This document shows positions 1-64,000 of a stretch of 64,000 nucleotides of DNA, in pieces (positions within the stretch are counted from its first letter, which is position 1; each line of letters begins with the position of its first letter). The position numbers were made by a program, and so were the translations under genes. Below the pieces are notes generated by a model that saw only the letters and a program-made list of their open reading frames with translations, ran no database searches and was not told where the DNA came from. This DNA comes from an uncultured delta proteobacterium. GTDB lineage: Bacteria > Desulfobacterota > Binatia > UBA9968. The stretch spans positions 128,001 through 192,000 of the forward strand of contig CAVTUQ010000004.1 of the NCBI GenBank assembly GCA_963737905.1, read 5' to 3'.

Positions 1-493
1 AGGTGAGCGCCAGGAGGTGGAGTCTAGCCTGGTCCCCAGCGCCGAAAACCCCTGCGACCCGGGAGTTTTTGCGCGCGAGCAGATCGGTCCCGACCATCGA
101 GGCACAGGCCGTCGGCATCGCCACCACGCTGTTTGCGTCGGGCAGCTCTTTGGGATGCATTTCGCCGACTAGAATGAGCTTCAACGCCGCTGTGTCGCTG
201 TCGTAAAGCACCAGAACCGGGCGCCCGCGGCGGGGATATTTTTGTTTGTCGCCGAAAATGCGCACAAGCTCCGCGTGCGTCATGATGCCCGTCGTGCCGT
301 ATGCCGGCGCGGCGCCCTGGTGTAGCGTAATTCGCACGTTCTTCGGCGTGTGCGTGCGCCGCCGAAGCTCCGCCACCAGCGGGTCCTTCGCCCAATTGCG
401 GAAGGCGTCCAGCATTGCATCCACTGCCTCCGACATCGCGAGAATGCCGCGGTGGTCGTCCGGTTTTGCTAAAATCGCCACTGGTGCCGCCAT
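1..493 (-). CDS. Ornithine cyclodeaminase / mu-crystallin family protein (3' end runs off the window)
   Basis: Not in the ORF track because it has no stop in the window. Manual translation from ATG 493 (GGGAG RBS upstream): MAAPVAILAKPDDHRGILAMSEAVDAM...TACASMVGTDLLARKNSRVAGVFGAGDQARLHLLALT. The GxGxQA..H Rossmann motif is typical of the OCD/CRYM family. Confidence 0.8.
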   Translation of the reverse strand, partial: MAAPVAILAKPDDHRGILAMSEAVDAMLDAFRNWAKDPLVAELRRRTHTPKNVRITLHQGAAPAYGTTGIMTHAELVRIFGDKQKYPRRGRPVLVLYDSDTAALKLILVGEMHPKELPDANSVVAMPTACASMVGTDLLARKNSRVAGVFGAGDQARLHLLALT

Positions 494-511
494 CGATTCT
501 CCCTGATTTCC

Positions 512-793
512 TTATTCGGGCACTTCGACGGTCACGTCGCCGACAATCCGCGCGACGCAAGCCAGCCTTTCGTCCGGCCCCGCGTTCATCATTTCGAGGG
601 TCAATTCCTCGTTCTCGTTCTTTTCACTCAGGTGTTCTTTGCCGGAAAGGATCTTTACCCGGTCAGTGCCGCAAATCGCTTCGGTGCAGTCGTGGCGAAG
701 CTGCAAGCCGTTTTGAATCGCCGAAACCAGGACCGTCGTGCCCACCGCCACTTCAAATGACTGTCCGGCCGGCATAAAAGTCACCGTCGGCAT
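512..793 (-). CDS. 2Fe-2S ferredoxin, atypical motif C-x4-C-x2-D...C
   Basis: MPTVTF...HDCTEAICGTDRV...ERLAC; adrenodoxin-type size and pattern, third ligand encoded by GAC (Asp). Confidence 0.85.
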   Translation of the reverse strand: MPTVTFMPAGQSFEVAVGTTVLVSAIQNGLQLRHDCTEAICGTDRVKILSGKEHLSEKNENEELTLEMMNAGPDERLACVARIVGDVTVEVPE

Positions 794-796
794 AGT

Positions 797-1687
797 TCAG
801 GCCGCCATGCTTTTGATGCGCTCGATCGCTTCATTGATCATCCACTCGGGGGTCTCGTTGGCGCCGATGATACCCACCTTCTCTTTTCCCCGCAGCCACT
901 CTAACCTGAGGTCGTCGACCTTTTCGATTTTGTGCACATGCGCGTTGAAAGCGCGGGCGACTTCGACCATTCGGGTCGTCATCCCTTCGGTCCAGCCGAA
1001 AATAATCATGGCATCGACTTGTTTAGCAAGCTTCTCAACCTCCGGAAGGCGCTGTAGCGAATCGATGCAGGCCGTGTTTCTAATCTGAACGTTGGCAAAA
1101 CGCTCGAGAATCCGAGCAATGATCTTTTTGTAAGTTTCCAGCCAGAAGGTCGTTTGCACGATCACGCCGATGGGCTCGAACCGAGTGAGACGAATCGATT
1201 CGACTTCTTCTTCGCGCTCGACGATAAAGACTTCTTTTCCCTTTTCTCGCGCAATGCCCTGAAGCCTTGGGATGCCGTGGTGCGTGCGGCTGCTGAGGAC
1301 GACGAGATGACACCCGTGCTCCAGCAGCTCGATCTCCGCCTCTTCCTGCTGCGTGACGAAAGGACAAGTCGCGTCGGCCATCAGCGTGAGGCCTTTTTCG
1401 CGCGCCTTTTCTCTCACCTCGGGCGGCGCCCCGCGCACACCGTAAATCAGTTTTTCACCGGCGTCTATTGATTCCATATCGCTGGTTGAGCGAATCCCCT
1501 GTTCCCCCAGCCCTTCCTTTTTGAAAGCAATGAAATCGAGATCGGGTCTCAGCGACCAAACCGCCAGATGATCGCCATGCTTTGCGACCATTTTCTGGTG
1601 GATGGCGCCGGCGCGATGAACGCCGACGCATAGCCCGCTCGGAGGGATTCCTTTCACGTTACTCAAGTCGCCTTTCAATATTTGCAT
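797..1687 (-). CDS. IspH/LytB-fold 4Fe-4S protein, divergent paralog
   Basis: Three cluster Cys retained (GLCVGVHRA, DATCPFV, NTACIDS) plus QTT and a GANETP variant of GASTP. Start placed at ATG 1687 after a GAGGAGG RBS. Confidence 0.8.
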   Translation of the reverse strand: MQILKGDLSNVKGIPPSGLCVGVHRAGAIHQKMVAKHGDHLAVWSLRPDLDFIAFKKEGLGEQGIRSTSDMESIDAGEKLIYGVRGAPPEVREKAREKGLTLMADATCPFVTQQEEAEIELLEHGCHLVVLSSRTHHGIPRLQGIAREKGKEVFIVEREEEVESIRLTRFEPIGVIVQTTFWLETYKKIIARILERFANVQIRNTACIDSLQRLPEVEKLAKQVDAMIIFGWTEGMTTRMVEVARAFNAHVHKIEKVDDLRLEWLRGKEKVGIIGANETPEWMINEAIERIKSMAA

Positions 1688-1767
1688 GAGTTTTCCTCCT
1701 CGTACAGTCATCGCCGCACTGTCATTCCAAGAGGTCCCTGCGCGGTTTGCCGCGCCGATTATCGGTG

Positions 1768-2247
1768 TTAGACCGCCCGTGGCAAATCGATCGGCCCTCT
1801 ACTCTGGCGCGGCTCGACGTCAAAAGCTGCCGCCATTCGAACCGCGTAATTGTGATAGGCGATCGCCGTGGCGACCAGCAACACGTCCTTGTCGCTAAGG
1901 CCGGCCGCGCGCAGATCTTCGATATCCTTCTTGCGCACCGCGGCTTCATCGAGGGTACCCTTCTCCGCATAAGCCAGGACCGCCTTCTCCGCCGCCGTGA
2001 GCGTGAGCGCGCGCCAATCGCGCGCCGCTTGAGCCGCGAATGATGGGTCCAGCCGCCCGCCTACGGCGTCGACGAAGCGCTCGCAACGCAGACAACCGGC
2101 AACCACGAGACCGATCAAACTGTACAGGCGCGGCGTCAATTGATCGACAAGCAGGCCGTGCATCGCCGTGTCCGCGTCCAGCGCGGCGGGCGCCGCGCTG
2201 AGCAGATCGTCCATCCTTTTTCCTGGGACCATACGCAAACGGCTCAT
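1768..2247 (-). CDS. AhpD/carboxymuconolactone decarboxylase-like protein (third paralog, Cys only)
   Basis: DWRALTLTAAEKAVLAYAEKGT...DIEDLRAAGLSDKDVL...NYAVR parallels the two upstream paralogs; CLRC motif; ATGA overlap with the upstream gene. Confidence 0.75.
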   Translation of the reverse strand: MSRLRMVPGKRMDDLLSAAPAALDADTAMHGLLVDQLTPRLYSLIGLVVAGCLRCERFVDAVGGRLDPSFAAQAARDWRALTLTAAEKAVLAYAEKGTLDEAAVRKKDIEDLRAAGLSDKDVLLVATAIAYHNYAVRMAAAFDVEPRQSRGPIDLPRAV

Positions 2248-2891
2248 GATTTGTCCTCGTACAGCGTCGTCTGCAGCTGCTCACGCGTCACGCCGAAGGC
2301 TTCTAAAATTTCCTCAGGAAAGTCGAACTTTTCTTCCTCTACGCCGAGCAGGTCGGCGATGCGATCTACCCAGGTTCGGTATCCTGCTCCCAGACCGATG
2401 GCGAGGATCTGATCTTCATCAAACCCGGCTTGGCGCAATTTGTCGATGTCTCCGTCGGTAATTTGATCCGGCGTCAGGGTAAATTTTTCGGTGAACTCCA
2501 GCATGGTTTTCTCCTGCTCGTCCAAGTCGGCTTCGCGCCAGTTGGAGATCACCTTGGCAACTTCCTCAACCGCCATTTTGCCGTCGACACGGAGAAACTC
2601 CCCGTGACCGATGCCTCAAAACCGGCAGCCGCTCAGCGCCGCAACCTGGGTGGCGATCAGCTCTTCCTTGCGCCGGCCCAAGCCTGAATGACCGGGCCGA
2701 TAGATGCCCCTGTCGAAACCGACTCGGGCTTCGAGCAGCGCCGGACACAGGCTAAAAATTCGCACGATGGGCGGCAGCTTGTCGCCGCGTCTCTGGCGCA
2801 CCGACGGGCTCAGCCGCGCGAGAGTACGCTGATAGACTTCCTTGAGTTCGCCGCTCGCCTCCGACTCGTGAATGACATCGATGAAACTCAT
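2244..2891 (-). CDS. AhpD/CMD-like selenoprotein, 215 aa, predicted Sec92 in CRFU-x3-H
   Basis: ORFs 2616..2891 and 2244..2576 are in one frame: SGCRF-TGA(2616-2618)-GIGHGEFLRVDGKMAVEE. The TGA occupies the second Cys of the AhpD CxxC..H motif and a hairpin follows. Confidence 0.88.
2584..2611 (-). promoter_or_regulatory. Candidate bacterial SECIS hairpin
   Basis: mRNA UCGG-U-CACGGGGA[GUU]UCUCCGUG-UCGA; the loop G follows a 17-nt spacer after the UGA. Confidence 0.75.
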
Positions 2892-3574
2892 GAACCTTTC
2901 CCTTCACGCACCTGCCAGGGATCCGCCGGCATCGCCACACCGCGCTCCTTCGCTAACTTCTCCGCGCGCTCTGCGCCGGCTCGAGCGCTCTTTAGCTGCC
3001 ACTCGGCGACTTCCAGTCCGAGTCCATCGACCACCCGCACGCGGAAGTTGAAATAGGCGCACACGTGAACGATATCGAGAATGTCTCGGTCGGTCCAGCC
3101 TGCGTCTCGAAGTTTCTGTATATCTTCTTCCTTCATAGCACTCGGAGTTAAAGTTAACTTCTCGGCATATTCCAGCATCGTGTATTCGGCTGGCGTCAAT
3201 TGCATTTCGCGCCAATCCGATTTCGCCTGCTCCACCGCCAGATCGTCGCCACCCTCTTGACGCAGAAACTCTGCGTGGGCGACGGTTCAGAATCGACAGT
3301 TGAGCGCCCCTGAGGTCACCGTCGCGATCATTTCCCGCTGCGCCGTCGTGAGCCGGGATTCCCCTCGCATGATTTCCCACATCAGCTCCGCGGTATGCCA
3401 CATCGCTTTGGGATTGAGGCTGTGCAACATCGGCGGGCTAACCGGCGGTCCACCGGCTGACGCCTCGCGCTCCCGGTTGATTTTTTCACCCCGGCGCTGC
3501 TCGCGGATCTTTGCGTAAACCTCTTTTAGCTCTCCCTGGGCTTCAGCCTCGGGTGTGACCTTGATCCATGGCAT
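2888..3574 (-). CDS. AhpD/CMD-like (peroxidase-related) selenoprotein, 228 aa, predicted Sec96 in CRFU-x3-H
   Basis: ORFs 3287..3574 and 2888..3235 are in one frame: REMIATVTSGALNCRF-TGA(3287-3289)-TVAHAEFLRQEGGDDLAVEQAKSDW, matching the AhpD pattern E.IA..VS..N.CxxC..H. Confidence 0.9.
3244..3284 (-). promoter_or_regulatory. Candidate bacterial SECIS hairpin
   Basis: Outer stem CGUCGCC/GGCGACG and inner perfect stem ACGCAGA[GUU]UCUGCGU; the loop G follows a 17-nt spacer after the UGA. Confidence 0.8.
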
Positions 3575-3815
3575 TTGACTGTTCTCTTTCTTGACAGCCC
3601 TGATTTACTAACCGTTTGTCTTGTCTGATTCTGTCAGAATGAACTCATGTTGTCGCCCGCCGTCCCTGTATGCTCCAATGCATCTTGATACGCCAGCAGT
3701 TGGGGCTGAAGCGCAAATCGTCCGCCGCGCCGGCGAGATCGTACAGTTTCATCGAGCTAAGTATCGCGGGTAAAAGTGACTAGTCTTCCTCCAAGACCTG
3801 CCTCAAGAGATCAAA

Positions 3816-3851
3816 GTTGACTAACTACTACTAAGTATATAAGTAGTCAAC
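3816..3851. promoter_or_regulatory. Inverted repeat / probable GntR operator overlapping promoter elements
   Basis: GTTGACTA-N20-TAGTCAAC ends immediately before the gntR ATG; each arm contains a TTGACT -35-like hexamer; AT-rich spacer; no RBS before gntR. Confidence 0.55.
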
Positions 3852-4595
3852 ATGCTCCTGGCCAAAAAACCCGGCTCGCCTTTTCCTCTCTACTATAAGG
3901 TGATGATGGAAATCCGGGATAACATCTTATCCGGAAAGTGGGGCTCCGGCTTTCAAATTCCGGGGGAGATTGATCTCTCCCGGCAACTGGGTGTCAGCGT
4001 CATCACCGTGCGACAGGCCCTGGGACAGTTGGCGCAAGAAGGCTATCTAAGACGCGAAAAAGCAAGGGGCACCTTCGTAAACTGGAAGGGTCCTTTGAGA
4101 CAGTCCGTGAGTTTAGAAGTGCCGGCGGATGATCTCGCCACCATCAATCCTGACAGCACAAGCTTCAAACTCCTATCATTCGATCTCATTGAGTCTCCGG
4201 TAGACATTGAACAAAGTCTCCGGATACCGCGTAAAGAAAAAATAACACGCATTATTCGGATCCGATTATCCCAAGGGCAACCCCTCGCGTACGTGATTTC
4301 CTATGTCCCCTCGCGAATCGGTTCCAAGATTCAAGAAAAGGAGCTCGCGCGATCGCCCCTCAATACCATCGTTGAAGACCTCCTGCCGTTCAAAATCACT
4401 CGAGTGAAACATACGGTTGCGGCGAGGCTGGCCGATGATGAGGTGTCGGCTCACCTTGGGATCCCTCCGGGGTCACCGGTGCTTTACGTCGAAAGAGATT
4501 ATCTTCATAAAAAGGAAATGATTTTGCGATCCGTGGGCTTCTATCGGACTGACCTTTTCACTTACGAGCTCACGCTCAAACGCCGATCTCGCTAA
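3852..4595 (+). CDS. GntR family (HutC/UTRA) transcriptional regulator
   Basis: N-terminal winged HTH (PGEIDLSRQLGVSVITVRQAL...RGTFV) and C-terminal UTRA-type domain. Confidence 0.92.
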   Translation: MLLAKKPGSPFPLYYKVMMEIRDNILSGKWGSGFQIPGEIDLSRQLGVSVITVRQALGQLAQEGYLRREKARGTFVNWKGPLRQSVSLEVPADDLATINPDSTSFKLLSFDLIESPVDIEQSLRIPRKEKITRIIRIRLSQGQPLAYVISYVPSRIGSKIQEKELARSPLNTIVEDLLPFKITRVKHTVAARLADDEVSAHLGIPPGSPVLYVERDYLHKKEMILRSVGFYRTDLFTYELTLKRRSR

Positions 4596-4630
4596 CTGGT
4601 TATATCAGGTTCGTACCACTGGGGGTTTGT

Positions 4631-5395
4631 ATGATGAACATTGATGCTCTGAATGACCTCGCAGCCAACCGGAGAAGCATCCGCGGCTACGATAAGACAA
4701 AAAACGTTCCCGATGAAATGGTGCGAAAGATTCTCGATTGCGCCCGCTGGGCGCCTTCGGGAGGCAACGGCCAGCCTTGGGAATTTATCGTTGTCCGCGA
4801 TGAGAAAACTCGTCATGAGATCGCAGATATCTTCTTGAAGCAGCAAGAGCATAAAAAGGAAATGGAGATGGCTGTGCGCGGCGACGCGAAGATGACCGGT
4901 GATGGCTTCCGACATGCGCCGGTGCATCTCGTCGTGTTAGGTGACCCCAGGGTGAAAGAGACCTATCCGGTGAGAACGATGCTGGATAAGGCGGACTCCC
5001 ACTTCTACACAGGCCTGGCCAGCGCCACCTTGTTGATTCATCTGGCTGCGACTTCTCTCGGCTTGGCATCTCAGTATGTCAGCGACGCAAGCTCACCCTA
5101 CATGGAAACCATGCTCAAAGTTCTTCTTGGGGTACCCGAGCCTTTGAGGGTTTACCACCTGATTCCACTGGGCTATGCGAGCAAACCGATTCCCGCCCGG
5201 CCTCGGCGCGAGGTTGATGAGATGACCCACTATGAGCGCTATGACATGGCGAAATACAGAAACGACCGCGAGTTTCAAAAGTTCGTCATGACTGCCAGCC
5301 GGAGAGGTTACTACGGAAAAAAAACCTGGGTGGAGGACGATACGAATCAAACAACCGACCCTAAGGGAGGAAACAATGAGCAAGAAACAAGGTAA
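4631..5395 (+). CDS. Nitroreductase family flavoprotein
   Basis: RRSIRGY, APSGGNGQPWEFIVV, LAATSLGLAS motifs. Confidence 0.9.
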   Translation: MMNIDALNDLAANRRSIRGYDKTKNVPDEMVRKILDCARWAPSGGNGQPWEFIVVRDEKTRHEIADIFLKQQEHKKEMEMAVRGDAKMTGDGFRHAPVHLVVLGDPRVKETYPVRTMLDKADSHFYTGLASATLLIHLAATSLGLASQYVSDASSPYMETMLKVLLGVPEPLRVYHLIPLGYASKPIPARPRREVDEMTHYERYDMAKYRNDREFQKFVMTASRRGYYGKKTWVEDDTNQTTDPKGGNNEQETR

Positions 5396-5927
5396 AGTCG
5401 ATCTGGCGAAATTTCGCGAGGTCCATCAAGAGCAGCGGGAGCAGGCGAAGAAAGGTCCGGAAGGCCATACTCTCGTTGCCCGCGCCGTAGTCCGGCTCGT
5501 CGAGGACCAGCTCAAAGAGGCGAGAGTTGGGGAGTACACCATCCAGTGCGATGAGGCCAAGTCGCGCAAGGGCGGCGGTAAAGCGCCATCACCGCTGCAA
5601 TACTTTGTCGCCGCGGCGGGATTTTGAATGTTCAGTCAACTGGCGCGGTACGCGTCTCAATTGGGCATTGAGATCGAGGATGCGGAGATGGATATTCGAA
5701 TGACCTACGACACGCGCGGCAAGTTACTGTTAGCCGATGTCTCTCCGGCCTGTCGTGAGCTGACCTATGTTTTTAAGATTGAGAGCCCGGCGTCACCGGA
5801 AAAGGTGCAGGAGTTATTGCAGATGATCGAGAAGGGATGCCATACCATCAACTCGCTGAGAAATCCGGTGCCCGTGTCAGGGAAACTTGTCCATAACGGG
5901 CAAGAATTCGCCGTTCCTTCAACTTAG
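5376..5927 (+). CDS. OsmC/Ohr-like selenoprotein, 183 aa, predicted Sec84
   Basis: ORFs 5376..5627 and 5628..5927 abut in frame: GGGKAPSPLQYFVAAAGF-TGA(5625-5627)-MFSQLARY. The TGA sits at the first OsmC Cys (P.E...AA...C) and the second Cys is present (EKGCHTINSL). Confidence 0.87.
5628..5668 (+). promoter_or_regulatory. Candidate bacterial SECIS hairpin
   Basis: Outer stem AUGUUCAGU/AUUGGGCAU (with G-U pairs), inner GGCGCG[GUA]CGCGUC; the loop G follows a 20-nt spacer after the UGA. Confidence 0.7.
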
Positions 5928-5969
5928 CCCGTCTGCTAGGGAAGGATAACCATTAAACAAGGAGGTAAA

Positions 5970-6455
5970 ATGGCAAAGCAACTGAATATGGGCGACTTAT
6001 TTCCCGAGTACGTCGTGCAAACCGTGGATAATCGCACGCTTCATCTGCCACGAGACTTGTCCGGGGAATACTCGGTGCTAATTTTTTACCGCGGCGGTTG
6101 GTGACCTTACTGCAATCGGCAGTTGGCCGACTTCCAATCACACATCGACGAGTTCAAGAAAGAGAACGTCGACATCGTGGCCCTATCTGTGGATCCAATG
6201 GATAAGGCCAAGGAGACCGTGGAGAAGCTGCAGCTTACTTTTCCCGTGGCCTATGGACTCGAAGTGCCCAGGGATGCGGACAAAGTAGGCGCGTTTTGGG
6301 AGGAGCGGAGAAAAATCATCCACGCCACGAACTTTATTCTGGACTCAGACAAAAAGGTAGTCGACGCTTCTTATAGCATCGGCCCCATCGGCCGCATCGT
6401 CGCCGCCGACGCCCTGAGCCACGTCCAGTTCTTTAAAAAAAGAAAGGCACAGTAG
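5970..6455 (+). CDS. AhpC/TSA peroxiredoxin-like selenoprotein, 161 aa, predicted Sec45 in UPYC
   Basis: GGAGG RBS then ATG 5970: MAKQLNMGDLFPEY...VLIFYRGGW-TGA(6102-6104)-PYCNRQLADFQ, in frame with ORF 6123..6455; FYRGxWCPxC is the family motif. Confidence 0.92.
6116..6130 (+). promoter_or_regulatory. Candidate bacterial SECIS hairpin
   Basis: UCGGC[AGUUG]GCCGA; the loop G follows a 17-nt spacer after the UGA. Confidence 0.6.
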
Positions 6456-6595
6456 AGCTAAGATAACCCAAGGCTTGTTCTGTTACCAAGAGAGCAGGGT
6501 TCAGATCCTGGAATCCGTCAATCAAAGGCGGATGATTTTCATAAAATTCCTTGGTTTCCGATTGCGCGTATTCCGGAGCGATTTTCTTTTCCGAC

Positions 6596-7048
6596 TCACT
6601 TAGACACAGCTGTCTGAGCAAAGCCGGCAAGCGCTTTTTTCAGGTTTTCCACAGCCGGGCACTGCGACACCCCATGGCGTCGTGCCAGGAATTCGGGATC
6701 GTTGTACCCGAGCCATACCTGCCCGGACGCATCCTCCCAGACGAGCGCCTTAAGCGGCAGATCAATGCCCACCGTTTGGCTGCATTCCATAAACGGAGTG
6801 CCGCCCTGCGGATTACCAAAGATCAGCAACTCGGTCGAGCGCAGTTTCTTCCCTACTTTCGCTGCGCCGGCGGCATGGTCGATGCGCACAAATATCGTCA
6901 GCCCTTTCTCCTTAACAACAGCCTCGAGGCGATCCATCGTATCCTTCGGGTTATGCGGACTCTTAACCACGATGAGCCCATCCGCACCCCAGGTGAAAGT
7001 CGAAAGAGAAAACAAAAACATAACGATGACTGCTTGAACGATCTTCAT
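6596..7048 (-). CDS. DUF302 domain secreted protein
   Basis: Signal peptide MKIVQAVIVMFLF; IDHAAGA, LIFGNP.GGT, IDLPLKALVWED motifs; start after GGAGG RBS. Confidence 0.88.
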   Translation of the reverse strand: MKIVQAVIVMFLFSLSTFTWGADGLIVVKSPHNPKDTMDRLEAVVKEKGLTIFVRIDHAAGAAKVGKKLRSTELLIFGNPQGGTPFMECSQTVGIDLPLKALVWEDASGQVWLGYNDPEFLARRHGVSQCPAVENLKKALAGFAQTAVSK

Positions 7049-7425
7049 GATAGACCTCCTAATACACCCGCCAGGATGATTGGCATAGCTTTGTCCGGCT
7101 GACGCCCAGCGTTCATCGCATGCGCTACCCCGCGATCTTCCAGTCGGCGGCAGCATGCGATTTCTACCTCGATCAACCGATCAATTGCTCATTGTTGCAA
7201 AAATCTTTGACCCTGGATTAACACGAGGCCTGCAAATTCCAGATAGAGCCAGCGACCGGCACTTGGTGCAGAGTTTATGGACCTCTGGCGCAAGGCTGTT
7301 GAGATCGAGCGTTATTCGCCCTTCTGATATCGGTGCCGCTTCAGCTTACTCAGCCTTTGATCACAAGGCACAAACAGTCATCCATGACTGTTTGTCTTTT
7401 ATAGGAGACGTCCCGACGTTTCCGA

Positions 7426-8421
7426 TCACCGCTTCCCGTAGAGCTTCTCGATGAAGCCGCTCGTTTTCAGCTCGTCCACGAAGCGCAGATCGACGAAATC
7501 CTCCGGCTTCGCCTTCGCGGCCTTGGGATCGAGAGTGGCCTGGATCTCCAGGGTGGTCTTTAGCCCCTCTAGGGTGGGATAAGTGTCATCAACCAGCAGC
7601 TCCTTATTAGAGTCGTAGACCTGCTCGAAGAAAGTGCGACTCGGCCCGCGCGAATATTTCTGCATGATCTTCACGACCGGTTCTTTGTTGTTTTTGTAGT
7701 AGTGGACCGCTTCGGCCATAGCCTGGACCAGGCGCTGAACCAAGTCGGGATTTTCACGAATCATCTGCCTCGTGGTTACCGTACAGTTAAACTGAAACGG
7801 AATATTGAGCTTGGCCATGTCGATAATCACCTTCATGCCGAGCTTTTCTCCTCGAATCTTTTCTGCATCGGTCCCTACCGTGAAGTCAAGCTGTCCGCTT
7901 GCCACGGCCGCCACGCGGGCCGGGGCGCCGCCGACGGTGACTCCCTTGATATCTTTGAGCGATAAACCGACTCCTTTGAGGGCCAACCGCAGAGCGAAGT
8001 CCGCCGCTGTCCCCGGAATATGCATGGCTGCGGATCGTCCTTTGAGATCTTCCGGAGACTTAATCTCAGACTTGCCAAAGACGTAATAAGGCAAGGTGTT
8101 GGTCAGGCTGTTGATGATGGCGATGTCCCCGCCCGCCAGTTTGCCGTTGATGACTGAGGTCCCGACGGCGCTCGTAAAAGGAACACCCCCCGATATGAGA
8201 GTCTGGATGCCACGGGTGCTGCCGTCGATGAAAATCAAATCGAAATCCAGACCGTGCTTTTTAAAAAATCCTGCATCCTTGGTCACCCAGTACGCGGAAG
8301 CCGCGGCGGGCGAATCCGAAATATAGGCGACGTAGCTCGTCGCTTCGGCACTTCCCGTGAGTCCTCCAACCAAAGCGAAGAAGCAAAATACGATTGCGAC
8401 GCGACAGTTATACCGTGTCAT
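7426..8421 (-). CDS. ABC transporter substrate-binding protein (NMT1/SsuA-like), no partner genes adjacent
   Basis: Signal peptide, GFFKKHGLD, IKSPEDLKG motifs. Confidence 0.85.
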   Translation of the reverse strand: MTRYNCRVAIVFCFFALVGGLTGSAEATSYVAYISDSPAAASAYWVTKDAGFFKKHGLDFDLIFIDGSTRGIQTLISGGVPFTSAVGTSVINGKLAGGDIAIINSLTNTLPYYVFGKSEIKSPEDLKGRSAAMHIPGTAADFALRLALKGVGLSLKDIKGVTVGGAPARVAAVASGQLDFTVGTDAEKIRGEKLGMKVIIDMAKLNIPFQFNCTVTTRQMIRENPDLVQRLVQAMAEAVHYYKNNKEPVVKIMQKYSRGPSRTFFEQVYDSNKELLVDDTYPTLEGLKTTLEIQATLDPKAAKAKPEDFVDLRFVDELKTSGFIEKLYGKR

Positions 8422-8651
8422 AAACCCTCCTTACTTTCGCTTTAGAAAACGTGCCGAATCTAGTCCTATTGCCAGGGAATTACAATCCATCTGCGGGGCC
8501 CAGCGATCGCTCCTATTTAAGATTGCGCCGTATACACTGGTCCCAGGTTGATTAAAGGTAAAGCTCGATATACCGGGCCCTACAATAGACGAAGTAGTGC
8601 GGTTTTTAGAGGATAGACTTTCGCAAATCGCTTCTTTACCAAGAATGATTG

Positions 8652-9647
8652 CTAACTTTGTGACTTTCCAAAATAAGCGGCGCCCTGAAGCGCGGCCTGG
8701 TCGTTCAAAATAACTTGCACCGGCATGTCCGAAAGAAGCTCCTGGTAACGACCCTTGTCGAGGAAAGTGCGCATGAAGGTGCCATCTTCGAGCTTGGCGA
8801 GAATTTTCGGCGCGATGCCACCGCCGATATAAACACCGCCAGTGGCCTTGCCCCGCAGGGCTAGATTTCCCGCTTCGGCGCCGTAAACCGACACAAACAG
8901 ATCAAGCGCTTGCACGCAGATAGCGCTGCTCCCGGCCAAGCCCTCATGGGAAATAACAACGCTCATGTCCTCCGCCGCGGATATTTTCTGTTTCAGCCAG
9001 TCGGGCTCCTCGAGCCGACCGCTATCTCGAAGGAAATCGTAAATATGCGCGATTCCCGGTCCGGAAACCACCCGCTCATAACTCACATGACGGAATTTTT
9101 TGATCAGATGCCGGAGCAGCTCGATTTGAGTCTCATCGGTGGGGGCAAAATCACCGTGGCCGCCTTCCGAAGCAGACGGATGATAATCGCTGCCATCGTC
9201 GAACAGCATCGCCTCGCCCAAACCAGTGCCGGCAGCAATCAAGACTTTGTTTCCCCGTTGCCCACTCACCCCTTGGTTGAGAGTGTAGAGTTCCTGAGAC
9301 TCTAGAGTGAAAATGCCGTAGGCCGCGGCCTCCAAATCATTGAGCAAAGCTACGGAATCCAGTTTTAACCGCTCTGCAATATTAGCGGAATCCACCACCC
9401 ATGGAAGGTTGGGGGTTTTGACTTGGCCGCCCACCACGGGACCCGCAATACCGAAACAAGCGCGGCCGATGGAAACCCGCTGATCGGCGAGAAATTCTTC
9501 TACGACAGGTTCGAGCCCGGGATATTGCTTGCTGGGAAATGTTTTCTTGACTTCAGATTGAAGCTTCTCTCCCTGGACCGAAAAAAGCGCAAGGTGGGTC
9601 TTGGTCCCACCGATGTCCCCGGCGAGAATGAGCTTGTTGCCAGCCAC
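8652..9647 (-). CDS. glk: Glucokinase
   Basis: LAGDIGGTKT, LLNDLEA, GTGLG, SEGGH, YERVVSGPG, GGGIAPK. Confidence 0.95.
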   Translation of the reverse strand: MAGNKLILAGDIGGTKTHLALFSVQGEKLQSEVKKTFPSKQYPGLEPVVEEFLADQRVSIGRACFGIAGPVVGGQVKTPNLPWVVDSANIAERLKLDSVALLNDLEAAAYGIFTLESQELYTLNQGVSGQRGNKVLIAAGTGLGEAMLFDDGSDYHPSASEGGHGDFAPTDETQIELLRHLIKKFRHVSYERVVSGPGIAHIYDFLRDSGRLEEPDWLKQKISAAEDMSVVISHEGLAGSSAICVQALDLFVSVYGAEAGNLALRGKATGGVYIGGGIAPKILAKLEDGTFMRTFLDKGRYQELLSDMPVQVILNDQAALQGAAYFGKSQS

Positions 9648-9685
9648 GGTTTTCTAATCTTTGCTACAGTTTCAAGTGGTACGAC

Positions 9686-11233
9686 TCACGGGTGACGCCA
9701 GCGCCGCCCGTCGCGCTGCAGAAACTCATCGGCCTCTTTCGGCCCCCAGGAACCGGCTTCGTAGTTGGGAAAATTCGTCGGCTTCGTCCCATCCCAAGTC
9801 TTGATGATTGGATCCACCAGCGCCCAGGCTTCCTCCACCCAATCGTGGCGGGTATAAAGCGTAGAGTCACCCTCGATGCAATCCTCCAGTAAAGTTTCGT
9901 AAGCTTCTGGTGAACTGTTGCCGAAGGCCTGCTCATAATCGAAATCGAGACTAAGCGGACTGACACAGATATCCGGTCCGGGGGGCTTGACTTCGAATGT
10001 CAACGATACGCCTTCGTCGGGTTGAATCCGCATCACTAGCACATTGGGGCTGACGTCATCCACCGCCGCGCAGGAGCGGAACAATAGCAGCGGAGGCCGC
10101 TTGAATTGGATCGCAATCTCGGTCACCCGCTTGGCCAAGCGCTTGCCCGAGCGCAGGTAGAAGGGGACACCCTCCCAGCGCCAGTTGTCGACGAAAAATT
10201 TGATCGCCGCGTAGGTTGGAGTCGGCGAATCTTTGGCAACGTCCGGCTCTTCCCGATAGCCGACGCACCTCTTTGCCGCCGATCCTGCCGCTGCCGTACT
10301 GCCCCCTCACTGCAAATTCCGCCACTGTATCCGGAGTCACGGGGCGAACGGACCGAAGTAGCTTCCCTTTCTCGTCGCGGGTCGCTTCGGCGCCAAAGGC
10401 CACCGGCGGCTCCATGGCCGTAAGGCAAAGCAATTGCAGCAGGTGGTTTTGAAACATGTCCCGCACAACGCCGGACTTGTCATAGTAACCGCCCCGATTT
10501 TCCACTCCCACGGTTTCTGCCGCGGTAATCTGGACGTGATCGACGTAGCGCCGGTTCCAGATCGGCTCAAAGACGGCATTGGCGAAACGGAAAACCATGA
10601 TATTCTGCACCGTCTCTTTGCCGAGATAATGATCGATTCGGTAGATCTGTTTTTCATCGAGTACTTCATGCACTCTGCGGTTCAGTTCCCTCGCCGTCTC
10701 GAGGTCGGTACCGAAGGGCTTTTCGATGATCACTCGGGTACGCGGCTCACCATCGCTTTCCCGTGATGTCAATCCGACCGACGCAATTTGCTGGACGACC
10801 GAGCCGTACAGCTCAGGCGGCGTCGCCAGGTAGAAAACCCGACCGGTTGAACGCGGCTGCCGCGGTCGAACCCATCGATAAATTCCTTGAGCCTCTGGTA
10901 ACCCTCCAGACCATCGTAGCTTCCGGCCACATAATAGAGATTGGCCGCGAACTGCTGCCAAACCGATTCGTCCTTGAGACCGGTCCGAGAGAACTCGCTC
11001 ACCGCCTCGCGCAGTTTTTTTCGAAATTCTTCGTGGCTCATTTCGCTGCGGGCGTAGCCGACGACGGCAAAGCGCTCCGGCAAGCGTTTTTCAAGAGCAA
11101 GGTTGTACAGAGCCGGGATCAACTTCCGTTTGGTGAGGTCGCCGGAGGCGCCGAAGATAGTCAAGACACAGCCCTGGGGCCGCTTGCCTTGGCGTAAATC
11201 CGTCGTCGTATAGGCGTGAGGATCGATGGACAT
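9686..11233 (-). CDS. zwf: Glucose-6-phosphate 1-dehydrogenase, broken by two frameshifts (about 10845 and 10262)
   Basis: [25 protein letters not shown] and [15 protein letters not shown] motifs are spread over three overlapping ORFs in different frames. Confidence 0.92.
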
Positions 11234-11303
11234 AATTTCTTCTTTCCCTGGGGCCGCATTGCCTCCGCTAGCAATTTTAGCGCGTTTTCAGTGCCTCCCA
11301 GAT

Positions 11304-12431
11304 TCAAGCTTTCCGAGTCGGATCGGCGCCGATCATCGCGTTGCGCTTTTTTTCCAGTGCGCCGAGTAGCTGATCGAAAGACGCGGCAAAAGCGGTGACA
11401 CCGTCCTGCTGAAGCTTCTCGGTAATTGTGTCTAGATTGATGCCCAAAGCTTTCAATCGTCTCAGAACCGCCGCCGCGTCATCGAGACTGTCCCTCACGG
11501 TCTCTCCCGGCACCTGGCCATGATCTTTGAAAGCGTTGAGCGTCTCCGGCGGCAGTGTATTGACCGTGTCCGCGCCGATGAGGTGTTCAACGTAAAGAAC
11601 ATCTGAATAGGCGGGGTTCTTGGTGCCTGTGCTGGCCCACAGCGGTCTTTGAACGCGAGTGCCTCGCTGGCGCAGCGCGACAAACCCCTCGCCATGAAAA
11701 ATCTGGAGGAAACGCTGGTAAACCATCTTGGAATTAGCGATGGCGATCTTGCCGAGCAGGGTCTTTGCCTGCGCCTGTGCCGTTGCGAGACTCTCGAGGG
11801 CCCGATCCACCATGGTGTCCACCCGACTGACGAAGAAAGAAGCGACCGAAGCGACCTTCGATGGGTCTACGCAGCGCTCGAGGCCGCGAATGTACGCCCG
11901 CGCCACCGCTTCGTAATGACTCATGGAGAACATCAAAGTGATGTTGACATTTACGCCCTCGGCGATGAGCTCTTCGATGGCCGGAATTCCCTCGGGAGTC
12001 GCCGGGACTTTAATCATGACGTTGGGCCGGTCCACCGCAGCGCGCAAACGTTTGGCCTCGTTGATGGTGGCCTGGGTGTCATGGGCAAGATGCGGCGAGA
12101 CCTCGAAACTAACGTAACCGTCGGCGCCGCCGGTCTCGTCATAAACCGCGCGAAGAACATCCGCTGTCATCTGAATGTCCTCGATGGCAAGTCGTTCGTA
12201 GAGGTTCCCCACTTCCGCCTTTGGGTGCTTTGCCAGCAGCGCGCGCAGCGCGTCGTCGTAATCCGTGCTGCCGGCGATGGCCTTCTCAAAAATGGTTGGA
12301 TTGCTGGTGACGCCGTGAATGCCGTCTTCGTCCACTAGCCGTTTCAACTCGCCGGTGCGAATGAGATCGCGCCGAATATAATCCAGCCAAACGGACTGCC
12401 CTTGTGCGAGTAATTCTTTCAGAGGGTTCAT
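11304..12431 (-). CDS. tal: Transaldolase
   Basis: GQSVWLD, GVTSNPTIF, NVMIKVPAT, RPLWASTGTK. Confidence 0.95.
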   Translation of the reverse strand: MNPLKELLAQGQSVWLDYIRRDLIRTGELKRLVDEDGIHGVTSNPTIFEKAIAGSTDYDDALRALLAKHPKAEVGNLYERLAIEDIQMTADVLRAVYDETGGADGYVSFEVSPHLAHDTQATINEAKRLRAAVDRPNVMIKVPATPEGIPAIEELIAEGVNVNITLMFSMSHYEAVARAYIRGLERCVDPSKVASVASFFVSRVDTMVDRALESLATAQAQAKTLLGKIAIANSKMVYQRFLQIFHGEGFVALRQRGTRVQRPLWASTGTKNPAYSDVLYVEHLIGADTVNTLPPETLNAFKDHGQVPGETVRDSLDDAAAVLRRLKALGINLDTITEKLQQDGVTAFAASFDQLLGALEKKRNAMIGADPTRKA

Positions 12432-12443
12432 GACGTTTCTCCT

Positions 12444-12543
12444 TTACACCGATTTCCCATAGCGCTTCTCCAGCGTTTTAATTTTCGCCACACGACGAAG
12501 ATGGCGCTCTTCCGCCGTGATCCGCACCGACGGCGATGCGCAT
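12444..12543 (-). pseudogene. rpiB: Internally deleted ribose-5-phosphate isomerase B remnant
   Basis: ATG 12543 reads MRIAVGADHGG (RpiB N-terminus); the adjoining frame reads AEERHLRRVAKIKTLEKRYGKSV-TAA (RpiB C-terminal RH.RR..KI motif). Confidence 0.85.
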
Positions 12544-12545
12544 TT

Positions 12546-14597
12546 CTATTTCCCCAATAGCTTTGCGGCACGTTCCACGACGTGATCCACCGTGAAGCCG
12601 AGCTTTTCCATCACCACATTGCCCGGCGCCGAGGCGCCGAATCGCTCTATTCCAATAACGTCTCCACCGTCGCCGACGTAACGATGCCAGCCTTGCGGCA
12701 GAGCCGCTTCGACCACCAGCCGCGGTCGAATCGACGACGGCAAAACCGATTCGCGATACTCGCGGATCTGCAGATCGAACAGTTCCCAGCTTGGCATGGA
12801 AATCACGCGCGCCTGAATTTTTTGCTCCGCCAACTTTTGCCGCGCAGCTACGACCAGTGCCAATTCCGATCCGGTGCCGATCAAGACGAGATCGGGCTTA
12901 CCACCCGCCGCATCGGCCAAGACGTAGGCGCCCCGCCGGAGCCCCTCTGCCGGCGCGAATTCCTTCCGATCGAGAGTCGGAACGTTCTGTCGGGTCAATG
13001 CCAGCGCCACCGGCCGGTGGCGAGACTCGATGGCGACCTGCCATGCAACGGCCGTCTCATTTGCGTCACCTGGACGAATGACAATCAGCTGGGGGATGGC
13101 GCGGAGCGCCGCCAGTTGCTCGATGGGCTGATGGGTGGGGCCATCTTCACCGACCCCGATGCTATCGTGGGTGAAAACATAGATCACCCCCAGCTCCATC
13201 AGCGCCGCAAGCCGAATCGCCGGCCGCATATAGTCGGAGAACATCAGAAAGGTGGAACCAAAAGGGATGATGCCACCGTGGGCTGCCATCCCGTTGAGCG
13301 ACGCCGCCATGCCGTGCTCACGTACGCCGAAGTGCAGGTTGCGTCCGGCGTAGCTATATCCGCCGCCCGAGGAGCCCTGGCTGTGGGTAAAGTCTCTCTC
13401 AGAACTTTCAAAATCGCCGAGATTTTGCAGTACGGTAAACGTCGACGGATTCAAATCCGCCGAGCCGCCGATCAACGTCGGCAGCTTGGGCGCTATGGCG
13501 TTGAGAATTTTCCCGGACGCGGCGCGGGTGGCCAGTCCCTTGGCGTCGGCAGGGAAATCAGGAATCGCCGCATCCCAACCCTTCGGCAACTCGCCGTGCA
13601 TCACTTCTTCGAATTCTCGGGCCAGGTCAGGAAATTTTTGCGCATAATCAGAGAATCTCCGGTTCCATTCCGCCTCGCATTTTTCTCCCTTGCCGACGGA
13701 CTCGCGAAAACAGTTCAGGGCATCTTGGGGAACCCAAAAAGTCGGTTCCTCCGGCCAACCGAGCTTTTGTTTGGTTCGCTTCACTTCCTCTGCGCCCAGC
13801 GGTGAACCGTGGGCTTCGAAAGTGTCCTGCTTCCCTGGCGATCCGTAGCCGATGTGGGTGCGCACCAGAACCAGCGAGGGCCGCGCGGGTTCATCGCGTG
13901 CCGCTCGCAGCGCCCGGTCAATGGCCTCCACATCGTTTCCGTCTTCCACCTTTTGCGTGTGCCAGCCATAGGACTCGAACCGTTTGGCGCAATCTTCCGT
14001 GAAGGTGAGATCGGTGGAGGCCGCCAGCGAAATGTGGTTGTTGTCGTAGAGATAAATCAATTTGCCGAGCTTCAGATGACCGGCGATGCTGGCGGCTTCG
14101 GCGGCGACGCCTTCCATCAAGTCGCCGTCGCTGACGATCCCGCAGGTAAAGTGATCGACGATCTCGAACCCCGGACGGTTATAGCGGGCGGCCAGATAGG
14201 CCTCAGCGATGGCCATGCCGACCCCGTTGCCAAAGCCTTGACCCAGCGGTCCAGTCGTCGTCTCGACGCCCGGCGTCAACCCGCGCTCGGGGTGGCCGGG
14301 GGTGCGGCTCTCCCATTGGCGAAACCGCTGGATTTGCTCAAGCGGCAGATCGTAGCCCGTAAGATAAAGCATGCTGTAAACGAGCATCGACGCGTGACCC
14401 GCGGAAAGGACAAAGCGATCTCGATCGGGCCATAAGGGGTTGCGCGGGTTATATTTCATGAAGCGGGTCCATAAGACATAAGCCGTCGGCGCCAGTCCCA
14501 TGGGCGCCCCGGGATGGCCTGACTTCGCCTTCTCCACGGCATCCACGGAAAGCATGCGAATGGTATTGATACAGAGCTGATCGAGTGATTCGCTCAT
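12546..14597 (-). CDS. tkt: Transketolase
   Basis: [36 protein letters not shown]. Confidence 0.97.
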
Positions 14598-14678
14598 AGA
14601 GATATTAGCTCCCTTTTTAGCCGCGGCTCATAATCGCCACCTGATGGCTCGGCTCTCGAAGCCCGGGCCGACCCGCGA

Positions 14679-16496
14679 TCAACTTCCCCTGGCCAAAACG
14701 CGGTCGAGATTGAAGGCCGCACTGATAAGACCTAAGTGGGTGAAGGCCTGCGGAAAATTACCCAACGTTTCGCCGCAGTGACCGATCTCTTCGGCGTAAA
14801 GTCCCACATGATTAGCATAACCAAGCATCTTGTCGAACATCAAGCGCGCCTCTTCGATTCGGCCGGCCCGCGTCAATGCTTCGACCAACCAGAAGCTGCA
14901 GATGCTGAAAGCGCCTTCAAACCCGCTGATGCCGTCTACCGGGTCATCATCGCTGAGCGAGTAGCGATGCACGAGGCTATCCATCGCCAAGCGATCCTGG
15001 ATCCGGTCCAAGGTCCGGATCATGCGCGGGTCGCTGGGCGAGACGAAAAAAACCAGCGGCATCAGCAGCAGGCTCGCATCCATCCGATCGGAGCCGTAGT
15101 ACTGCACGAAAGAATTGCAGCTCTGGTTCCACCCCTGTTCCATGATTTCGCAGTAGATCTGGTCCCGATTCTTTAACCAGCGCTCTTGATCGGCCGGAAA
15201 ACTTCGCTTGGCGGCGAGCCGCAGCCCGCGGTCGAGTGCCACCCAGCACATCAGCTTCGAGTAAACGAAATGACGCGGTTCGCCTCTTATTTCCCAGATC
15301 CCTTCATCCGGCCGGCGCCAGTTGTTGCAAACGTAATCGAGCAGTCGCTCGAGATTACGCCATAAATCATAGGCGATGGGCGCGCCATATTTATTATAGA
15401 GGTATACCGAATCCAGCAGCGCCCCATAGATGTCCAGTTGCGACTGCCGGTAAGCTCCATTGCCGACACGCACCGGCTTTGAGTTTTTGTAACCTTTCAA
15501 GTGGGGCAGACTCTCCTCGGTGAGTTGGGAATGGCCGTCAATAGCATACATCGGCTGCAAAGAACCATCCGGATTAAGCTGCCGGCATCTCTCTTCCAGC
15601 CAATCCATGAAATGGCCCGCCTCCTCATGAAAACCGAGTCTCATAAGGGCGTATACAGTAAAACTCGCATCTCGCATCCAGCAAAAGCGATAATCCCAGT
15701 TGCGAACGCCGCCCACCCCCTCGGGTAAACTGGTCGTGGGGGCCGCGACAATAGCGCCGGTGGGCGCATAGGTGAGCAGCTTCAGGACGAGGGCGGAGCG
15801 ATGCACCATCTCCCGCCAGCGCCCGGTATATCGGCTCTGAGACAGCCAGCGCTTCCAGAAATCAATGGTCTCGCGAAAGGCGGTCTCCCCGGTTTTCTCG
15901 GGAATCAGCAGATTGGCCTCGCTTCCCCGATCGGCTTGACGGAGAAAAAATGTTGCCGTGTTGCCGCGGGGAAGAGAAAACTCCGCAACCACGCCCGTGC
16001 CTTCGATGGTGAGCGGCACCGGCGAGGCCAATCCGACGGACGCGGAAGGGCTGACAAATGTGGCACCTTGAGGAAACGGATGAATCTCGTGCTTATCGCG
16101 GGCATAATTGAAAGCCGGAAAGCATTCCAAGCGAAAACGCACGTGCCCTGCTACCGTGCTGACCCGCCGAATGATCTGATGATAGTTCGGTGGAGCGTAG
16201 ACGAGGCTGCGTCCCTCGATGGGCATGAAATCGATGAGTTCGGCAATCCCCTCGGCACAATAGAACCGGGTAATGAGAACGTTCGTATCCGGCAAGTAAA
16301 GCTGCTTGCAGCGCTCCGGGGATACCGCAGTGATTTTGAAATATCCGCCCTTTTCATCGTCCAGGATGGTGGCAAAGACGCTGGGTGAATCAAAGTGCGG
16401 CAGACAGCACCAATCGATGGAGCCATCGAGACCCACCAGCGCCACGGTATGGAGATCACCGATGACGCCGTAGTCTTCAATAGCCTTATAAGCCAC
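14679..16496 (-). CDS. Glycoside hydrolase family 15 (glucoamylase/trehalase-like)
   Basis: [32 protein letters not shown]. Confidence 0.93.
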
Positions 16497-16614
16497 TTCT
16501 ATTCTCTCTTACCAGATCAAACACACTGCCATAACTGGTGGGGCGATGGGGAGCTTTTAATTTAATGTTAACACAATTAAGGCGGGCTGCCAGTCGCGGG
16601 AGCAAAATTCCAGC

Positions 16615-17316
16615 TCAGTCTACGACACCGGGCATTTTTTTCAGTCCCAAGCGTTGCATCATTAGCAGAGTATTTGGCATTGCCTTCTTAAGTGCAGTGT
16701 CCGCAACAGAATCCAGGTAAGTCAAATCATCCGGCGTATCGATATCGAACCAGGGGGCAAGAAGATGATAGTCAATTTTCAAGGAGGCGAGCTTGTTCTG
16801 GGTATCCGTTAAAACTTTACTGTGGCTCCAGCTCATCCCCTCGAAAATTTGCGGCGTCGGGTGGTTGCAACCCACTAGATAGTAACCGCCGTCGCGGCTC
16901 GGTCCCAGCACAACGCGGTTCTCTGATGCTTCCAGAAAGGCGTAAGCCTCACCAAAAAAGTTGAGCGGAACGGGTGGCAAATCACCGCCAATGAGTACAA
17001 TGTTCTTGTGGCCCATCCGAGACAGTCTTTCGAAAACCGCAGCCATACGGGCACCGAGGTCGTCGCCTTGCTGCGGAAACAGGCGAAAGCGAGCCGGCGC
17101 GAGTTGCGCCATCAAGAGCTGCGTGTCGTCGGGCGCAAAGGCGAGATAAAAATCGGCCGTGTCCAATTTTTGAAGGTGATTTAACTGATCGACGAGGAGA
17201 GAGCGGGAGAATTCCATCGCTTCTTCAGCAGTGAAAGTCGGCTGCAAACGGGTCTTGACCTGACCGGCTAGAGGAGCCTTGGCCAATACCACAAGGGCGT
17301 TAGCGCGTATCGCCAT
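16615..17316 (-). CDS. DUF2064/CofC-like transferase (TIGR04282-type, associated with arsenosugar/rSAM clusters)
   Basis: AKAP..G.VKTRL, Q.GDDLG.RM, LGPS.DGGYYL, DIDT.DDL. Confidence 0.88.
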   Translation of the reverse strand: MAIRANALVVLAKAPLAGQVKTRLQPTFTAEEAMEFSRSLLVDQLNHLQKLDTADFYLAFAPDDTQLLMAQLAPARFRLFPQQGDDLGARMAAVFERLSRMGHKNIVLIGGDLPPVPLNFFGEAYAFLEASENRVVLGPSRDGGYYLVGCNHPTPQIFEGMSWSHSKVLTDTQNKLASLKIDYHLLAPWFDIDTPDDLTYLDSVADTALKKAMPNTLLMMQRLGLKKMPGVVD

Positions 17317-17977
17317 AGTATCGTGTTAGACGAATCGGAGAAATGCCGGCGAGATAAAGCGACTTGAGCAGCCACATCTTCAATAACGTGCGCCATACCC
17401 CCTCTTTCTCCCAGCGCCGCGCCGAAGTAACTACGCGGCTCCGCAGACAGGCGACCGCGCCTCTGCGTTTGAGCGCCCGCGAGAAGGCGATGTCTTCCAT
17501 TAGAGGAATGTCAGGGTAGCCGCCCAGTTCTGCAAAAACCTCGCGTCGCACAAAGATCGCCTGGTCGCCGGTGGCGACTTTCGAAATCCGCGAGCGCAAG
17601 CTGATCATGAAGCCAATCAGTTTGAGCATGGGTCGCACAGCGTCTAGTTGAAGATCGAAACGACCACCGACAACCCTCTGATCCTCCAACGCCGAACGAA
17701 TATCGTCGAAAGCGGACGGCGGAAGCCGGGTGTCCGCATGAAGAAATAGCAGCACGTCGCCGGTCCCGCGTTGCGCGCCGAAGTTCATCTGTCGCGCCCG
17801 CGCCTTTGGCGTCGCGTAAAGTTCCACGCCGAATTTCCGGCAAACTTCCCGGGTGCCATCGCTGCTCCCGCCGTCAACCACAATCAGCTCGTCAGGCTTT
17901 AGCCGCTCAAGCCCCCGCAACGTCGCAGCGATGCTCTTCACTTCATTGAATACAGGAATAATGACGCTAATCCGCAT
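17300..17977 (-). CDS. GT2 glycosyltransferase (TIGR04283-type)
   Basis: ISVIIP.FNE, VDGGS.DGT, RARQMN.GA, LFLHADT, GDQAIF, PLMED, TSARRW. Confidence 0.9.
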   Translation of the reverse strand: MRISVIIPVFNEVKSIAATLRGLERLKPDELIVVDGGSSDGTREVCRKFGVELYATPKARARQMNFGAQRGTGDVLLFLHADTRLPPSAFDDIRSALEDQRVVGGRFDLQLDAVRPMLKLIGFMISLRSRISKVATGDQAIFVRREVFAELGGYPDIPLMEDIAFSRALKRRGAVACLRSRVVTSARRWEKEGVWRTLLKMWLLKSLYLAGISPIRLTRYYGDTR

Positions 17978-17998
17978 GGATTGCCTTGCGCAAGCCCA

Positions 17999-18853
17999 TT
18001 AGGGTTGCGGCTTAGGCTCCGCGTCGTTCAGGCGCCAATCGTAGTCGTGTTCCAGGCCGCCGCTGTAATTTTGCAAAGCATCCGCCAGCCCCTTGTTGGC
18101 ATATTTCGCCCAATGCTCCATCAATCCTTCGGCGCTGCCGCCAAAATCTTCTTGAAACCAAATATAGATGCTCGACACCTTGAGTTTGCCGCTTTGCAGC
18201 GAAACACCGCGGGGGTGATTGATGTATTCCCCGGCGCCTCGCTCCAGCAAGGAATCGGTATTTTCTGCCGTAAAAGCCACCGGCTGCAAGTTCGGGCAAC
18301 CTAAGCTAGCGCAATTGACCGCGTAATGAATCCGATGGTCTTTCCAGATCGGTCTAAGAATACGGTGCTCGATGTCATCCAACGCCAGTTTTTCACCTTC
18401 CACAGTCATCAGTTTGGCACCCCATGGACCGCTCGAAAACAAGCCAGGCGAGATGTTGATGTCGCGAATCGATTTTACCGGAAAGCGGGTCAGAATGAGC
18501 TCCACCGTCTTGGCGTTGTAGAGATTGATCCAATAGGCTCTTTGCTCCGCCCGACTATAGCCGGTGACGGCAACCCTCTCCAGACTCTTGACGTAATTGG
18601 CCAGTGCTGTGCGATCTTCCGGCGCCACCCTGGCATAATCGACCCGGTTGATCCCTGAAGGGTGAGGCGCCACGATATATTTTTTCAGGAACGCGTCCCA
18701 AGCGCTATGATCGACTTTTTGATTGTTCGCCGGATCACTCTTGTCCCAGCGCGGCCAGAGATCGGCCTTCGATGCAGCGCCGGCTAGTTGCGCAACGAGC
18801 AACAGTGCAGGGCTCACAACGGTCAAAAACGGCCATCGACAAAAGTGTTTCAT
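17999..18853 (-). CDS. DUF547 domain secreted protein
   Basis: AYWINLYNA, LDDIEH.ILR, RIHYAVNCASLGCP, YDW.LN. Confidence 0.9.
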   Translation of the reverse strand: MKHFCRWPFLTVVSPALLLVAQLAGAASKADLWPRWDKSDPANNQKVDHSAWDAFLKKYIVAPHPSGINRVDYARVAPEDRTALANYVKSLERVAVTGYSRAEQRAYWINLYNAKTVELILTRFPVKSIRDINISPGLFSSGPWGAKLMTVEGEKLALDDIEHRILRPIWKDHRIHYAVNCASLGCPNLQPVAFTAENTDSLLERGAGEYINHPRGVSLQSGKLKVSSIYIWFQEDFGGSAEGLMEHWAKYANKGLADALQNYSGGLEHDYDWRLNDAEPKPQP

Positions 18854-18887
18854 GTTGTCTCTGAGACACTCCCATTAGGAAATGTTT

Positions 18888-21141
18888 TCAGCGTCGCCAT
18901 GCTAACCATTTTTCAAAGACTTTCTTTACGGTCGGCGTCAGTTTCGTGCGCATGTAGGTGTCGCCGATCTCCCGCAGCATCTCGGCTTGAGTTGGGTAGG
19001 AATGGATGGTCGAAGACAAAATGGCAGCGCTCTGTTTCGCGGTAATCGCGAGCGTTAATTCACCGAGCATCTCACCGGCATGGCGCGCGACAATCGTACC
19101 GCCAAGAATTCTACCCGTTTTCTTGTCGTAGTGAACGCGCGCGAAACCGTCGGTTTCCCCGTCGAGGATCGCTCTATCGACATCGCTGAGCGGTTGCGTA
19201 ATCGTCGCGACGTCGAAGCCGGCCGCCTGTGCGTCTTTCTCATAATAGCCGACATGGGCGATCTCGGGGTCGGTATAGGTACACCAGGGGATGACGAGAT
19301 CCGTCACCTTGCGGCGCGCAAGAAACAAGGCATTGGCGATAACCAAACGCGCCATGGCGTCCGCGGCGTGGGTAAACTTATATTTGGAGCAGACATCGCC
19401 GGCGGCAAAGATTCTCGGATTCGACGTGCGCATGCGCTCATCCACCAGCACGCCACTGCGAGTAAACTTGACCCCGGCTTTTTCCAATCCCAAACCTTCC
19501 AGGTTCGGCTGTCGGCCAACGGAAACGAGAATAGCGTCGCATTCGATCTCTTGATGGCCCCCGCTAACGCAGAAAAAAACCCGTTTGCCGAAGCCATCGC
19601 CACTCACCTTTTCAATGGCACCCTTAGTGACAATCGTGACGCCTTCCCCGCTCATCTGCCTGTGCACAATGGCGGCGGCGGCCTGATCTTCTTTGGGCAA
19701 GATTTCCCCACCATCGGTGATGAGTGCCACTTCGCTGCCGAAGCGCCGAAAGGATTGAGCCAACTCACAACCGATAGGCCCAGCGCCGATGACGACTAAC
19801 CGGCGCGGCAGCTTGGTTAGAGTAAAAATGGTTTCGTTGGTATGGTACCCGGCTTCCTTGAGCCCCTGGATGGGCGAGTTCAGCAGCGCGAGCACCGGTG
19901 GCAATCGCTGCACGGTCAAACTCCAACCGCTTACCATCGACTTCAACAACGGAGGGCCCGGTAAACGCGGCGTTGCCGATGTAAACATCGACACCCAGTT
20001 TCCGGAACCTCTCAACGGAATCATGCGCGCTGATCTCGGCGCGCAGCCGCCGCATCCGCTCCATGGCTGAAGAAAAACTCACACGAGGAGCTGAGGCGGT
20101 ATAAACACCGAACTCGGTTCCGTTCCGGGAATCGTAGGCCGCCCGCGCCGCCCGAATCACCCCCTTAGACGGCACGCAGCCAACATTCAAACAATCTCCG
20201 CCCAAGAGATTGCGCTCGATTAACGCGACCTTCGCCCCGAGCCCCGCTGCTCCCGCGGCGCTCACCAGGCCCGCGGTTCCCGCGCCGACCACCACCAAGT
20301 TGTATTTGCCGGAAGGCGTGGGATTGACCCATCGCGTCGGATGGCAGTTCTCGATCAACTGCTTATCGTACACATCATCGACAAGCATCATCTTGTCCAC
20401 GGTGGTGGGTTTGTGCTCGACATCGAGCCGCGGCAGACTTGACGTGATGCTGCCTTCCTGCTCTTGTTCCGCTTCCCGCAAAGCCCTGCGGGCGATGCGC
20501 GTCACGATCACTACCACCGTCACCGTAGCGAGCAGCCCCACGTACTTGAGGACCTGCTGGTAGAACCCCACCGACGCGTCTGCTTGTCCCACTAAGGCAT
20601 CCCGTGCTGCCGCACCGATGTACACATAGAGAAACATGCCTGGTAACATGCCAAGCAGATTCGCCAGCACATAAGCTCCGGTTTTGACCGTGGTCAGCCC
20701 GAGCAAATAGTTGAGCAAAGTAAAAGGGAATGCAGGACTCAAGCGCGTAAGAAAGACCATCTTGAATCCCTGGCGGCCGATGGCGAGATCGAGAGCGCGA
20801 AATTTCGGATTTCCCTCCGCCCAACGCGCCACTTTCTCGCGCAGGAACGTCCGTGCCAGCAAGAAAGCGCAGAGCGCTCCCAAGTTCGCCCCCACCAACA
20901 CCACAAGGAAACCCGTGCGCAGCCCGAACAAAGTGCCGGCGCCAATGGTCAGCGCACTACCTGGGATGAACAGCACAGTCGTAACTACGTAGGCAAACGC
21001 GACGACAACGGGTCCCACCGCGCCGAGGCTTTGCACATAGTATTCAAATTGTTTGAACCATTCGCGAAAAGGCAATAACAAGACCGCGGCCGCGATATCG
21101 GCGGCTATAAAGATGATAAGCGCAATCTTGCCGGCCCTCAT
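18888..21141 (-). CDS. TVP38/DedA (VTT) membrane domain fused to a mercuric-reductase-like pyridine nucleotide-disulfide oxidoreductase; frameshift at about 19878
   Basis: N-terminal RLSP.FPF..LNY VTT motif, then GAGTAG and GGDCLNVGCVPSK; the second frame carries GAGPIG.E, AAGDV, HSYPT; no C-terminal CysCys pair. Confidence 0.87.
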
Positions 21142-21172
21142 GATGTGTTCCTCGGTCTTTTGTCGCCTCCGT

Positions 21173-22300
21173 TCAGATGGCTGCCAGCCGAGACAAAACC
21201 GTATAAATCAGCCCCGCTATCACCGCTGCGGTTGGGAGCGTTAACAACCAAGCCAAAAGAATCGTGCGGATGACGTTCCAGCGCGCTTGTCCGTTGGCGA
21301 CGCCGATGCCGAAGAGCGCGCCACAGGAGACATGGGTGGTTGAAACGGGCAGGCCCCACTTGGAAGAGAAGATGACAAGAAAGCTTGTGACCAAATTCGC
21401 CAAGAATGCTTGGTCGGCATCCATGCCCGTGATGCGTTTGCTGACCGTCTCCGCCACCTTTCTGCCATTGATCAATCCCCCGAGCGCCATGATGGCTGCC
21501 ACGAGTATGACAGACCAAGCTAGGTCGAACGCGCCGGCGACCAAGCCCAGCGCGACAATCTTCGGCGTATCATTAAGACCGCGCGCAAAACTTACAGCGC
21601 CAGCGCTCAAGAAATGTCCGGCGTCGAGCAAATTCTGGCCGTTTAATCCAAACAAAGTTCCAGAAAGCGGCTGCGCACAGGCCGTCTGATTATCTACTAT
21701 CACGCGCAGGCCGGTCACCGATTCAGAAATGACAATTCCTTCTGGCGTGACGGCTCTCGGAACGGCTTCGCTGCCGATGCAAACGCAAATTTCTTTACTG
21801 AAACCGGGGGTTCTGAGCACGCGGCTTAACAACGGATAACCAAAGAGGGCCAGCATCACGGCCAGCAACGGGCTTACCAGGAGCGGCAGAAAAACACTCG
21901 TCAGAAGCGTATAAAAACCGAGCTGAAGCCCCACCGCTACGAAACCGCCACCGAAGAGAGCACCCGTTAAACTGTGGGTGGTCGAGATGGGGATGCCAAT
22001 CTTTGTTGCCAAGAACACCGTCAACGCTGCGCCGAGGATCACCGCGGCGACAAATGGTTGCGATTGCGTGAGAGACTCCGGCAGGAAGTCTTTTCCTTGA
22101 AAGATCGAAATAAGTTTGGTGGCGACAAAAAGTGCCGTGACGGAACCCGCTAGGGTCGTCAGAGTCGCCCACCAAAGCGCTCTGCGGTAGTCGGTGGTCC
22201 CGCTACCGAACAGCGTCGCAACACCCTTAAAGTTGTCGTTGGCGCCATTGGCATAAGCAACAAAAAGCATAGCACTGACGATGAGAATGGGCCAAACCAC
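21173..22300 (-). CDS. PiT family inorganic phosphate (or arsenate) transporter
   Basis: ANGANDN, PISTTH, ARGLND, PVSTTH. Confidence 0.9.
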   Translation of the reverse strand: MVWPILIVSAMLFVAYANGANDNFKGVATLFGSGTTDYRRALWWATLTTLAGSVTALFVATKLISIFQGKDFLPESLTQSQPFVAAVILGAALTVFLATKIGIPISTTHSLTGALFGGGFVAVGLQLGFYTLLTSVFLPLLVSPLLAVMLALFGYPLLSRVLRTPGFSKEICVCIGSEAVPRAVTPEGIVISESVTGLRVIVDNQTACAQPLSGTLFGLNGQNLLDAGHFLSAGAVSFARGLNDTPKIVALGLVAGAFDLAWSVILVAAIMALGGLINGRKVAETVSKRITGMDADQAFLANLVTSFLVIFSSKWGLPVSTTHVSCGALFGIGVANGQARWNVIRTILLAWLLTLPTAAVIAGLIYTVLSRLAAI

Positions 22301-22319
22301 TATTTCGCTCCTGAACGAA

Positions 22320-23282
22320 TTATGAAACCAGCGCGCCGCCGCAGCTGCTGCCGGCGCCGGCGGTGCAGGCGTAACAATGATCGCCGACCGTGATGGGCGG
22401 GTTCAGCAGTTGATCCAACGATGCCGAGAGGATGTTAAGCGCTTTGCCGTCCGTGTCGCGCATCGGCAGATCGAGCATCTGGTTGAAATCGCAGTCGTAG
22501 ATGGAACCTTCCCAGCCGACACTTACAAGATTGCGGCACATGACCTGCTCGAGGGTGGCGGCATTGAAGCTAGTTTCCAACAGTTCCGTATAGCGATCAT
22601 ATTCGCCGCGCAATTTGAGATGGGTGGCATAGCGGGTGATCGGCATGTTGGTCAAACAAAAAAGGTGATTGAACACGATGCCGAACTGTTCGCGGAGAAT
22701 CCGCTTATAATCTTGTTCCAGCTGTGCTTGCGGCGGCGGCAAGTGCGGCCCTACGGGATTGTAGACCAGATCAAGAATCAAGTCGGTGTCCGGTTGACCA
22801 TAACCGATTTCGTTGAACCGCTGTAATGCGCGGATGCTCAAATCGAAAGTTCCTTTGCCGCGCTGTTTGTCGACGTTTTCTTGGGAATAACACGGCAAGG
22901 AACAAACCAGCTCGACTTCATGCCGTTTAAGAAACTCCGGCAGATACTCCTTGCCGGGCTCGAAGATGACCGTCAAATTGCAGCGGTCCATCACGTGGCG
23001 CCCAAAGCGCCGCGCCGCGACAACTAAATAATCGAAATCGGGATGCAGCTCGGGCGCGCCGCCTGTGACATCGAGCGTGGGAATGTTCGTCCCGGCGAGA
23101 AAATGCAAGACGCCGTCGACGGTCTCCCGGCTCATCATTTCTGTTCGCGTCGGACCCGATTCGACGTGGCAGTGAATGCAGGCCAAATTACAGTAGCGGC
23201 CCATGTTCACTTGTAAGACATCGATGGCGCGGCGTTGTAGACCTTTACCGTGTAGATCTAGCCTTTGTGCGAAAGGTTGCAT
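22320..23282 (-). CDS. arsS: Arsenosugar-biosynthesis-type radical SAM protein (TIGR04167/DUF3641)
   Basis: CNLACIHC, TGGAPE, YDCDFNQML, HCYACTAGAGSSCGG. Confidence 0.9.
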   Translation of the reverse strand: MQPFAQRLDLHGKGLQRRAIDVLQVNMGRYCNLACIHCHVESGPTRTEMMSRETVDGVLHFLAGTNIPTLDVTGGAPELHPDFDYLVVAARRFGRHVMDRCNLTVIFEPGKEYLPEFLKRHEVELVCSLPCYSQENVDKQRGKGTFDLSIRALQRFNEIGYGQPDTDLILDLVYNPVGPHLPPPQAQLEQDYKRILREQFGIVFNHLFCLTNMPITRYATHLKLRGEYDRYTELLETSFNAATLEQVMCRNLVSVGWEGSIYDCDFNQMLDLPMRDTDGKALNILSASLDQLLNPPITVGDHCYACTAGAGSSCGGALVS

Positions 23283-23401
23283 GGAAGATCACCCTCACCT
23301 CGATCCTCTCCCGTCCAGGGAGAGGAAGGAAAGACTTATCGTGCTGGCGTCACTTTCTCCATCTCCACGTCTCCCCGTCTGCCTTTCTCCCTATTTGTAT
23401 C

Positions 23402-24608
23402 CTAAGGGCAGCAATTGGAGTCGGGCCCGCAGACACCGCCCGACAATTGTGTCACCTTGTAGCCCAGCCCCTTGGTCTCCCGGGGGTCGCGCTTGTGATC
23501 ACGCGCGCAATCGAAGACGCCGGCCTTGGCCAGCGCCACTTCTTCCCGCGGCGGCACCAGAATGAATTGCCCTTCGTAGGGCGGCTGGGAGTAGAGCTTA
23601 AAGGTCTTATCGCAGACGGCGATGCGCACGCCGCGCGGCAGCGTGTGCCCGTCGTCATCGACCACTTGTTTCCAAGGCCCACGGTAGATGACCGCTTGGT
23701 TGCGCTCGATGCATGGCCCTTCTTTGCCCTTGTATGCGGTCACCGTTACGGCGCGGAACTCGATGCCTTCGACCGTTTGATAAGCCTCCGAGCGAAACTC
23801 CTCGATTTTGATGCCGTAGAACTTGGCCTCTTCGAAGGCGCGCAAGAAATCTTCTTCTTGGAAAGCGCCGGAGACACAGGCACTCCAGAGATCGGGGATC
23901 GTTGGCGAGATGCTCTGGCACCGGCTCGTCGCTGACGATGTCGGAAATAGCGACCCGTCCGCCGCGCTTGAGCACGCGGTACATCTCGGCGAACAATTGC
24001 TTTTTGTCCTCAGGCCGAACCAGATTCAGCACGCAGTTCGAAATGATGACATCGATGGATTCGTCGGCAACTAACGGCTGTTCGTGACCCATCTTAGCTT
24101 CGACCTCCTGGAAGTGCGCGAGATCGGCCATGGACCGGACGGGATTGTCCTGCAGGTAGCGATCGATCAATTCCAGGTTGGTTTTCAGATCCTGGATCTT
24201 GCCGCGGCGGAACTCCACGTTGTGATAGCCGAGCTGATCGCCGATGGTTTTTTGATACTTGCGTGCCAATTCCAGCATTGGCGGATTGAAATCGACGCCA
24301 ATGACTCGGCCGCTAGGCCCGACAATTTGGGAAATGATGTAACAAGCCTTGCCGCTGCCAGAACCCAAATCAAGCACGATCTCACCCTCACGAATATAGC
24401 GCGACGGATCGCCGCAGCCATAGTCTTTCTCGATGATTTCCTTGGGGATAACTCTCAACAACGCTTGGTCATAACTCACCGGCAGACACAAGCAGGCGTC
24501 CACTTCCCGTGCCGCGTTGCCGTAACGCTGCAACACGGCAGCCTCGTAGTCAGTACCATTCCGATTACCGCTCTCTCCATTGGCTCGGATGACAGCTTCC
24601 CGGTCCAT
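23402..24608 (-). CDS. ArsM-like SAM methyltransferase with C-terminal extension; frameshift in a G4 run at 23894-23897
   Basis: LCLPV.Y, DYGCGDP, LDLGSGSG, SNCVLNL; removing one base gives DPDLWSACVSGAFQEEDF, joining ORF 23402..23845, which ends DSNCCP. Confidence 0.85.
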
Positions 24609-24724
24609 GCAGCCTCCCTTAAATCTCTTGTAAGGTAATGATTCTAAAGAAGATCACTTTCGAAATGACGGCGCAACTTAAAAATTGGCGTATTTCAGCA
24701 TTTTTCTACATTAGATAACCGTAA

Positions 24725-24750
24725 AACGTCGCCGGTTGCAAAAAAGTTCC
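24725..24750 (-). promoter_or_regulatory. ECF-type promoter upstream of the methyltransferase/arsS operon
   Basis: Minus strand reads GGAACT-N16-CGTT. Confidence 0.65.
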
Positions 24751-24853
24751 CCCGTGGCGGAGCGCCGGCCAGTAGCGATTGTTCTAGCCCTTCCAAGTGC
24801 CGAAGTCGTTGTCGATGGCAATCGGTTATTGAAAGCCATGTTTGTGGACATCG

Positions 24854-24879
24854 GGAACTCAGGCACCCAGTAAAACGTT
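24854..24879 (+). promoter_or_regulatory. ECF-type promoter upstream of the ECF sigma gene
   Basis: GGAACT-N16-CGTT, same hexamer, spacing and tetramer as the divergent copy. Confidence 0.65.
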
Positions 24880-24922
24880 ATGTTGCTTAGACAGACTCTC
24901 TTCTATTCGTTAAAATGCCCGC

Positions 24923-25498
24923 GTGGCCGGGAAGCGAAAAACAGCAGACGCCGGGCGGGATGCTTTTGCGCGTGAAGCCATGGTTCATCTCGATCATTTG
25001 TATCGTGTCGGATTTCACCTGGCTAAACATCAAGACGAGGCCCAGGAACTCGTCCAAGAGACCTTTGTCCGTGCCCTTGCCGCTTACGAGCAGTTCAATC
25101 CCGGAACCAACATGAAAGCGTGGCTGACAAAGATTCTGCACAATCTTTTCTTCGATCGCTACCACCAAGGGAAACGATGGATTTCAACAGACGATCCAGC
25201 TTATGAGGAATCCGATTATTGGAAAGGACTGCCGGCGGAGAACCCTGGACCGGAGAGCCATGCCTTGGCGAGGGAATTAAACGCCCAAATCACCGATGTT
25301 TTGAGAAAGATCCCCGGAGAGTTTCGCGCTCCAATCGTTTTAGTCGACATGGGCGATTTCACATACGAAGAAGCTGCGGAAATGCTGTCATGCCCGATAG
25401 GTACCATTCGCTCGCAGCTTTCTCGCGGTAGAAAACTGCTGCAGGAATACCTGAGGCCATACGTAAGCAGCGAACAAGAAAAGGCCAAGCTAAAATGA
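24923..25498 (+). CDS. ECF sigma-70 factor
   Basis: AQELVQETF.RA, KAWL.KI..N; region 4 YEEAAEML.CPIGTIRS.L.RGR. Confidence 0.93.
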   Translation: MAGKRKTADAGRDAFAREAMVHLDHLYRVGFHLAKHQDEAQELVQETFVRALAAYEQFNPGTNMKAWLTKILHNLFFDRYHQGKRWISTDDPAYEESDYWKGLPAENPGPESHALARELNAQITDVLRKIPGEFRAPIVLVDMGDFTYEEAAEMLSCPIGTIRSQLSRGRKLLQEYLRPYVSSEQEKAKLK

Positions 25499-26307
25499 CC
25501 TGCGGCGAAGCGCAAGAACTTATCACCGCGCTGATCGATCACGAGCTGCTTGACGCGGAGCGGTCCTCGCTGGAAACACATCTCAAGGAGTGCGCCCGCT
25601 GCCGGTTTGCTTTGGAAGAGGAGCGGGCTCTCAAGCAAGCGATCCGAGAGGCTGGCGATCGCATCCGCGCTCCCGCCGAACTCCGTAGTAAGATTCTCTC
25701 GGACCGGCGCGTCTTTCCTGAGACGAAACGATCCCCGCGCCGGTGGCAAGATTACATCTGGCCCATGCCGCATGTTCTCGGTCCGGCACTTGCCGTCGCC
25801 CTTCTCCTGGCCATCGCGCTCCCGGCGTTTGTCTTTCTTCAATCACGCAGCCAGCCTATGGCCGTTGCCGCCCTGGAGACATACGATCTTTTTCTCAGGG
25901 GCGAACTTCGCGTGCATAGGGCGGAAACCGCAGAGGAAATCGTCGCACAGTTGACCCGCACCGTGGGCGGGGACTTCCACCCCATGGGCTACAATCTCAC
26001 GGCCATGGATCTACGCCCTGTGGCGGGCTTGGTCCGTGAGATTGACGGTCGCAAGGTCCTCGTCGTCATCTACCAGGGCAAAGGCGGGACTCTCTTCTGC
26101 TACACTTTTCTCGGATCAGAAAAAGATGCACCACCCAACGCCGCCAGGTTTGTTGACGCCGCCAAGAAGATGAACTTTTATGCCTTCTCCCACAGCGGCA
26201 TTAACGCGGTGCTTCATCGTGAAGGCGAAGTTATTTGTATCCTGGCTTCTAAAATGTCAATGGAGGAACTTTTGGCCCTGGCGCAGTCTAAGGCCAAACG
26301 AACCTAA
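25495..26307 (+). CDS. Zinc-finger (HxxxCxxC) transmembrane anti-sigma factor
   Basis: MTC...HLKECARC, one TM segment, ATGA overlap with the sigma gene. Confidence 0.88.
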   Translation: MTCGEAQELITALIDHELLDAERSSLETHLKECARCRFALEEERALKQAIREAGDRIRAPAELRSKILSDRRVFPETKRSPRRWQDYIWPMPHVLGPALAVALLLAIALPAFVFLQSRSQPMAVAALETYDLFLRGELRVHRAETAEEIVAQLTRTVGGDFHPMGYNLTAMDLRPVAGLVREIDGRKVLVVIYQGKGGTLFCYTFLGSEKDAPPNAARFVDAAKKMNFYAFSHSGINAVLHREGEVICILASKMSMEELLALAQSKAKRT

Positions 26308-26476
26308 CATGGGCTGGCAATGTCATTCCGAGCTCTGCGATCTGAGTCAAAGGTCAGTCGATCACCCAGCGCAAAGGGGGGCTTGTTTCCATGCGTCGCG
26401 TAATTTTTTCCTAGCGCTCATTGTTTTTTCCAGTCTCGGTGCCTTCCGATACAAGGCATTTCGCCACAATTACAAC

Positions 26477-26491
26477 TGGCACTTACTTTGC
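26477..26491 (+). promoter_or_regulatory. sigma54 -24/-12 promoter
   Basis: TGGCAC-TTACT-TTGC, 15 nt before ATG 26507. Confidence 0.7.
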
Positions 26492-26506
26492 TGTCAGACA
26501 TAGAGA

Positions 26507-27187
26507 ATGGTCGTTAAAAAATTCACAATAGCCATCCTGGGCACAGTGCTTTTTTCGGTTTTGAGTCTTTACATAGATCCGGCACTTGAGGGCACCGCCG
26601 GGCAAGCTGATACCCGTAACGACCGGCAGCATTTCAGGCAAAGGGCCGCGGAGCGTGATCTAGAGCGGCTTCAAAGGATCATGGGTCCTCTAGTACGAGC
26701 GACGAATCATCCGGACCGTCTAAATGAAATCCGAGTCAAAATCGCTGACGACTCCAATATTAATGCAGGCAGCGCCGGGGGAGGAGAGTTTGTTATAACA
26801 ACCGGTCTATTGCAGAAAGCCAATGACGAGCAATTGCGCGGCATTCTGGCCCACGAGATTGCCCACGACGATCTGGGACATCCCGTGAAGATGCAACTCG
26901 TAGGAACTGGTATAAGCCTCGGGGCAGCACTGCTGGAAAAGGTGTTTCCAGGAAGTGGGGCGGTAGCGCCGATCGCGGGCACCTTGATCGCGTCGAGTTA
27001 CAGCCGTCCGCAGGAATTGGAAGCGGACCGCCATGGGGTGACGATTCTGCGACGCGCGGGATATTCGAAAGAGGTGATGGTTCGGACGCTCAGCTGGATC
27101 ATGCAGATGCAAGGGAACAGCGGCGGCGGGTTCTTATCGACCCATCCTGCAACCGATGAGCGCATTCGTGCTCTCAGACAGCTCTAG
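26507..27187 (+). CDS. M48 family zinc metallopeptidase
   Basis: ILAHEIAH, YSR.QELEAD, FLSTHP...RI. Confidence 0.9.
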   Translation: MVVKKFTIAILGTVLFSVLSLYIDPALEGTAGQADTRNDRQHFRQRAAERDLERLQRIMGPLVRATNHPDRLNEIRVKIADDSNINAGSAGGGEFVITTGLLQKANDEQLRGILAHEIAHDDLGHPVKMQLVGTGISLGAALLEKVFPGSGAVAPIAGTLIASSYSRPQELEADRHGVTILRRAGYSKEVMVRTLSWIMQMQGNSGGGFLSTHPATDERIRALRQL

Positions 27188-27263
27188 CTTGGAGGCTCGC
27201 TCCTCGGTCACTCTTCCGTGAATAATGCGCAGGTTAGCGCTATCTCTTCGAGGACGTTGCAGG

Positions 27264-28277
27264 CTATCCGCCGAGAGAAATCATTTCGATTTTCTTGTGG
27301 CTCTTGGGATCGTAGCTTGCGTCGCGCAGTGCTTCCAACCGTTCGAGGGAATAGCGATCGGCGCGTTTGATCCATATCGAGCTGAGCAATTCCAGAATCT
27401 CCTCGTCCGAGGAGCCGTTGCGGAGGAGAGTCTTAATGTCATGACCCACCGCTGAAAAGAGGCAAGTTACGATTTTCCCGTCGGCGGTGATTCTCGCCCG
27501 CGTGCAACTCGAGCAAAACGGCTCCGTCACCGAAGCGATGACACCGATATCGCCACGTCCATCGACAAACTCGTAGTCCATCGACGGCGCGCTTCCCTGG
27601 GCCCGGCCGATTTCTTTCAGTGGATATCGGGCATGAATCTTTGCGATAATTTCCTTTTTGGAAACCAGTTTCTCCGACGTCCAGTTGTTGGCGTTACCGA
27701 CATCCATGTACTCGATAAAGCGCATGCCAAAGCCGTGCTCTCGGGAAAACTCCACCAGGGGAATGATATCGTCGTCATTCACGCCCCGTTCGACTACCGC
27801 ATTCAGTTTGATTGGATGAAGGCCATGACTCTTAGCGGCAAAGATGCCTTCCAGCACCTTGTTCAAGTCGCCCCTCTTGGTCATTCGCCTAAACTTGTCA
27901 TGATCCAAAGAGTCCAGGCTTACATTAATCCGCTGCAATCCCGCTTGTTTGAGCGATCGAACCTTCTCGGCCAACAGTGCCCCGTTCGTTGTTAAGCAGA
28001 GCTCTTTGAGCCCTTCGATTGCCGACAGTTTTTCAACCAGCCGATCGAGATTCTGTCGAACCAGCGGCTCGCCGCCGGTTAGCCGGATTTTCTCGACACC
28101 GACTCGAATGAACAAAGTTGCCAGCCGAGTAATCTCCTCAAAAGTAAGAATCTCTTTCTTATTGATCCACTCGTACTCGTCCAGCGGCATACAGTAGGTG
28201 CAGCGGAAGTTGCACCTGTCGGTTACGGAAATTCTAAGGTCACGAAGCGGTCGTTTGTAGACATCCATTACCATCAC
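27264..28277 (-). CDS. moaA: GTP 3',8-cyclase
   Basis: LRISVTDRCNFRCTYCM, FCSSCTR.R...CLF, C-terminal GG. Confidence 0.96.
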   Translation of the reverse strand: MMVMDVYKRPLRDLRISVTDRCNFRCTYCMPLDEYEWINKKEILTFEEITRLATLFIRVGVEKIRLTGGEPLVRQNLDRLVEKLSAIEGLKELCLTTNGALLAEKVRSLKQAGLQRINVSLDSLDHDKFRRMTKRGDLNKVLEGIFAAKSHGLHPIKLNAVVERGVNDDDIIPLVEFSREHGFGMRFIEYMDVGNANNWTSEKLVSKKEIIAKIHARYPLKEIGRAQGSAPSMDYEFVDGRGDIGVIASVTEPFCSSCTRARITADGKIVTCLFSAVGHDIKTLLRNGSSDEEILELLSSIWIKRADRYSLERLEALRDASYDPKSHKKIEMISLGG

Positions 28278-28382
28278 TTTTTACTATGCAATACCAGGCT
28301 CTTGGGTGCAAGACGCGGGCGTCCCCGCAACGGGCCTTTTAACTTTGCTGGCTATGGGGCGATCTGTTATCCTATCGCGGCA

Positions 28383-29919
28383 ATGAGCCTGCGCCAGCAG
28401 CAAATCGCAGTCTTTTTCGGCACCGTCGTGGTTATTTTCGGTATTTTCGCCGGAGGCGTTTGGCTGATCGCCCGGCGATTGACTACAGAGGCAACCCTGC
28501 AAACCGCCGTCTTAATGGCGCGCCAGGTTGAGATCGCCTTGGCTGACAGCCTGCGCCAGCGCCCCGCGCCCCAAGGGCGGATTATCCAGTCACAGCCTTC
28601 TTCGTCTTTTTGGAGCTTCTTGGGTAACATTTTTCCCGGCGTCGGTTCGAGGCCTAGGACGCAATACATCCCTGGACGCCCGGCCTCGCGGCAAGCTGAA
28701 GTCAAAGGATTAATGGAAGCCTTCGTTAGCCGCAGCGGCAGTATCGAAGCGATGTGGGTACTCAATGCCGACGGCAAGATTCTCTATAGTTCAAAGGGTC
28801 ACGAAAAGGGTGAAGCCCTGACCGATCCGAATCTCAGAAGCAGTCTACGGCGTGGTGTTACCAGTATCAATTCCCAGCACCAAGGGGAATCGACTTATTA
28901 CGACGTCCTGGTGCCGCTGCAAATGCCCGCTGGCGTGGAGGGACCGGGCGGTCTCAGGTTGTGGATCAATCCGGCGGACTGGACGGAGATGCTTTCAGGA
29001 CTATGGCGACAACTTACCTTGTTATTCGCCCTCGGCGGCGGCGTGGCTTTGCTGAGCGCGTTCCTGACCACGGCTCTCTACACGCGCCGCTTTCGCTTGA
29101 TCAGCGAAACTTTGCGCCAGGCTGAAGCCGGCACCTATCAAACCCGGCCCCAGTATCGGAGCCAAGACGAAGTGGGAACGAGTTTGGATTTGATCGACCG
29201 CCTGGTCATGAAGCAGCGCAAGACCGTTGGCGCACCCGCGCCAATGCAGCGCCTGGCCTACGCGGCTCGAACCTTGGCGCACGAAGTACGCACGCCTTTG
29301 AACGCCTTGGCGATTCATCTCGAACTTCTCCGCAACTCTGCCCAGACGGGCAACGGCCCGGACATCCAGCAAGAAAAATCCATCAGCGCGCTGGACGCCA
29401 GCGTCCGGCAAGTCGATCGACTCGTGCGCGAGTTTAGCGACTATTCCGCGCCGGTCACCATGGAAAGGAAAGCAACCGATGTATCCGAAGTGCTCGCCGC
29501 AAGCCTCGAAGCGGCGGCGGCACAATGCGCAATGAAGAATATTGCTCTAAAAAAAGATCTGGTCCCGGGTCCGTGGACGATTCAAGGCGACGGCACGCGT
29601 CTGCGCCAATGCTTCGACAACCTTTTGCGCAACGCCATGGAAGCCCAACCTGACGGCGGCGCCATTCATGTTACCGCTGCAAAAAAATCCAAAGAGTTGG
29701 TTCTACGGTTCGCAGACTCCGGACCCGGAGTAGCGCCGGAGCACCGCACTGAACTGTTTGAGTTTGGCAAAACGACGAAGATCGGCGGTAGCGGCATCGG
29801 ACTGCCGCTGAGCCAGCTAATCGTCGAGTCCCATGGCGGCTCGCTTGGTATATGAAGATCAAAACGGCCATAGCGCGGGAGCCACCTTTCGTTTGACTCT
29901 ATCCTTGGAGGGGAATTAG
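28383..29919 (+). CDS. Membrane sensor histidine kinase; frameshift at about 29850
   Basis: Two TM segments, H-box AHEVRTPL, N-box NLLRNA, DSGPG, GSGIGL; the shifted frame supplies GATFRLTL to TAG 29917-29919. Confidence 0.88.
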
Positions 29920-29921
29920 TC

Positions 29922-31278
29922 ATGGCCCGCCCCCGTGCAAAGGTTCTCGTCGTTGACGACGATTCCTGCCACCCGCGACGGGCTAACGGCGCTGTTGGAA
30001 AACTGGGGCTATGGCGCCACCTCGGCGGCCGATGGCAAAGCGGCTCTTAAGATCTGCGAAAAGGAGCTCCCCCACGCCATCGTGACCGACCTGATGATGC
30101 CCGGCATGAACGGCATCGAGTTTATCGAAGGCCTAAACGAACAGGTGCGGCAAGTCGCCATCGTCATGATGACCGGCCAGGCGACCATCGAAACTGCGGT
30201 TCAGGCCATCAAGCTCGGTGCCTACGATTATCTCACCAAGCCGCTCGAGCCGGAGAAGTTGCGCGCCGTTCTCGAAAGGGGCCTTAAACAAGTCTCACTG
30301 GCTCGCGAATCGAGCGCTCTCCGCCAAAAGCTGGAGTCACCATTGGGTTCTTACGGGGCATTGATCGGGAAATCGACGCCGATGCGCGAGCTTTATAAGC
30401 AGTTGAGTCAGATTGCAGCGACGGATGCCGCCGTGTTGGTCAACGGTGAAAGTGGCACGGGCAAAGAATTAGTCGCGAATACGCTGCATGATCTCTCACC
30501 GAGGCGTGAGGGAAGCTTTCTTGCGCTGAACTGCGCGGCGATCTCCCCGACGCTTATGGAAAGTGAGCTTTTCGGGCACGAGAAAGGCGCCTTTACCAAC
30601 GCCATCGAGCGGCACTTGGGCTGCTTCGAGCAGGCTGACGGCGGAACGCTGTTTCTCGACGAGATCACGGAGATGGCAGCGGAAGTACAGGCGAAGTTCT
30701 TGCGCGTTCTGGAGGAAGGGCAGGTGCGCCGCATCGGTGGGAATACGAACGTACCGGTATCGGTGCGGGTCGTCGCTGCCACCAACCGCTCGCCGGCTGG
30801 CGCCGTCAAAGAAGGCAAGTTGCGCCAGGATCTTTTTTATCGCTTGAGCGTTTTTAGTGTGGAGCTGCCGCCCTTGCGGGAGCGTGGCGAAGACATAATG
30901 CTGCTGGCACGCTATTTCCTTGAATCCTTCGCCGAGAAATACCGGCGCCCCATGCTCCAATGGGCCACCGACTTCACGAGCGCTCTCCAATCTCACTTGT
31001 GGCCGGGCAATGTCCGCGAGCTACGCAATGCCATGGAGCGACTCGCGGTGCTGGCACCCGGTCCGAGCCTGACAGCGGCCGATGTGCAACAATTCTGTCT
31101 GGCCGCTGTAGTGGAAGAACCGTTCGATGCGGCACCGCTTTCACTGGCCGAGGCCGAGCGGCAAGCCATTGAACGTGCCCTGGCTGCTAGTGGCGGCAAC
31201 AAGACCCAGGCTGCAAGAATTCTCGGCATCACGCCTAAAACTCTGAACGCCAAATTGTCTCTTTATAATAAAGAGTAA
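29922..31278 (+). CDS. NtrC-family sigma54-dependent response regulator; frameshift at about 29963
   Basis: ATG 29922 reads MARPRAKVLVVDDD, then receiver, GESGTGKE, GAFT and WPGNVREL motifs and a Fis HTH. Confidence 0.92.
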
Positions 31279-31305
31279 TTTCTCCCTGTCGCGCTACGTT
31301 TTTAC

Positions 31306-31342
31306 TTAGCCGGGTTACTCTCGATATTACGTAACTGGCTAA
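31306..31342. promoter_or_regulatory. Imperfect inverted repeat (enhancer-binding site or terminator)
   Basis: TTAGCCGGGTTAC...GTAACTGGCTAA between the regulator gene and the sigma54 promoter. Confidence 0.35.
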
Positions 31343-31361
31343 CTTCACGAGCTTTTCCTCA

Positions 31362-31376
31362 TGGCACAAGCGTTGC
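31362..31376 (+). promoter_or_regulatory. sigma54 -24/-12 promoter
   Basis: TGGCAC-AAGCG-TTGC. Confidence 0.78.
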
Positions 31377-31416
31377 TCAACCATCCAAGTGGGCTATGTT
31401 CCTAAAGGGAGGACAA

Positions 31417-31548
31417 ATGAAATCACCTAACTACGTTGCCGTCTTGGCCATTCTCAACGCGATGTTACATCGCGTATCCGAGTCACTGCCTCAGATCGAA
31501 CAAGCTACTCGAGAATTGGGGCACGCTAAAATTGCCGCGACCAAGTGA
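31417..31548 (+). CDS. Small hypothetical protein, 43 aa
   Basis: GGGAGG RBS; MKSPNYVAVLAILNAMLHRVSESLPQIEQATRELGHAKIAATK; first ORF after the sigma54 promoter. Confidence 0.55.
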   Translation: MKSPNYVAVLAILNAMLHRVSESLPQIEQATRELGHAKIAATK

Positions 31549-31582
31549 AATTTGCGTGTAATCTTAACCCAGCGGAGATTTT

Positions 31583-31888
31583 ATGAAGCCGCACAAATAT
31601 ATCGCTGTCTTTTCTCTCCTAAACGCGTTGGCGTTTTGCTCGATACTTTCACCTGCAAATGCGGGACAGGGCGACAAAGGTTCGCAGTACGGCAGTCAAG
31701 CAAAGTCTCATATGAGCGAAAAGGGCGCCGCAAACTCAAACGCGCAGTGGTCGGCAGACCCGGAGCGAGGCTGGGTTCGCGCGGAAGAACGGCACCAAGG
31801 ACACGATGAGTCTCGAACAAAGGGCAAATCCAAGCAAAATCACGGCAAGCAAAAAGCCAATGGGGCAAAAGAGAAGACGAACAACTAA
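31583..31888 (+). CDS. Small secreted hydrophilic protein
   Basis: Signal peptide ending ANA, then a K/Q/G-rich low-complexity mature region; GGAG RBS. Confidence 0.7.
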   Translation: MKPHKYIAVFSLLNALAFCSILSPANAGQGDKGSQYGSQAKSHMSEKGAANSNAQWSADPERGWVRAEERHQGHDESRTKGKSKQNHGKQKANGAKEKTNN

Positions 31889-31948
31889 CCAAATAAAGTA
31901 AAACTGCGAGATACATCGGATTGATGGGGAAGAAAGGAGAATTTGACA

Positions 31949-32305
31949 ATGAGCACTAATACGAAGGTAATCGGTAAGGCTTCGGTGTTTTTCTTAGCGG
32001 GGGCGATGCTGATAGTGGGTTGCGCCGGCGGTTCGTTGACTACGCGTGAGAAAGGCGCCGGCATTGGCGCCCTCGGTGGCGCTGCGGCAGGTGGGCTGGT
32101 TGGCTCGGCTGTCGGTCATCCTGGCGTAGGCGCCGCCATCGGTGGTGGCCTTGGTCTTGGCGCCGGTGCTCTGATCGGCGATCAACTGCAAGGGCAGGAG
32201 ATCACCAATTATCAGCAGCAACAGCAACTTAACCGGAATCAAGCCGAGATCAATCGCAGCCGCCAGGAGATCGAACGGTTAAAGCGCCAACAGAGTGAAT
32301 ATTAA
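31949..32305 (+). CDS. Glycine-zipper lipoprotein
   Basis: Lipobox IVGC, GAGIGALGGAAAGGLVG repeats, coiled-coil tail. Confidence 0.85.
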   Translation: MSTNTKVIGKASVFFLAGAMLIVGCAGGSLTTREKGAGIGALGGAAAGGLVGSAVGHPGVGAAIGGGLGLGAGALIGDQLQGQEITNYQQQQQLNRNQAEINRSRQEIERLKRQQSEY

Positions 32306-32344
32306 TCTTTTGCCTTCTGCCAACGAAAATTAAGTACGACCACC

Positions 32345-32372
32345 GAGGCGGAGTGTACGATCACTTCGCCTC
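32345..32372 (+). terminator. Hairpin after the glycine-zipper gene
   Basis: GAGGCGGAGTG-TACGAT-CACTTCGCCTC; no clear U tract. Confidence 0.35.
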
Positions 32373-32514
32373 AATACTGTAAGGAAGATACATACAAAAT
32401 ATCAGATGTAGGCTTTACAAACCCCTCCAGCTGGGTGTCTTAGAGCGCAACTTGCCTGCAACCAGAATTTAAATTTCCTGCCAATTAGCAGACTTGAGTG
32501 GTCGACTTGCAACT

Positions 32515-32529
32515 TGGTACAGACGTTGC
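32515..32529 (+). promoter_or_regulatory. sigma54 -24/-12 promoter
   Basis: TGGTAC-AGACG-TTGC upstream of the MlaC-like gene. Confidence 0.6.
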
Positions 32530-32633
32530 TGTTCGATGATCTGGTTGTGCCAATCAACCACCGTCACAGCCCTCAACTTTTTGGGTCTCCCTTGAGATTA
32601 AGATCGAGAGTGGGTCGAAGAAAGGAAATCGTC

Positions 32634-33245
32634 ATGGTTAATTTACATCGGTGGATACTGATAGTTGGGCTTGGGACTATCCTAGTCGTTGGAGCGGGAG
32701 GAACGACGTTGTGGGCTGCGGCCCCCGGCGAGCAGGTGAAGGCAACGATCGATCAAGTGATGGAAGTACTTAGAGACTCAAAGTTTCAGGGCACCGGCAA
32801 AAAGGCCGACAGGAGAGAAAAGTTACGGCAGATTATTTTACCTAGATTCGACTTCGCCGAGATGGCCAAGCGCGCGCTGGGAAACAACTGGAATCGCTAC
32901 CCGGATAAGCAACAAGAATTTGTCACCGTGTTTAAGCAACTCCTCGAAGAAACCTACGCCGATCAGATTGAACTGGCTAGCGGCGATAAGGTTGTATACC
33001 TGAACGAACGCACTGAGAAAGACTATGCGGAGGTGGACACCAAAGTGATTTCTTCCAAAGGTGAGGAAACGCCAATGACTTACAAACTCCATCCCGTGGG
33101 TTCCGATTGGAAGGTCTTCGACATCGTGGTCGAGAACATAAGCATCGTGAACAACTATCGCGCCCAATTCAATCGCGTTCTGAGCAACGCCTCCCTGGAT
33201 GAGCTAATCAAAAGGATGAAGGAAAAACGATTTGAGAAGAGCTAG
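32634..33245 (+). CDS. MlaC/Ttg2D phospholipid-binding periplasmic protein
   Basis: FDFAEMAKRALG..W, WKVFDI.VE.IS...NYR.QF. Confidence 0.88.
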   Translation: MVNLHRWILIVGLGTILVVGAGGTTLWAAAPGEQVKATIDQVMEVLRDSKFQGTGKKADRREKLRQIILPRFDFAEMAKRALGNNWNRYPDKQQEFVTVFKQLLEETYADQIELASGDKVVYLNERTEKDYAEVDTKVISSKGEETPMTYKLHPVGSDWKVFDIVVENISIVNNYRAQFNRVLSNASLDELIKRMKEKRFEKS

Positions 33246-33373
33246 GGACGATCGGCTCGACGCGACTAAACAGAAACGCTTGTAAAACAAAACTCGTAGT
33301 GAAAAGCTATAGGAAGTCCACTGGGGGTTCTGGATCCTCGCAGCTAAACACGTCTGATCGCCTGGTTTGAACG

Positions 33374-35632
33374 ATGGCAGATCGCGTTAAATCACAAAGA
33401 ATTGTTGTTGTTTCCAACCGTCTCCCTTTCACGGTCGTGGAAGAAGGGGAGGGGATCCAATTCAACGAAAGCGCGGGAGGCGTAGCGACAGGGTTGAAAA
33501 CGTTGCTCACCTCGCAACAGGGTTCTCTAGCCCCGGAATCCGAATACTTGTGGGTTGGCTGGCCGGGGAGCACTATCAAAGATGAAATCCGTGACGAAGT
33601 TAGAGCCAAAGCCCTATCGGAGTATGGCTGCTGCCCGGTTTTCCTCTCTGAACAAGATCTTGAAAATTTTTATCAGGGTTTCTGCAATGAAACGATCTGG
33701 CCGATCTTTCATTACTTTCCCAACTATGCCAGATACGACGAAGCCTACTGGGAGCAGTATCGCAAGGTTAATGAATCATTTAGCGCTACGCTGCTAGAAG
33801 CAATACGCCCGGACGATACCGTATGGATTCACGATTATCATTTGATGCTGCTGCCACATCTTGTTCGAAAAGCCTTGCCGACAATTCGCATCGGCTTTTT
33901 CTTACACATTCCTTTCCCGCAGTTTGAGATCTTTCGACTGATTCCGGGAAAATGGCGCCGGGGGATTCTCGAGGGTTTGCTTGGGGCGAATCTCATTGGG
34001 TTCCACACGCACGAATACGGGGAGTATTTTCTCCGATGCGTTCAACGCATCCTCGGCTACGGGCATTCCATGGGCCGGCTCATCATCGACGAAGACGATC
34101 GCCTGGTGAGAGTTGGCACCTTTCCCATGGGCATCGATTTTCAGAAATTCCACGATGCCGCGAGCGGCATGGAAGTTCAAGCGGAAAAAGAAGAGCTGCG
34201 AAGGAGTTTGGGCGATTCCAAAATCGTCCTCTCGGTTGACCGACAAGATTACTCGAAGGGCATACTCCACCGTTTGCAGGGCTTCGAGGCGATGCTCGAA
34301 TCGAATCCGGAATGGCAAGGCAAAGTAACGTTGATTATGCTAGTGGTACCCTCCCGGATAGGCATTGCAGACTACGAAGGGATGAAAAAACGGATCGAGG
34401 AGCTCGTCGGCAAGATTAATGGTCGATTCGGCACTATCGGCTGGACACCGATTATATACCAATACCGATCGGTGCCCTTTCAGTCTTTGGTGGCGATGTA
34501 TACCGCGAGCCACGTTGCTCTGATTACCCCTCTGCGGGATGGGATGAACTTGGTGGCCAAAGAATACGTTGCGGCTCGTCACGATAAAACGGGCGTTTTG
34601 GTACTGAGCGAAATGGCGGGTGCCGCGAAAGAGCTGACGGAGGCGATTATCATTAATCCCAATAACCGGGAAGAAATTTCGGATGCCCTGAAAACGGCAT
34701 TAGAAATGCCTCACGAAGAACAAATGCGGCGCAATATAACGATGCAGAATCGTCTGCGCCGCTACGATGTCAGCCGTTGGGCCACGGATTTTTTGCGTGA
34801 GTTGCTTTCTCATAAGGAACTGCCTGTTAAGTGGCTCGAAGCTTCGGATTGGCGTGCAGCGACGGAGAAATACCATCGCAGCGCGCGCCGTCTCTTGATC
34901 CTTGACTATGATGGGACATTGGTTCCGTTCGCGGGTTCCCCAGAGCTTGCTAAACCAACCAACGAGTCGCTCAAAGTCCTCCGCTCTCTGGCAAATGATC
35001 CGCGAAACGAGCTCCTCCTCGCCAGCGGGCGGGACCGCGCCACACTCGATCAATGGTTCACCGGAGTGCCGATAGGCCTTGCAGCGGAACATGGAGCCTG
35101 GATTAGGGAGCGGAACTGCGACTGGAAGGTGCAACAGTTTTCCGCGCCGGCGTGGAAACAAAAGCTTTTTCCTATTCTTGAGATGTACGCCGATCGTGTT
35201 CCCGGCGCGTTCGTCGAAGAGAAGGAGTTCTCTCTCGTATGGCACTATCGTATGGCCGAGCTAGAGCAGGGGCGCGCCGTAGCGAGAGAATTAACCGATC
35301 ATTTGCTTATATTTACAGCCAGCATCGGTCTTCAGGTATTGACCGGAAACAAAGCGATTGAGATCAGGGGGGCGGGCATCAGCAAAGGAACAGCGGTGCA
35401 ACGGTGGTTGGCCAAGACCGAATTCGATTTCGTTTTAGCCATCGGAGACGATTTGACCGACGAGGATATGTTTGCGGTACTACCGCAATGGGCCTATTCC
35501 TTCCATGTAGGATCAACTCAAACCGGGGCTCGATTCCGTCTGCGCGATCCGATCGAGGTATTACAGTGCTTGGGGGAGCTTGCGGAGTTGTCGCAAATGG
35601 CAATTCAAACCTCGAATACGCAACAACTCTAA
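33374..35632 (+). CDS. Bifunctional trehalose-6-phosphate synthase/phosphatase (OtsA-OtsB fusion)
   Basis: VSNRLP, WIHDYHL, FLHIPFP, DGMNLVAKEY, then HAD motifs LDYDGTL and GDD.TDEDMF. Confidence 0.95.
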   Translation: MADRVKSQRIVVVSNRLPFTVVEEGEGIQFNESAGGVATGLKTLLTSQQGSLAPESEYLWVGWPGSTIKDEIRDEVRAKALSEYGCCPVFLSEQDLENFYQGFCNETIWPIFHYFPNYARYDEAYWEQYRKVNESFSATLLEAIRPDDTVWIHDYHLMLLPHLVRKALPTIRIGFFLHIPFPQFEIFRLIPGKWRRGILEGLLGANLIGFHTHEYGEYFLRCVQRILGYGHSMGRLIIDEDDRLVRVGTFPMGIDFQKFHDAASGMEVQAEKEELRRSLGDSKIVLSVDRQDYSKGILHRLQGFEAMLESNPEWQGKVTLIMLVVPSRIGIADYEGMKKRIEELVGKINGRFGTIGWTPIIYQYRSVPFQSLVAMYTASHVALITPLRDGMNLVAKEYVAARHDKTGVLVLSEMAGAAKELTEAIIINPNNREEISDALKTALEMPHEEQMRRNITMQNRLRRYDVSRWATDFLRELLSHKELPVKWLEASDWRAATEKYHRSARRLLILDYDGTLVPFAGSPELAKPTNESLKVLRSLANDPRNELLLASGRDRATLDQWFTGVPIGLAAEHGAWIRERNCDWKVQQFSAPAWKQKLFPILEMYADRVPGAFVEEKEFSLVWHYRMAELEQGRAVARELTDHLLIFTASIGLQVLTGNKAIEIRGAGISKGTAVQRWLAKTEFDFVLAIGDDLTDEDMFAVLPQWAYSFHVGSTQTGARFRLRDPIEVLQCLGELAELSQMAIQTSNTQQL

Positions 35633-35727
35633 GCTTAAAGACTTTCCACTATTGCGCTAAGCCTCACTTATCGCATAAATTTTCATTCGTGACCCGGGCT
35701 TCAATAAAATGCGCGCCGTATCCAAGA

Positions 35728-36276
35728 TCAGCGAATCTCGAATAGCAGAATCGTATGATCGTGGAGGAAATCGCCCTTTATTCGTTCAATCTTATCCGGT
35801 ACCCATCCTTCAATTTCGTAGTCATGTGAAACTACTCTGGAACCCGGTTTCAGCTGCTTGTCAAAAATCGGTCTTAGTTTGGCGTTGAACTCCGGGAGCA
35901 TATAGAGGGTTACAACCGTCGCCGGTGAAACATCCACTGTGAGAGCATCTTGCATCCGGAATTCGACTAAATGATCGACCTTTTCTTTGAAAGCGTTGTC
36001 CCTGGCTTTTTGCACTAGGCCGGCATCGATTTCGATTCCGACCCCTTTTACGCCATAGCGCTTGGCCGCCCGAATGATGATGCGGCCATCGCCGCTGCCC
36101 AAATCGTAGATCACATCGCCGCTTTTCACCTGGGCCATCTCGAGCATGCGGTCGACGACGTCGGGCGGCGTCGGCACGAACGGCACTTCGCCATCGGTCC
36201 AAACGGCCACAGGATAGCAGCCGTTTCCCATCAGGAGGAGCAAACTCAACGCAAGCCAATCTGCAATTTGTCTCAT
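35728..36276 (-). CDS. Class I SAM-dependent methyltransferase with lipoprotein-like signal
   Basis: PFVPTP, YDLGSGDGRI, RVVSHDY. Confidence 0.85.
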   Translation of the reverse strand: MRQIADWLALSLLLLMGNGCYPVAVWTDGEVPFVPTPPDVVDRMLEMAQVKSGDVIYDLGSGDGRIIIRAAKRYGVKGVGIEIDAGLVQKARDNAFKEKVDHLVEFRMQDALTVDVSPATVVTLYMLPEFNAKLRPIFDKQLKPGSRVVSHDYEIEGWVPDKIERIKGDFLHDHTILLFEIR

Positions 36277-36436
36277 TGACTAATTTCCACTCCGGTCATT
36301 GAATCTTCAAACCCGTTGGTTATAGGGTATTCACTAATGCCGCGTCAATCAGCGGCACGCCGCTCGGGAACTTTGAGGATAATTTCTTCGTCACGGCCTT
36401 TGACCAACGGTGAAGCATAGATATACGGAGGGAAAT

Positions 36437-37156
36437 ATGCCGACCTGGGACGATGTTCTAACGCCACGCGACAGGGATGTTTTCGCTCTTTCCGGCTACG
36501 GCAAGCGCGCCGGTTTCGGACAGAGACCGGCGATTTTAGTGATCGACGTTAACTACAACTTCGTCGGAGACAAACCGGAGCCGATTCTCGAATCCGTAAA
36601 GCGCTTCCGCAACAGCTGCGGCGAAGAAGGCTGGGAAGGAGTTCATCGCATTAGTGAGCTGCTCAGCGAAGCGCGAAAGAAACATCTGCCGACTTTCTAT
36701 ACGACTGGTCATGACGACAGAACAAACACCGTGGCCTTTGGTCGCTGGCAAGCGAAAAACAGCCGATCGACCGAAGATATGACCGAAGACTGGGATAAGG
36801 GAAACACCATAGTCGAGGAGATAACGCCTCAAAAGGGCGACATCGTCGTCCGCAAGCAAAAACCCAGTGCCTTTTTCGGCACACCGCTTATCAGCATGCT
36901 CAATGAAGTTCACGCCGACAGCCTACTTGTGACCGGCACCACAACCAGCGGTTGCGTGCGCGCCAGCGTCATCGATGCTTTTTCCTATAATCTCAAGGTT
37001 TCCGTCATCGAGGAGTGCGTCTTCGACCGCGGCCAGGCATCGCACAAAATCAATCTCTTCGACATGGCTATGAAGTACGCCGATGTGATCCCGCTCAAAG
37101 AAGCTATCGAATACGTTCGTGGCCTGCCCGACAACCTGTTTGCCCCGGCGTTGTAA
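36437..37156 (+). CDS. Isochorismatase-family cysteine hydrolase (N-carbamoylsarcosine/maleamate amidase-like)
   Basis: LVID, K.KPSAFFGT, GTTTSGCVRAS..DA. Confidence 0.9.
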   Translation: MPTWDDVLTPRDRDVFALSGYGKRAGFGQRPAILVIDVNYNFVGDKPEPILESVKRFRNSCGEEGWEGVHRISELLSEARKKHLPTFYTTGHDDRTNTVAFGRWQAKNSRSTEDMTEDWDKGNTIVEEITPQKGDIVVRKQKPSAFFGTPLISMLNEVHADSLLVTGTTTSGCVRASVIDAFSYNLKVSVIEECVFDRGQASHKINLFDMAMKYADVIPLKEAIEYVRGLPDNLFAPAL

Positions 37157-37196
37157 TCGGGTTCCGCGTTCAAAAATTCGTGACAGGGATATCAAG

Positions 37197-37472
37197 ATGG
37201 AGAAATCCGAAAGCAACCCGAATTTGCAAGCCGCAATCTTCGAAGTGGTAGAAAACCATCTCCGCAATAGTGACCCGCCTCAAACGGGACACACCTTCAA
37301 ACGGCTCATTGAAGCCGGCCATTCTGAAAAAGAGGCAAAGCAACTGATCGCCTGTGTTGTCTCCGCAGAGATTTTTGACGTGCTGAAGAGAAATGAACCC
37401 TTCAATCTTGACCGGTTTGTAAAAGGTCTCAACAAGCTCCCCACGATGCCTTGGGAAAAAGAGGAACGTTGA
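37197..37472 (+). CDS. Small conserved-looking hypothetical protein
   Basis: MEKSESNPNLQAAIFEVVENHL...PFNLDRF...LP.MPW; helical, plausible coding sequence. Confidence 0.6.
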   Translation: MEKSESNPNLQAAIFEVVENHLRNSDPPQTGHTFKRLIEAGHSEKEAKQLIACVVSAEIFDVLKRNEPFNLDRFVKGLNKLPTMPWEKEER

Positions 37473-37582
37473 CCTCGACGATACATCCAAAAAGTTGGCA
37501 TCGCAAAGAAGAGTCGAGGCCGTGGATGAACAAACAATCACTGCCAACTAAACAAACTTAGCTCACCTGCGAGAAAGTCAAA

Positions 37583-38359
37583 CTAGACAGGGTGGTTGTT
37601 GATAGGCCGGTAAGGTGAGGCCGCCTCTAAGTGATCGCCGAGTTCCGTATAGAATTCGCTCGAACAGGGCTTAAAATTCTCCGGCCAATTGGCCGTTAAC
37701 GTGCACAACAATCGTAACTGAATCGGTGCGTCAGTATTCACTCGCTTCACGCGTACCTGAACTGCGTCTGGATCATTTTCCAAGATTTCGAGAAAATCTC
37801 GCGAAATATATCTTGGACAATAGCCTACGATGGTCGCAGGATCATCTGTTCGGATCGCAATCGCACAACCATCATAACGGTTCTGAGGGTCTGGCATGAG
37901 ATATAACCTCTGCCCAACATGGAGTTTACTAATCCTGACCCGTGCTTCGTCCGGTAGATGCCGAACACCATGACTAAAGAAATGAACTACATATTTACCC
38001 TCCGGGTCTCGCTCCGGGCACGGAAATACCGTTAAAGAATCTGTTTCTCGAACTCCTTCTGTACGACCTAGCAATACGAGCGGGTCTGCTTCATCTTCCC
38101 GCAAATCAAGCCAGCGCAAAAAATCCCTATACTCTGGCCTTTTCTTTGAAATGAGACGATTCGCGAACAGGGGTAATAATTCGTGGGATTTGTACACAGC
38201 ATGCAAATCCTGCATAAACCCAAACGGAATGAAGTTTTTGGAAAGCTTCGCACCCTTCGTATAAACGAACCGATAAACGCCATTCTCGGAGCTCAGTTTT
38301 CCTACCGGAAACCATTGCCGAGACTGCGGGTCTTGCCAAGCTAAATACAAGACTTTCAC
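37583..38359 (-). CDS. HIRAN domain protein
   Basis: N-terminal LYLAWQDP..R.W.PVG.L/FANR segment; C-terminal L.PDPQN.YD..AI....VGY.PRY HIRAN motif. Confidence 0.8.
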   Translation of the reverse strand: MKVLYLAWQDPQSRQWFPVGKLSSENGVYRFVYTKGAKLSKNFIPFGFMQDLHAVYKSHELLPLFANRLISKKRPEYRDFLRWLDLREDEADPLVLLGRTEGVRETDSLTVFPCPERDPEGKYVVHFFSHGVRHLPDEARVRISKLHVGQRLYLMPDPQNRYDGCAIAIRTDDPATIVGYCPRYISRDFLEILENDPDAVQVRVKRVNTDAPIQLRLLCTLTANWPENFKPCSSEFYTELGDHLEAASPYRPINNHPV

Positions 38360-38360
38360 C

Positions 38361-39275
38361 TTACACCTCCAGCTTCAGAAGGCGTCGTTGGTTTAATTCG
38401 AGCATCTTCATAGCAAACTCCCTACCGGCGTCTGAGATTCGACCGGGTGGAACCTGGGCAAATATACCGTCAATCGCATTCTCTGAGATTTGCGCTAGCC
38501 GGTCAAGCCACGCCCTCGCTGCTGATCCCCTCAGTCTTGCTGCTTCCCTAAAAACAGCCAATGTTGGCATGGGTTTACTACTTGCGGGCGAGCTGAAGAA
38601 TGCAGAAAGAGGCTTTTCAATATACCAATCCATACCCCTCCGACGATCTTTTGTCGAGAGTCTTTGCAGTCTTGTTGCGTCTGTCTCGTTCCATCCTAAG
38701 CTCGATGCGTGATCGAACGTTGGCGCCAGATGTATGCTTCGATCCGAGCTAACTACAAAACCCCAATTCTCATGATGGCGGTCCTGATTTGCAATCCAGG
38801 CATCCAACATCAAATAGCCAACAAAAACATCGACTGCCGACCGAACATTACCGAACGTATTCCAATTAAGCGGCGGCTGAACGCCATCCTGTTTAACGAT
38901 TGTCAAGACCAATCTGACCGTATGTTGGCTCACCCGATAAAACTTCTCTTTGGGATAGCTCTTATCTAGGCGCACTAAGACCTCATTCCCGGCTACTAAC
39001 CTTCCACCAGAAGGGACAAAAATGCGAGACACAACCCCATGTTGACCTTTCCATGTCGCAAACTCATACTCCGCGTGGGGTAGCCCGAGAAGTTCGCAGA
39101 GTTCACTGACAACCTTCTCGCTCCAGTCTTCGCCTGTTGCGCTTTCACCTTCGCTTCTATTCAGCTTGAACAGATATCTATTGGAATGCTCATCGCTAAA
39201 CCAAAACTTGGGTTTGGTCCCAAGCTGTTCTAACATGTCTCCAGCCTCATCCGGAACTACAATGACGGGATACAT
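38361..39275 (-). CDS. HipA-like Ser/Thr kinase
   Basis: LGTKPKFW, YLFK, GEDWSEK, catalytic loop DAWIANQDRHHENWG, LAPTFDHASSL. Confidence 0.87.
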   Translation of the reverse strand: MYPVIVVPDEAGDMLEQLGTKPKFWFSDEHSNRYLFKLNRSEGESATGEDWSEKVVSELCELLGLPHAEYEFATWKGQHGVVSRIFVPSGGRLVAGNEVLVRLDKSYPKEKFYRVSQHTVRLVLTIVKQDGVQPPLNWNTFGNVRSAVDVFVGYLMLDAWIANQDRHHENWGFVVSSDRSIHLAPTFDHASSLGWNETDATRLQRLSTKDRRRGMDWYIEKPLSAFFSSPASSKPMPTLAVFREAARLRGSAARAWLDRLAQISENAIDGIFAQVPPGRISDAGREFAMKMLELNQRRLLKLEV

Positions 39276-39326
39276 TAGGGTTTAGGACGTAAGTGAATGG
39301 GCTCTCTTCAGCTCTCGTCGTCGCAT

Positions 39327-39640
39327 TTATCTCATTCGATCGTTACACCAATAAATGTCTCGTGCCTTTACCTTCAATTCCTCGGACCGATCACGCCAAT
39401 CGGGTAGCGACCGGTCAAGAATTTTCCAAAACTCGTCTCCATGATGACGCTCGAGCAAATGCGCTAACTCGTGCGCTATCACGTAATCAGCGATCACGCA
39501 CCGGCAGCTGCAACAGCTTCCAATTGAAATAGACCACACGGTTCTTGCCACAAGATCCCCACCGATACCCAAGATCACGGACCTCAACTCGTGCCGCTGC
39601 AACCCTAGTTTGCGGCTTAATAAACTTACCCGCTCAAGAC
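39327..39640 (-). pseudogene. 5'-truncated, frameshifted YgjP/DUF45 (SprT-like) zinc metalloprotease
   Basis: Across frames: VRDLGYRWGSC...FNWKLLQLP | DYVIAHELAHL.E.HH...FW....PDW; the N-terminal half is absent. Confidence 0.75.
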
Positions 39641-39753
39641 AGCTTCGGTTATATTTGCCTTTCTTTACTACAGCTCGTCGTCCAGCCTCATCGCCGAGCC
39701 GAAAAGGATAATTTTCTCGGGCTTGGCGACTTCTACAATTCGCCGCCCAGGCA

Positions 39754-40455
39754 TCATGTCTGAAGCTTTTTGAGCACCTCGAGCGATCGCGCCCAGGCAG
39801 GATGCGCGGCAGATTCCATATAGCCGCGGCCAGGCGTCATGGTCATGAAACCATGGCCCGCGCCCGGGTACACGTACACCTTCGCATCCGGGAGGCGGGT
39901 GAACGCCGCTTGGATACGCTCGATCGCGGCCATCGGTGCGACCTGATCCCGGTCTCCGTAATGGAAGGAAAGCGGGCAGCGTACCTTGTCTACCTCGTCG
40001 AGGTGCTTTTCGACGTGTGATCCGTGGAAGGAGATTCCGGCATCAGTGCCATAGCGCGCCGCCGCCAAAAGCGCGAAGGGGCCGCCGAAGCAAAACCCCA
40101 TCACGGCAACTTTGCCGTTGCAGCGGGGATGCTTCTTGAGATCGGCGATTACATCAGCGAGATCTTTCATACCCAGCTCAAGGTCGTATCGGTCGTTCCG
40201 AGCGAAGGCGCGCTTGCGGCCGTCTTCGTTCCAGACCAGCGGGCCCGGGTCCGCATCGCGCCAGAACATATCGGGAGCGGACGTAACAAATCCCTCGGCG
40301 GCGAGTGCGTCGGCGTAATAGATCATGTCGCTGTCAACACCGGAAATGGTTGACACGATGATCACGCCCGCTCCCTTGCCGGACTCGGGCGAAGCCACGT
40401 AGGAGTCAAACCTGCCGCCGTCGGCAGCAGCAATCGTAATATGGGTCCCCGCCAT
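39754..40455 (-). CDS. Dienelactone hydrolase family protein
   Basis: GFCFGG nucleophile motif, D..AP, YPGAGHGF. Confidence 0.92.
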   Translation of the reverse strand: MAGTHITIAAADGGRFDSYVASPESGKGAGVIIVSTISGVDSDMIYYADALAAEGFVTSAPDMFWRDADPGPLVWNEDGRKRAFARNDRYDLELGMKDLADVIADLKKHPRCNGKVAVMGFCFGGPFALLAAARYGTDAGISFHGSHVEKHLDEVDKVRCPLSFHYGDRDQVAPMAAIERIQAAFTRLPDAKVYVYPGAGHGFMTMTPGRGYMESAAHPAWARSLEVLKKLQT

Positions 40456-40622
40456 TGCTATTTCCTTTCATGCAATTTTTCATCTTCGGTGAGAGTATCG
40501 GATAACTGGGCGATACGTCAACGTTTCGATTGAAACCCTTGTGTTCGGCATCGGACTGAACTAGCGTCGACATGATTGTTGATGCTCAACGGTATCAAAC
40601 TCGCGATTGCTGATAGACGGAC

Positions 40623-41726
40623 ATGATCACCGCTCATGCCGACGTGATTGGCAGCCTGCTCAGACCACCGAATTTGCTTGCGAGTCAAAAGCAACTCGCC
40701 GCTAGAACCATCACCGCTGCTGAATTCAAAGCGATCGAAGATCGCGCGGTCGATGACGCTATCGCGTTGCAGGAAGATGTGGGCTTGGACATCGTCACCG
40801 ATGGTGAGATGCGGAGGCAGTCGTTTCAGAGCCAGATGACCGCCGCCGTGAGCGGGTTCGGTGAATTTAATCTTGATGCCTTCCTATGGGGTGAATGGTA
40901 CGACGAACAGGGAGTAAAGAAAACCCGTCGGCCTCGCCGGCTCGGGGCGGTCGGCAAGCTGAAACGAATTCGTTACCTCTCGGCGGAGGAAGTTTCTTAT
41001 CTCAAGAGCAGAACGAATCGAATTCCCAAAGTGACAGTTCCAAGCCCCAGCCTGTGGGCTAACTTTTGGTCGCCGAGTTATTCAAGAGACGCTTATCCAA
41101 CGCTTGATGCGTTTCTGGGTGACATCGTTAACATTCTGCGCGAGGAAGTTGCCGAGCTGGTTCGCCTAGGAGCGAGCTACATTCAAATCGACGCGCCACA
41201 CTACGGACTCTTGCTTGATCCCAAAACGAGGGGCTTTTATGAGAGGCGGGGTTGGAGCCTCGATCAATGGCTGAGTCAGGGGATCGAGCTGGACAACGCG
41301 ATCATAGATGGTTTTTCCAATGTGACTTTCGGATTTCATGTCTGACGCGGCAACCAGGGCAGCCGGTGGCTGTCTCAAGGAGGTTATGAATCGATCAGCC
41401 GGGAGCTTTTTCGTAGGCTAAAGGCGCAAAGACTGTTGCTGGAATACGACGATCCTCGCTCCGGCTCCTTTGAGCCACTCAGAGACGTGCCCGGGGACAA
41501 GTTTGTGATTCTAGGACTCATCACGACAAAGCGGCCGGGGCTTGAACCCATCGAGCTATTGCAGCGGCGAATCACGGAAGCCAGTCGGCATGTTCCGCTG
41601 GAACGACTTGGCCTCAGTCCCCAGTGTGGTTTCGCCTCTTCGATCATTGGCAACAATATTTCTCTTGAAGATCAGCGAAGAAAATTGGAGCTTGTCGTTA
41701 GGACTGCCGAAACTGTGTGGGGTTGA
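40623..41726 (+). CDS. Cobalamin-independent methionine synthase-like (single-barrel MetE family) selenoprotein, 367 aa, predicted Sec241
   Basis: GSLLRP, TDGEMRR, YIQIDAP, then FGFHV-TGA(41343-41345)-RGNQGSRWLSQGGYE...LEYDD.R.G.F...LSPQCGF, in frame with ORF 41436..41726. H-x-C-RGN is the zinc-binding motif. Confidence 0.88.
41357..41375 (+). promoter_or_regulatory. Candidate bacterial SECIS hairpin
   Basis: GGGCAGCC[GGU]GGCUGUCU; the loop G follows a 19-nt spacer after the UGA. Confidence 0.7.
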
Positions 41727-41734
41727 AAAAGTTT

Positions 41735-42487
41735 TCAGGCGGCCTGGGTCAGCGCTCGCCAGACGAGCGTCACTCCGATGACGAATAATAGGACCAACAG
41801 GCTACGATTGAAAGTTTGCTGGTTCACGCGGTCTTGGATTTTGAGACCGCCGTAAAATCCTAGCAGCACGAACAAAGTCACTTCTAGAGATAGGGAGAGA
41901 GTGGACCAGTTAAAAAGATTCCAGGTCGATACCGCAACCAACTGGCTTAACTTGGTGATAATAAAAATCGTCGCGATGGTCTTGATGAATTCTCGCTTCT
42001 GCAACTTGAGGTTATAGAGATAGATCGCTAATGCGGGTCCGGCGGCATTGGTCATACCATTGAGGAAGCCGCTGACAAACCCGACAGGTAGCGCAAGCAT
42101 TTTCTCGAGCCGCGGCGAGATCTCAATCTTAAATTGGAGCCAATTTGAAACGATAAAAACCAGCACCATCACGCCCAAACAGAAATTAAGAATCCAGAGC
42201 GGTAGAGTGACCAGAACCTTTGTTCCTACGAAAACGCCGATAATCGTCACCAACAAAAACCAGGGGAAACGACGCACCACCTCAAAGGGAAACCCACCGC
42301 GAAAGATCTGCGTGATATCCATTACGAGATTGGGAAGAATCAGGATGGTGATGGCGGTCCGAATGTCCAGCAGGAGTGCCACAGTCGGCGTACCGATTAA
42401 CGGGAAGCCCATCCCCGTGGCACCCTTGACCAAGGCAGCAAACAGGAGCGCTAGACCTACGAGAATCGTAGACAGATCGAGAGGCAT
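41735..42487 (-). CDS. TauE/SafE family sulfite exporter-like membrane protein
   Basis: About 8 TM segments, KG.TG.GF and G...G....GP motifs. Confidence 0.85.
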   Translation of the reverse strand: MPLDLSTILVGLALLFAALVKGATGMGFPLIGTPTVALLLDIRTAITILILPNLVMDITQIFRGGFPFEVVRRFPWFLLVTIIGVFVGTKVLVTLPLWILNFCLGVMVLVFIVSNWLQFKIEISPRLEKMLALPVGFVSGFLNGMTNAAGPALAIYLYNLKLQKREFIKTIATIFIITKLSQLVAVSTWNLFNWSTLSLSLEVTLFVLLGFYGGLKIQDRVNQQTFNRSLLVLLFVIGVTLVWRALTQAA

Positions 42488-42524
42488 TTTACGCAACAGG
42501 CCGTAGCGGAGAGTTCCAGCTTTG

Positions 42525-44120
42525 CTAAGGCTTCCTCCGCTGTCCCGTCTGCTTCTCGCCGGTTACAAAATAATCACCTTTCACCGCCAGCTCTGCTTCC
42601 TCTTCATCCTCCTGTGTCCACGCGCCGAGACTGTAGCCGTGCCACGGCATCCGCGGTTTAAGCGCCGGGAGTCCCAATTCTTCCCAAATCGCTTTGGATC
42701 TCTCCATGAACTCCCTTTTAGGGAGGGAAACCGGCGTGTAAGGCCATGGGCGCACGGCATTGATCAACAACGCTCCGATGGATGCCATCCGGACATCGAG
42801 ACTTTCCATTCCAGGAGGATGCGACGATGGGTCGAGTCCGGGCGGTTTTCCTTTGGCGATAAAAATATCTTCCTCCGGTCTCACATTGAAACAGATCGCC
42901 CAGTTAACCATCGCCGGATCATGGATATCGATGTCCTCGTCGACGGCAATACAGACCTTCGCGTAGGCTCCCGTGAAGCCCGCCGACGCATTCAATGCTC
43001 TCCACGCGTCGGCCTTTGTGGCGTTGCGCATCTTGATGACGCAGTACGCCTGTCCACTACCGCTGACCTCGTCGTGCAAAGCAACGTCTAAGACCGCCGC
43101 GTTGCCGCTATCGTGGCGCAAGAATTTATAGATGATCTTTTCTGTCCCGGTGTGTTTGATTTTGCTACTTTCGCTGGGGGGAAACTGGCTCATCAGAGCC
43201 GTGTAAATAGCGTCCTTGCGGTGCGTAATGCAGGTCACCTGCAGATACGGAGACATCGTCCGGTGGCCCATGTATCCCGGATATTCGCCGAATGGCCCTT
43301 CGGGCTCAATGGAATCCGTCGGAATAATTCCTTCTATGATTATTTCCGCTGTCGCCGGAACAAGCAGGTCGATGGTCTTGCAAGGCACCACGGGCACGGC
43401 TTCTCCTGCTAATCCGCCGGCGAGCCGGTATTCGTCAAAATCGTACGGTATCTTTGCGGTAGCCGAGTATGCGATGTTCGGAGTGACGCCGATGGCAATG
43501 GCTGCCTCGAGCGGCACGCCCATGGTTTTGCATTTGCGCCAGTGCAACCCCATGTGTTGAGAAGTAAAAAATCCACCGGCGCGGTCCGGCGCCTTTATCT
43601 GGCTGCGATAGTTGCCGATATTGTATACGCCGGTTTCCGGATCCTTAGTGATCCAATTGGCCGAAGTGAGATACGGTGCGTTATCGAAACCCGGAGTCGA
43701 GATCGGAACTGGAATCATATCGAGGCCGTGACCGTTGAGTAAATCTTTGCTCTGCCATACGACTTCCTGAGCCGGACCCGATTCAACTACTACCGGATCT
43801 ACAGGGTGCAGCTGCGCTTGCGTCCAGCGCTCGTGGATTTCATCCGGTTCGCACATCATCCCGATCGCGTATATCTCAGTGGTGGCTGCCAAGGTGCCGA
43901 CGGTTACCGGCATCGGGTATTTTTTCCCTTTCGCGTCGATGACGTTCTCAAACAAGAACGCCTTACGTTGACCCTCATCGAGACCGCGAAACTGCCAACG
44001 CACCAGGGGCATTAGTTCCGTATCTTTGTTGATCTCTCGCTCGATTCTGATTAGCTTTCCGCGCTCCTCCAGTGCCTTTACATGCTCGCGAAAATCTCGG
44101 TAATATTTTTTATTCGCCAT
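42525..44120 (-). CDS. UbiD family (prFMN) decarboxylase
   Basis: N.GNYR, EIIIEG, EGPFGEY.GY, VDEDID. Confidence 0.9.
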   Translation of the reverse strand: MANKKYYRDFREHVKALEERGKLIRIEREINKDTELMPLVRWQFRGLDEGQRKAFLFENVIDAKGKKYPMPVTVGTLAATTEIYAIGMMCEPDEIHERWTQAQLHPVDPVVVESGPAQEVVWQSKDLLNGHGLDMIPVPISTPGFDNAPYLTSANWITKDPETGVYNIGNYRSQIKAPDRAGGFFTSQHMGLHWRKCKTMGVPLEAAIAIGVTPNIAYSATAKIPYDFDEYRLAGGLAGEAVPVVPCKTIDLLVPATAEIIIEGIIPTDSIEPEGPFGEYPGYMGHRTMSPYLQVTCITHRKDAIYTALMSQFPPSESSKIKHTGTEKIIYKFLRHDSGNAAVLDVALHDEVSGSGQAYCVIKMRNATKADAWRALNASAGFTGAYAKVCIAVDEDIDIHDPAMVNWAICFNVRPEEDIFIAKGKPPGLDPSSHPPGMESLDVRMASIGALLINAVRPWPYTPVSLPKREFMERSKAIWEELGLPALKPRMPWHGYSLGAWTQEDEEEAELAVKGDYFVTGEKQTGQRRKP

Positions 44121-44261
44121 CGCTCTCTCCGGTGATAAAGTTCTCCTCCCATCTATCATCTGCGATGTCCTACTTGTCAAGCAAACAGTTGACAATGACG
44201 ATGACCTGACCTAACTCTTGAGGCAGTAATTTGCCGCAGCATAGATTAAAGTCATTAGACC

Positions 44262-45455
44262 ATGACCTTCGCTCGAGAAATTCTCTGCCCCCGCTGTCAC
44301 AATCGCTTTGCCCTCTCTCAATTGCTCAACCTTTGCTCGTGCGGTTCGCCTTTGCTCGTGCGCTACGATCTAAAAACAGCTTCGGTGGCGCTCGCCAAAT
44401 CCTCTCTGCGCGGTCGAGCCCCAACGCTTTGGCGCTACCGCGAGCTATTACCGCTGGAGGATGACGCAAATCTGATCTCGTTAGGGGAAGGCTTCACGCC
44501 GCTTCTCAAGGCAAAAACCCTAGCCCGGGAATGCGGGGTGCAAAAACTTTGGATCAAAGACGAGGCGCAGAATCCCACCGGATCATTCAAAGATCGGGGG
44601 CTTTCGCTCGCGGTCTCGCGTGCCAAAGAGCTCGGAGTAAAAAAAATCGCCATCCCTTCCGCCGGGAACGCCGGCGGCTCGCTCTCCGCCTATGCGGCGC
44701 GCGCCGGAATCGAGGCTCATGTCTTTATGCCCAAGGACACCCCTTTGGCAAACCAGATTGAAGCGCGGCAGTATGGCGCGCGGCTCACTCTGGTGGATGG
44801 CTTGATCAACGATTGCGGCAGGATTATCGCCGAAAGAAAAACCGCCGAAGGTTGGTTTGACGTCTCGACGCTCAAGGAACCCTACCGGGTCGAAGGCAAG
44901 AAGACCATGGGGTATGAAATCGCCGAGCAGCTTAACTGGAAGCTGCCGGACGTGATTATCTATCCCACCGGTGGCGGCACCGGCCTTATCGGGATGTGGA
45001 AGGCTTTTAGCGAGATGGAAGAAATGGGCTGGTTGGGTAAAGATCGGCCGCGCATGGTTTCGGTGCAGGCTAGCGGCTGCGCTCCGATTGTAAGAGCGTT
45101 TGAGGAAGGCAAGGATGCAGCAGAGCCGTGGCAAGACGCGAAGACTGTCGCTTCCGGCTTGCGCGTGCCCCAGGCGGTGGCCGATTTCTTGATGCTAAAG
45201 GCTCTGCGAGAGAGCAAAGGCACAGCGCTAAGCGTTTCCGACGATGACATGCTCGCGGAGATTCCGCGCGTTGGCCGCGCCGAAGGAATCTTTTTTTGCC
45301 CCGAGGGGGCCGCTTGCGTCGCAGCCTTGCGCCAACTAACGCAGCAAGGATGGATCAAGCCCAACGATGAGGTCGTGATCTTTAATACCGCCACGGGCCT
45401 CAAATACTTGGATGTGCTCCAGGACACCCCGCCAACAAACAAGCATCTCGCGTAA
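44262..45455 (+). CDS. thrC: Threonine synthase-like PLP enzyme
   Basis: LWRYRELLP, SLGEGFTPL, NPTGSFKDRG, SAGNAG, EGKKTMG.E. Confidence 0.85.
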   Translation: MTFAREILCPRCHNRFALSQLLNLCSCGSPLLVRYDLKTASVALAKSSLRGRAPTLWRYRELLPLEDDANLISLGEGFTPLLKAKTLARECGVQKLWIKDEAQNPTGSFKDRGLSLAVSRAKELGVKKIAIPSAGNAGGSLSAYAARAGIEAHVFMPKDTPLANQIEARQYGARLTLVDGLINDCGRIIAERKTAEGWFDVSTLKEPYRVEGKKTMGYEIAEQLNWKLPDVIIYPTGGGTGLIGMWKAFSEMEEMGWLGKDRPRMVSVQASGCAPIVRAFEEGKDAAEPWQDAKTVASGLRVPQAVADFLMLKALRESKGTALSVSDDDMLAEIPRVGRAEGIFFCPEGAACVAALRQLTQQGWIKPNDEVVIFNTATGLKYLDVLQDTPPTNKHLA

Positions 45456-45483
45456 TGAATTCCACTTTTTTCCATCGACAGCC

Positions 45484-46467
45484 GTGAAGCGAACAGCGCG
45501 AAAAAAAGTCGCAGTCCTCGGCGCTCGTTACGGCGACCTGGCCGTCGAGAGACGGATGCTGGATCCGCTGGGAGTCGATCTATTCGAATCCCGAGGAGCG
45601 ACCGAAGATGAGATTGTCGGCGCTTCTGCGGAGGCTCAAGTAATACTTTGTGGCGGCGCCCCCAAGATCAGCGCAGCGGTTATTCGGCGGCTTCCTGAAC
45701 TGAAGGCCGTCGTGCGGTATGGTATCGGCGTCGATACGGTAGATCTCGCCGAATGCACCAAGCGCGGTATTTACGTCGCCAACATTCCCGACTACTGCAT
45801 CGAAGAGGTCGCAACCCACGCGCTAGCGCTCATTTTGTCGTGGGCAAGAAAGATTCCCATCGCCCGAGCAAATACCCGCGCCGGACACTGGGATGTCGCT
45901 TCCGTTAAACCCCTGCAATCACCACGAGAGCTTGTCTTGGGCATCTTGGGGTTCGGCCGGATCGCGCAAAGTCTTTGCCGCATGGCTCGCGGAATCGGTT
46001 TCCAAGTTTGGGCCAGCGACCCTTATGTGGCAAAAAGCCGTATCTTGAAGAAGGGAGCACGACCGGTTTCTCTCAATATCCTTGTCCGCCAATCTGACTT
46101 CATCTCACTGCATCTGCCGCTGAGCACTAAGACGCGGCACATCATCAATGCCGAACAGTTGAAAAAGATGAAGCCCACGGCCTATTTGGTGAACACGGCG
46201 AGAGGTGAGCTGATCGATGAACAAGCGCTGCAGGCCGCATTGAACCGCGGCGACCTCGCTGGGGCAGCGTTGGATGTGATGGAAATAGAGCCGCCAAGCC
46301 CCGACCACCCGCTGCGCACCCTGAAAAATCTCATCCTGACCCCACATTGCGCCTGGTACACGGAACGTTCACAAAACGAACTCCGCCGAAAGGCTTGTGA
46401 CGAAGTGATTCGAGTGCTTCGCGGAGGCGTTCCTAAGAGCATTGTTAATACGGAAGTCTTACGATAG
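45484..46467 (+). CDS. D-isomer 2-hydroxyacid dehydrogenase (CtBP-like)
   Basis: RYGIGVD, GFGRIA, LVNTARG, LTPH.AWY; start uncertain. Confidence 0.88.
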   Translation: MKRTARKKVAVLGARYGDLAVERRMLDPLGVDLFESRGATEDEIVGASAEAQVILCGGAPKISAAVIRRLPELKAVVRYGIGVDTVDLAECTKRGIYVANIPDYCIEEVATHALALILSWARKIPIARANTRAGHWDVASVKPLQSPRELVLGILGFGRIAQSLCRMARGIGFQVWASDPYVAKSRILKKGARPVSLNILVRQSDFISLHLPLSTKTRHIINAEQLKKMKPTAYLVNTARGELIDEQALQAALNRGDLAGAALDVMEIEPPSPDHPLRTLKNLILTPHCAWYTERSQNELRRKACDEVIRVLRGGVPKSIVNTEVLR

Positions 46468-46549
46468 ATAGAAACCAAGCCTCCAGGCCCAAGCCTTTAT
46501 GGCGGCGATCTTATTGGCTGAGTCGATAAGAGAAGAAAGGAGATTTCTC

Positions 46550-47566
46550 ATGAAGGGCAGACAGTTTCTCGTGGCTCTCGCTATCCTTGGCTTTGTATTC
46601 GATGCCTACGCACAAAAAGATCCGTTGCTCGATGCCGCTAAGCGCGAGGGGAAAGTGGTTTTCTACTCCTCGGAAGATCGCACGGCTCTTACGGATCCGG
46701 TAAAGGTCTTTGACAGTAAGTATGGCATCCCCGTGGATCTCAACAGGCAATCGACCGGACGGATTCTCAAGGTCGCCCAGTCTGAATTCGAGACGAATAC
46801 AGTTCGATCCGACGTATTGGACATCACCAACCCCCTGGTCTTCTTTGACTGGAAAAAGAAGGGCTATTTGAAGCAATGGAAAGCCAGCCACGCTGATGAT
46901 CAGGTCTCAGACCTCTTCAGAGACAACGACGATACGATCTGGTCCAGAAGGTTACTGATCACCTGCATCGGCTACAACAAAAAAAACATCGGTGAGGCTG
47001 AGGCGCCGAAGAGCTGGCAAGAGCTGGTTACGCCGAAGTGGAAAGACAAAGTTGTTACTGCCGGTCCGGAATCCGGGCCTACCTTCGGCTGGATTGTCTA
47101 CATGAGCAAGAAATTCGGCTGGGATTATTTCGACAAGCTCCACGCCAATAATCCGATCGTCGCCCCGAGTAGCGATGAGACCGTGGCCCTCTTGGCTACA
47201 GGAGAGAGGCCGGTCGCGATTGTCAATTGCTTCGACATCCTTGAAGCCGGGGCGCAAGGCTCTCCGGTAGGAAACATCTTTCCCACCGACGGTCTCGGGG
47301 TCTGGTGGGCTGGACTGGCGATTCCCAAGGCGGCCCCTCATCCGAATGCCGCGCTGCTCTTGGCGAACTTCGTGATGAGCGCCGAGGGCGCCGCCGCGGC
47401 GTCCAAGGGTCGGCATGGTTACATCGCTTACCTCAACAAAGATACGCCGATGGCCAAGGTCTTACCGCCTATGAAGGAACTGGTGAAAGGCTATCCGAAG
47501 ATCGATTGGGCCACTCTCGATCCCGCGCAGATCACCAAAGAGTTTCGCAAGCGGATGGGGCAATAG
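46550..47566 (+). CDS. ABC substrate-binding protein (Fe3+/thiamine/polyamine-like class)
   Basis: AAKREGKVVFYS, PKSW.EL..PKWK, APHPNAA.L..NF. Confidence 0.88.
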   Translation: MKGRQFLVALAILGFVFDAYAQKDPLLDAAKREGKVVFYSSEDRTALTDPVKVFDSKYGIPVDLNRQSTGRILKVAQSEFETNTVRSDVLDITNPLVFFDWKKKGYLKQWKASHADDQVSDLFRDNDDTIWSRRLLITCIGYNKKNIGEAEAPKSWQELVTPKWKDKVVTAGPESGPTFGWIVYMSKKFGWDYFDKLHANNPIVAPSSDETVALLATGERPVAIVNCFDILEAGAQGSPVGNIFPTDGLGVWWAGLAIPKAAPHPNAALLLANFVMSAEGAAAASKGRHGYIAYLNKDTPMAKVLPPMKELVKGYPKIDWATLDPAQITKEFRKRMGQ

Positions 47567-47587
47567 TAGCTTCTGTTAGGCAGGGCT

Positions 47588-49333
47588 ATGGCGAAGAACG
47601 CGGACCGGCCGCTCTCACTGGGGGAAGAGAGTAACCAGGGTTTGTCGCTGCCCAGGCGCGCATTAGGACCGGCGTTCCTTATCGTCTCCCGCAGCCTTCC
47701 CGTAATTCTTCCCCTTCTCGTCCTGGCGGTCCTTGTTCTCTATCCTGTAGCCGGACTCGTCGGCTCCAGCTTCTTTGGCGAAAATGGCTTTACACTCGCT
47801 AATTATACTCAGTTGCTGTCCCCGCGCTTCTTCAAAATAATGGCCAATACGGTGACGCTGGGCCTCGGCTCGGCCATATTGGCTACGGCGGTGGGAACGA
47901 TCTTCGCCTGGCTGTGCGTTTGCACGGATCTGCCCTTTAGAAAAATCTTCACGATCCTTCATATCGCTCCGTACGGCTTGCCTACCATCGCCGCCGCTCT
48001 CGCTTGGATATTCCTACTTACTCCCAAGGCCGGACTCTTCAACAGATTTCTCATGTGGCTGTTTGGTATGGAAACCGCGCCTTTTAACATACTAAGCATG
48101 CCCGGCATGATATGGGCCCTATGCGCTCACTTATACCCGTGGGCTTTCCTACTCACCTCGGGGGCCTTCGCGACGATGGACCGGTCGCTGGAGGATGCGG
48201 CGCGAATGAGCGGGGCGAGCGAATTCAAGACGTTTCGGAAGATCACTGTGCCGCTTGTCACGCCGAGCATCGCCGCCGCATTCATTCTGGTATTTAGCAT
48301 ATCGATTGAACAGTTCTCGATTGGGGGGACCATTGGGGTACTCGCAAGGATTCCCATCTTGCCTGTGGAAATCTACAGATCCATCGCCGTCTATCCCCCG
48401 GATTGGGGATTTGCCACCACATTGTCAGTGGTTCTCCTTTGCCTAACCAGCTTGCTTGTCTATGGACAAAACAGAATCCTGGCAGGAAAGTCCTTTGTCA
48501 CGGTCACTGGGAAAGAGACCATGGAGCGCGTCAAGCTCGGTAAGTGGCGCTGGATCGCTTTCAGCCTTTCGGTGGTTTTTGTTTCCTTCGCCGTCGTCCT
48601 ACCTTACATCGGGATCATCATGGTGTCGCTGAGCCCCTCGTTGGGCGCGGATTTGACGCTCCACAATTTTACTTTCAAGCACTATGCCTACATTTTCACC
48701 GAGCATCCCTTTGTTTTCCGCGCTATTGGAAACAGCTTTTTCTTGGCCTTTTCCGCGGCAACTCTGCTCGCGATTTTCACGTTGGCGGTGGCGGTCGTGG
48801 TCAAGCGCGGCCAGGCTCCAGGACGGGGAATACTGGGCTACCTGACTCGATGGCCCATCGCCATCCCGGGCAGCGTCATCGCTGTATCGCTCCTTTACGC
48901 CTATATCAAACCTCCCTTGCAACTGGTCGGGACAATGTGGATCCTTTTACTCGCGTACTTGATTCGAAACCTCCCCTATGCCTACAGCGCAGCCTACGCG
49001 GGGCTCTCGAGGGTCGACCCCACGCTCGAGGAGGCTGCAAGAATTCACAGTACCCCGGCGCGCCGGACTTTTTTTCGCATTATCGTGCCGCTGACGATTC
49101 CCAGCGTCATGGCCGGATGGGTAATCGCTTTTATCAACTCCCTAAGAGAGCTACCGGCCTCACTGTTGCTGTTCTCACCAGGGAATGAAACCATCTCTGT
49201 AGCCATCTACGAGATGTTTGAAGAGGGAGCATTTCAGTTGACCAACGCCGCGGCGCTTATGACCTTGCTTTCGCTGATAACGGTTTTACCAGCCGTTATA
49301 ATTCGCCTGCGATCTCGCGAAGCGGCAAGTTAA
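47588..49333 (+). CDS. ABC permease (FbpB-like, two domains)
   Basis: Two EAA loops (LEDAARMSGA, LEEAARI), about 12 TM segments. Confidence 0.9.
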   Translation: MAKNADRPLSLGEESNQGLSLPRRALGPAFLIVSRSLPVILPLLVLAVLVLYPVAGLVGSSFFGENGFTLANYTQLLSPRFFKIMANTVTLGLGSAILATAVGTIFAWLCVCTDLPFRKIFTILHIAPYGLPTIAAALAWIFLLTPKAGLFNRFLMWLFGMETAPFNILSMPGMIWALCAHLYPWAFLLTSGAFATMDRSLEDAARMSGASEFKTFRKITVPLVTPSIAAAFILVFSISIEQFSIGGTIGVLARIPILPVEIYRSIAVYPPDWGFATTLSVVLLCLTSLLVYGQNRILAGKSFVTVTGKETMERVKLGKWRWIAFSLSVVFVSFAVVLPYIGIIMVSLSPSLGADLTLHNFTFKHYAYIFTEHPFVFRAIGNSFFLAFSAATLLAIFTLAVAVVVKRGQAPGRGILGYLTRWPIAIPGSVIAVSLLYAYIKPPLQLVGTMWILLLAYLIRNLPYAYSAAYAGLSRVDPTLEEAARIHSTPARRTFFRIIVPLTIPSVMAGWVIAFINSLRELPASLLLFSPGNETISVAIYEMFEEGAFQLTNAAALMTLLSLITVLPAVIIRLRSREAAS

Positions 49334-49352
49334 AAAGGAAGCGACGTCACAC

Positions 49353-50435
49353 TTGGCATATGTCGAGCTGAAAAATCTCCGCAAGCTGTACGGTAAGACG
49401 GTCGCTGTCGATGGCGTCGATCTCGAGATAGGGAAAGGTGAATTCATGACCCTATTGGGACCCAGCGGCTGCGGAAAAACCACCACCTTGAGGATGATTG
49501 CAGGGCTCGTTGAACCGACGGACGGAGAAATCAGTGTGGGCGGCAAATTATTGTCCTCGCCCGGCACGAAGGCAGTCCCCCCGGAAAAGAGGAACATGGG
49601 GATGGTCTTCCAAAGCTTCGCCGTATGGCCTCACATGAGCGTTTTCGAGAACGTGGCCTTTCCCCTGCATAACCTGAAAATGTCCAACGATGAAATCCGC
49701 AAACGGGTGCATGCCGCATTGGAGCTAGTCAAATTGGCCGGACTGGAAGATCGGTATCCCTCCCACTTGAGCGGCGGTCAGCAGCAGCGGGTCGCCTTGG
49801 CTCGCGCCATGGCTGTCGAGCCCGACATCTTGTTGTTCGATGAGCCTCTGAGCAATCTCGATGCAAAGCTAAGAGAAGAGATGAGATTCGAGTTGAAAGA
49901 AATTCAACGAAGAATCGGCGTAACATCGATTTACGTCACCCACGATCAAGCGGAGGCGATGGCCATTTCCGATCGGATCGCCGTCATGTTCCAAGGAAAA
50001 ATCAAGCAGATCGGGATCCCGTGCGACATTTACGATAGCCCGCAGGACACATTTACCGCGGAATTCATAGGGCTCGCCAATCACTTGCCCGGCACGGTGA
50101 CAGGCGAGAGCGTCGTCAGATTGACGAGTCAACAGGACCTGGTGATCAATGGATCCACCGGTGCGAAATTGGGAGCGGAAGTATTGGTCTCGATTCGCCC
50201 GCATAATATTAAGATCAAGACCGTAGATCGAACGGATAACGGCGAAAAGAACCAACTCTGCGGAGTGGTCGACAAGGTCGCCTATCTTGGCGATAGAGTT
50301 GATTACCGGATCTTGGTCGGCGACAGCGCGATCAGAGTTCAGACCGAACCCGGAGAGATCTTTACGGAGGGAACGAAGGTGTTGCTAGTGCTTCCTCCCG
50401 GTAAAATCGGTGTCATTCCGGCAAGGGTACAATGA
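49353..50435 (+). CDS. ABC ATPase (FbpC/PotA-like)
   Basis: GPSGCGKT, LSGGQQQR, DEPLSNLD, TOBE-type tail. Confidence 0.93.
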   Translation: MAYVELKNLRKLYGKTVAVDGVDLEIGKGEFMTLLGPSGCGKTTTLRMIAGLVEPTDGEISVGGKLLSSPGTKAVPPEKRNMGMVFQSFAVWPHMSVFENVAFPLHNLKMSNDEIRKRVHAALELVKLAGLEDRYPSHLSGGQQQRVALARAMAVEPDILLFDEPLSNLDAKLREEMRFELKEIQRRIGVTSIYVTHDQAEAMAISDRIAVMFQGKIKQIGIPCDIYDSPQDTFTAEFIGLANHLPGTVTGESVVRLTSQQDLVINGSTGAKLGAEVLVSIRPHNIKIKTVDRTDNGEKNQLCGVVDKVAYLGDRVDYRILVGDSAIRVQTEPGEIFTEGTKVLLVLPPGKIGVIPARVQ

Positions 50436-50462
50436 CTGGGATATTTTAGACGTTAAGACGGA

Positions 50463-50493
50463 AACTTTGAACCTTGAACCCGGAACTTTGAAC
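50463..50493. repeat. Degenerate 7-nt tandem repeat
   Basis: AACTTTG AACCTTG AACCCGG AACTTTG AAC. Confidence 0.6.
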
Positions 50494-50512
50494 GGCATTT
50501 TTCTTTTCTAAA

Positions 50513-52252
50513 ATGGACTCTAAGCCAGCACAGATACTCGACACGGACGTCCTCATCATTGGCGGAGGCGTAGCCGGGTGTCTCGCGGCTATTGGCGCGA
50601 GAGAGCTAGGCGCGCGCGTTGCAGTGATCGACAAGGGCGGACTACTAGAGCGTTGCGGCAGCATCGCGGCAGGGGTCGATCAGATCCTCGCGGTGGCCGA
50701 CGATGGACCGGAGTGGGACACGCCCGATTATCTCCTCCAGCACATCCCCAAGCTCACCGATTACATCGTCGATATGAAGCCGGTGGAGACTTTTGTCCGG
50801 GGCCTCCCCGGTATGCTGCGAAAATTGGAAAAGCTGGGAGTTCCTTTTAAAGACCCTTCGACGGGAAAATATTTCCGTCACCGGACCTTTGGCTTGCCGG
50901 GCGAGTATCACATCGATTTCGACGGCAGCAAGTTCAAGCCGAAAATTTCCCGTGCAGTGATCGATTCCAGCGCGCAGATTTTTCTTCGCACCATGGCGGT
51001 TAATTTCTTAACCCACAAAGATCAGGCAGTCGCCGCATCGCTATTCCACATCCGGACCGGCGAGTTTTATCTTTTTCGCGCCAAAGCCATCGTTTTAGCC
51101 ACTGGCGACACCAACCGGTTGTCGCGCAATTCGTCGGGACTTGCATTTGATAGTTGGCACTGCCCTTACAACACGGGCGATGCCCAGGCCATGGCCGCGC
51201 GCCATGGCGCTTTGCTCGCCAATATGGAGTTCACCGAAAACACGATCACGCCGAAAGGCATTTCATCCCAGGGAACCAACTCGCTGACGGGACTTGGCGC
51301 TCATTTCATCAATGCCAAGGGAGAACGTTTCATGCTCAAATACGACCCCGCAGGCGAGCGAGCGAGACGAGATATACTGACCAGCGCCATCGTTACCGAA
51401 ACACTAGGAGGCAACGCGCCGATTTATTGCGATTGCCGCCATCTGCCTGCGGATATACTTGAACGGCTGGAGGAAACCCTGGGTGTCGATCGCCCTTCTC
51501 TGCCGCGCTGGTTCAAAGAAAAAGGCATCGATCTCAAAAAAGAACCCTTCGAAGTCACGGTTTCGGAATTTTCCTCGCGCCGCGGCGGCGTTTATTTCCG
51601 TGGCAGCGGCATTTTGATCGACGACAAAACCGCAACCAACATCCCCGGACTGTTTGCAGCCGGGGATTGCTGTACGGTGAGCGGAGGCATCTCTGGCGCC
51701 GCCGTCATGGGTTACGAAGCGGGCAAGCAAGCGGCACTATTCGGTCGTCACGATGGAGCCGAGCAGAGAGTTCAGGATCAAGAAATCGCGGCAGAAAAAG
51801 AGCGGCTTTTCTACCCTTGCCAGAACCTTGATGGAATTTCGCCGCGCGACTATGAAGACAAAGTCCGCCAGATCGTGACCGATTATATTGGCTATCAAAG
51901 AACCGAGGAAAAGCTGCGGAAGGCCGTCAAAGAGCTAAAGGAGTTGGAAAAAAAGGAATCGGCTCTCCTGGCCCACGACTATCATGAGCTCATGCGGGTG
52001 CATGAGGCGCGCAATATTCGCGAGGTCGCCGAGATGGTGGCCACGGCTGCCTTGGAGCGGCGCGAAAGCCGCGGCAGTTACTCCCATTTTCGTGGAGATT
52101 TCCCGCACCGCGACGATGCCAACTGGCGCAAGATGATCGTGCTAAAAAAACGGGATGCGGGTTACGAAATAGATTACCGATCGATTGGGCTTGAAAGATC
52201 CGCCCACGGAGAAAAGCGATGCCCATATTCATTAACCAGGATCTTTGCGTGA
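50513..52252 (+). CDS. AprA/AsfA-like flavoprotein (fumarate reductase/succinate dehydrogenase superfamily)
   Basis: GGGVAG, LATG, NTGD..AMA, GLFAAGD, R.ESRG..HFR.DFP. Confidence 0.85.
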   Translation: MDSKPAQILDTDVLIIGGGVAGCLAAIGARELGARVAVIDKGGLLERCGSIAAGVDQILAVADDGPEWDTPDYLLQHIPKLTDYIVDMKPVETFVRGLPGMLRKLEKLGVPFKDPSTGKYFRHRTFGLPGEYHIDFDGSKFKPKISRAVIDSSAQIFLRTMAVNFLTHKDQAVAASLFHIRTGEFYLFRAKAIVLATGDTNRLSRNSSGLAFDSWHCPYNTGDAQAMAARHGALLANMEFTENTITPKGISSQGTNSLTGLGAHFINAKGERFMLKYDPAGERARRDILTSAIVTETLGGNAPIYCDCRHLPADILERLEETLGVDRPSLPRWFKEKGIDLKKEPFEVTVSEFSSRRGGVYFRGSGILIDDKTATNIPGLFAAGDCCTVSGGISGAAVMGYEAGKQAALFGRHDGAEQRVQDQEIAAEKERLFYPCQNLDGISPRDYEDKVRQIVTDYIGYQRTEEKLRKAVKELKELEKKESALLAHDYHELMRVHEARNIREVAEMVATAALERRESRGSYSHFRGDFPHRDDANWRKMIVLKKRDAGYEIDYRSIGLERSAHGEKRCPYSLTRIFA

Positions 52253-52464
52253 AAGGGTGCACGCTCTGCGACCAGTTTTGTCCCGGAGATATTATTTATC
52301 GTCTGGACCCGCAGAAAATACCGGTGATAAAATACGAAGACGAATGCTGGTACTGCGGCAGCTGCGAAGAGTATTGTCCGACCGACGCGGTGAAGATCGT
52401 ATTTCCCCCGGAAATGCTTCATTCCGAAATCCAAGCGGAGAGCTTGTTTGGCGAGGCCAGCTAA
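52219..52464 (+). CDS. 2x[4Fe-4S] ferredoxin (AprB/AsfB-like)
   Basis: CVKGCTLCDQFCPGD and ECWYCGSCEEYCP. Confidence 0.9.
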   Translation: MPIFINQDLCVKGCTLCDQFCPGDIIYRLDPQKIPVIKYEDECWYCGSCEEYCPTDAVKIVFPPEMLHSEIQAESLFGEAS

Positions 52465-52537
52465 CGAAACTAAGAACAAAGATAATGGACCGACGAAGCT
52501 CTAATAAGATCAGCCAATAGAGAGGAGCTGGAGGCGA

Positions 52538-53296
52538 ATGAGAGAGTCGCTACTCAAAATGACCCAGCCTGAGGCTGAAGCGATTTTAAAACGCAGCGGC
52601 CTCGCCATTCTTCCGATGGGGAGCGTGGAGCAACATGGCCCTCACCTTCCCTGCGGCACAGACTATCTCGCTTCACTGGTGATCGGCCAACAGGTCGCTG
52701 ACAAAGTCGACGCTCTCCTGGTTCCGTTCTGTCCCATCGGCGTAACCCCTTTTCACATGTCCTTTGCCGGCACTTTGACATTACAGCCGCAAACTTTCAT
52801 CGCCGTGGTCGAGGATATCTGCGCCAGCCTGGCGCAGCACGGTGCCAAGCGGGTGGTTTTTCTCAACTGGCATGAGGGAAACACCGCCTCGATGAATCTC
52901 GCCGGCGTATCGGTCCAGCAACGCTACGGACTGCGTGTGCTCGTTGTGCAGGCGTGCTACATCGCTTTTGAGCTTTTCGGCAAAGAGTGCGGTCTCACCC
53001 ACGGCGGGGAGCTCGAGGTATTGCCGGTGCTCGCCTATGATCCATCTCTGGTTCACCTGGAGCGGGCCACCAATTCCTCCTCAGCCGAGCATGCGCGAAA
53101 AATCGATGCTCTCAGACGCGGGCGAGCGGGTTATCCTTTTTTAAAAGACATTAGAGAAATCGCTCCGACCGGCTGGTATGGCGAGCCGCAAAAGGCGACC
53201 CGGGAAAAAGCCATAGAATTTTTAGAAGGTGTCGCCAGCGCAGCCGCAGATTACATCGAGAAAACTTTCAAGGAGTTGAGTGAATATGGCAAATGA
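52538..53296 (+). CDS. Creatininase family amidohydrolase
   Basis: GSVEQHGPHLP.GTD, N.H.GN, HGGE.E. Confidence 0.9.
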   Translation: MRESLLKMTQPEAEAILKRSGLAILPMGSVEQHGPHLPCGTDYLASLVIGQQVADKVDALLVPFCPIGVTPFHMSFAGTLTLQPQTFIAVVEDICASLAQHGAKRVVFLNWHEGNTASMNLAGVSVQQRYGLRVLVVQACYIAFELFGKECGLTHGGELEVLPVLAYDPSLVHLERATNSSSAEHARKIDALRRGRAGYPFLKDIREIAPTGWYGEPQKATREKAIEFLEGVASAAADYIEKTFKELSEYGK

Positions 53297-54326
53297 CCCG
53301 GTGCGAGTAGCGGCCGTAGGACTTGGACGTTGGGCGAAGGTTCTTGCCGATGCAATCAAACGAAGCGATCGGCTCCGTCTCGTCAACTGCTTCAGCCGCT
53401 CGGAAAAGAGCCGTGAAACATTTGCCCAACAATACGGCTGCCGAAGGGCCAAGAATTACGAAGAACTGCTTGATGACACCGAGGTCGAGGGACTCATTAT
53501 CACCACGCCCAACGACGCCCATGCTGAGCCGATCATTCAAGCGGCTGAGAAAGGAAAAGACGTCTATGTGGACAAGCCGCTTGCCCACCGATTGGCGGAT
53601 GCCGTCGCTATTGACCGTGCCTGCCGGAAGGCGGGCGTCATCTTGTCGGTGGGCCACAGCGCGCGCCGACTAAAAGGCAGCCGCAAAATTAAAGAGATCA
53701 TCGATCGGGGCGGCATCGGCAAGCTCGTGATGGCTGAATGCAATTTTTCCAATGATCGAAGCTTGGAGTTGACTCCTGACAAATGGCGCTGGTACAGAGA
53801 CAGGAACCCGGGTGGCCCGCTGATCCAGCTCGCAGTGCACCATACCGATACGCTGCATTACTTGTTTGGTCCGGCAAAGAGCGTAACGTGTATGGCTAAA
53901 AGACTCTACACGCCGGCAGAGAGCGAAGATGTGACTATGACCATTGTCGAGATGGAGAGCGGGCAACTCTGCTACATCGGTTCAAATTGGGCTTCACAGG
54001 GAACCTTCTTCACCCACGTTTATGGAATGGATGCCAATCTCTACTTCACGGTGGATTTTAACTTCTGGAGCAGCTCCGACGTGGTCGATCGGCACAGCCA
54101 GCTGGAAATTCAACACCGCGGCTCCTCGGAGCACAAGCCCATTGCTCTCGAAATCGGGGATATGTTCCGCGAGCAGCTGGAAGAATTCGGCAATTGTATC
54201 CGCGATCGAAAGCAACCTGAGGTCGGCGGTCCGGAGGCGATCGCCGCTCTCGCCGTGATCGATGCAGCGCTGCGCTCCGCCGAAAGCGGCCACACAGTGG
54301 CGATCAAGGAAGTAATGGAGGGTTAG
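53286..54326 (+). CDS. Gfo/Idh/MocA family oxidoreductase
   Basis: VGLGRW, TPND.H, VDKP, GG.L....H..D. Confidence 0.9.
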   Translation: MANDPVRVAAVGLGRWAKVLADAIKRSDRLRLVNCFSRSEKSRETFAQQYGCRRAKNYEELLDDTEVEGLIITTPNDAHAEPIIQAAEKGKDVYVDKPLAHRLADAVAIDRACRKAGVILSVGHSARRLKGSRKIKEIIDRGGIGKLVMAECNFSNDRSLELTPDKWRWYRDRNPGGPLIQLAVHHTDTLHYLFGPAKSVTCMAKRLYTPAESEDVTMTIVEMESGQLCYIGSNWASQGTFFTHVYGMDANLYFTVDFNFWSSSDVVDRHSQLEIQHRGSSEHKPIALEIGDMFREQLEEFGNCIRDRKQPEVGGPEAIAALAVIDAALRSAESGHTVAIKEVMEG

Positions 54327-54718
54327 TGACAATTCGCAAGATTAACACGCGCGCGGTCGCGCCCAAAAAGCTACCAAGCCGCTTTTTCCGCGAGCTGGTC
54401 TCGCACAAAGTCCTAAAGTCGAAAGGTATAGCGCTCCGCTTCGTGGAACTGTTGCCGCTTCGAGACGCGGGACCTCGCCACCCTCATAGCCATCGAGGCA
54501 TGGAAGAAGTGATATTCGTGCAACAGGGCAATGGCAAGGCCTGGGTCAACGGAGAAGTTGAGAAAATCGTGAAGGGTGACACCATTCTTATTCCCGCCGG
54601 CACGCGCCACATGATGATCAATACCGGTCGCAAACCCATGATCTTGATCTGCGCATTTTCCGCCGCCGATCCCGAAAACCGCTATAAAGAGCACCCCGAG
54701 GTAAGCTATTCGGGGTAG
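54326..54718 (+). CDS. Cupin domain protein
   Basis: HSH..MEE...V.QG.G and GD.ILIPAG.RH. Confidence 0.88.
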   Translation: MTIRKINTRAVAPKKLPSRFFRELVSHKVLKSKGIALRFVELLPLRDAGPRHPHSHRGMEEVIFVQQGNGKAWVNGEVEKIVKGDTILIPAGTRHMMINTGRKPMILICAFSAADPENRYKEHPEVSYSG

Positions 54719-54733
54719 ATCGCCGAGATTGGT

Positions 54734-55612
54734 ATGGCAAACATTGGCTTTATTGGTCTAGGGATTATGGGAAGCGGAATGGTGAAACGGTTGCTATCCG
54801 CAGGCCATGGGGTAACAGGCTACAATCGTACCCGAGCGAAAGCTCAGCCGCTCATCGAACGCGGCATGAAATTCGCGGAGACGCCGCGTGCCGCGGCCCA
54901 AGCCGGGGATTTCATATTTACGATGGTGACCAACACCGAGGCATTGCACGCAGTCACGGGCGGCCCGGACGGTATCCTGGCAGGCTTGTCTGCCGGCAAG
55001 GTCTTTATAGACATGAGCACCGTGAGTCCTGCCGCGAGCCGCAATCTAGCGAAACAGGTGGAGGCCCTGAGAGCCCAGATGCTGGACGCGCCGGTATCCG
55101 GCAGCGCGATTACACTCGAGGAAGGCAAACTCTCTTTCATGGTTGGCGGTAGCCGTGAAACGTTTGAGAAAGTGCAGCCGATTCTCCAAGCGATCGGGCC
55201 GAAGGCGACGCATGTTGGCGCCAACGGCCTCGCCGCGGCAATGAAAGTCGCTACCAATTTGAGTCTCGCTGTGCAGATGCTCGCGTTTAGTGAAGGCGTA
55301 TTGCTCGCTGAAAAGAGCGGTATAGCGCGCGCGACCGCCGTCGAAGTTCTCTTCAATAGTGTAATCGCTTCGCCGATGGTGAAATATCGCGGTCCGTTTG
55401 TGCTCAACATGCCGGACGAAGCTTTGTTCGATGTCAACATGATGCAAAAAGATCTGCTGCTGGCCTTGGAAATGGGCCGCCAGCTCGATGTCCCGCTGCC
55501 GACCACGGCGATCACCAACGAACTGCTCACCGCGGCGCGGGGGATGGGGCTTTCGAACAAAGACTTTGCGATATTATTTGAAGTGCTCGCGAGGATGGCG
55601 GGAAAAAAATAG
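54734..55612 (+). CDS. Beta-hydroxyacid dehydrogenase (3-hydroxyisobutyrate/tartronate semialdehyde reductase family)
   Basis: GFIGLGIMG, DAPVSG, K...N, KDL.LA. Confidence 0.9.
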   Translation: MANIGFIGLGIMGSGMVKRLLSAGHGVTGYNRTRAKAQPLIERGMKFAETPRAAAQAGDFIFTMVTNTEALHAVTGGPDGILAGLSAGKVFIDMSTVSPAASRNLAKQVEALRAQMLDAPVSGSAITLEEGKLSFMVGGSRETFEKVQPILQAIGPKATHVGANGLAAAMKVATNLSLAVQMLAFSEGVLLAEKSGIARATAVEVLFNSVIASPMVKYRGPFVLNMPDEALFDVNMMQKDLLLALEMGRQLDVPLPTTAITNELLTAARGMGLSNKDFAILFEVLARMAGKK

Positions 55613-55699
55613 AGTTTCGAGTTTCGCGTCTCGGGTCTCGAGTTAGAAAACCCATCTCTGCGGTGATAACGCGGAACTCAAAACTCTAGACTCGAAACT
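55613..55699. repeat. Inverted arrays of degenerate heptamers
   Basis: GTTTCGA GTTTCGC GTCTCGG GTCTCGA ... AACTCAA AACTCTA GACTCGA AACT. Confidence 0.6.
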
Positions 55700-55711
55700 G
55701 GCGCAATAACG

Positions 55712-56722
55712 ATGACACAATCAAAAAAACCCGGAAGAAAACAGCAATCGTCCGCTTCTTCACTCGACAGAGAGCGGTTATTGCGTTTCTACCGGCAGAT
55801 GTTGAAGATCCGCTTGTTTGAAGAGCAGGTCAATCAGCTCTATCTCAGCGCCAAGATGCCGGGCCTCGCTCATCTCTACATTGGGCAGGAAGCAGTTGCC
55901 GTGGGTGTCTGTGAGGCGCTACGGCGTGATGACTACATTACCAGTACTCACCGCGGGCACGGTCACTGCCTCGCCAAGGGCGCATCGGTCGACAAGATGT
56001 TCGCCGAGCTTTTGGGCAAGGTGTCGGGCTACTGCCGCGGCAAAGGCGGCTCGATGCACATCGCCGATCAGGATACCGGAAACCTGGGAGCAAACGCTAT
56101 CGTCGGCGGCAGCGCAGGAATTGCCACTGGCGCGGCTATGTCGGCGAAGATGCGCGGCAGCGATCAAGTAGCGGTCTGCTTTTTCGGCGAGGGCGCGCTG
56201 GGGCAAGGGCTGCTTTACGAAGTGATGAACATGGCTTCCCTCTGGACGCTGCCGGTTATTTACGTCTGCGAGAACAACCAGTACAACGAGTACACGAGCT
56301 ACCGTGAAACCACGGCAGGGGAGGTGGCAGGCCGTGCTGAAGCTTTTGGGATCCATACCGAAACCATCGACGGCCAAGATATCCAGCTCGTTTATGCGAC
56401 GAGTCTTACATTAGTCGAACGGGCTCGCCGCGGTGAAGGGCCTGCTTTTCTGCAATGCAACACCTACCGTTTCCACGGCCATCACGTGGGCGACATCGAC
56501 CGTTCCTATTACCGTCCCAAGGCTGAAGAAGAACAGTGGAAGGGCAAGCGCGATCCGTTGAAACTGTTCGCCGAATGGTTGCAAAAGAGCGAAATGGCGG
56601 ACGGCAAGCTGCTTAATCAAATCGAAAATGAAATCGCCACGGAAGTCAAAGAGGCGGTGACCTTCGCCCTCAACGCGCCTTATCCTGAGCCGAGCGAAGT
56701 CAATCAACATGTGTATGCCTAA
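55712..56722 (+). CDS. TPP-dependent 2-oxoacid/acetoin dehydrogenase E1 alpha
   Basis: HLYIGQEA, STHRGHGH, GKGGSMH, TPP motif GEGA...ENN. Confidence 0.92.
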   Translation: MTQSKKPGRKQQSSASSLDRERLLRFYRQMLKIRLFEEQVNQLYLSAKMPGLAHLYIGQEAVAVGVCEALRRDDYITSTHRGHGHCLAKGASVDKMFAELLGKVSGYCRGKGGSMHIADQDTGNLGANAIVGGSAGIATGAAMSAKMRGSDQVAVCFFGEGALGQGLLYEVMNMASLWTLPVIYVCENNQYNEYTSYRETTAGEVAGRAEAFGIHTETIDGQDIQLVYATSLTLVERARRGEGPAFLQCNTYRFHGHHVGDIDRSYYRPKAEEEQWKGKRDPLKLFAEWLQKSEMADGKLLNQIENEIATEVKEAVTFALNAPYPEPSEVNQHVYA

Positions 56723-56725
56723 TCT

Positions 56726-56782
56726 ATTTTCGATTTTAGGTCTTGGATTGTAATCGAAAATCGGAAATCTAAAATCCAAAAT
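56726..56782. repeat. Inverted arrays of degenerate heptamers
   Basis: ATTTTCG ATTTTAG GTCTTGG ATT gt AATCGAA AATCGGA AATCTAA AATCCAA AAT. Confidence 0.65.
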
Positions 56783-56812
56783 GAGTGCGTCAACTGCTGA
56801 CAGCGAGCAATC

Positions 56813-57836
56813 ATGGCGGCAAAACCCCACGACATAACCATTACCAAAGCGCCCGTCCGTGAGATCACCTTTGCCCAAGCCATCAACGAAGCGTTGGCCG
56901 AAGAAATGCGCCGTGACCCTACGGTCTTCATCATCGGCGAAGACGTTGCCGAAGCGGGGACGCCGTTCAAAGTCCTTTCAGGGCTGGCGAAAGAATTTGG
57001 CACCAAGCGTGTGATCGACTCGCCGATCTCCGAGGCCGGTATTACCGGCATTGGCGTCGGCGCTGCGATGACCGGGATGCGCCCGGTGGTGGATATCATG
57101 TTCGGCGACTTCATCACTCTCACGATGGACCAACTGGTCAATCAAGCAGCCAAGATTCATTACATGTCCGGTGGCAAACTCAAGGTTCCGATGGTCCTGC
57201 GCACGACCCTCGGTGCCACGCGCCGCTCCGCTGCCCAGCATAGCCAAAGTTTGCATGCTTGGCTGAGCCATGCTCCGGGATTGAAAGTCGTCGTCCCTTC
57301 CACCCCCTTTGATGCCAAGGGACTGCTCAAAAGCGCTATTCGTGACGACAATCCCGTGGTCTTTTTCGAAGACAAAATGATGTACCAGTTAAAGGGACCC
57401 GTTCCTACCGAGGAATACACGATTCCGCTCGGGGTCGCCGATGTGAAGCGCGCCGGCACGGATATTACCCTCGTCGCTACCAGCAGCATGGTTCACGTCG
57501 CTCTCGCTGCAACGGAAATTTTAGAAAAGAGCGGTATCAACGCCGAAGTAATCGATATTAGAACGACTTTACCGCTCGACAAAGAAACGATTGTTGAATC
57601 CGCGAAGAAAACCAGCCGGGCGATTGTCATCGACGAAGGCTACGAACGCTACGGCGTGACGGCAGAGATCGCCTCGGTCATTGCCGACGGTGCCTTCTAT
57701 TATCTCGATGCGCCGGTGAAACGGATGGGCGCGATGGACGTGCCCGTGCCGTTTTCACCGGTCCTCGAGGATCAAACCGTGCCAACGCCGGAAGCGGTAG
57801 CCGCAGATGGCGAGAACGCTATGCGGAAAAACATGA
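56813..57836 (+). CDS. E1 beta subunit; probable frameshift near the 3' end
   Basis: GEDV, D.PISE.G, AAQHSQ, LDAPV.R; the shifted frame ends MARTLCGKT-TGA. Confidence 0.9.
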
Positions 57837-57837
57837 C

Positions 57838-57911
57838 GTTCAAGCCGTTCAAAGTTCAACGTTCAACCCGTTAAATTCCTCTGACGACGTTGAACTTTGA
57901 ACGGCTTGAAC
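57838..57911. repeat. Perfect 25-bp inverted repeat built from GTTCAA units
   Basis: GTTCAAGCCGTTCAAAGTTCAACGT-N24-ACGTTGAACTTTGAACGGCTTGAAC. Confidence 0.85.
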
Positions 57912-57932
57912 CATGGAAAGGGAGGTGGTGCT

Positions 57933-59253
57933 ATGGGGCTTAAGACTTTCGGCCTGATGGGAGTCGATTGGGAAGAGCGCGTCGATCTGGAGCGCCTCCG
58001 GCGTGAACGTCTGGCGCGCATCAAACGCGCTCTGAAGGCCTCGGAGATGGGCGCGCTCTTATGTTTCGACATGAACAACATCCGCTACATCACCGCCACC
58101 CATATCGGCACCTGGGCCATGGACAAACTGGTGCGCTTCTCGCTTTTACCGCAGGACGACGAGCCGATCCTGTGGGATTTTGGCTCGGCGGCGCGTCACC
58201 ATCAAATCTATTGCCCTTGGCTCGGCAGAGCGCTCCCGCGCCGGCATCTCCACGTTGCGCGGTGCAACCAATCCTTCCTCGGGATTGGCCGAGGACGTGG
58301 CAAAAAAAATCAAGACCGAACTTGAGATGCGCAAGCTCGACAAGGAACCGCTCGGGGTCGATGTGATCGAACTACCCGTGCTGTTTGCCTTGCAAGCGCA
58401 AGGCATCAAGGTCGTCGACGGCCAGCAGCTCATGCATCACGTGCGAAAGATCAAGACCCAGGACGAAATCACCCTGCTCAATACCGCGTGTATGATGGTC
58501 GATTCCGCATACGATGAGCTTTACCGCTTTATGAGACCGGGCAGTTCGGGAGAACGAATGCGTCGGAGTCGTGAGCAAAGTGCTCTACGATCTCGGCTCC
58601 GAGCATGTGGAAGGGAGTCAACGCCATCTCCGGCGAGCGCTGCAGTCCCCATCCGCATGTTTATACCGACCGCGTGTTGCGGCCCGGTGATCCGGCCTTT
58701 TTCGATATCCTGCACAGCTACAACGGTTATCGCACTTGCTATTACCGAACTTTCGCTATCGGCAGCGCGTCGCCGGCCATGGTCGACGCCTACAAGCGCA
58801 GCCGTGACTACATGGACGCGGCGATCAGCATCGTCAAGCCGGGCATTACGACGGCCGATGTCGTGAAGCTCTGGCCCAAGGCCGAAGAATTCGGCTTCGC
58901 CAACGAAGAAGCAGCCTTTGCGCTACAATATGGTCATGGCGTCGGCTTGTCGATCTGGGAGAAACCGATCTTCAGTCGCTTGGTTTCACTTGACAATCCT
59001 GAAGTCATCGAAGAGGGCATGGTCTTCGCCTTAGAGACTTACTGGCCGGCTTCAGATGGCTGGTCTGCCGCTCGGCTCGAAGAGGAAGTCGTCGTAACTA
59101 AAGATGGCTGCGAAGTCATCACGCGTTTTCCCTCTGAGAAACTCTTGGTGGCCGGGTACACACTACTTCACCGCCGGCGGTCCATTGCCCACCACAAGGG
59201 AAACGCAGTCAAATTTAAACAACCCTGGATCGCTGGAACGAGTAAAACGTTAG
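57933..59253 (+). CDS. M24 (Xaa-Pro peptidase/creatinase-fold) hydrolase, several frameshifts
   Basis: NIRYIT, R.IKT.DEI, GYRTCYYRTF, GHGVGL..WE.P, FALE, RLEEEVVVT.DG.EV across at least four frame segments. Confidence 0.85.
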
Positions 59254-59359
59254 GCAATAGGCACGAAAACCGTAGGCAAGCGGTGGGGCGACTGGCCGGT
59301 CGCCCGTAACAAATTGCGCCTTCCGCTTAAAGATTTTCCGTGATAAGCAACCAACGATT

Positions 59360-60622
59360 ATGGCAACCGACGTAATTATGCCTGCGCTGGGAGTCGCGCA
59401 GGAAAAGGGAACGTTGCTTAATTGGCGCAAGGCCGAAGGCCAATCGGTCACCAAGGGCGAGCCACTGATGGAGATCGAAACCGATAAAGCCACGGTGGAG
59501 ATCGAAGCGCCCGCTTCCGGGAATTTTGACAAATGTCAGTGCTTCCGCTGGAGATGAAATTCCGGTCGGAAATAAAATCGCGGTCATCCTTGCGCCTGGC
59601 GAAGTGGTATCTCCGGCCGCGCTTCAGGATCCTCGCCCCCGGATCTCGTCCGGGCGGGCTCTCGCCCTGAACCCTCAACCCACAATTCACAGAACAAACC
59701 GGGAGCGGAACCAAATCCCCCTATTTCCCCCTTTACTAAAGGGGGATCAAAGGGGGATTTCCACGCCTCCGAAACTTCACCTCTTACTAGTACGCGTATA
59801 CTTGCGTCTCCGGCAGCAAAGAGAATCGCTAAAGAGAGAGGCGTCGACATCGTATCCCTCAAAGGCACCGGACCGGACGGAGCCGTTTTAGCCGAAGATG
59901 TGCTCCGGTCCACGATCAGCAAAACTGTCGCCCCAGAAGGGCCGCCTAAAGTCAAAGAAATAGTCCAACTCACTGCGATGCGCCGCATCGTCGGCCAACG
60001 GATGACGCAGAGCAAACAGAACGCCCCGCATTTTTATATCAGCATGGACATCGATATGACGGCAGCGAGTAAGCTCAGGAACGAATGGAAGGAGCGCGGC
60101 GACAGCGGGATCCCTTCGATCAACGATTTCATAATCCAAGCGTGCGCCCGCGCGCTGAAGGATTTTCCGTCGCTTAACTCTAGCTTCACTGACCAAGGGA
60201 TCCGACAGCACGCGGACATAAATATTGGTGTTGCCGTGGCCCTTGAAGAGGGACTCGTGGTTCCGGTGATTCGCAACGCGGACCAGCTTACCTTACGCGA
60301 GTTGGCAGAGCACGGCCGGCAGTTGGCCGATAAAGCGCAAAACAAGAAGCTTTTCCCGCTCGATTACGAAGGCGGGACCTTCACGGTGTCCAATCTCGGC
60401 ATGCTCGGCGTCGATAGTTTTATCGCGATTATCAATCCGCCGCAGTGCGCCATTTTGGCAGTTGGACGGGTCGCTCCGCGCGTGGTCGCCGACGAAGGCA
60501 TGTTTGCGATTCGCTCGCTGATGACCGCGACTTTGTCCGCCGACCACCGGGTCGTCGACGGTGCCATCGCCGCTCGCTTCCTTGGGGAGGTAAAACAATC
60601 GCTGGAACATCCTAAGTTCTAA
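59360..60622 (+). CDS. Dihydrolipoamide acyltransferase E2, two compensating frameshifts
   Basis: Lipoyl motif ETDKA, binding domain ASPAAKRIA...GTGPDG, catalytic DHRVVDG. Confidence 0.9.
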
Positions 60623-60629
60623 CTGCTCC

Positions 60630-61415
60630 ATGGGCAATATCGTTATCCGAAATCTCACCAAGACCTACAGCGGCGGCGGAGTCGTGGCATTGCAAGACGT
60701 CAACTTCGAAGTGACCTCCTACGAAAGCCTTTGTGTCCTAGGCCCAAGCGGATGCGGTAAAACGACGCTTCTTCGAATCATCGATTGCTTAATCCCGTGC
60801 GACCAGGGCGAGATTCTCATCGACGGCGCGCCGGTTACTTGCCCGCGCTCCGATATCGCCATGGTGTTCCAACATTTTGGCCTTTTCCCTTGGAAAAGAC
60901 TGGACGAAAACATCGCGTACGGGCTGGAATTAAGGGGGAAGTCGCGACATGAAATTAAGGCAACCGTTGAGCGCTACGTAGAACTTATCGGACTTGACGG
61001 ATTTGAGAAATCGTATCCGCACCAACTCTCCGGCGGTATGCAGCAGCGAGCCGGCCTCGCGCGAGCCATGGCCATCAACCCTTCTGTACTCCTCATGGAC
61101 GAACCCTTCGGCGCTCTGGATGCTCAGACAAGGGAGATGATGCAGGAAGAGCTGTTGCGGATCTTGGAGAGCGAGCAAAAAACCATGATCTTCGTAACCC
61201 ATAGCATTGACGAAGCCATCCTGTTAGGCGATCGCATTGTGATCATGTCCCGCCGTCCCGGGCGTATCCGGGAAATCCTATCGGTCGATATCCCGCGGCC
61301 AAGAAAGATTCTCTCCGTGCGTTCCCACCCGCGCTATATCGACCTCAGGAACTTGATCTGGGAAATGCTCAAGCAGGACCTGGACCCGGCCAGTTCCGCC
61401 AGGAGCAATTCATGA
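60630..61415 (+). CDS. ABC ATPase (nitrate/sulfonate type)
   Basis: GPSGCGKT, LSGGMQQR, DEPFGALDAQTR. Confidence 0.93.
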   Translation: MGNIVIRNLTKTYSGGGVVALQDVNFEVTSYESLCVLGPSGCGKTTLLRIIDCLIPCDQGEILIDGAPVTCPRSDIAMVFQHFGLFPWKRLDENIAYGLELRGKSRHEIKATVERYVELIGLDGFEKSYPHQLSGGMQQRAGLARAMAINPSVLLMDEPFGALDAQTREMMQEELLRILESEQKTMIFVTHSIDEAILLGDRIVIMSRRPGRIREILSVDIPRPRKILSVRSHPRYIDLRNLIWEMLKQDLDPASSARSNS

Positions 61416-62167
61416 GCCGACATGTTCGAGTGCGTCTATTTTCGCTCTTCGCTTTTTTAGTTCTCTGGGAATTCGTCGGCAGGCGGGTAAATCCAATCCT
61501 CTTCACGTACCCCACCGCGATCGTTCGTGCCTTCGGTGAACTCGTCGTTTCTGGCGAGTTGCAGAGTTATATGAAAGAGAGCCTCCTGGTCTTGCTCTAT
61601 GCCTCCATTCTTTCGGTCATCGTGGGAGTGATCTTCGGCGTGGTGATGGGGCGCTTTGCCATCGTGGAATGGGCGACGGATATATACGTGAGCGCACTTT
61701 ATTCCATGCCGATGGTCGCGATGGTGCCGCTGATCGTTCTCTGGTTCGGCTTCAGGGTTCCGGCAAAGGTGACTATTGTCTTCCTCTTCATGGTCTTTCC
61801 TATATTGCTTAATACCTACCAAGGCGTCAAAGATGTCGACCGCAATCTCCAGGAAGTCGCCCGCTCTTTTTGCTCCTCCGAAGGTCAGCTCTGGCGTCAC
61901 TTGATTATTCCATCGGCGATTCCCTTTATCGTTGTGGGTGTTCGTCTGGCAATCGGCCGCGGCCTGGTGGGCATGATCGTCGCCGAGTTTTATACGTCCG
62001 TAACCGGCTTGGGCTATATGATTGTTCGTTACGCCAACGCCTTCGAGACCGATAAGCTCTTTGTCCCCATAGTAGTAGTTATGGTATTAGGGGTGGGGTT
62101 GATGTGGCTCGCGAAATGGGTGGAGGGGCGAATCGCCCCGTGGAGAAACTTTGAAGAAAGAGAATAA
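61412..62167 (+). CDS. ABC permease (SsuC/TauC type)
   Basis: 6 TM segments, P...LWFG, IVAE motif. Confidence 0.9.
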   Translation: MSRHVRVRLFSLFAFLVLWEFVGRRVNPILFTYPTAIVRAFGELVVSGELQSYMKESLLVLLYASILSVIVGVIFGVVMGRFAIVEWATDIYVSALYSMPMVAMVPLIVLWFGFRVPAKVTIVFLFMVFPILLNTYQGVKDVDRNLQEVARSFCSSEGQLWRHLIIPSAIPFIVVGVRLAIGRGLVGMIVAEFYTSVTGLGYMIVRYANAFETDKLFVPIVVVMVLGVGLMWLAKWVEGRIAPWRNFEERE

Positions 62168-62180
62168 GTAAGGAGGCCCT

Positions 62181-63200
62181 ATGAAAAAAACTCTTTTGAT
62201 GCTCGTGCTGGTTACGCTCTGGCTGTCGCCTGTCGAGGCCCAGACGAAGCGAAAAGTCGTTTTCGGTGTTCCGGTCACGCCACCCAATGTCGTGCACATT
62301 CCGCCTTATATCGCCAAAGATATGGGGTTCTTTGCTGAATATGGGATTGATGTGGAACTGGTAACGTTCGAGGGCGGCACGCAAACGGTCAGAGGAAGCG
62401 TAGCCGGGGGGCTCGACATTACCGGGACCAGTGCTGATCCGGCTATTGTTGGCGCTGCCAGAGGCGCCGGCACCAAAGTGGTTGGAACCTATTCCCACAA
62501 ACTGTCGCAGTCAATGCTGGTCCAGGGTGATATCAAAAGCTGCAAAGATCTCAAAGGACGCAAAATCGGCATTCAAGAGATCGGAGCATTTTCTGAAGTG
62601 TTGAGCCGCGCGGTGATGGCTTCGTGTGGTCTGACAGAGAAAGATGTTCAATATATTAACGTCAGTACGAAGGGACGGGTTTCAGGTCTTCTTACTGGCC
62701 AAATCGATACGGCCATCCTCCATGTCGATCAGGCGTTGGTGGCAAAGAAGAAAAAGCCCGACCTCAACATCCTCGTGAATCTTTGGGAAACTCTGCCCAA
62801 GTGGCTATACGCCGTTTACATTGCACCCGGTAACCAATTGGCTGAAAACCGCCAGCTTTATGTGGATCTGGAAGCTGCGCTTATCAAAGCAAACCGGTTT
62901 ATTTACAAAGATAAAGCCAAAACCGTTGAGATTGCCGTGAAGTACACCAAGGAAGACCCCGAAGTAGTTTCCCAGACCTATGATTTGTTGGCCAATGCCG
63001 GCGCCTGGCCAGTGAACGATGGTTTGCCTAAGGAGATGGTCCAGTGGACTATCGATCGTCAAGTCGAGGTGGGAACGATTAAGGCGGCGGAAAAACCCAG
63101 CTACGACAAATTGGTTGATGTCTCTGTGATCGACGCCGCGATCAAGAAGGTGGGCGGGCGGTTAACCGGCGATAAGCGCTGGGAAATTAGGAAGAGTTAA
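62181..63200 (+). CDS. ABC substrate-binding protein (NMT1/SsuA type)
   Basis: Signal peptide, IAKDMGFF..YGIDVE, DLKGRKIG. Confidence 0.9.
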   Translation: MKKTLLMLVLVTLWLSPVEAQTKRKVVFGVPVTPPNVVHIPPYIAKDMGFFAEYGIDVELVTFEGGTQTVRGSVAGGLDITGTSADPAIVGAARGAGTKVVGTYSHKLSQSMLVQGDIKSCKDLKGRKIGIQEIGAFSEVLSRAVMASCGLTEKDVQYINVSTKGRVSGLLTGQIDTAILHVDQALVAKKKKPDLNILVNLWETLPKWLYAVYIAPGNQLAENRQLYVDLEAALIKANRFIYKDKAKTVEIAVKYTKEDPEVVSQTYDLLANAGAWPVNDGLPKEMVQWTIDRQVEVGTIKAAEKPSYDKLVDVSVIDAAIKKVGGRLTGDKRWEIRKS

Positions 63201-63213
63201 AGTCAAAAAACGG

Positions 63214-63247
63214 GAGAGGGCGGAAAATTTTCCTGCCCTCTCTTTTT
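63214..63247 (+). terminator. Intrinsic terminator
   Basis: GAGAGGGC-GGAAAATTTTCC-T-GCCCTCTC followed by TTTTT. Confidence 0.75.
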
Positions 63248-63269
63248 ATGCCGGCGAAGGAAAGATAAG

Positions 63270-63601
63270 TTGGTAGAATTTTATCCCGGATGCAGACTCA
63301 CCCTTTCTCGGCCGATTGTCATTCCTATAGAAGATTCCCTTGATCTGCATCCCTTCGCTCCCAAGGACATTCCGAGCGTCGTGGAAGAATACATTGAACA
63401 ATGTCTGCAAGCTGGAATTTACGAAATCCGATTGATCCACGGTCGCGGTCAGGGCATTCAGCGACGCATTATTCAATCCCTCCTGGAAAAACATCCCCAA
63501 GTGTTGTCCTTCAAGGATGCGCCGGCGGAAGCCGGTGGGTGGGGCGCTACGTGGTCGTCGTGAGTAGTGAAGAGTATGTAAGGGTTGATAAGCTTTGGTA
63601 A
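63270..63601 (+). CDS. Smr/MutS2 domain protein (ends uncertain, probable indels)
   Basis: LDLH.F, IHGRG.G.QR, GGWGAT. Confidence 0.8.
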
Positions 63602-63761
63602 GTTGGGGGTGCTTATGTTTTGAGCTGGTGGTGTAATAAGGGTGTTGGTTTTTGACGAGAGCCATTTTGAGATCTGTGGTTGGGTGTTTATTCACAGTTT
63701 GATTTCTGAGACTGGCGAGAAGCGATGGTGTAAATCCGAATTCAATATAAGGAGGGATTAA

Positions 63762-64000
63762 ATGAAAATTTTTCTGACTACTTCGTATGGTGGCTGGCAT
63801 GGCGGTGAGTTTTGCGCCGATCGAGCTTGGCGCGTGGTAACTCACGGGGCAGTTTGCAACACCGGGCGCTACTATCGGGACGCTATCAGCTTGCAGTGGA
63901 CAGATCAATGCCGCAGGAGGGGTGAAAATGGGTCAAGGAAAGGAAAAACTTACTGTAAAAATTATAGACAATCAGTCTGACGTGAATCTGAGTGTCCGCA
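63762..64000 (+). CDS. 5' part of a LivJ-like (branched-chain amino acid) ABC substrate-binding protein, heavily indel-damaged
   Basis: AAGGAGG RBS; fragments LTGQFA, GRYYRD and QINAAGGV...KIIDNQSDVNLSVR in shifting frames. Confidence 0.6.

Follow-up and report, generated by a model that had tools for sequence, protein, structure and literature searches.

Our analysis of the window (i.e., the whole 64,000-nucleotide stretch of DNA) favours, with a probability of about 60%, the reading that its left end belongs to a genuine and unusually dense selenoprotein gene cluster in a selenocysteine (Sec)-using soil bacterium, and that this locus is an accessory island for redox functions and detoxification, modular in make-up and not one fixed pathway. 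At least seven Sec genes lie within about 12 kb (C4:122224-134455), and by alignment their Sec falls on the predicted redox-active residue of proteins from three known families of thiol oxidoreductase: four proteins are AhpD-like with the motif CxxU-xxx-H (two in the window and two just left of it), one is OsmC-related and two are Prx-like with the motif UxxC. The gene layout and the coordinates of the four in-frame TGAs in the window are as the initial annotation gave them. Left of position 1, by 0.5-6 kb, the contig carries three further Sec genes (two AhpD-like and one for a secreted Prx-like protein) and a gene for an RdhA-like reductase, whose best solved relative is NpRdhA (4ras, 2.4e-54).

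Gene content of the two arms

A Pfam search confirmed the families of nine out of ten window ORFs. The genes and intergenic features are as follows:

2..493, minus strand: OCD/mu-crystallin family gene, N-terminal 164 codons (PF02423, 36.6 bits), running off the window
512..793, minus strand: 2Fe-2S ferredoxin (93 aa; PF00111, 2.5e-10)
797..1711, minus strand: IspH-like (LYTB-domain) [4Fe-4S] protein (PF02401, 1.4e-46)
1768..2247, minus strand: degenerate AhpD-like paralogue, AhpD-C (159 aa), without the N-terminal part, a Sec/Cys at the Sec column and the His
2244..2891, minus strand: AhpD-like selenoprotein U2 (215 aa, motif CRFU-GIGH)
2888..3574, minus strand: AhpD-like selenoprotein U1 (228 aa, motif CRFU-TVAH), opening the left operon
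3648..3755, minus strand: intergenic remnant, 36 codons long, of a GST-like gene (its N-terminus)
3817..3851, plus strand: operator-like/promoter-like palindrome GTTGACTA-N19-TAGTCAAC, abutting the gntR ATG
3852..4595, plus strand: GntR-family regulator of the HutC/UTRA type (PF00392 and PF07702)
4631..5395, plus strand: nitroreductase-superfamily flavoprotein (254 aa; PF00881, 1.9e-30)
5376..5927, plus strand: OsmC-related selenoprotein, OsmC-U (183 aa), Sec at the first catalytic Cys column
5970..6455, plus strand: Prx-like thiol:disulfide oxidoreductase selenoprotein, Prx-U1 (161 aa, motif WUPYC, i.e., UxxC)

AhpD-U1 and AhpD-U2 both pass the TIGR01926 cut-off of 81.8 bits (127 and 86.9 bits, respectively). 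The third AhpD-like gene had been taken for a Cys-containing form, which the alignment contradicts: F, L or V occupies its Sec column, conservation of the motif is limited to the first Cys, and a deletion has removed the His. This ORF (AhpD-C) gave no match in the Pfam search and matches only the C-terminal half of TIGR01926 (52.6 bits, under the cut-off). Of the TIGR01926-type matches in the genome, the five strong ones (four with a TGA, plus AhpD-C) all sit at this locus, the sole other match being a weak one of 41 bits on contig C25. In the right arm, OsmC-U matches NF041052, "OsmC-related (seleno)protein", at 153.3 bits (cut-off 95), and Prx-U1 is AhpC/TSA-like (PF00578, 80.6 bits). The regulator scores 105.7 bits against the HutC equivalog, under its cut-off of 220, and the top NCBIfam match of the nitroreductase is BluB, at 70.5 bits and under the cut-off of 150.

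Evidence for selenocysteine decoding

Comparative evidence shows that each in-frame UGA would be decoded as Sec by SelA/SelB/SelD together with a small hairpin 13-18 nt downstream. The predicted codons and hairpins in the window are:

2616..2618, minus strand: Sec codon (UGA) of AhpD-U2
2589..2605, minus strand: SECIS-like hairpin of AhpD-U2 (7-8 bp stem, GUU loop, 13 nt past the UGA)
3287..3289, minus strand: Sec codon (UGA) of AhpD-U1
3260..3276, minus strand: SECIS-like hairpin of AhpD-U1 (7 bp stem, GUU loop)
5625..5627, plus strand: Sec codon (UGA) of OsmC-U
5642..5656, plus strand: SECIS-like hairpin of OsmC-U (6-7 bp stem, GUA loop)
6102..6104, plus strand: Sec codon (UGA) of Prx-U1
6116..6130, plus strand: candidate SECIS hairpin of Prx-U1 (5 bp stem, AGUUG loop)

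Among orthologues with at least 60% identity, the TGA was conserved in 79/80 (14/14 for AhpD-U1, 17/17 for AhpD-U2, 10/10 for OsmC-U and 12/12 for Prx-U1; in PrxU2s, one of nine orthologues has TAA instead), and mean protein identity was 0.72-0.87 downstream of the TGA versus 0.65-0.95 upstream. The proposal that all four TGAs in the window replace a family Cys was borne out by alignment with the redox Cys of solved homologues. Specifically, the AhpD Sec falls on the second Cys of CxxC in the AhpD-like proteins 6k40, 3c1l and 2oyo, and that of OsmC-U on the conserved Cys of the OsmC-like structures 2opl and 3cje, with the second Cys retained in EKGCH. The Prx-U1 Sec occupies the column of the first Cys of CxxC in ResA, whereas true peroxiredoxins have Thr there. 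Cys homologues of AhpD-U1 exist at 57-66% identity. Gene callers do fragment such genes, as had been anticipated: among the 120 database relatives of AhpD-U1 listed, most are C-terminal pieces of ~126 aa that begin just past the TGA.

The opposing view, that the TGAs are not Sec codons and stem from sequencing errors, pseudogenes or genome-wide reassignment of TGA to Trp or Gly, is already strongly disfavoured and, in our judgement, highly improbable. It can draw on a public protein (P0270) with W at the column, meaning that some gene caller took TGA for Trp, and on selC, for which a search of this 87% complete assembly returned no hit. However, the TGA persists across 79/80 contigs with undiminished conservation downstream, and homologues carry Cys at the column, not Trp or Gly. 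TGA also doubles as an ordinary stop at 797-799 (where the IspH-like gene ends), 2244-2246 and 2888-2890, and is interchangeable in this role with TAA and TAG: the true stop of the IspH-like gene at the same loci is TGA in 58 cases, TAA in 28 and TAG in 15. The Sec machinery expected by the initial annotation was recovered in part, since selA, selB and selD are all present in the genome with scores above cut-offs (selD itself carrying one TGA), while tRNA-Sec (selC) was found in 3/3 relatives but not here.

The claim of a 3' hairpin at each TGA likewise holds on comparative evidence, whereas folding energy was significant for the two AhpD hairpins of the window only. Compared with synonymous-codon shuffles, AhpD-U1 (p = 0.004) and AhpD-U2 (p = 0.042) fold more stably, while OsmC-U (0.17) and Prx-U1 (0.44) show no excess over chance, and the hairpin energies of AhpD-U3/U4 and both Prx genes were no better than those of the shuffles. 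By comparison, diversity at four-fold sites in the 11 codons after the UGA was 0.12-0.36, versus 0.42-0.64 elsewhere, in 6/6 genes (permutation P from below 0.0002 to 0.018), and synonymous diversity was reduced for AhpD-U1 (P = 0.001), AhpD-U2 (P = 0.009), OsmC-U (P = 0.003) and Prx-U1 (P = 0.016). The AhpD stem was 99.7% paired over 45 unique sequences, with one compensatory pair (C-G in the U1 group, G-C in the U2, U3 and U4 groups), and the Prx-U1 stem was invariant in a consensus fold of nine unique orthologue sequences. The predicted hairpins in the window are therefore supported by comparative evidence and, for OsmC-U and Prx-U1, not by folding energy.

An IspH-like protein with an altered pocket

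The true start of the IspH-like protein is likely the ATG at 1687, as its orthologues are 295-297 aa long. The protein scores under every IspH equivalog cut-off, while the other LytB gene of the genome passes TIGR00216 (332 bits versus a cut-off of 188). The protein retains the three Cys and the QTT motif, whereas 7/7 members of the clade differ from eight canonical IspH sequences at the columns of E. coli IspH H41, H74 (Arg in the clade), S225-S226-N227 and S269 (Glu in the clade). Given this loss of the HMBPP diphosphate pocket, the IspH-like protein probably reduces a substrate other than HMBPP. The neighbouring OCD gene continues to the left past position 1, and this assembly has a frameshift towards the C-terminal end of the gene; its orthologues are 368 aa long, and tblastn places the frame switch near codon 318 (C4:~127540).

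Modular organisation across related loci

We compared gene neighbourhoods across 105 related loci, with denominators given by the loci testable for each feature. As these loci are closely related, and as some of the metagenome contigs may be copies of MAG contigs, the counts cannot be treated as independent. Contigs of relatives are labelled delta proteobacterium, Binatia or Syntrophobacter. The only constant pair was the IspH-like gene with the ferredoxin gene directly downstream (92/95), and a GntR/HutC gene is divergent from the IspH-like operon in 12/41 loci. By contrast, the AhpD, OCD, RdhA-like and GntR/nitroreductase/OsmC/Prx modules are variable. An OCD gene follows in 26/72 loci, an RdhA-like gene in 18/58, and the AhpD trio lies upstream in 13-18 of 61-85. 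A Sec gene occurs within 5 kb in 10 of the 21 well-flanked IspH-like loci.

The palindrome abutting the gntR ATG suggests that gntR is leaderless and autoregulated. It is conserved at 4/4 close orthologous loci with differing flanks (L064, L069, L070 and L078) and not in L084, whose GntR is 54% identical.

We infer protein functions at the locus from family membership only. On family chemistry, the AhpD-, OsmC- and Prx-like Sec proteins would act as selenol/thiol peroxide or disulfide reductases, and the right arm (putatively autoregulated HutC-type GntR, nitroreductase-type flavoprotein, OsmC-U and Prx-U) may form a ligand-controlled hydroperoxide/electrophile defence unit. The left operon would join AhpD-like selenoproteins with oxidant-sensitive reductases, i.e., the IspH-fold [4Fe-4S] enzyme with its own 2Fe-2S ferredoxin, often alongside a putative imine reductase or cyclodeaminase of the OCD type and a minimal corrinoid/Fe-S reductase resembling NpRdhA. 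As modules are reshuffled among close relatives, the likeliest basis of their co-location is common regulation and common redox needs (supply of electrons, and protection or repair of the reductases), not a set of obligatory consecutive steps.

The initial annotation had instead proposed a dedicated pathway. Extended to the whole locus, this reading would have the AhpD-like selenoproteins serve specifically as redox partners for the IspH-like/ferredoxin, OCD and RdhA-like enzymes in one small-molecule reduction (such as dehydroxylation, dehalogenation or imine reduction), with the HutC-type regulator sensing the molecule. The Sec genes are real and the divergent GntR recurs, but we regard the pathway itself as unlikely. 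In its favour, the left operon is tight (stop and start codons overlap at 2888-2891 and 2244-2247), the four TGA-bearing TIGR01926-type genes of the genome all flank IspH-like/ferredoxin, OCD and RdhA-like genes, and the IspH-like substrate pocket is re-tooled. Modules also re-associate in varied order, as with the divergent GntR and with an RdhA-like gene followed by an AhpD-U3/U4-type gene in 11/17 loci; such repeated re-association of few modules despite shuffling could equally mark a real, flexible pathway. Against it, constancy is limited to the IspH-like/ferredoxin pair, and the AhpD trio is present at 0 of 12-18 loci in the more distant clade (<87% identity). One relative (G402, locus L084) carries AhpD-U1, U2, AhpD-C, RdhA-like, AhpD-U3, U4 and OsmC-U, with Prx-U/GntR divergent, yet without IspH-like, ferredoxin or OCD genes, its IspH-like gene being on another contig, and another (G401) has an IspH-like gene with no AhpD gene nearby. 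TIGR01926 genes, in Sec and Cys forms, occur in 5/5 class relatives, whereas the best LytB match is only canonical-level in four (E 1e-29 to 2e-25) and the fifth (G110) has no LytB match at threshold. Moreover, a search across the locus found no second copy of the palindrome, and none before the left arm.

Finally, unrelated accessory genes may have gathered fortuitously at a recombination-prone site, leaving the selenoproteins without functional tie to the Fe-S/B12 enzymes, which we consider quite improbable. The mosaic neighbours fit this, with cupin, GST-like, glyoxalase and luciferase-like genes replacing OCD, RdhA-like or AhpD genes at many loci, as do the frameshifted OCD gene, a variant without the OsmC gene (in 3/4 runs) and the GST-like remnant (69% identity over 36 aa to the GST-like gene of L060, tblastn E = 6e-14, a complete copy being absent from this genome at E <= 1e-20). 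However, the genes are drawn from a narrow, redox-themed set, their modules come together repeatedly in many arrangements, and the conserved neighbour clusters (seven scanned against Pfam) showed no transposase or integrase.

Relation to known systems

The view that this organisation had not been described agrees with the literature searched, in which we found no description of the locus; that search did not extend to Haft and Tolstoy 2025 (mSystems), the paper closest to the topic. The selenoprotein families themselves are already known, and it is the tight packing of their genes, the gene neighbourhood and the clade of IspH-like proteins without diphosphate-binding residues that appear to be undescribed.

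Organisation and extent of the locus

Translating region 1-6455 twice, with and without TGA read as selenocysteine (Sec, U), bore out both the gene layout and the four in-frame TGA codons of the initial annotation, and Pfam backed nine of the ten family assignments in this region (the exception being the open reading frame at 1768-2247). The source assembly (henceforth G000, with its contigs given C-numbers) comprises 6.7 Mb in 46 contigs, with a completeness of 87.5% and a G+C content of 54.5%. The window corresponds to positions 128001-192000 of contig C4. When this contig was extended leftwards (segment L025, C4:113001-132000), we found the remainder of the OCD gene, a gene related to the reductive dehalogenase NpRdhA (RdhA-like) and three further TGA-bearing genes. 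Altogether, seven candidate Sec genes from three families lie in C4:122224-134455 (~12 kb).

Genes of the locus (window coordinates unless stated otherwise)
2-493, minus strand: OCD/mu-crystallin gene (OCD), start only inside the window; Pfam
512-793, minus strand: 2Fe-2S ferredoxin (Fdx); Pfam
797-1711, minus strand: IspH-like protein with LYTB domain; Pfam
1768-2247, minus strand: AhpD-C, 159-aa open reading frame; no Pfam match
2244-2891, minus strand: AhpD-U2, AhpD-like; TGA at 2616-2618
2888-3574, minus strand: AhpD-U1, AhpD-like; TGA at 3287-3289
3852-4595, plus strand: GntR/UTRA regulator; Pfam
4631-5395, plus strand: nitroreductase (NTR); Pfam
5376-5927, plus strand: OsmC-U, OsmC-like; TGA at 5625-5627
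5970-6455, plus strand: Prx-U1, AhpC/TSA-like; TGA at 6102-6104
L025:13414-14319 (C4:126414-127319), minus strand: RdhA-like, 301 aa; NpRdhA relative
L025:12639-13193 (within C4:124908-126193), minus strand: AhpD-U3; in-frame TGA, motif CSYU-MTAH
L025:11908-12507 (within C4:124908-126193), minus strand: AhpD-U4; in-frame TGA, motif CSYU-TVAH
L025:9224-9814 (C4:122224-122814), plus strand: Prx-U2s, Prx-like with N-terminal signal-like segment; in-frame TGA, motif YWUPFC

In the left arm (the minus-strand operon from AhpD to OCD) the stop codon of one gene overlaps the start of the next at 2888-2891 and again at 2244-2247, and the remaining intergenic gaps measure 3-56 nt. Beyond the window the operon continues with the rest of OCD, RdhA-like, AhpD-U3 and AhpD-U4, with Prx-U2s following ~2 kb past the last two on the opposite strand. 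Compared with 368-aa orthologues, the OCD gene switches frame near codon 318 (C4:~127540, L025 ~14540), and its true C-terminal 52 residues can be read in a different frame; either the assembly is in error here or the frameshift is real.

The in-frame UGAs as selenocysteine codons

We found the in-frame TGAs at columns that are occupied by Cys in homologous proteins, as had been proposed. Specifically, the Sec of AhpD-U1 falls on the column of the second CxxC Cys in the solved proteins 6k40, 3c1l and 2oyo, that of OsmC-U on the conserved Cys of 2opl and 3cje, and that of Prx-U1 on the leading Cys of the CxxC motif in ResA (a column which is Thr in true peroxiredoxins). Among the database relatives of AhpD-U1, full-length ones have Cys in the Sec column (66% identity for P0271, 57% for P0272 and 39-45% for several others), and one entry (P0270) has a Trp there because the gene caller took TGA as Trp. 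Most other database relatives of AhpD-U1 are pieces of ~126 aa that start right after the TGA, which agrees with the earlier expectation that gene callers would fragment these genes: public protein sets truncate the AhpD-like Sec genes, and the predominance of such fragments masks the Sec forms of the family.

All four AhpD-U proteins contain a CxxU-xxx-H motif (CRFU-TVAH, CRFU-GIGH, CSYU-MTAH and CSYU-TVAH). Against the family model TIGR01926 (cut-off 81.8 bits), AhpD-U1 scored 127 bits and AhpD-U2 86.9 bits as a protein (79.2 bits in a six-frame search), and the six-frame search gave 128.8 bits for AhpD-U3 and 100.7 bits for AhpD-U4. OsmC-U passed the model for OsmC-related (seleno)proteins (NF041052) with 153.3 bits against a cut-off of 95. 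Prx-U1 matched PF00578 with 80.6 bits and has a UxxC motif (WUPYC); it attained no NCBIfam equivalog cut-off, those of AhpC included.

The TGA was retained in 79 of 80 orthologues across the seven genes, and mean identity after the TGA (0.72-0.87) was on a par with identity before it in the same orthologues. As a control, the genuine stop codon of the IspH-like gene in the same loci was TGA in 58 cases, TAA in 28 and TAG in 15.

Retention of the TGA in orthologues with at least 60% identity whose sequence spans the Sec site
AhpD-U1: 14 of 14
AhpD-U2: 17 of 17
AhpD-U3: 14 of 14
AhpD-U4: 4 of 4
OsmC-U: 10 of 10
Prx-U1: 12 of 12
Prx-U2s: 8 of 9 (one TAA)

When metagenome contigs were compared with the window, no TGA was affected among the 40 differences listed (253 more exist), with thin coverage of the OsmC gene. 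As further Sec candidates we considered the stops within the tblastn matches of NTR, cupin, GntR and Fdx, and rejected them: they are true C-terminal stops, lie in non-coding sequence upstream or belong to single broken copies. The stop of the IspH-like gene (797-799) and the start of Fdx are 3 nt apart, and in most close relatives they are in frame (49 TGA, 18 TAA, 1 TAG). Read-through at this position was likewise rejected, given that the stop codon varies; the arrangement is one of translational coupling with Fdx.

The third AhpD-like gene, AhpD-C, is not the Cys counterpart it had been taken for. Aligned with the four Sec paralogues and with eight orthologues, it shows F, L or V in the Sec column, and the only invariant Cys is the one matching the first Cys of CxxU (the Cys three residues before is variable). 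The His of the motif is deleted, ~45 N-terminal residues are absent and the TIGR01926 score (52.6 bits) lies under the 81.8-bit cut-off. AhpD-C may be a non-catalytic subunit.

RNA elements downstream of the UGAs

Each Sec gene contains a small hairpin that begins 13-18 nt past the UGA, with a stem of 5-8 bp and a G-containing loop of 3-5 nt. In synonymous-codon shuffles the folding energy was significant for AhpD-U1 (p = 0.004) and AhpD-U2 (p = 0.042) and for no other gene, and dinucleotide shuffles gave z-scores from -1.7 to +0.74. Folding energy, being weak in shuffles, was thus discarded as a criterion for SECIS elements and replaced by comparative tests. Among 45 unique sequences from the four AhpD groups, 99.7% of the aligned stem cells were paired, and one stem pair is swapped between the U1 group (C-G) and the remaining groups (G-C) via an Ala/Gly codon and a synonymous Leu change. 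Furthermore, diversity at four-fold third positions was 0.12-0.36 over the 11 codons that follow the UGA, versus 0.42-0.64 over the remainder of the gene, in six out of six testable genes (permutation P from <0.0002 to 0.018), including the Prx genes with their thermodynamically unremarkable hairpins. Such reduced synonymous diversity is the signature of an overlapping RNA element. The proposal of a 3' hairpin at every TGA was therefore upheld by hairpin conservation and lowered synonymous diversity, but by folding energy for AhpD-U1 and AhpD-U2 only. A scan of window 1-9000 with Rfam at its E-value setting gave no matches.

Selenocysteine machinery and selenoproteome

We found selA, selB and selD in G000 with scores of 606.9, 409.8 and 381.4 bits, each over its cut-off, clustered in the order selD, selB, selA at C29:71024-75669, with one in-frame TGA within selD. 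Of the four machinery genes that had been singled out for a search, these three were recovered but selC was not found in the 87.5% complete assembly by any of five approaches. The best match of the tRNA-Sec model RF01852 scored 46.6 bits (<47) and was an ordinary tRNA; aragorn predicted 44 tRNAs, none of them SeC; a tRNA-Sec motif scan gave six matches, none tRNA-like; and blastn with tRNA-Sec from three relatives gave no match. There was no tRNA-Sec gene in C29:60000-99999 or elsewhere in the assembly. Given that selC was found, at 74-77 bits, in all three relatives bearing the same IspH-like gene, we attribute its absence to assembly incompleteness. The missing selC and the Trp in P0270 speak for the TGAs being something other than Sec codons; considering them together with the Cys columns, the retention of TGA and the three machinery genes, we regard that alternative as extremely improbable and are nearly certain that the UGAs of the locus encode Sec.

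A tblastn survey found at least 14 TGA-bearing genes of the AhpD, OsmC and Prx families in G000, and the genome is thus rich in Sec genes; all strong TIGR01926-type copies are confined to this locus. Outside it, candidate OsmC-like and Prx-type genes whose TGA lies on or close to the redox column were seen at C37:~131909, C39:~17515, C38:~39983, C39:~105389, C44:~26508, C15:~1550 and C7:~92030, which suggests a large selenoproteome.

An IspH-fold protein probably distinct from HMBPP reductase

The IspH-like protein shares with IspH/LytB (HMBPP reductase of the MEP pathway; 3dnf, 3zgl) a full-length LYTB domain, the three Cys that ligate the [4Fe-4S] cluster (in motifs GLCVG, DATCP and NTACID) and the QTT motif, as assessed against solved IspH and by comparing seven clade members with eight canonical sequences. 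It differs from IspH in four respects. First, it scored 143-146 bits on IspH equivalog models with cut-offs of 188-276 (143.4 bits on TIGR00216, cut-off 187.85). Second, the positions that match the diphosphate-binding residues H41, H74, S225-S226-N227 and S269 of E. coli IspH hold D/F, R, gap/G-M and E in all seven clade members, and the clade has two insertions of its own. Third, an Fdx gene follows. Finally, a genuine IspH is encoded elsewhere in the genome, on contig C2, and passed TIGR00216 with 332.3 bits. We thus infer that the IspH-like protein is a [4Fe-4S] reductase of a substrate lacking a diphosphate.

The clade is rare. Among 1.84 billion representatives, few sequences beyond its own 50% cluster scored above canonical IspH (P0125 at 45% identity, P0128 at 40%, P0141 and P0143), and a search of the ESM Atlas returned LytB-domain clusters only. 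P0125 and P0128 have RGAPP and HHG signatures in common with the clade; P0125 is a very acidic member, which suggests a halophile. Clade members are routinely misnamed "HMBPP reductase" at JGI and are called "hypothetical protein" at NCBI, and they offer a clean target for new IspH-fold chemistry.

The RdhA-like, OCD and GntR proteins

The best solved relative of RdhA-like is NpRdhA (4ras, 2.4e-54), a catabolic B12-dependent reductive dehalogenase from Nitratireductor pacificus (4ras, 6zxu), with which it shares two 4Fe-4S motifs and the conserved Tyr426 column. By contrast, RdhA-like is a single domain of 301 aa without the duplicated N-terminal domain and the NAD(P)H reductase module, NpRdhA Lys488 is replaced by Arg and the Arg552 column is a gap. 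On TIGR02486 it scored 108.6 bits, under the cut-off of 160.35. The part of OCD inside the window matched PF02423 (36.6 bits versus a cut-off of 24), and its full-length orthologue attained no NCBIfam equivalog cut-off (best 109.6 versus 417 bits).

The regulator combines an N-terminal wHTH domain (PF00392, 1.3e-15) with a UTRA domain (PF07702, 2e-26), the architecture of the HutC subfamily of the GntR family, and scored 105.7 bits on the HutC equivalog, under its cut-off of 220. A palindrome, GTTGACTA-N19-TAGTCAAC (3817-3851, plus strand), carries hexamers resembling -35 and -10 elements and directly adjoins the gntR ATG; this arrangement suggests that gntR is leaderless and autoregulated, with the palindrome as the likely operator. 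It is kept in four close orthologous loci in which the sequence further upstream is unrelated, and is not conserved ahead of a 54% identical GntR (locus L084). With no second copy in the locus, this single palindrome at gntR makes GntR control of the right arm (GntR, NTR, OsmC-U and Prx-U1) plausible.

A constant pair among variable modules

Given that the 401 sampled same-phylum genomes contained no IspH-like orthologue (best non-self match 33% identical) and RdhA-like in only two, the source genome included, this sample was uninformative on synteny. We compared 105 related loci with the IspH-like gene at 61-97% identity, 25 from genome contigs and 80 from metagenomes (a scan with the clade alignment aimed at distant members, in which all loci retained were 75-96% identical), and mapped onto them 14 locus proteins and two alternative neighbours. 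As these loci are close kin, some perhaps duplicates, their counts describe variability and are not independent statistics.

Genes accompanying the IspH-like gene (each count refers to loci with enough flank)
Fdx directly downstream: 92 of 95
OCD next after Fdx: 26 of 72
RdhA-like within 3 kb: 18 of 58
AhpD-C upstream: 18 of 85
AhpD-U2 upstream: 16 of 69
AhpD-U1 upstream: 13 of 61
Divergent GntR upstream: 12 of 41
Any AhpD-U within 4 kb: 12 of 34
Any Sec gene within 5 kb: 10 of 21

The expectation of conserved synteny held for the IspH-like/Fdx pair (92/95) but not for OCD (26/72), RdhA-like (18/58) or the AhpD trio (13-18 of 61-85). In clade members below 87% identity the accompanying modules are almost entirely missing, and alternative neighbours of the IspH-like gene include cupin, GST-like, glyoxalase-type and luciferase-like genes. 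The modules also occur on their own: RdhA-like is solitary in genome G291, which represents another genus within the family, and TIGR01926 genes in both Sec and Cys forms are present in class relatives whose sole LytB match is of the canonical type. In another genome, G402, AhpD-U1, AhpD-U2, AhpD-C, RdhA-like, AhpD-U3, AhpD-U4, OsmC-U and divergent Prx-U and GntR genes lie together, with no IspH-like, Fdx or OCD there; an IspH-like/Fdx/RdhA-like set lies on another contig.

Several side observations concern the make-up of these loci. A 36-codon N-terminal remnant of a GST-like gene lies at 3648-3755 (minus strand), the intact gene being found just upstream of the IspH-like gene elsewhere; this remnant is evidence of a past rearrangement. 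Contigs from three of four metagenome runs join position 5340 to 5959 with 25-28 other letters between, a population variant lacking OsmC-U that agrees with related loci having GntR, NTR and Prx-U only. An ORF of ~495 aa which by eye, from its N-terminal sequence, looks like a UbiD family member occurs near IspH-like/Fdx in three loci (L076:1988-2272 and downstream, and L056:2174-3661 among its positions), including the most divergent one (61% identity).

A probable modular redox and detoxification island

The locus holds seven genuine Sec genes of known families and a near-constant IspH-like/Fdx pair, accompanied by a mosaic of redox modules. We favour the explanation that it is a modular redox and detoxification island (probability roughly 0.6). 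The roles predicted for its Sec proteins draw on the general chemistry of AhpD, OsmC/Ohr and thioredoxin-fold proteins, by which they would act as selenol-based peroxide or disulfide reductases. The right arm would form a regulator-controlled detoxification unit, and in the left arm Sec proteins would stand beside oxidant-sensitive Fe-S and corrinoid reductases, for protection or as an electron relay.

Two other explanations turn on the same neighbourhood data. The initial annotation had suggested a single dedicated pathway, and recurrent links speak for it, namely the divergent GntR (12/41) and an AhpD-U3/U4-type gene following RdhA-like (11/17 loci); however, only IspH-like/Fdx is near-constant and G402 has the other modules together without an IspH-like gene, so that we consider one dedicated pathway unlikely. 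That the genes have gathered at a hot spot by chance is the other explanation; the variable neighbours and these same recurrent links bear on it from either side, and we rate it as rather improbable.

A bolder and decidedly speculative proposal is a selenium-dependent reductive pathway that dehydroxylates or dehalogenates a soil organic compound. Here the IspH-fold [4Fe-4S] enzyme, re-tooled by a pocket that gained Arg and Glu, would take a substrate without diphosphate; the paralogous AhpD-like selenoproteins would be dedicated electron or selenol relays for it (with its Fdx) and for the minimal NpRdhA-like corrinoid reductase; the OCD-type enzyme would finish the product; and the HutC-type sensor would switch the whole system on. 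If true, this would be the first non-HMBPP function of the IspH fold and the first metabolic, non-peroxidase role of AhpD-like selenoproteins. The modular island remains our preferred explanation. The locus places functionally uncharacterised AhpD-like, OsmC-like and Prx-like proteins beside two enzymes of a defined type of chemistry, which makes these enzymes testable candidates for the processes that the selenoproteins serve.

Comparison with known selenoprotein families and operons

The M. tuberculosis AhpC-AhpD pair is a peroxidase couple, and the locus resembles it in co-encoding an AhpD-fold CxxC-type protein with a peroxiredoxin-fold protein. It differs in having Sec as redox residue, AhpD-like proteins from the TIGR01926 branch and a Prx-like protein with a thioredoxin-type UxxC motif. 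By analogy, this couple offers a working model in which the AhpD-like proteins would re-reduce the Prx-like or OsmC-like proteins.

Bacterial selenoproteins are usually scattered over the genome. AhpD-like (TIGR01926, CxxU), OsmC-like and Prx-like (UxxC) selenoproteins are catalogued in a 2026 review (PMC13188914) and also appear in PMC2398784 and PMC1976440; these families were described by Zhang, Gladyshev and colleagues, with marine metagenomes given as their first source (PMC1088965, PMC2398784, PMC1976440). Our proteins agree with them in Sec motifs and in HMM scores above cut-off for AhpD-U1, AhpD-U2 and OsmC-U, with the exception that the OsmC motif is UxxS here versus UxxT in the review's table. 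The deltaproteobacterial delta-1 symbiont of Olavius is credited with five AhpD-like Sec genes in one genome (PMC1976440), and one adjoining Prx-like/AhpD-like Sec gene pair is described from GOS reads (PMC2398784). Unlike these examples, the operon here combines four AhpD-like Sec genes and one degenerate paralogue with Fe-S and B12 reductases.

Recent work has inferred specialised chemistry from neighbourhoods rich in selenoprotein genes (PMC13188914). The operon section of that review covers one Prx-like/AhpD-like pair, the SAO operon with six Sec genes, and the Tso operon with three plus adjacent Sec genes (Haft and Gwadz 2023, Haft and Tolstoy 2025, via PMC13188914). A literature search found no work that links IspH-like paralogues, selenoproteins, OCD or reductive dehalogenase as they are linked here; neighbourhoods of this kind may be covered by Haft and Tolstoy 2025 and its supplements. 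On this basis, the proteins of the locus are of known families, and its neighbourhood and the IspH-like clade appear to be new, with possible overlap with Haft and Tolstoy 2025. None of the ten locus proteins scanned matched the Sao/Tso NCBIfam models (SaoL, TsoA/B/C and others), and no operon in the review's operon section matches the gene content found here, which unites AhpD, OsmC and Prx selenoproteins with IspH-like, RdhA-like and OCD. What the locus shares with SAO and Tso, as these are presented in the review, is a similar density of Sec genes per neighbourhood and the idea that co-location signals a specialised redox process; with seven Sec genes in ~12 kb, it ranks among the densest of the neighbourhoods described there.

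Follow-up and report, generated by a model that had tools for sequence, protein, structure and literature searches.

Does the in-frame TGA that interrupts a methionine synthase-like gene in this genome end the gene, or does it encode selenocysteine (Sec)? In the window (the whole stretch of 64,000 nucleotides analyzed here), reading from the ATG at 40623 with translation table 11 breaks the frame into a 240-aa open reading frame (ORF) (40623..41345) and a 96-aa ORF whose only start is a TTG at 41436. The interrupting TGA, codon 241, is the sole one before the terminal stop, and 126 sense codons follow it before a second TGA is reached at 41724 to 41726. With TGA 241 read as Sec (U), the product is a 367-aa protein containing the motifs F-H-V-U-R-G-N, L-L-E-Y-D, and P-Q-C-G-F. 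Most likely, the apparently split gene encodes one complete, short methionine synthase-like enzyme in which Sec replaces a zinc-binding Cys. The relevant features are as follows.

40623..41726, + strand: predicted MetE-like selenoprotein coding sequence, 367 aa, single domain, stop included (Pfam, PDB profile, AlphaFold, Foldseek).
41337..41339, + strand: His239, predicted first zinc ligand, of H-x-U (invariant in alignment A2; aligns with the His of HAHMC in Thermotoga maritima MetE).
41343..41345, + strand: predicted Sec241, an in-frame TGA at a zinc-ligand Cys position (ortholog TGA/TGY column and MetE alignment).
41354..41380, + strand: SECIS-like stem-loop (consensus fold of 30 orthologs, paired cells, loop-base constraint).
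41442..41444, + strand: Glu274 of L-L-E-Y-D, predicted third zinc ligand (invariant in alignment A2).
41625..41627, + strand: Cys335 of P-Q-C-G-F, predicted fourth zinc ligand (invariant in alignment A2; aligns with MetE Cys704).
41724..41726, + strand: terminal TGA, the true stop of the MetE-like gene (frame reading; ortholog ends).

All 30 orthologs from relatives had TGA in the same column, within the motif H-[VIL]-U-R-G-N. Species genomes from GTDB provided 80 loci, with TGA at this column in 39, TGC in 32, and TGT in 9 (Cys in 41 of 80). The distinct orthologous sequences with TGA numbered 56 and were spread over several phyla; the interrupting stop was TGA in every one of them and never TAA or TAG. 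The reading frame of the Cys orthologs was uninterrupted. These orthologs were 64 to 80% identical to the Sec forms and kept the stretch H-x-C-R-G-N-Q-G-S-R-W-L. At least six Sec/Cys changes were required on a tree built from 97 distinct orthologs, 56 with Sec and 41 with Cys, and well-supported branches forced two of these changes. We conclude that Cys and predicted Sec have replaced each other several times inside one orthologous family and that, judged from its sequences, this Sec/Cys family is real and widespread.

Purifying selection was equal on both sides of the TGA. For the 240 codons upstream, pN was 0.18, pS was 0.73, and pN/pS was 0.24; for the 126 codons downstream, the corresponding values were 0.21, 0.74, and 0.28 (435 pairs in each case). 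The original prediction, of a Sec codon in an enzyme that stays intact beyond it, has thus held up on both counts that could have undone it: both TGA and TGY occur at exactly column 241, with the TGA shared by relatives and by species-genome loci rather than unique to one assembly, and selection is not relaxed downstream. There is next to no chance that the TGA is a nonsense mutation or sequencing error in a recent pseudogene, as the split table 11 frame and the missing tRNA-Sec described below might suggest, and the conserved TGA and conserved downstream codons refute that reading. Scarcely better placed is a truly split gene, in which the TGA is a real stop and the 240-aa piece forms one barrel with a separately started C-terminal piece. 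The TTG at 41436 does begin an in-frame 96-aa ORF; however, the 30 codons from the TGA to that TTG (R-G-N-Q-G-S-R-W-L...), which rank with the most conserved parts of the protein, would go untranslated, the stop would have to be TGA in 56 of 56 sequences, and the Cys forms have no break. We consider this arrangement exceedingly unlikely.

Sec insertion at a bacterial in-frame SECIS element needs selA, selB, selC, and selD. In the genome from which the window comes, selA, selB, and selD lie together on one contig (C29), and selD is itself of the Sec type, with one in-frame TGA of its own. No tRNA-Sec (selC) was found in this 87.5%-complete assembly with Rfam model RF01852, ARAGORN at default and lowered thresholds, a motif scan, or blastn with the selC genes of relatives as queries; the best RF01852 match (46.6 bits) was a tRNA-Leu. 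Scanning the 19 kb that surround selABD with Rfam likewise gave no tRNA-Sec. Thirteen low-threshold ARAGORN "SeC" calls had shapes unlike tRNAs and were rejected. A canonical tRNA-Sec with anticodon TCA (74 to 77 bits) was present in five of five near-complete relatives that carry the gene.

The prototype of the bacterial in-frame SECIS element is that of Escherichia coli fdhF, in which a stem-loop with an apical G/U follows about 11 nt after the UGA. The hairpin noticed after the UGA in the original prediction also lies 11 nt downstream, and comparison with orthologs establishes that it is real. Its core stem pairs 41357 to 41364 (GGGCAGCC) with 41368 to 41375 (GGCUGUCU) around the apical loop GGU (41365 to 41367), and outer pairs join 41354-41355 to 41379-41380. 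The same hairpin was the RNAalifold consensus of 30 orthologs, in which 92.4% of its cells were paired, compared with 31 to 69% in slid controls. Pair 18:30, the only covarying pair, showed three compensatory changes (CG to GC twice, CG to AU once). The significance of the hairpin comes from this comparison, since the stability of the single sequence gave no excess over shuffles (z score of +0.29 for 84 nt and −1.0 for 43 nt). The 43-nt single-sequence minimum was an alternative fold that includes the UGA; it was 76.7% paired across orthologs, no better than shuffles, and we rejected it because it is not conserved.

Sec and Cys forms differed in this hairpin. All 56 Sec forms had G or U as the loop base, compared with 15 of the 40 Cys forms, by statistics that ignore shared ancestry. 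Arg248, whose codon forms the loop, was encoded in the Sec forms by CGG (49) or CGT (7) and in the Cys forms by CGC (23), CGG (8), CGT (7), or CGA (2), counts in which shared ancestry is again ignored. Mean hairpin energy was −12.3 kcal/mol for the 56 Sec forms and −8.4 kcal/mol for the 40 Cys forms, and mean contiguous pairs were 6.45 and 4.65, respectively; hence, Cys orthologs have a weaker version of the hairpin. Part of it exists because the peptide Q-G-S-R-W-L is conserved. Compared with the fdhF type, the hairpin is short, with 7 to 8 pairs and a 3-nt loop, and the peptide encoded by its sequence is also present in the Cys orthologs. An Rfam scan of positions 39000 to 43000 (E of ≤10) detected no riboswitch, SECIS, or other RNA family, and a promoter and terminator scan gave nothing above shuffles.

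These data also bear on whether a suppressor or near-cognate tRNA reads through the UGA without selenium, inserting Cys, Trp, or some other standard amino acid. The frequency of Cys at this column among related loci fits such readthrough. Against it stand the full selABD set with its Sec-type selD, the canonical tRNA-Sec of the relatives, and a hairpin whose loop is constrained to G/U in the TGA forms only. Moreover, ortholog 3′ ends coincide with the position of the terminal TGA, where the stops are TGA or others; in this gene itself, the frame ends at the terminal TGA, so TGA is not reassigned genome-wide. Selenium-free readthrough is therefore very unlikely, and we return to the reading of codon 241 as Sec.

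The predicted protein matched Pfam PF01717 (Meth_synt_2) at 61.3 bits (cutoff, 21; E value, 1.3e-16) and PDB entry 1ypx over residues 5 to 367 (E value, 5.9e-47). Its AlphaFold model had a pLDDT of 87.8, and the best Foldseek match was T. maritima MetE 1t7l (E value, 2.2e-19; TM score, 0.76). Profile alignment to solved structures placed the TGA column at Cys652 of chain 1t7l_A (native numbering, Cys620). In alignment A2, this column is invariant as U or Cys, alongside H239, E274, and C335. The sequence sPqCGfas has NPDCGLKT as its aligned counterpart in the MetE proteins of T. maritima and Candida albicans, and motif order suggests that Glu274 is equivalent to MetE Glu642/Glu665. The zinc ligands of MetE are those named in the accessible text of PMC539065. 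By this correspondence, Sec241 would bind zinc. Ser11, Glu62, and Asp190 are also invariant in A2 and align with MetE Ser411, Glu462, and the Asp of QIDEP; in the available portions of PMC7857596 and PMC539065, this trio is described as the homocysteine-binding residues that hold the amino acid part. Because the trio is invariant, the thiol substrate is likely to be homocysteine or a closely related compound, and a zinc/selenolate-dependent homocysteine S-methyltransferase is the best reading of the predicted function. The structural core of the original prediction therefore stands: the TGA falls on the Cys of the HxC motif, the open frame of 126 codons beyond it contains the remaining predicted ligands Glu274 and Cys335, and Sec as a zinc ligand in a MetE-like enzyme is supported. 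Where it left the substrate unassigned, we can add the likely thiol.

The closest described proteins are those of the cobalamin-independent methionine synthase II family (Listeria 1YPX; Bacillus subtilis YxjG/YxjH type), which have the same length and one barrel. Unlike these Cys-type members, the window protein has a predicted Sec at the first zinc-ligand Cys and a SECIS-like hairpin. The best-scoring NCBIfam models, PRK06520 and PRK06233, scored below their cutoffs (234.6 versus 313 and 209.2 versus 576), indicating from sequence scores that the protein belongs to a subfamily separate from both. For family II, the available text of PMC6004538 describes methionine T-box control of Lactobacillus yxjH and its cotranscription with luxS, and in the accessible parts of the literature we found no demonstrated methyl donor for its single-domain members. 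MetE itself (T. maritima 1T7L/1XDJ; E. coli) shares the catalytic barrel, the His/Cys/Glu/Cys ligands, and the homocysteine Ser/Glu/Asp residues. However, the window protein lacks the N-terminal folate-binding barrel of MetE, is 367 rather than about 750 aa long, has about 18% identity, and would carry Sec at the position of Cys620/Cys643. TIGR01371 (full-length MetE) matched only at its positions 431 to 601 of 754, with 41.7 bits against a cutoff of 929.95. Since the folate barrel is absent, methyltetrahydrofolate polyglutamate is unlikely to bind as it does in MetE. According to the accessible text of Price et al. 2021 (PMC7857596), the core folate-independent methionine synthases MesA to MesD resemble the window protein in consisting of one MetE-like barrel in which the zinc and homocysteine residues are conserved, and they take methyl groups from donors other than methylfolate; that text reports no Sec in the MesA to MesD families. 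The match to the MesD structure 3RPD is distant (E value, 3.1e-6 with the single sequence and 1.3e-16 with a profile).

Together, these observations lead us to favor, with a probability of roughly 85%, one 367-aa selenoprotein in which Sec241 is a spectator ligand on a catalytic zinc and which likely methylates L-homocysteine. As conservation suggests, SelB and Sec-tRNA(Sec) would read UGA 241 as Sec, steered by the stem-loop in the coding sequence. The protein would fold as one (beta-alpha)8 barrel, resembling the half of MetE that is C-terminal and catalytic, and homology suggests that His239, Sec241, Glu274, and Cys335 hold the zinc. Ser11, Glu62, and Asp190 would grip an amino acid thiol, most likely L-homocysteine, which would take the place of Glu274, coordinate the zinc as a thiolate, and then be methylated to give methionine. 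Since the protein has no counterpart of the N-terminal folate-binding barrel of MetE, we leave the methyl donor unassigned. As a softer, electron-richer selenolate, the spectator Sec should increase the nucleophilicity of the zinc-bound thiolate. Re-reduction of the site after oxidation could also become easier, by way of a selenenylsulfide with Cys335 instead of a Cys-Cys disulfide.

Sec is a metal ligand in formate dehydrogenase (Mo/W) and [NiFeSe] hydrogenase. The enzyme predicted here shares with these the use of Sec for Cys on a catalytic metal and differs from them in having a redox-inert zinc and an alkyl-transfer reaction. To our knowledge, almost every bacterial selenoprotein described so far is a redox enzyme or binds a redox metal. 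If the assignment is true, Sec on zinc in a thiol-alkylating enzyme extends the range of selenium use, and the repeated Sec/Cys swaps between such similar proteins constitute a natural experiment on how a selenolate tunes zinc-thiolate reactivity and oxidation resistance. A MetE-like selenoprotein is absent from the published lists that we checked. A table in a 2026 review (PMC13188914), which covers 119 families of prokaryotic selenoproteins, has no MetE-like or PF01717 entry; that source does include SaoB and SaoC, which are predicted metal-binding selenoproteins. The available text of the deep-Sep paper (PMC12013277) mentions no methionine synthase, MetE, or homocysteine, and that of BSepDB (PMC13326102) mentions no methionine synthase, homocysteine, or PF01717, while its Table S2 could list the family. 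Literature searches gave no MetE-like or PF01717 selenoprotein; the supplement of Deng et al. 2026 (Cell Rep) could list one. Annotation calls such genes two fragments or pseudogenes, and the predicted family occurs commonly in uncultured lineages of soil and groundwater, Binatia and Methylomirabilota among them. Selenoproteomes, and the methionine and methyl metabolism of these lineages, are consequently undercounted.

For the neighbor counts, we took the nearest ORF in each direction that was 110 aa or longer, which gave 174 ORFs from 97 distinct loci. In the window, the MetE-like gene stands alone, flanked by genes for a dienelactone hydrolase and a TauE/SafE protein, both on the opposite strand. 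In 22 Binatia-type Sec loci, the closest ORF downstream was a convergent TauE/SafE gene, and TauE lay upstream in one Cys locus. Because TauE/SafE is convergent, it provides no operon argument, and the neighbors in this lineage say little about function.

Methylomirabilota- and Tectomicrobia-type genomes have an operon of egtD, the Sec-form gene, the selenoneine synthase gene senA, and a betaine-type ABC transporter gene. This placement raises the question of whether Sec is more than a zinc ligand, serving as an Se-methyl nucleophile or in a redox switch with Cys335, or whether the substrate is a seleno-compound. A redox role would be in keeping with the zinc-site cysteines of T. maritima MetE, which in crystals become disulfide linked with loss of zinc (accessible text of PMC539065), and with the S-thiolation, under hypochlorite stress, of the B. 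subtilis relative YxjG and of the active-site Cys of MetE (available part of PMC4360819). However, the window's genome has no SenA above the cutoff and no EgtD, so the selenoneine link is not general. In addition, the four zinc-ligand positions and the homocysteine residues are kept, as a plain ligand swap predicts, and Cys and Sec forms are interchangeable on the tree. We therefore regard a role for Sec beyond that of ligand, or a seleno-compound as the substrate, as improbable, and we retain Sec241 as a spectator ligand. In five genomes with the egtD-gene-senA operon, a search with TIGR04348, which we take to be the selenosugar synthase SenB, gave best scores of 83 to 107 bits against a cutoff of 300. 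It is doubtful, though less so than the preceding proposal, that part of this widespread, uncatalogued selenoprotein family, with its putative Sec on a non-redox zinc, belongs to selenium metabolism, either methylating or demethylating a selenol or histidine-betaine intermediate of the selenoneine pathway or using Sec as a methyl relay, rather than only producing methionine. The selenoneine-type operon placement in some lineages nonetheless provides a handle on the reaction of this enzyme family.

Read with TGA as selenocysteine (Sec), the MetE-like gene in the window encodes a product of 367 amino acids that includes F-H-V-U-R-G-N, L-L-E-Y-D, and P-Q-C-G-F. The gene and its surroundings have the following features (window positions):

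40623, + strand: ATG start of the MetE-like gene, with 240 codons open up to the TGA at 41343-41345
41343-41345, + strand: in-frame TGA, predicted Sec241, with 126 further sense codons open after it
41357-41364, 41365-41367, and 41368-41375, + strand: SECIS-like candidate hairpin, 11 bases after the TGA (GGGCAGCC, loop GGU, and GGCUGUCU, respectively)
41724-41726, + strand: second TGA, at which the frame closes and the MetE-like gene ends
39754..40455, - strand: dienelactone hydrolase, divergent neighbor
41735..42496, - strand: TauE/SafE membrane protein, convergent neighbor

The TGA lies at the Cys of the HxC motif, as originally proposed, and aligns with the Cys of M-H-I-C-R-G-N in 1YPX. Translation with TGA as U also bore out the claim of 126 sense codons after the TGA that contain L-L-E-Y-D and P-Q-C-G-F. 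Under translation table 11, TTG 41436 is the sole possible start for the second part of the gene. The terminal TGA of the gene is a stop, and TGA is therefore not reassigned.

We searched for orthologs of the Sec form (TGA at the zinc-ligand column; the Cys form has TGC or TGT) in the window's genome together with 60 relatives. Of the rows with at least 63% identity, the 33 that covered the TGA column each had exactly one TGA. By family, these rows came from 28 of the 36 genomes in the same family and from 3 of 5 in a second; a third family, with 19 genomes, had none. Each of 30 full-length orthologs had TGA in the same column, within the motif H-[VIL]-U-R-G-N. Two TGA-carrying relatives, G012 and G006, are unpublished records, and the conservation result is independent of both. 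The original prediction had called for tabulation of TGA versus TGY in homologs; among the best 80 loci, with one genome per GTDB species, the split fell at exactly the zinc-ligand column (39 TGA and 41 TGY, the latter comprising 32 TGC and 9 TGT). By record titles, TGA carriers beyond Binatia belonged to Methylomirabilota/NC10, Tectomicrobia, Acidobacteriota, Anaerolineae, and others. Selection was estimated from 435 pairs among the 30 orthologs. Values were similar upstream (pN, 0.18; pS, 0.73) and downstream (pN, 0.21; pS, 0.74) of the TGA; synonymous sites were saturated, and the protein was equally conserved on both sides. The two outcomes named beforehand as counting against Sec, a TGA unique to this assembly and relaxed selection downstream of it, were thus not found.

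The selD, selB, and selA genes lie together outside the window, on contig C29 of the same genome assembly, G000 (C29:71024-75438). The selD gene has one in-frame TGA and is likely a selenoprotein gene itself. The weak point is tRNA-Sec: every method used failed to locate one anywhere in G000, an assembly of 46 contigs with 87.5% completeness. It was present in 5 of 5 near-complete relatives with the Sec form (95 nt; anticodon TCA; 74 to 77 bits versus a cut-off of 47), and we take its absence from G000 to be due to assembly incompleteness. The predicted recoding of the MetE-like gene resembles that of bacterial Sec UGA codons with an in-frame SECIS generally. We concluded that UGA 241 is very probably read as Sec (probability, approximately 0.93).

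A hairpin is indeed present after the UGA, with support from ortholog comparison and none from single-sequence folding. As a single sequence, an 84-nt stretch was no more stable than shuffles (z, +0.29), and a 43-nt stretch (z, -1.0) preferred a different fold. This alternative was rejected, being no better than shuffles across orthologs. RNAalifold, given the 48 nt that begin with the TGA in each of 30 orthologs, returned the same stem and GGU loop with two outer pairs added; 92.4% of cells were paired, compared with 31 to 69% when partners were slid. In pair 18:30, C-G was replaced by G-C in two instances and by A-U in one, with the changes falling on synonymous sites in the Gly246 and Leu250 codons.

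Removal of 13 duplicates from 110 loci left 97 distinct orthologs, 56 Sec and 41 Cys. On a quick maximum-likelihood tree of these sequences, the Sec/Cys label changed at least 6 times, with 2 changes forced by starred branches; shuffled labels on the same tree gave a mean of 31 changes. One Cys form (locus L076) was nested within the Binatia Sec clade, and two metagenome Cys proteins shared 80% and 75% identity with the protein from the window. As a caution, Cys orthologs encode the same peptide, Q-G-S-R-W-L, and so retain a weaker version of the stem. In counts that ignore shared ancestry, a limitation eased by the six or more label changes, mean hairpin energy was -12.3 kcal/mol in 56 Sec forms versus -8.4 in 40 Cys forms (one N-containing row excluded), and the loop-forming Arg248 codon was CGG in 49 and CGT in 7 Sec forms versus CGC in 23, CGG in 8, CGT in 7, and CGA in 2 Cys forms. 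We infer that a peptide encoding half a hairpin by chance eased repeated Cys-to-Sec conversion.

G000 also contains three uninterrupted single-domain MetE-like Cys paralogs that are 41 to 43% identical (C7:41049-42173, C21:74944-76041, and C37:99215-100357) and five more distant MetE-like relatives. Hence, the Sec form is one of several copies. Cys-type paralogs of 42% identity in two relatives (G015:C157:8775-9899 and G010:C663:8232-9314) each have a single internal stop (one TGA and one TAG); the one with TGA may be a second Sec form or a pseudogene.

The 367-amino-acid protein scored 61.3 bits (cut-off, 21) against PF01717, the Pfam family for the catalytic domain of cobalamin-independent methionine synthase, and its closest solved relative is Listeria 1YPX (375 amino acids; E value, 5.9e-47; residues 5 to 367). 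Among NCBIfam models, PRK06520 and PRK06233 scored highest, each below its cut-off (234.6 versus 313 and 209.2 versus 576, respectively); these are single-domain "vitamin-B12-independent methionine synthase" groups, and no selenoprotein-specific model matched in this search. The protein is under the cut-offs of YxjG/YxjH-type models and only distantly related to MesD. Cys proteins 64 to 80% identical to the Sec form carry the NCBI name "cobalamin-independent methionine synthase II family protein" and are its true family. An AlphaFold model with the 11-sequence family alignment as input had a mean pLDDT of 87.8. Its best Foldseek matches were Thermotoga maritima MetE structures (E value, 2.2e-19; TM score, 0.76 on the query), followed by 1YPX and other MetE entries. 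The protein shares the MetE-type barrel and would be expected to act as the MetE catalytic half does; it lacks the N-terminal barrel and is not a full-length MetE.

The family profile aligned "...glhlC" with "...HAHMC," whose last residue is 652 in the T. maritima MetE chains, and "sPqCGfas" with "NPDCGLKT." From three consistent points (chain Ser443, Glu494, and Cys652; native Ser411, Glu462, and Cys620), we infer a numbering offset of 32 residues. The alignment to chain Cys652 therefore places the TGA at Cys620 of T. maritima MetE. The zinc ligands of that enzyme are given as His618, Cys620, Glu642, and Cys704 (PMC539065), and the E. coli equivalents as H641, C643, E665, and C726 (PMC7857596). 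H239, the U/C column, E274, and C335 were invariant in the 11-sequence alignment, as were S11, E62, and D190, which align with residues described as holding the amino-acid moiety of homocysteine in MetE (PMC539065, PMC7857596). Intact zinc and homocysteine sites, together with the absence of the N-terminal folate-binding barrel, make this protein a "core" MetE-like barrel. The placement on Cys620 and the retained ligand set support, at the level of sequence, the proposal of Sec as zinc ligand in a thiol alkyl-transfer enzyme, and Sec241 is probably such a ligand.

In the mechanism we propose, Sec241, His239, and Cys335 would bind zinc, and Glu274 would depart on binding of the substrate thiolate. 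In MetE, the Glu ligand is described as leaving on thiolate binding, with Cys620 remaining fixed (PMC539065). The zinc-bound thiolate would then receive a methyl group. We slightly favor homocysteine methylation as the reaction. For core synthases, which are distant relatives, methylcobalamin is the reported donor in vitro and corrinoid proteins the probable one in vivo, with an oxygen-dependent route in MesD instead (PMC7857596). A Lactobacillus relative, yxjH, is described as being under methionine T-box control and cotranscribed with luxS (PMC6004538), which by analogy fits a homocysteine-to-methionine role. Sec may confer two nonexclusive advantages: with a selenolate ligand, the thiolate on zinc may be more nucleophilic, and an oxidation-prone site may be shielded. 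T. maritima MetE crystals are reported with zinc lost and a Cys620-Cys704 disulfide (PMC539065), and B. subtilis MetE (at the active-site Cys) and YxjG are reported to be S-bacillithiolated with hypochlorite (PMC4360819).

The MetE-like gene would represent an uncatalogued family with Sec and Cys members; its Sec would serve as ligand to a zinc with no redox role. A full-text literature search found no MetE-like selenoprotein in print; listing in a supplementary table is possible. A 2026 review tabulating 119 prokaryotic selenoprotein families contained no PF01717, methionine synthase, MetE, or homocysteine. The main text of deep-Sep contained no methionine synthase, MetE, or homocysteine, and that of BSepDB no methionine synthase, homocysteine, or PF01717.

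In the window, the MetE-like gene is isolated, with no same-strand partner between the dienelactone hydrolase and TauE/SafE genes. Of the Binatia-type Sec loci, 22 had a convergent TauE/SafE gene, and the gene upstream was often of the isochorismatase family. All rows of the Methylomirabilota/Tectomicrobia clade were Sec forms. In six loci (L093, L114, L117, L121, L125, and L129), the Sec gene was flanked on its own strand by egtD before it and an EgtB-like gene after it, at intergenic distances of 18 to 81 nt; L106 had only the upstream egtD. The same-strand order was egtD, the MetE-like Sec gene, a SenA-scoring gene, and a ProV/OsmF betaine-type ABC transporter (L114:2936-8760 and L121:2835-8728). 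With NCBIfam models, the upstream gene in the two loci scanned was EgtD (381 and 372 bits; cut-off, 291), and the downstream gene scored as selenoneine synthase SenA (515 and 534 bits; cut-off, 420) and was under the EgtB cut-off. TIGR04348, which we take to be selenosugar synthase SenB, had no match reaching its cut-off in five genomes with the egtD-Sec gene-SenA block. The window's genome had no SenA above the cut-off and no EgtD; hence, the selenoneine link is lineage specific and does not define the family.

In two Chloroflexota neighborhoods, a RACo-type corrinoid reductive activase lies by a Cys form (L107:5140-6723) and a URO-D/MtaA-family protein by a Sec form (L131:2581-3774), a hint at corrinoid systems as a possible methyl source for some members of the family. 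Elsewhere in the window, a UbiD-family decarboxylase (42525-44195, - strand; 556 amino acids) adjoins the TauE/SafE gene. A HipA C-terminal-domain kinase-like open reading frame (38361-39275, - strand; 304 amino acids) lies directly upstream of a HIRAN-domain open reading frame (37583-38359, - strand; 258 amino acids), and the two could be a toxin-antitoxin-like or defense pair.
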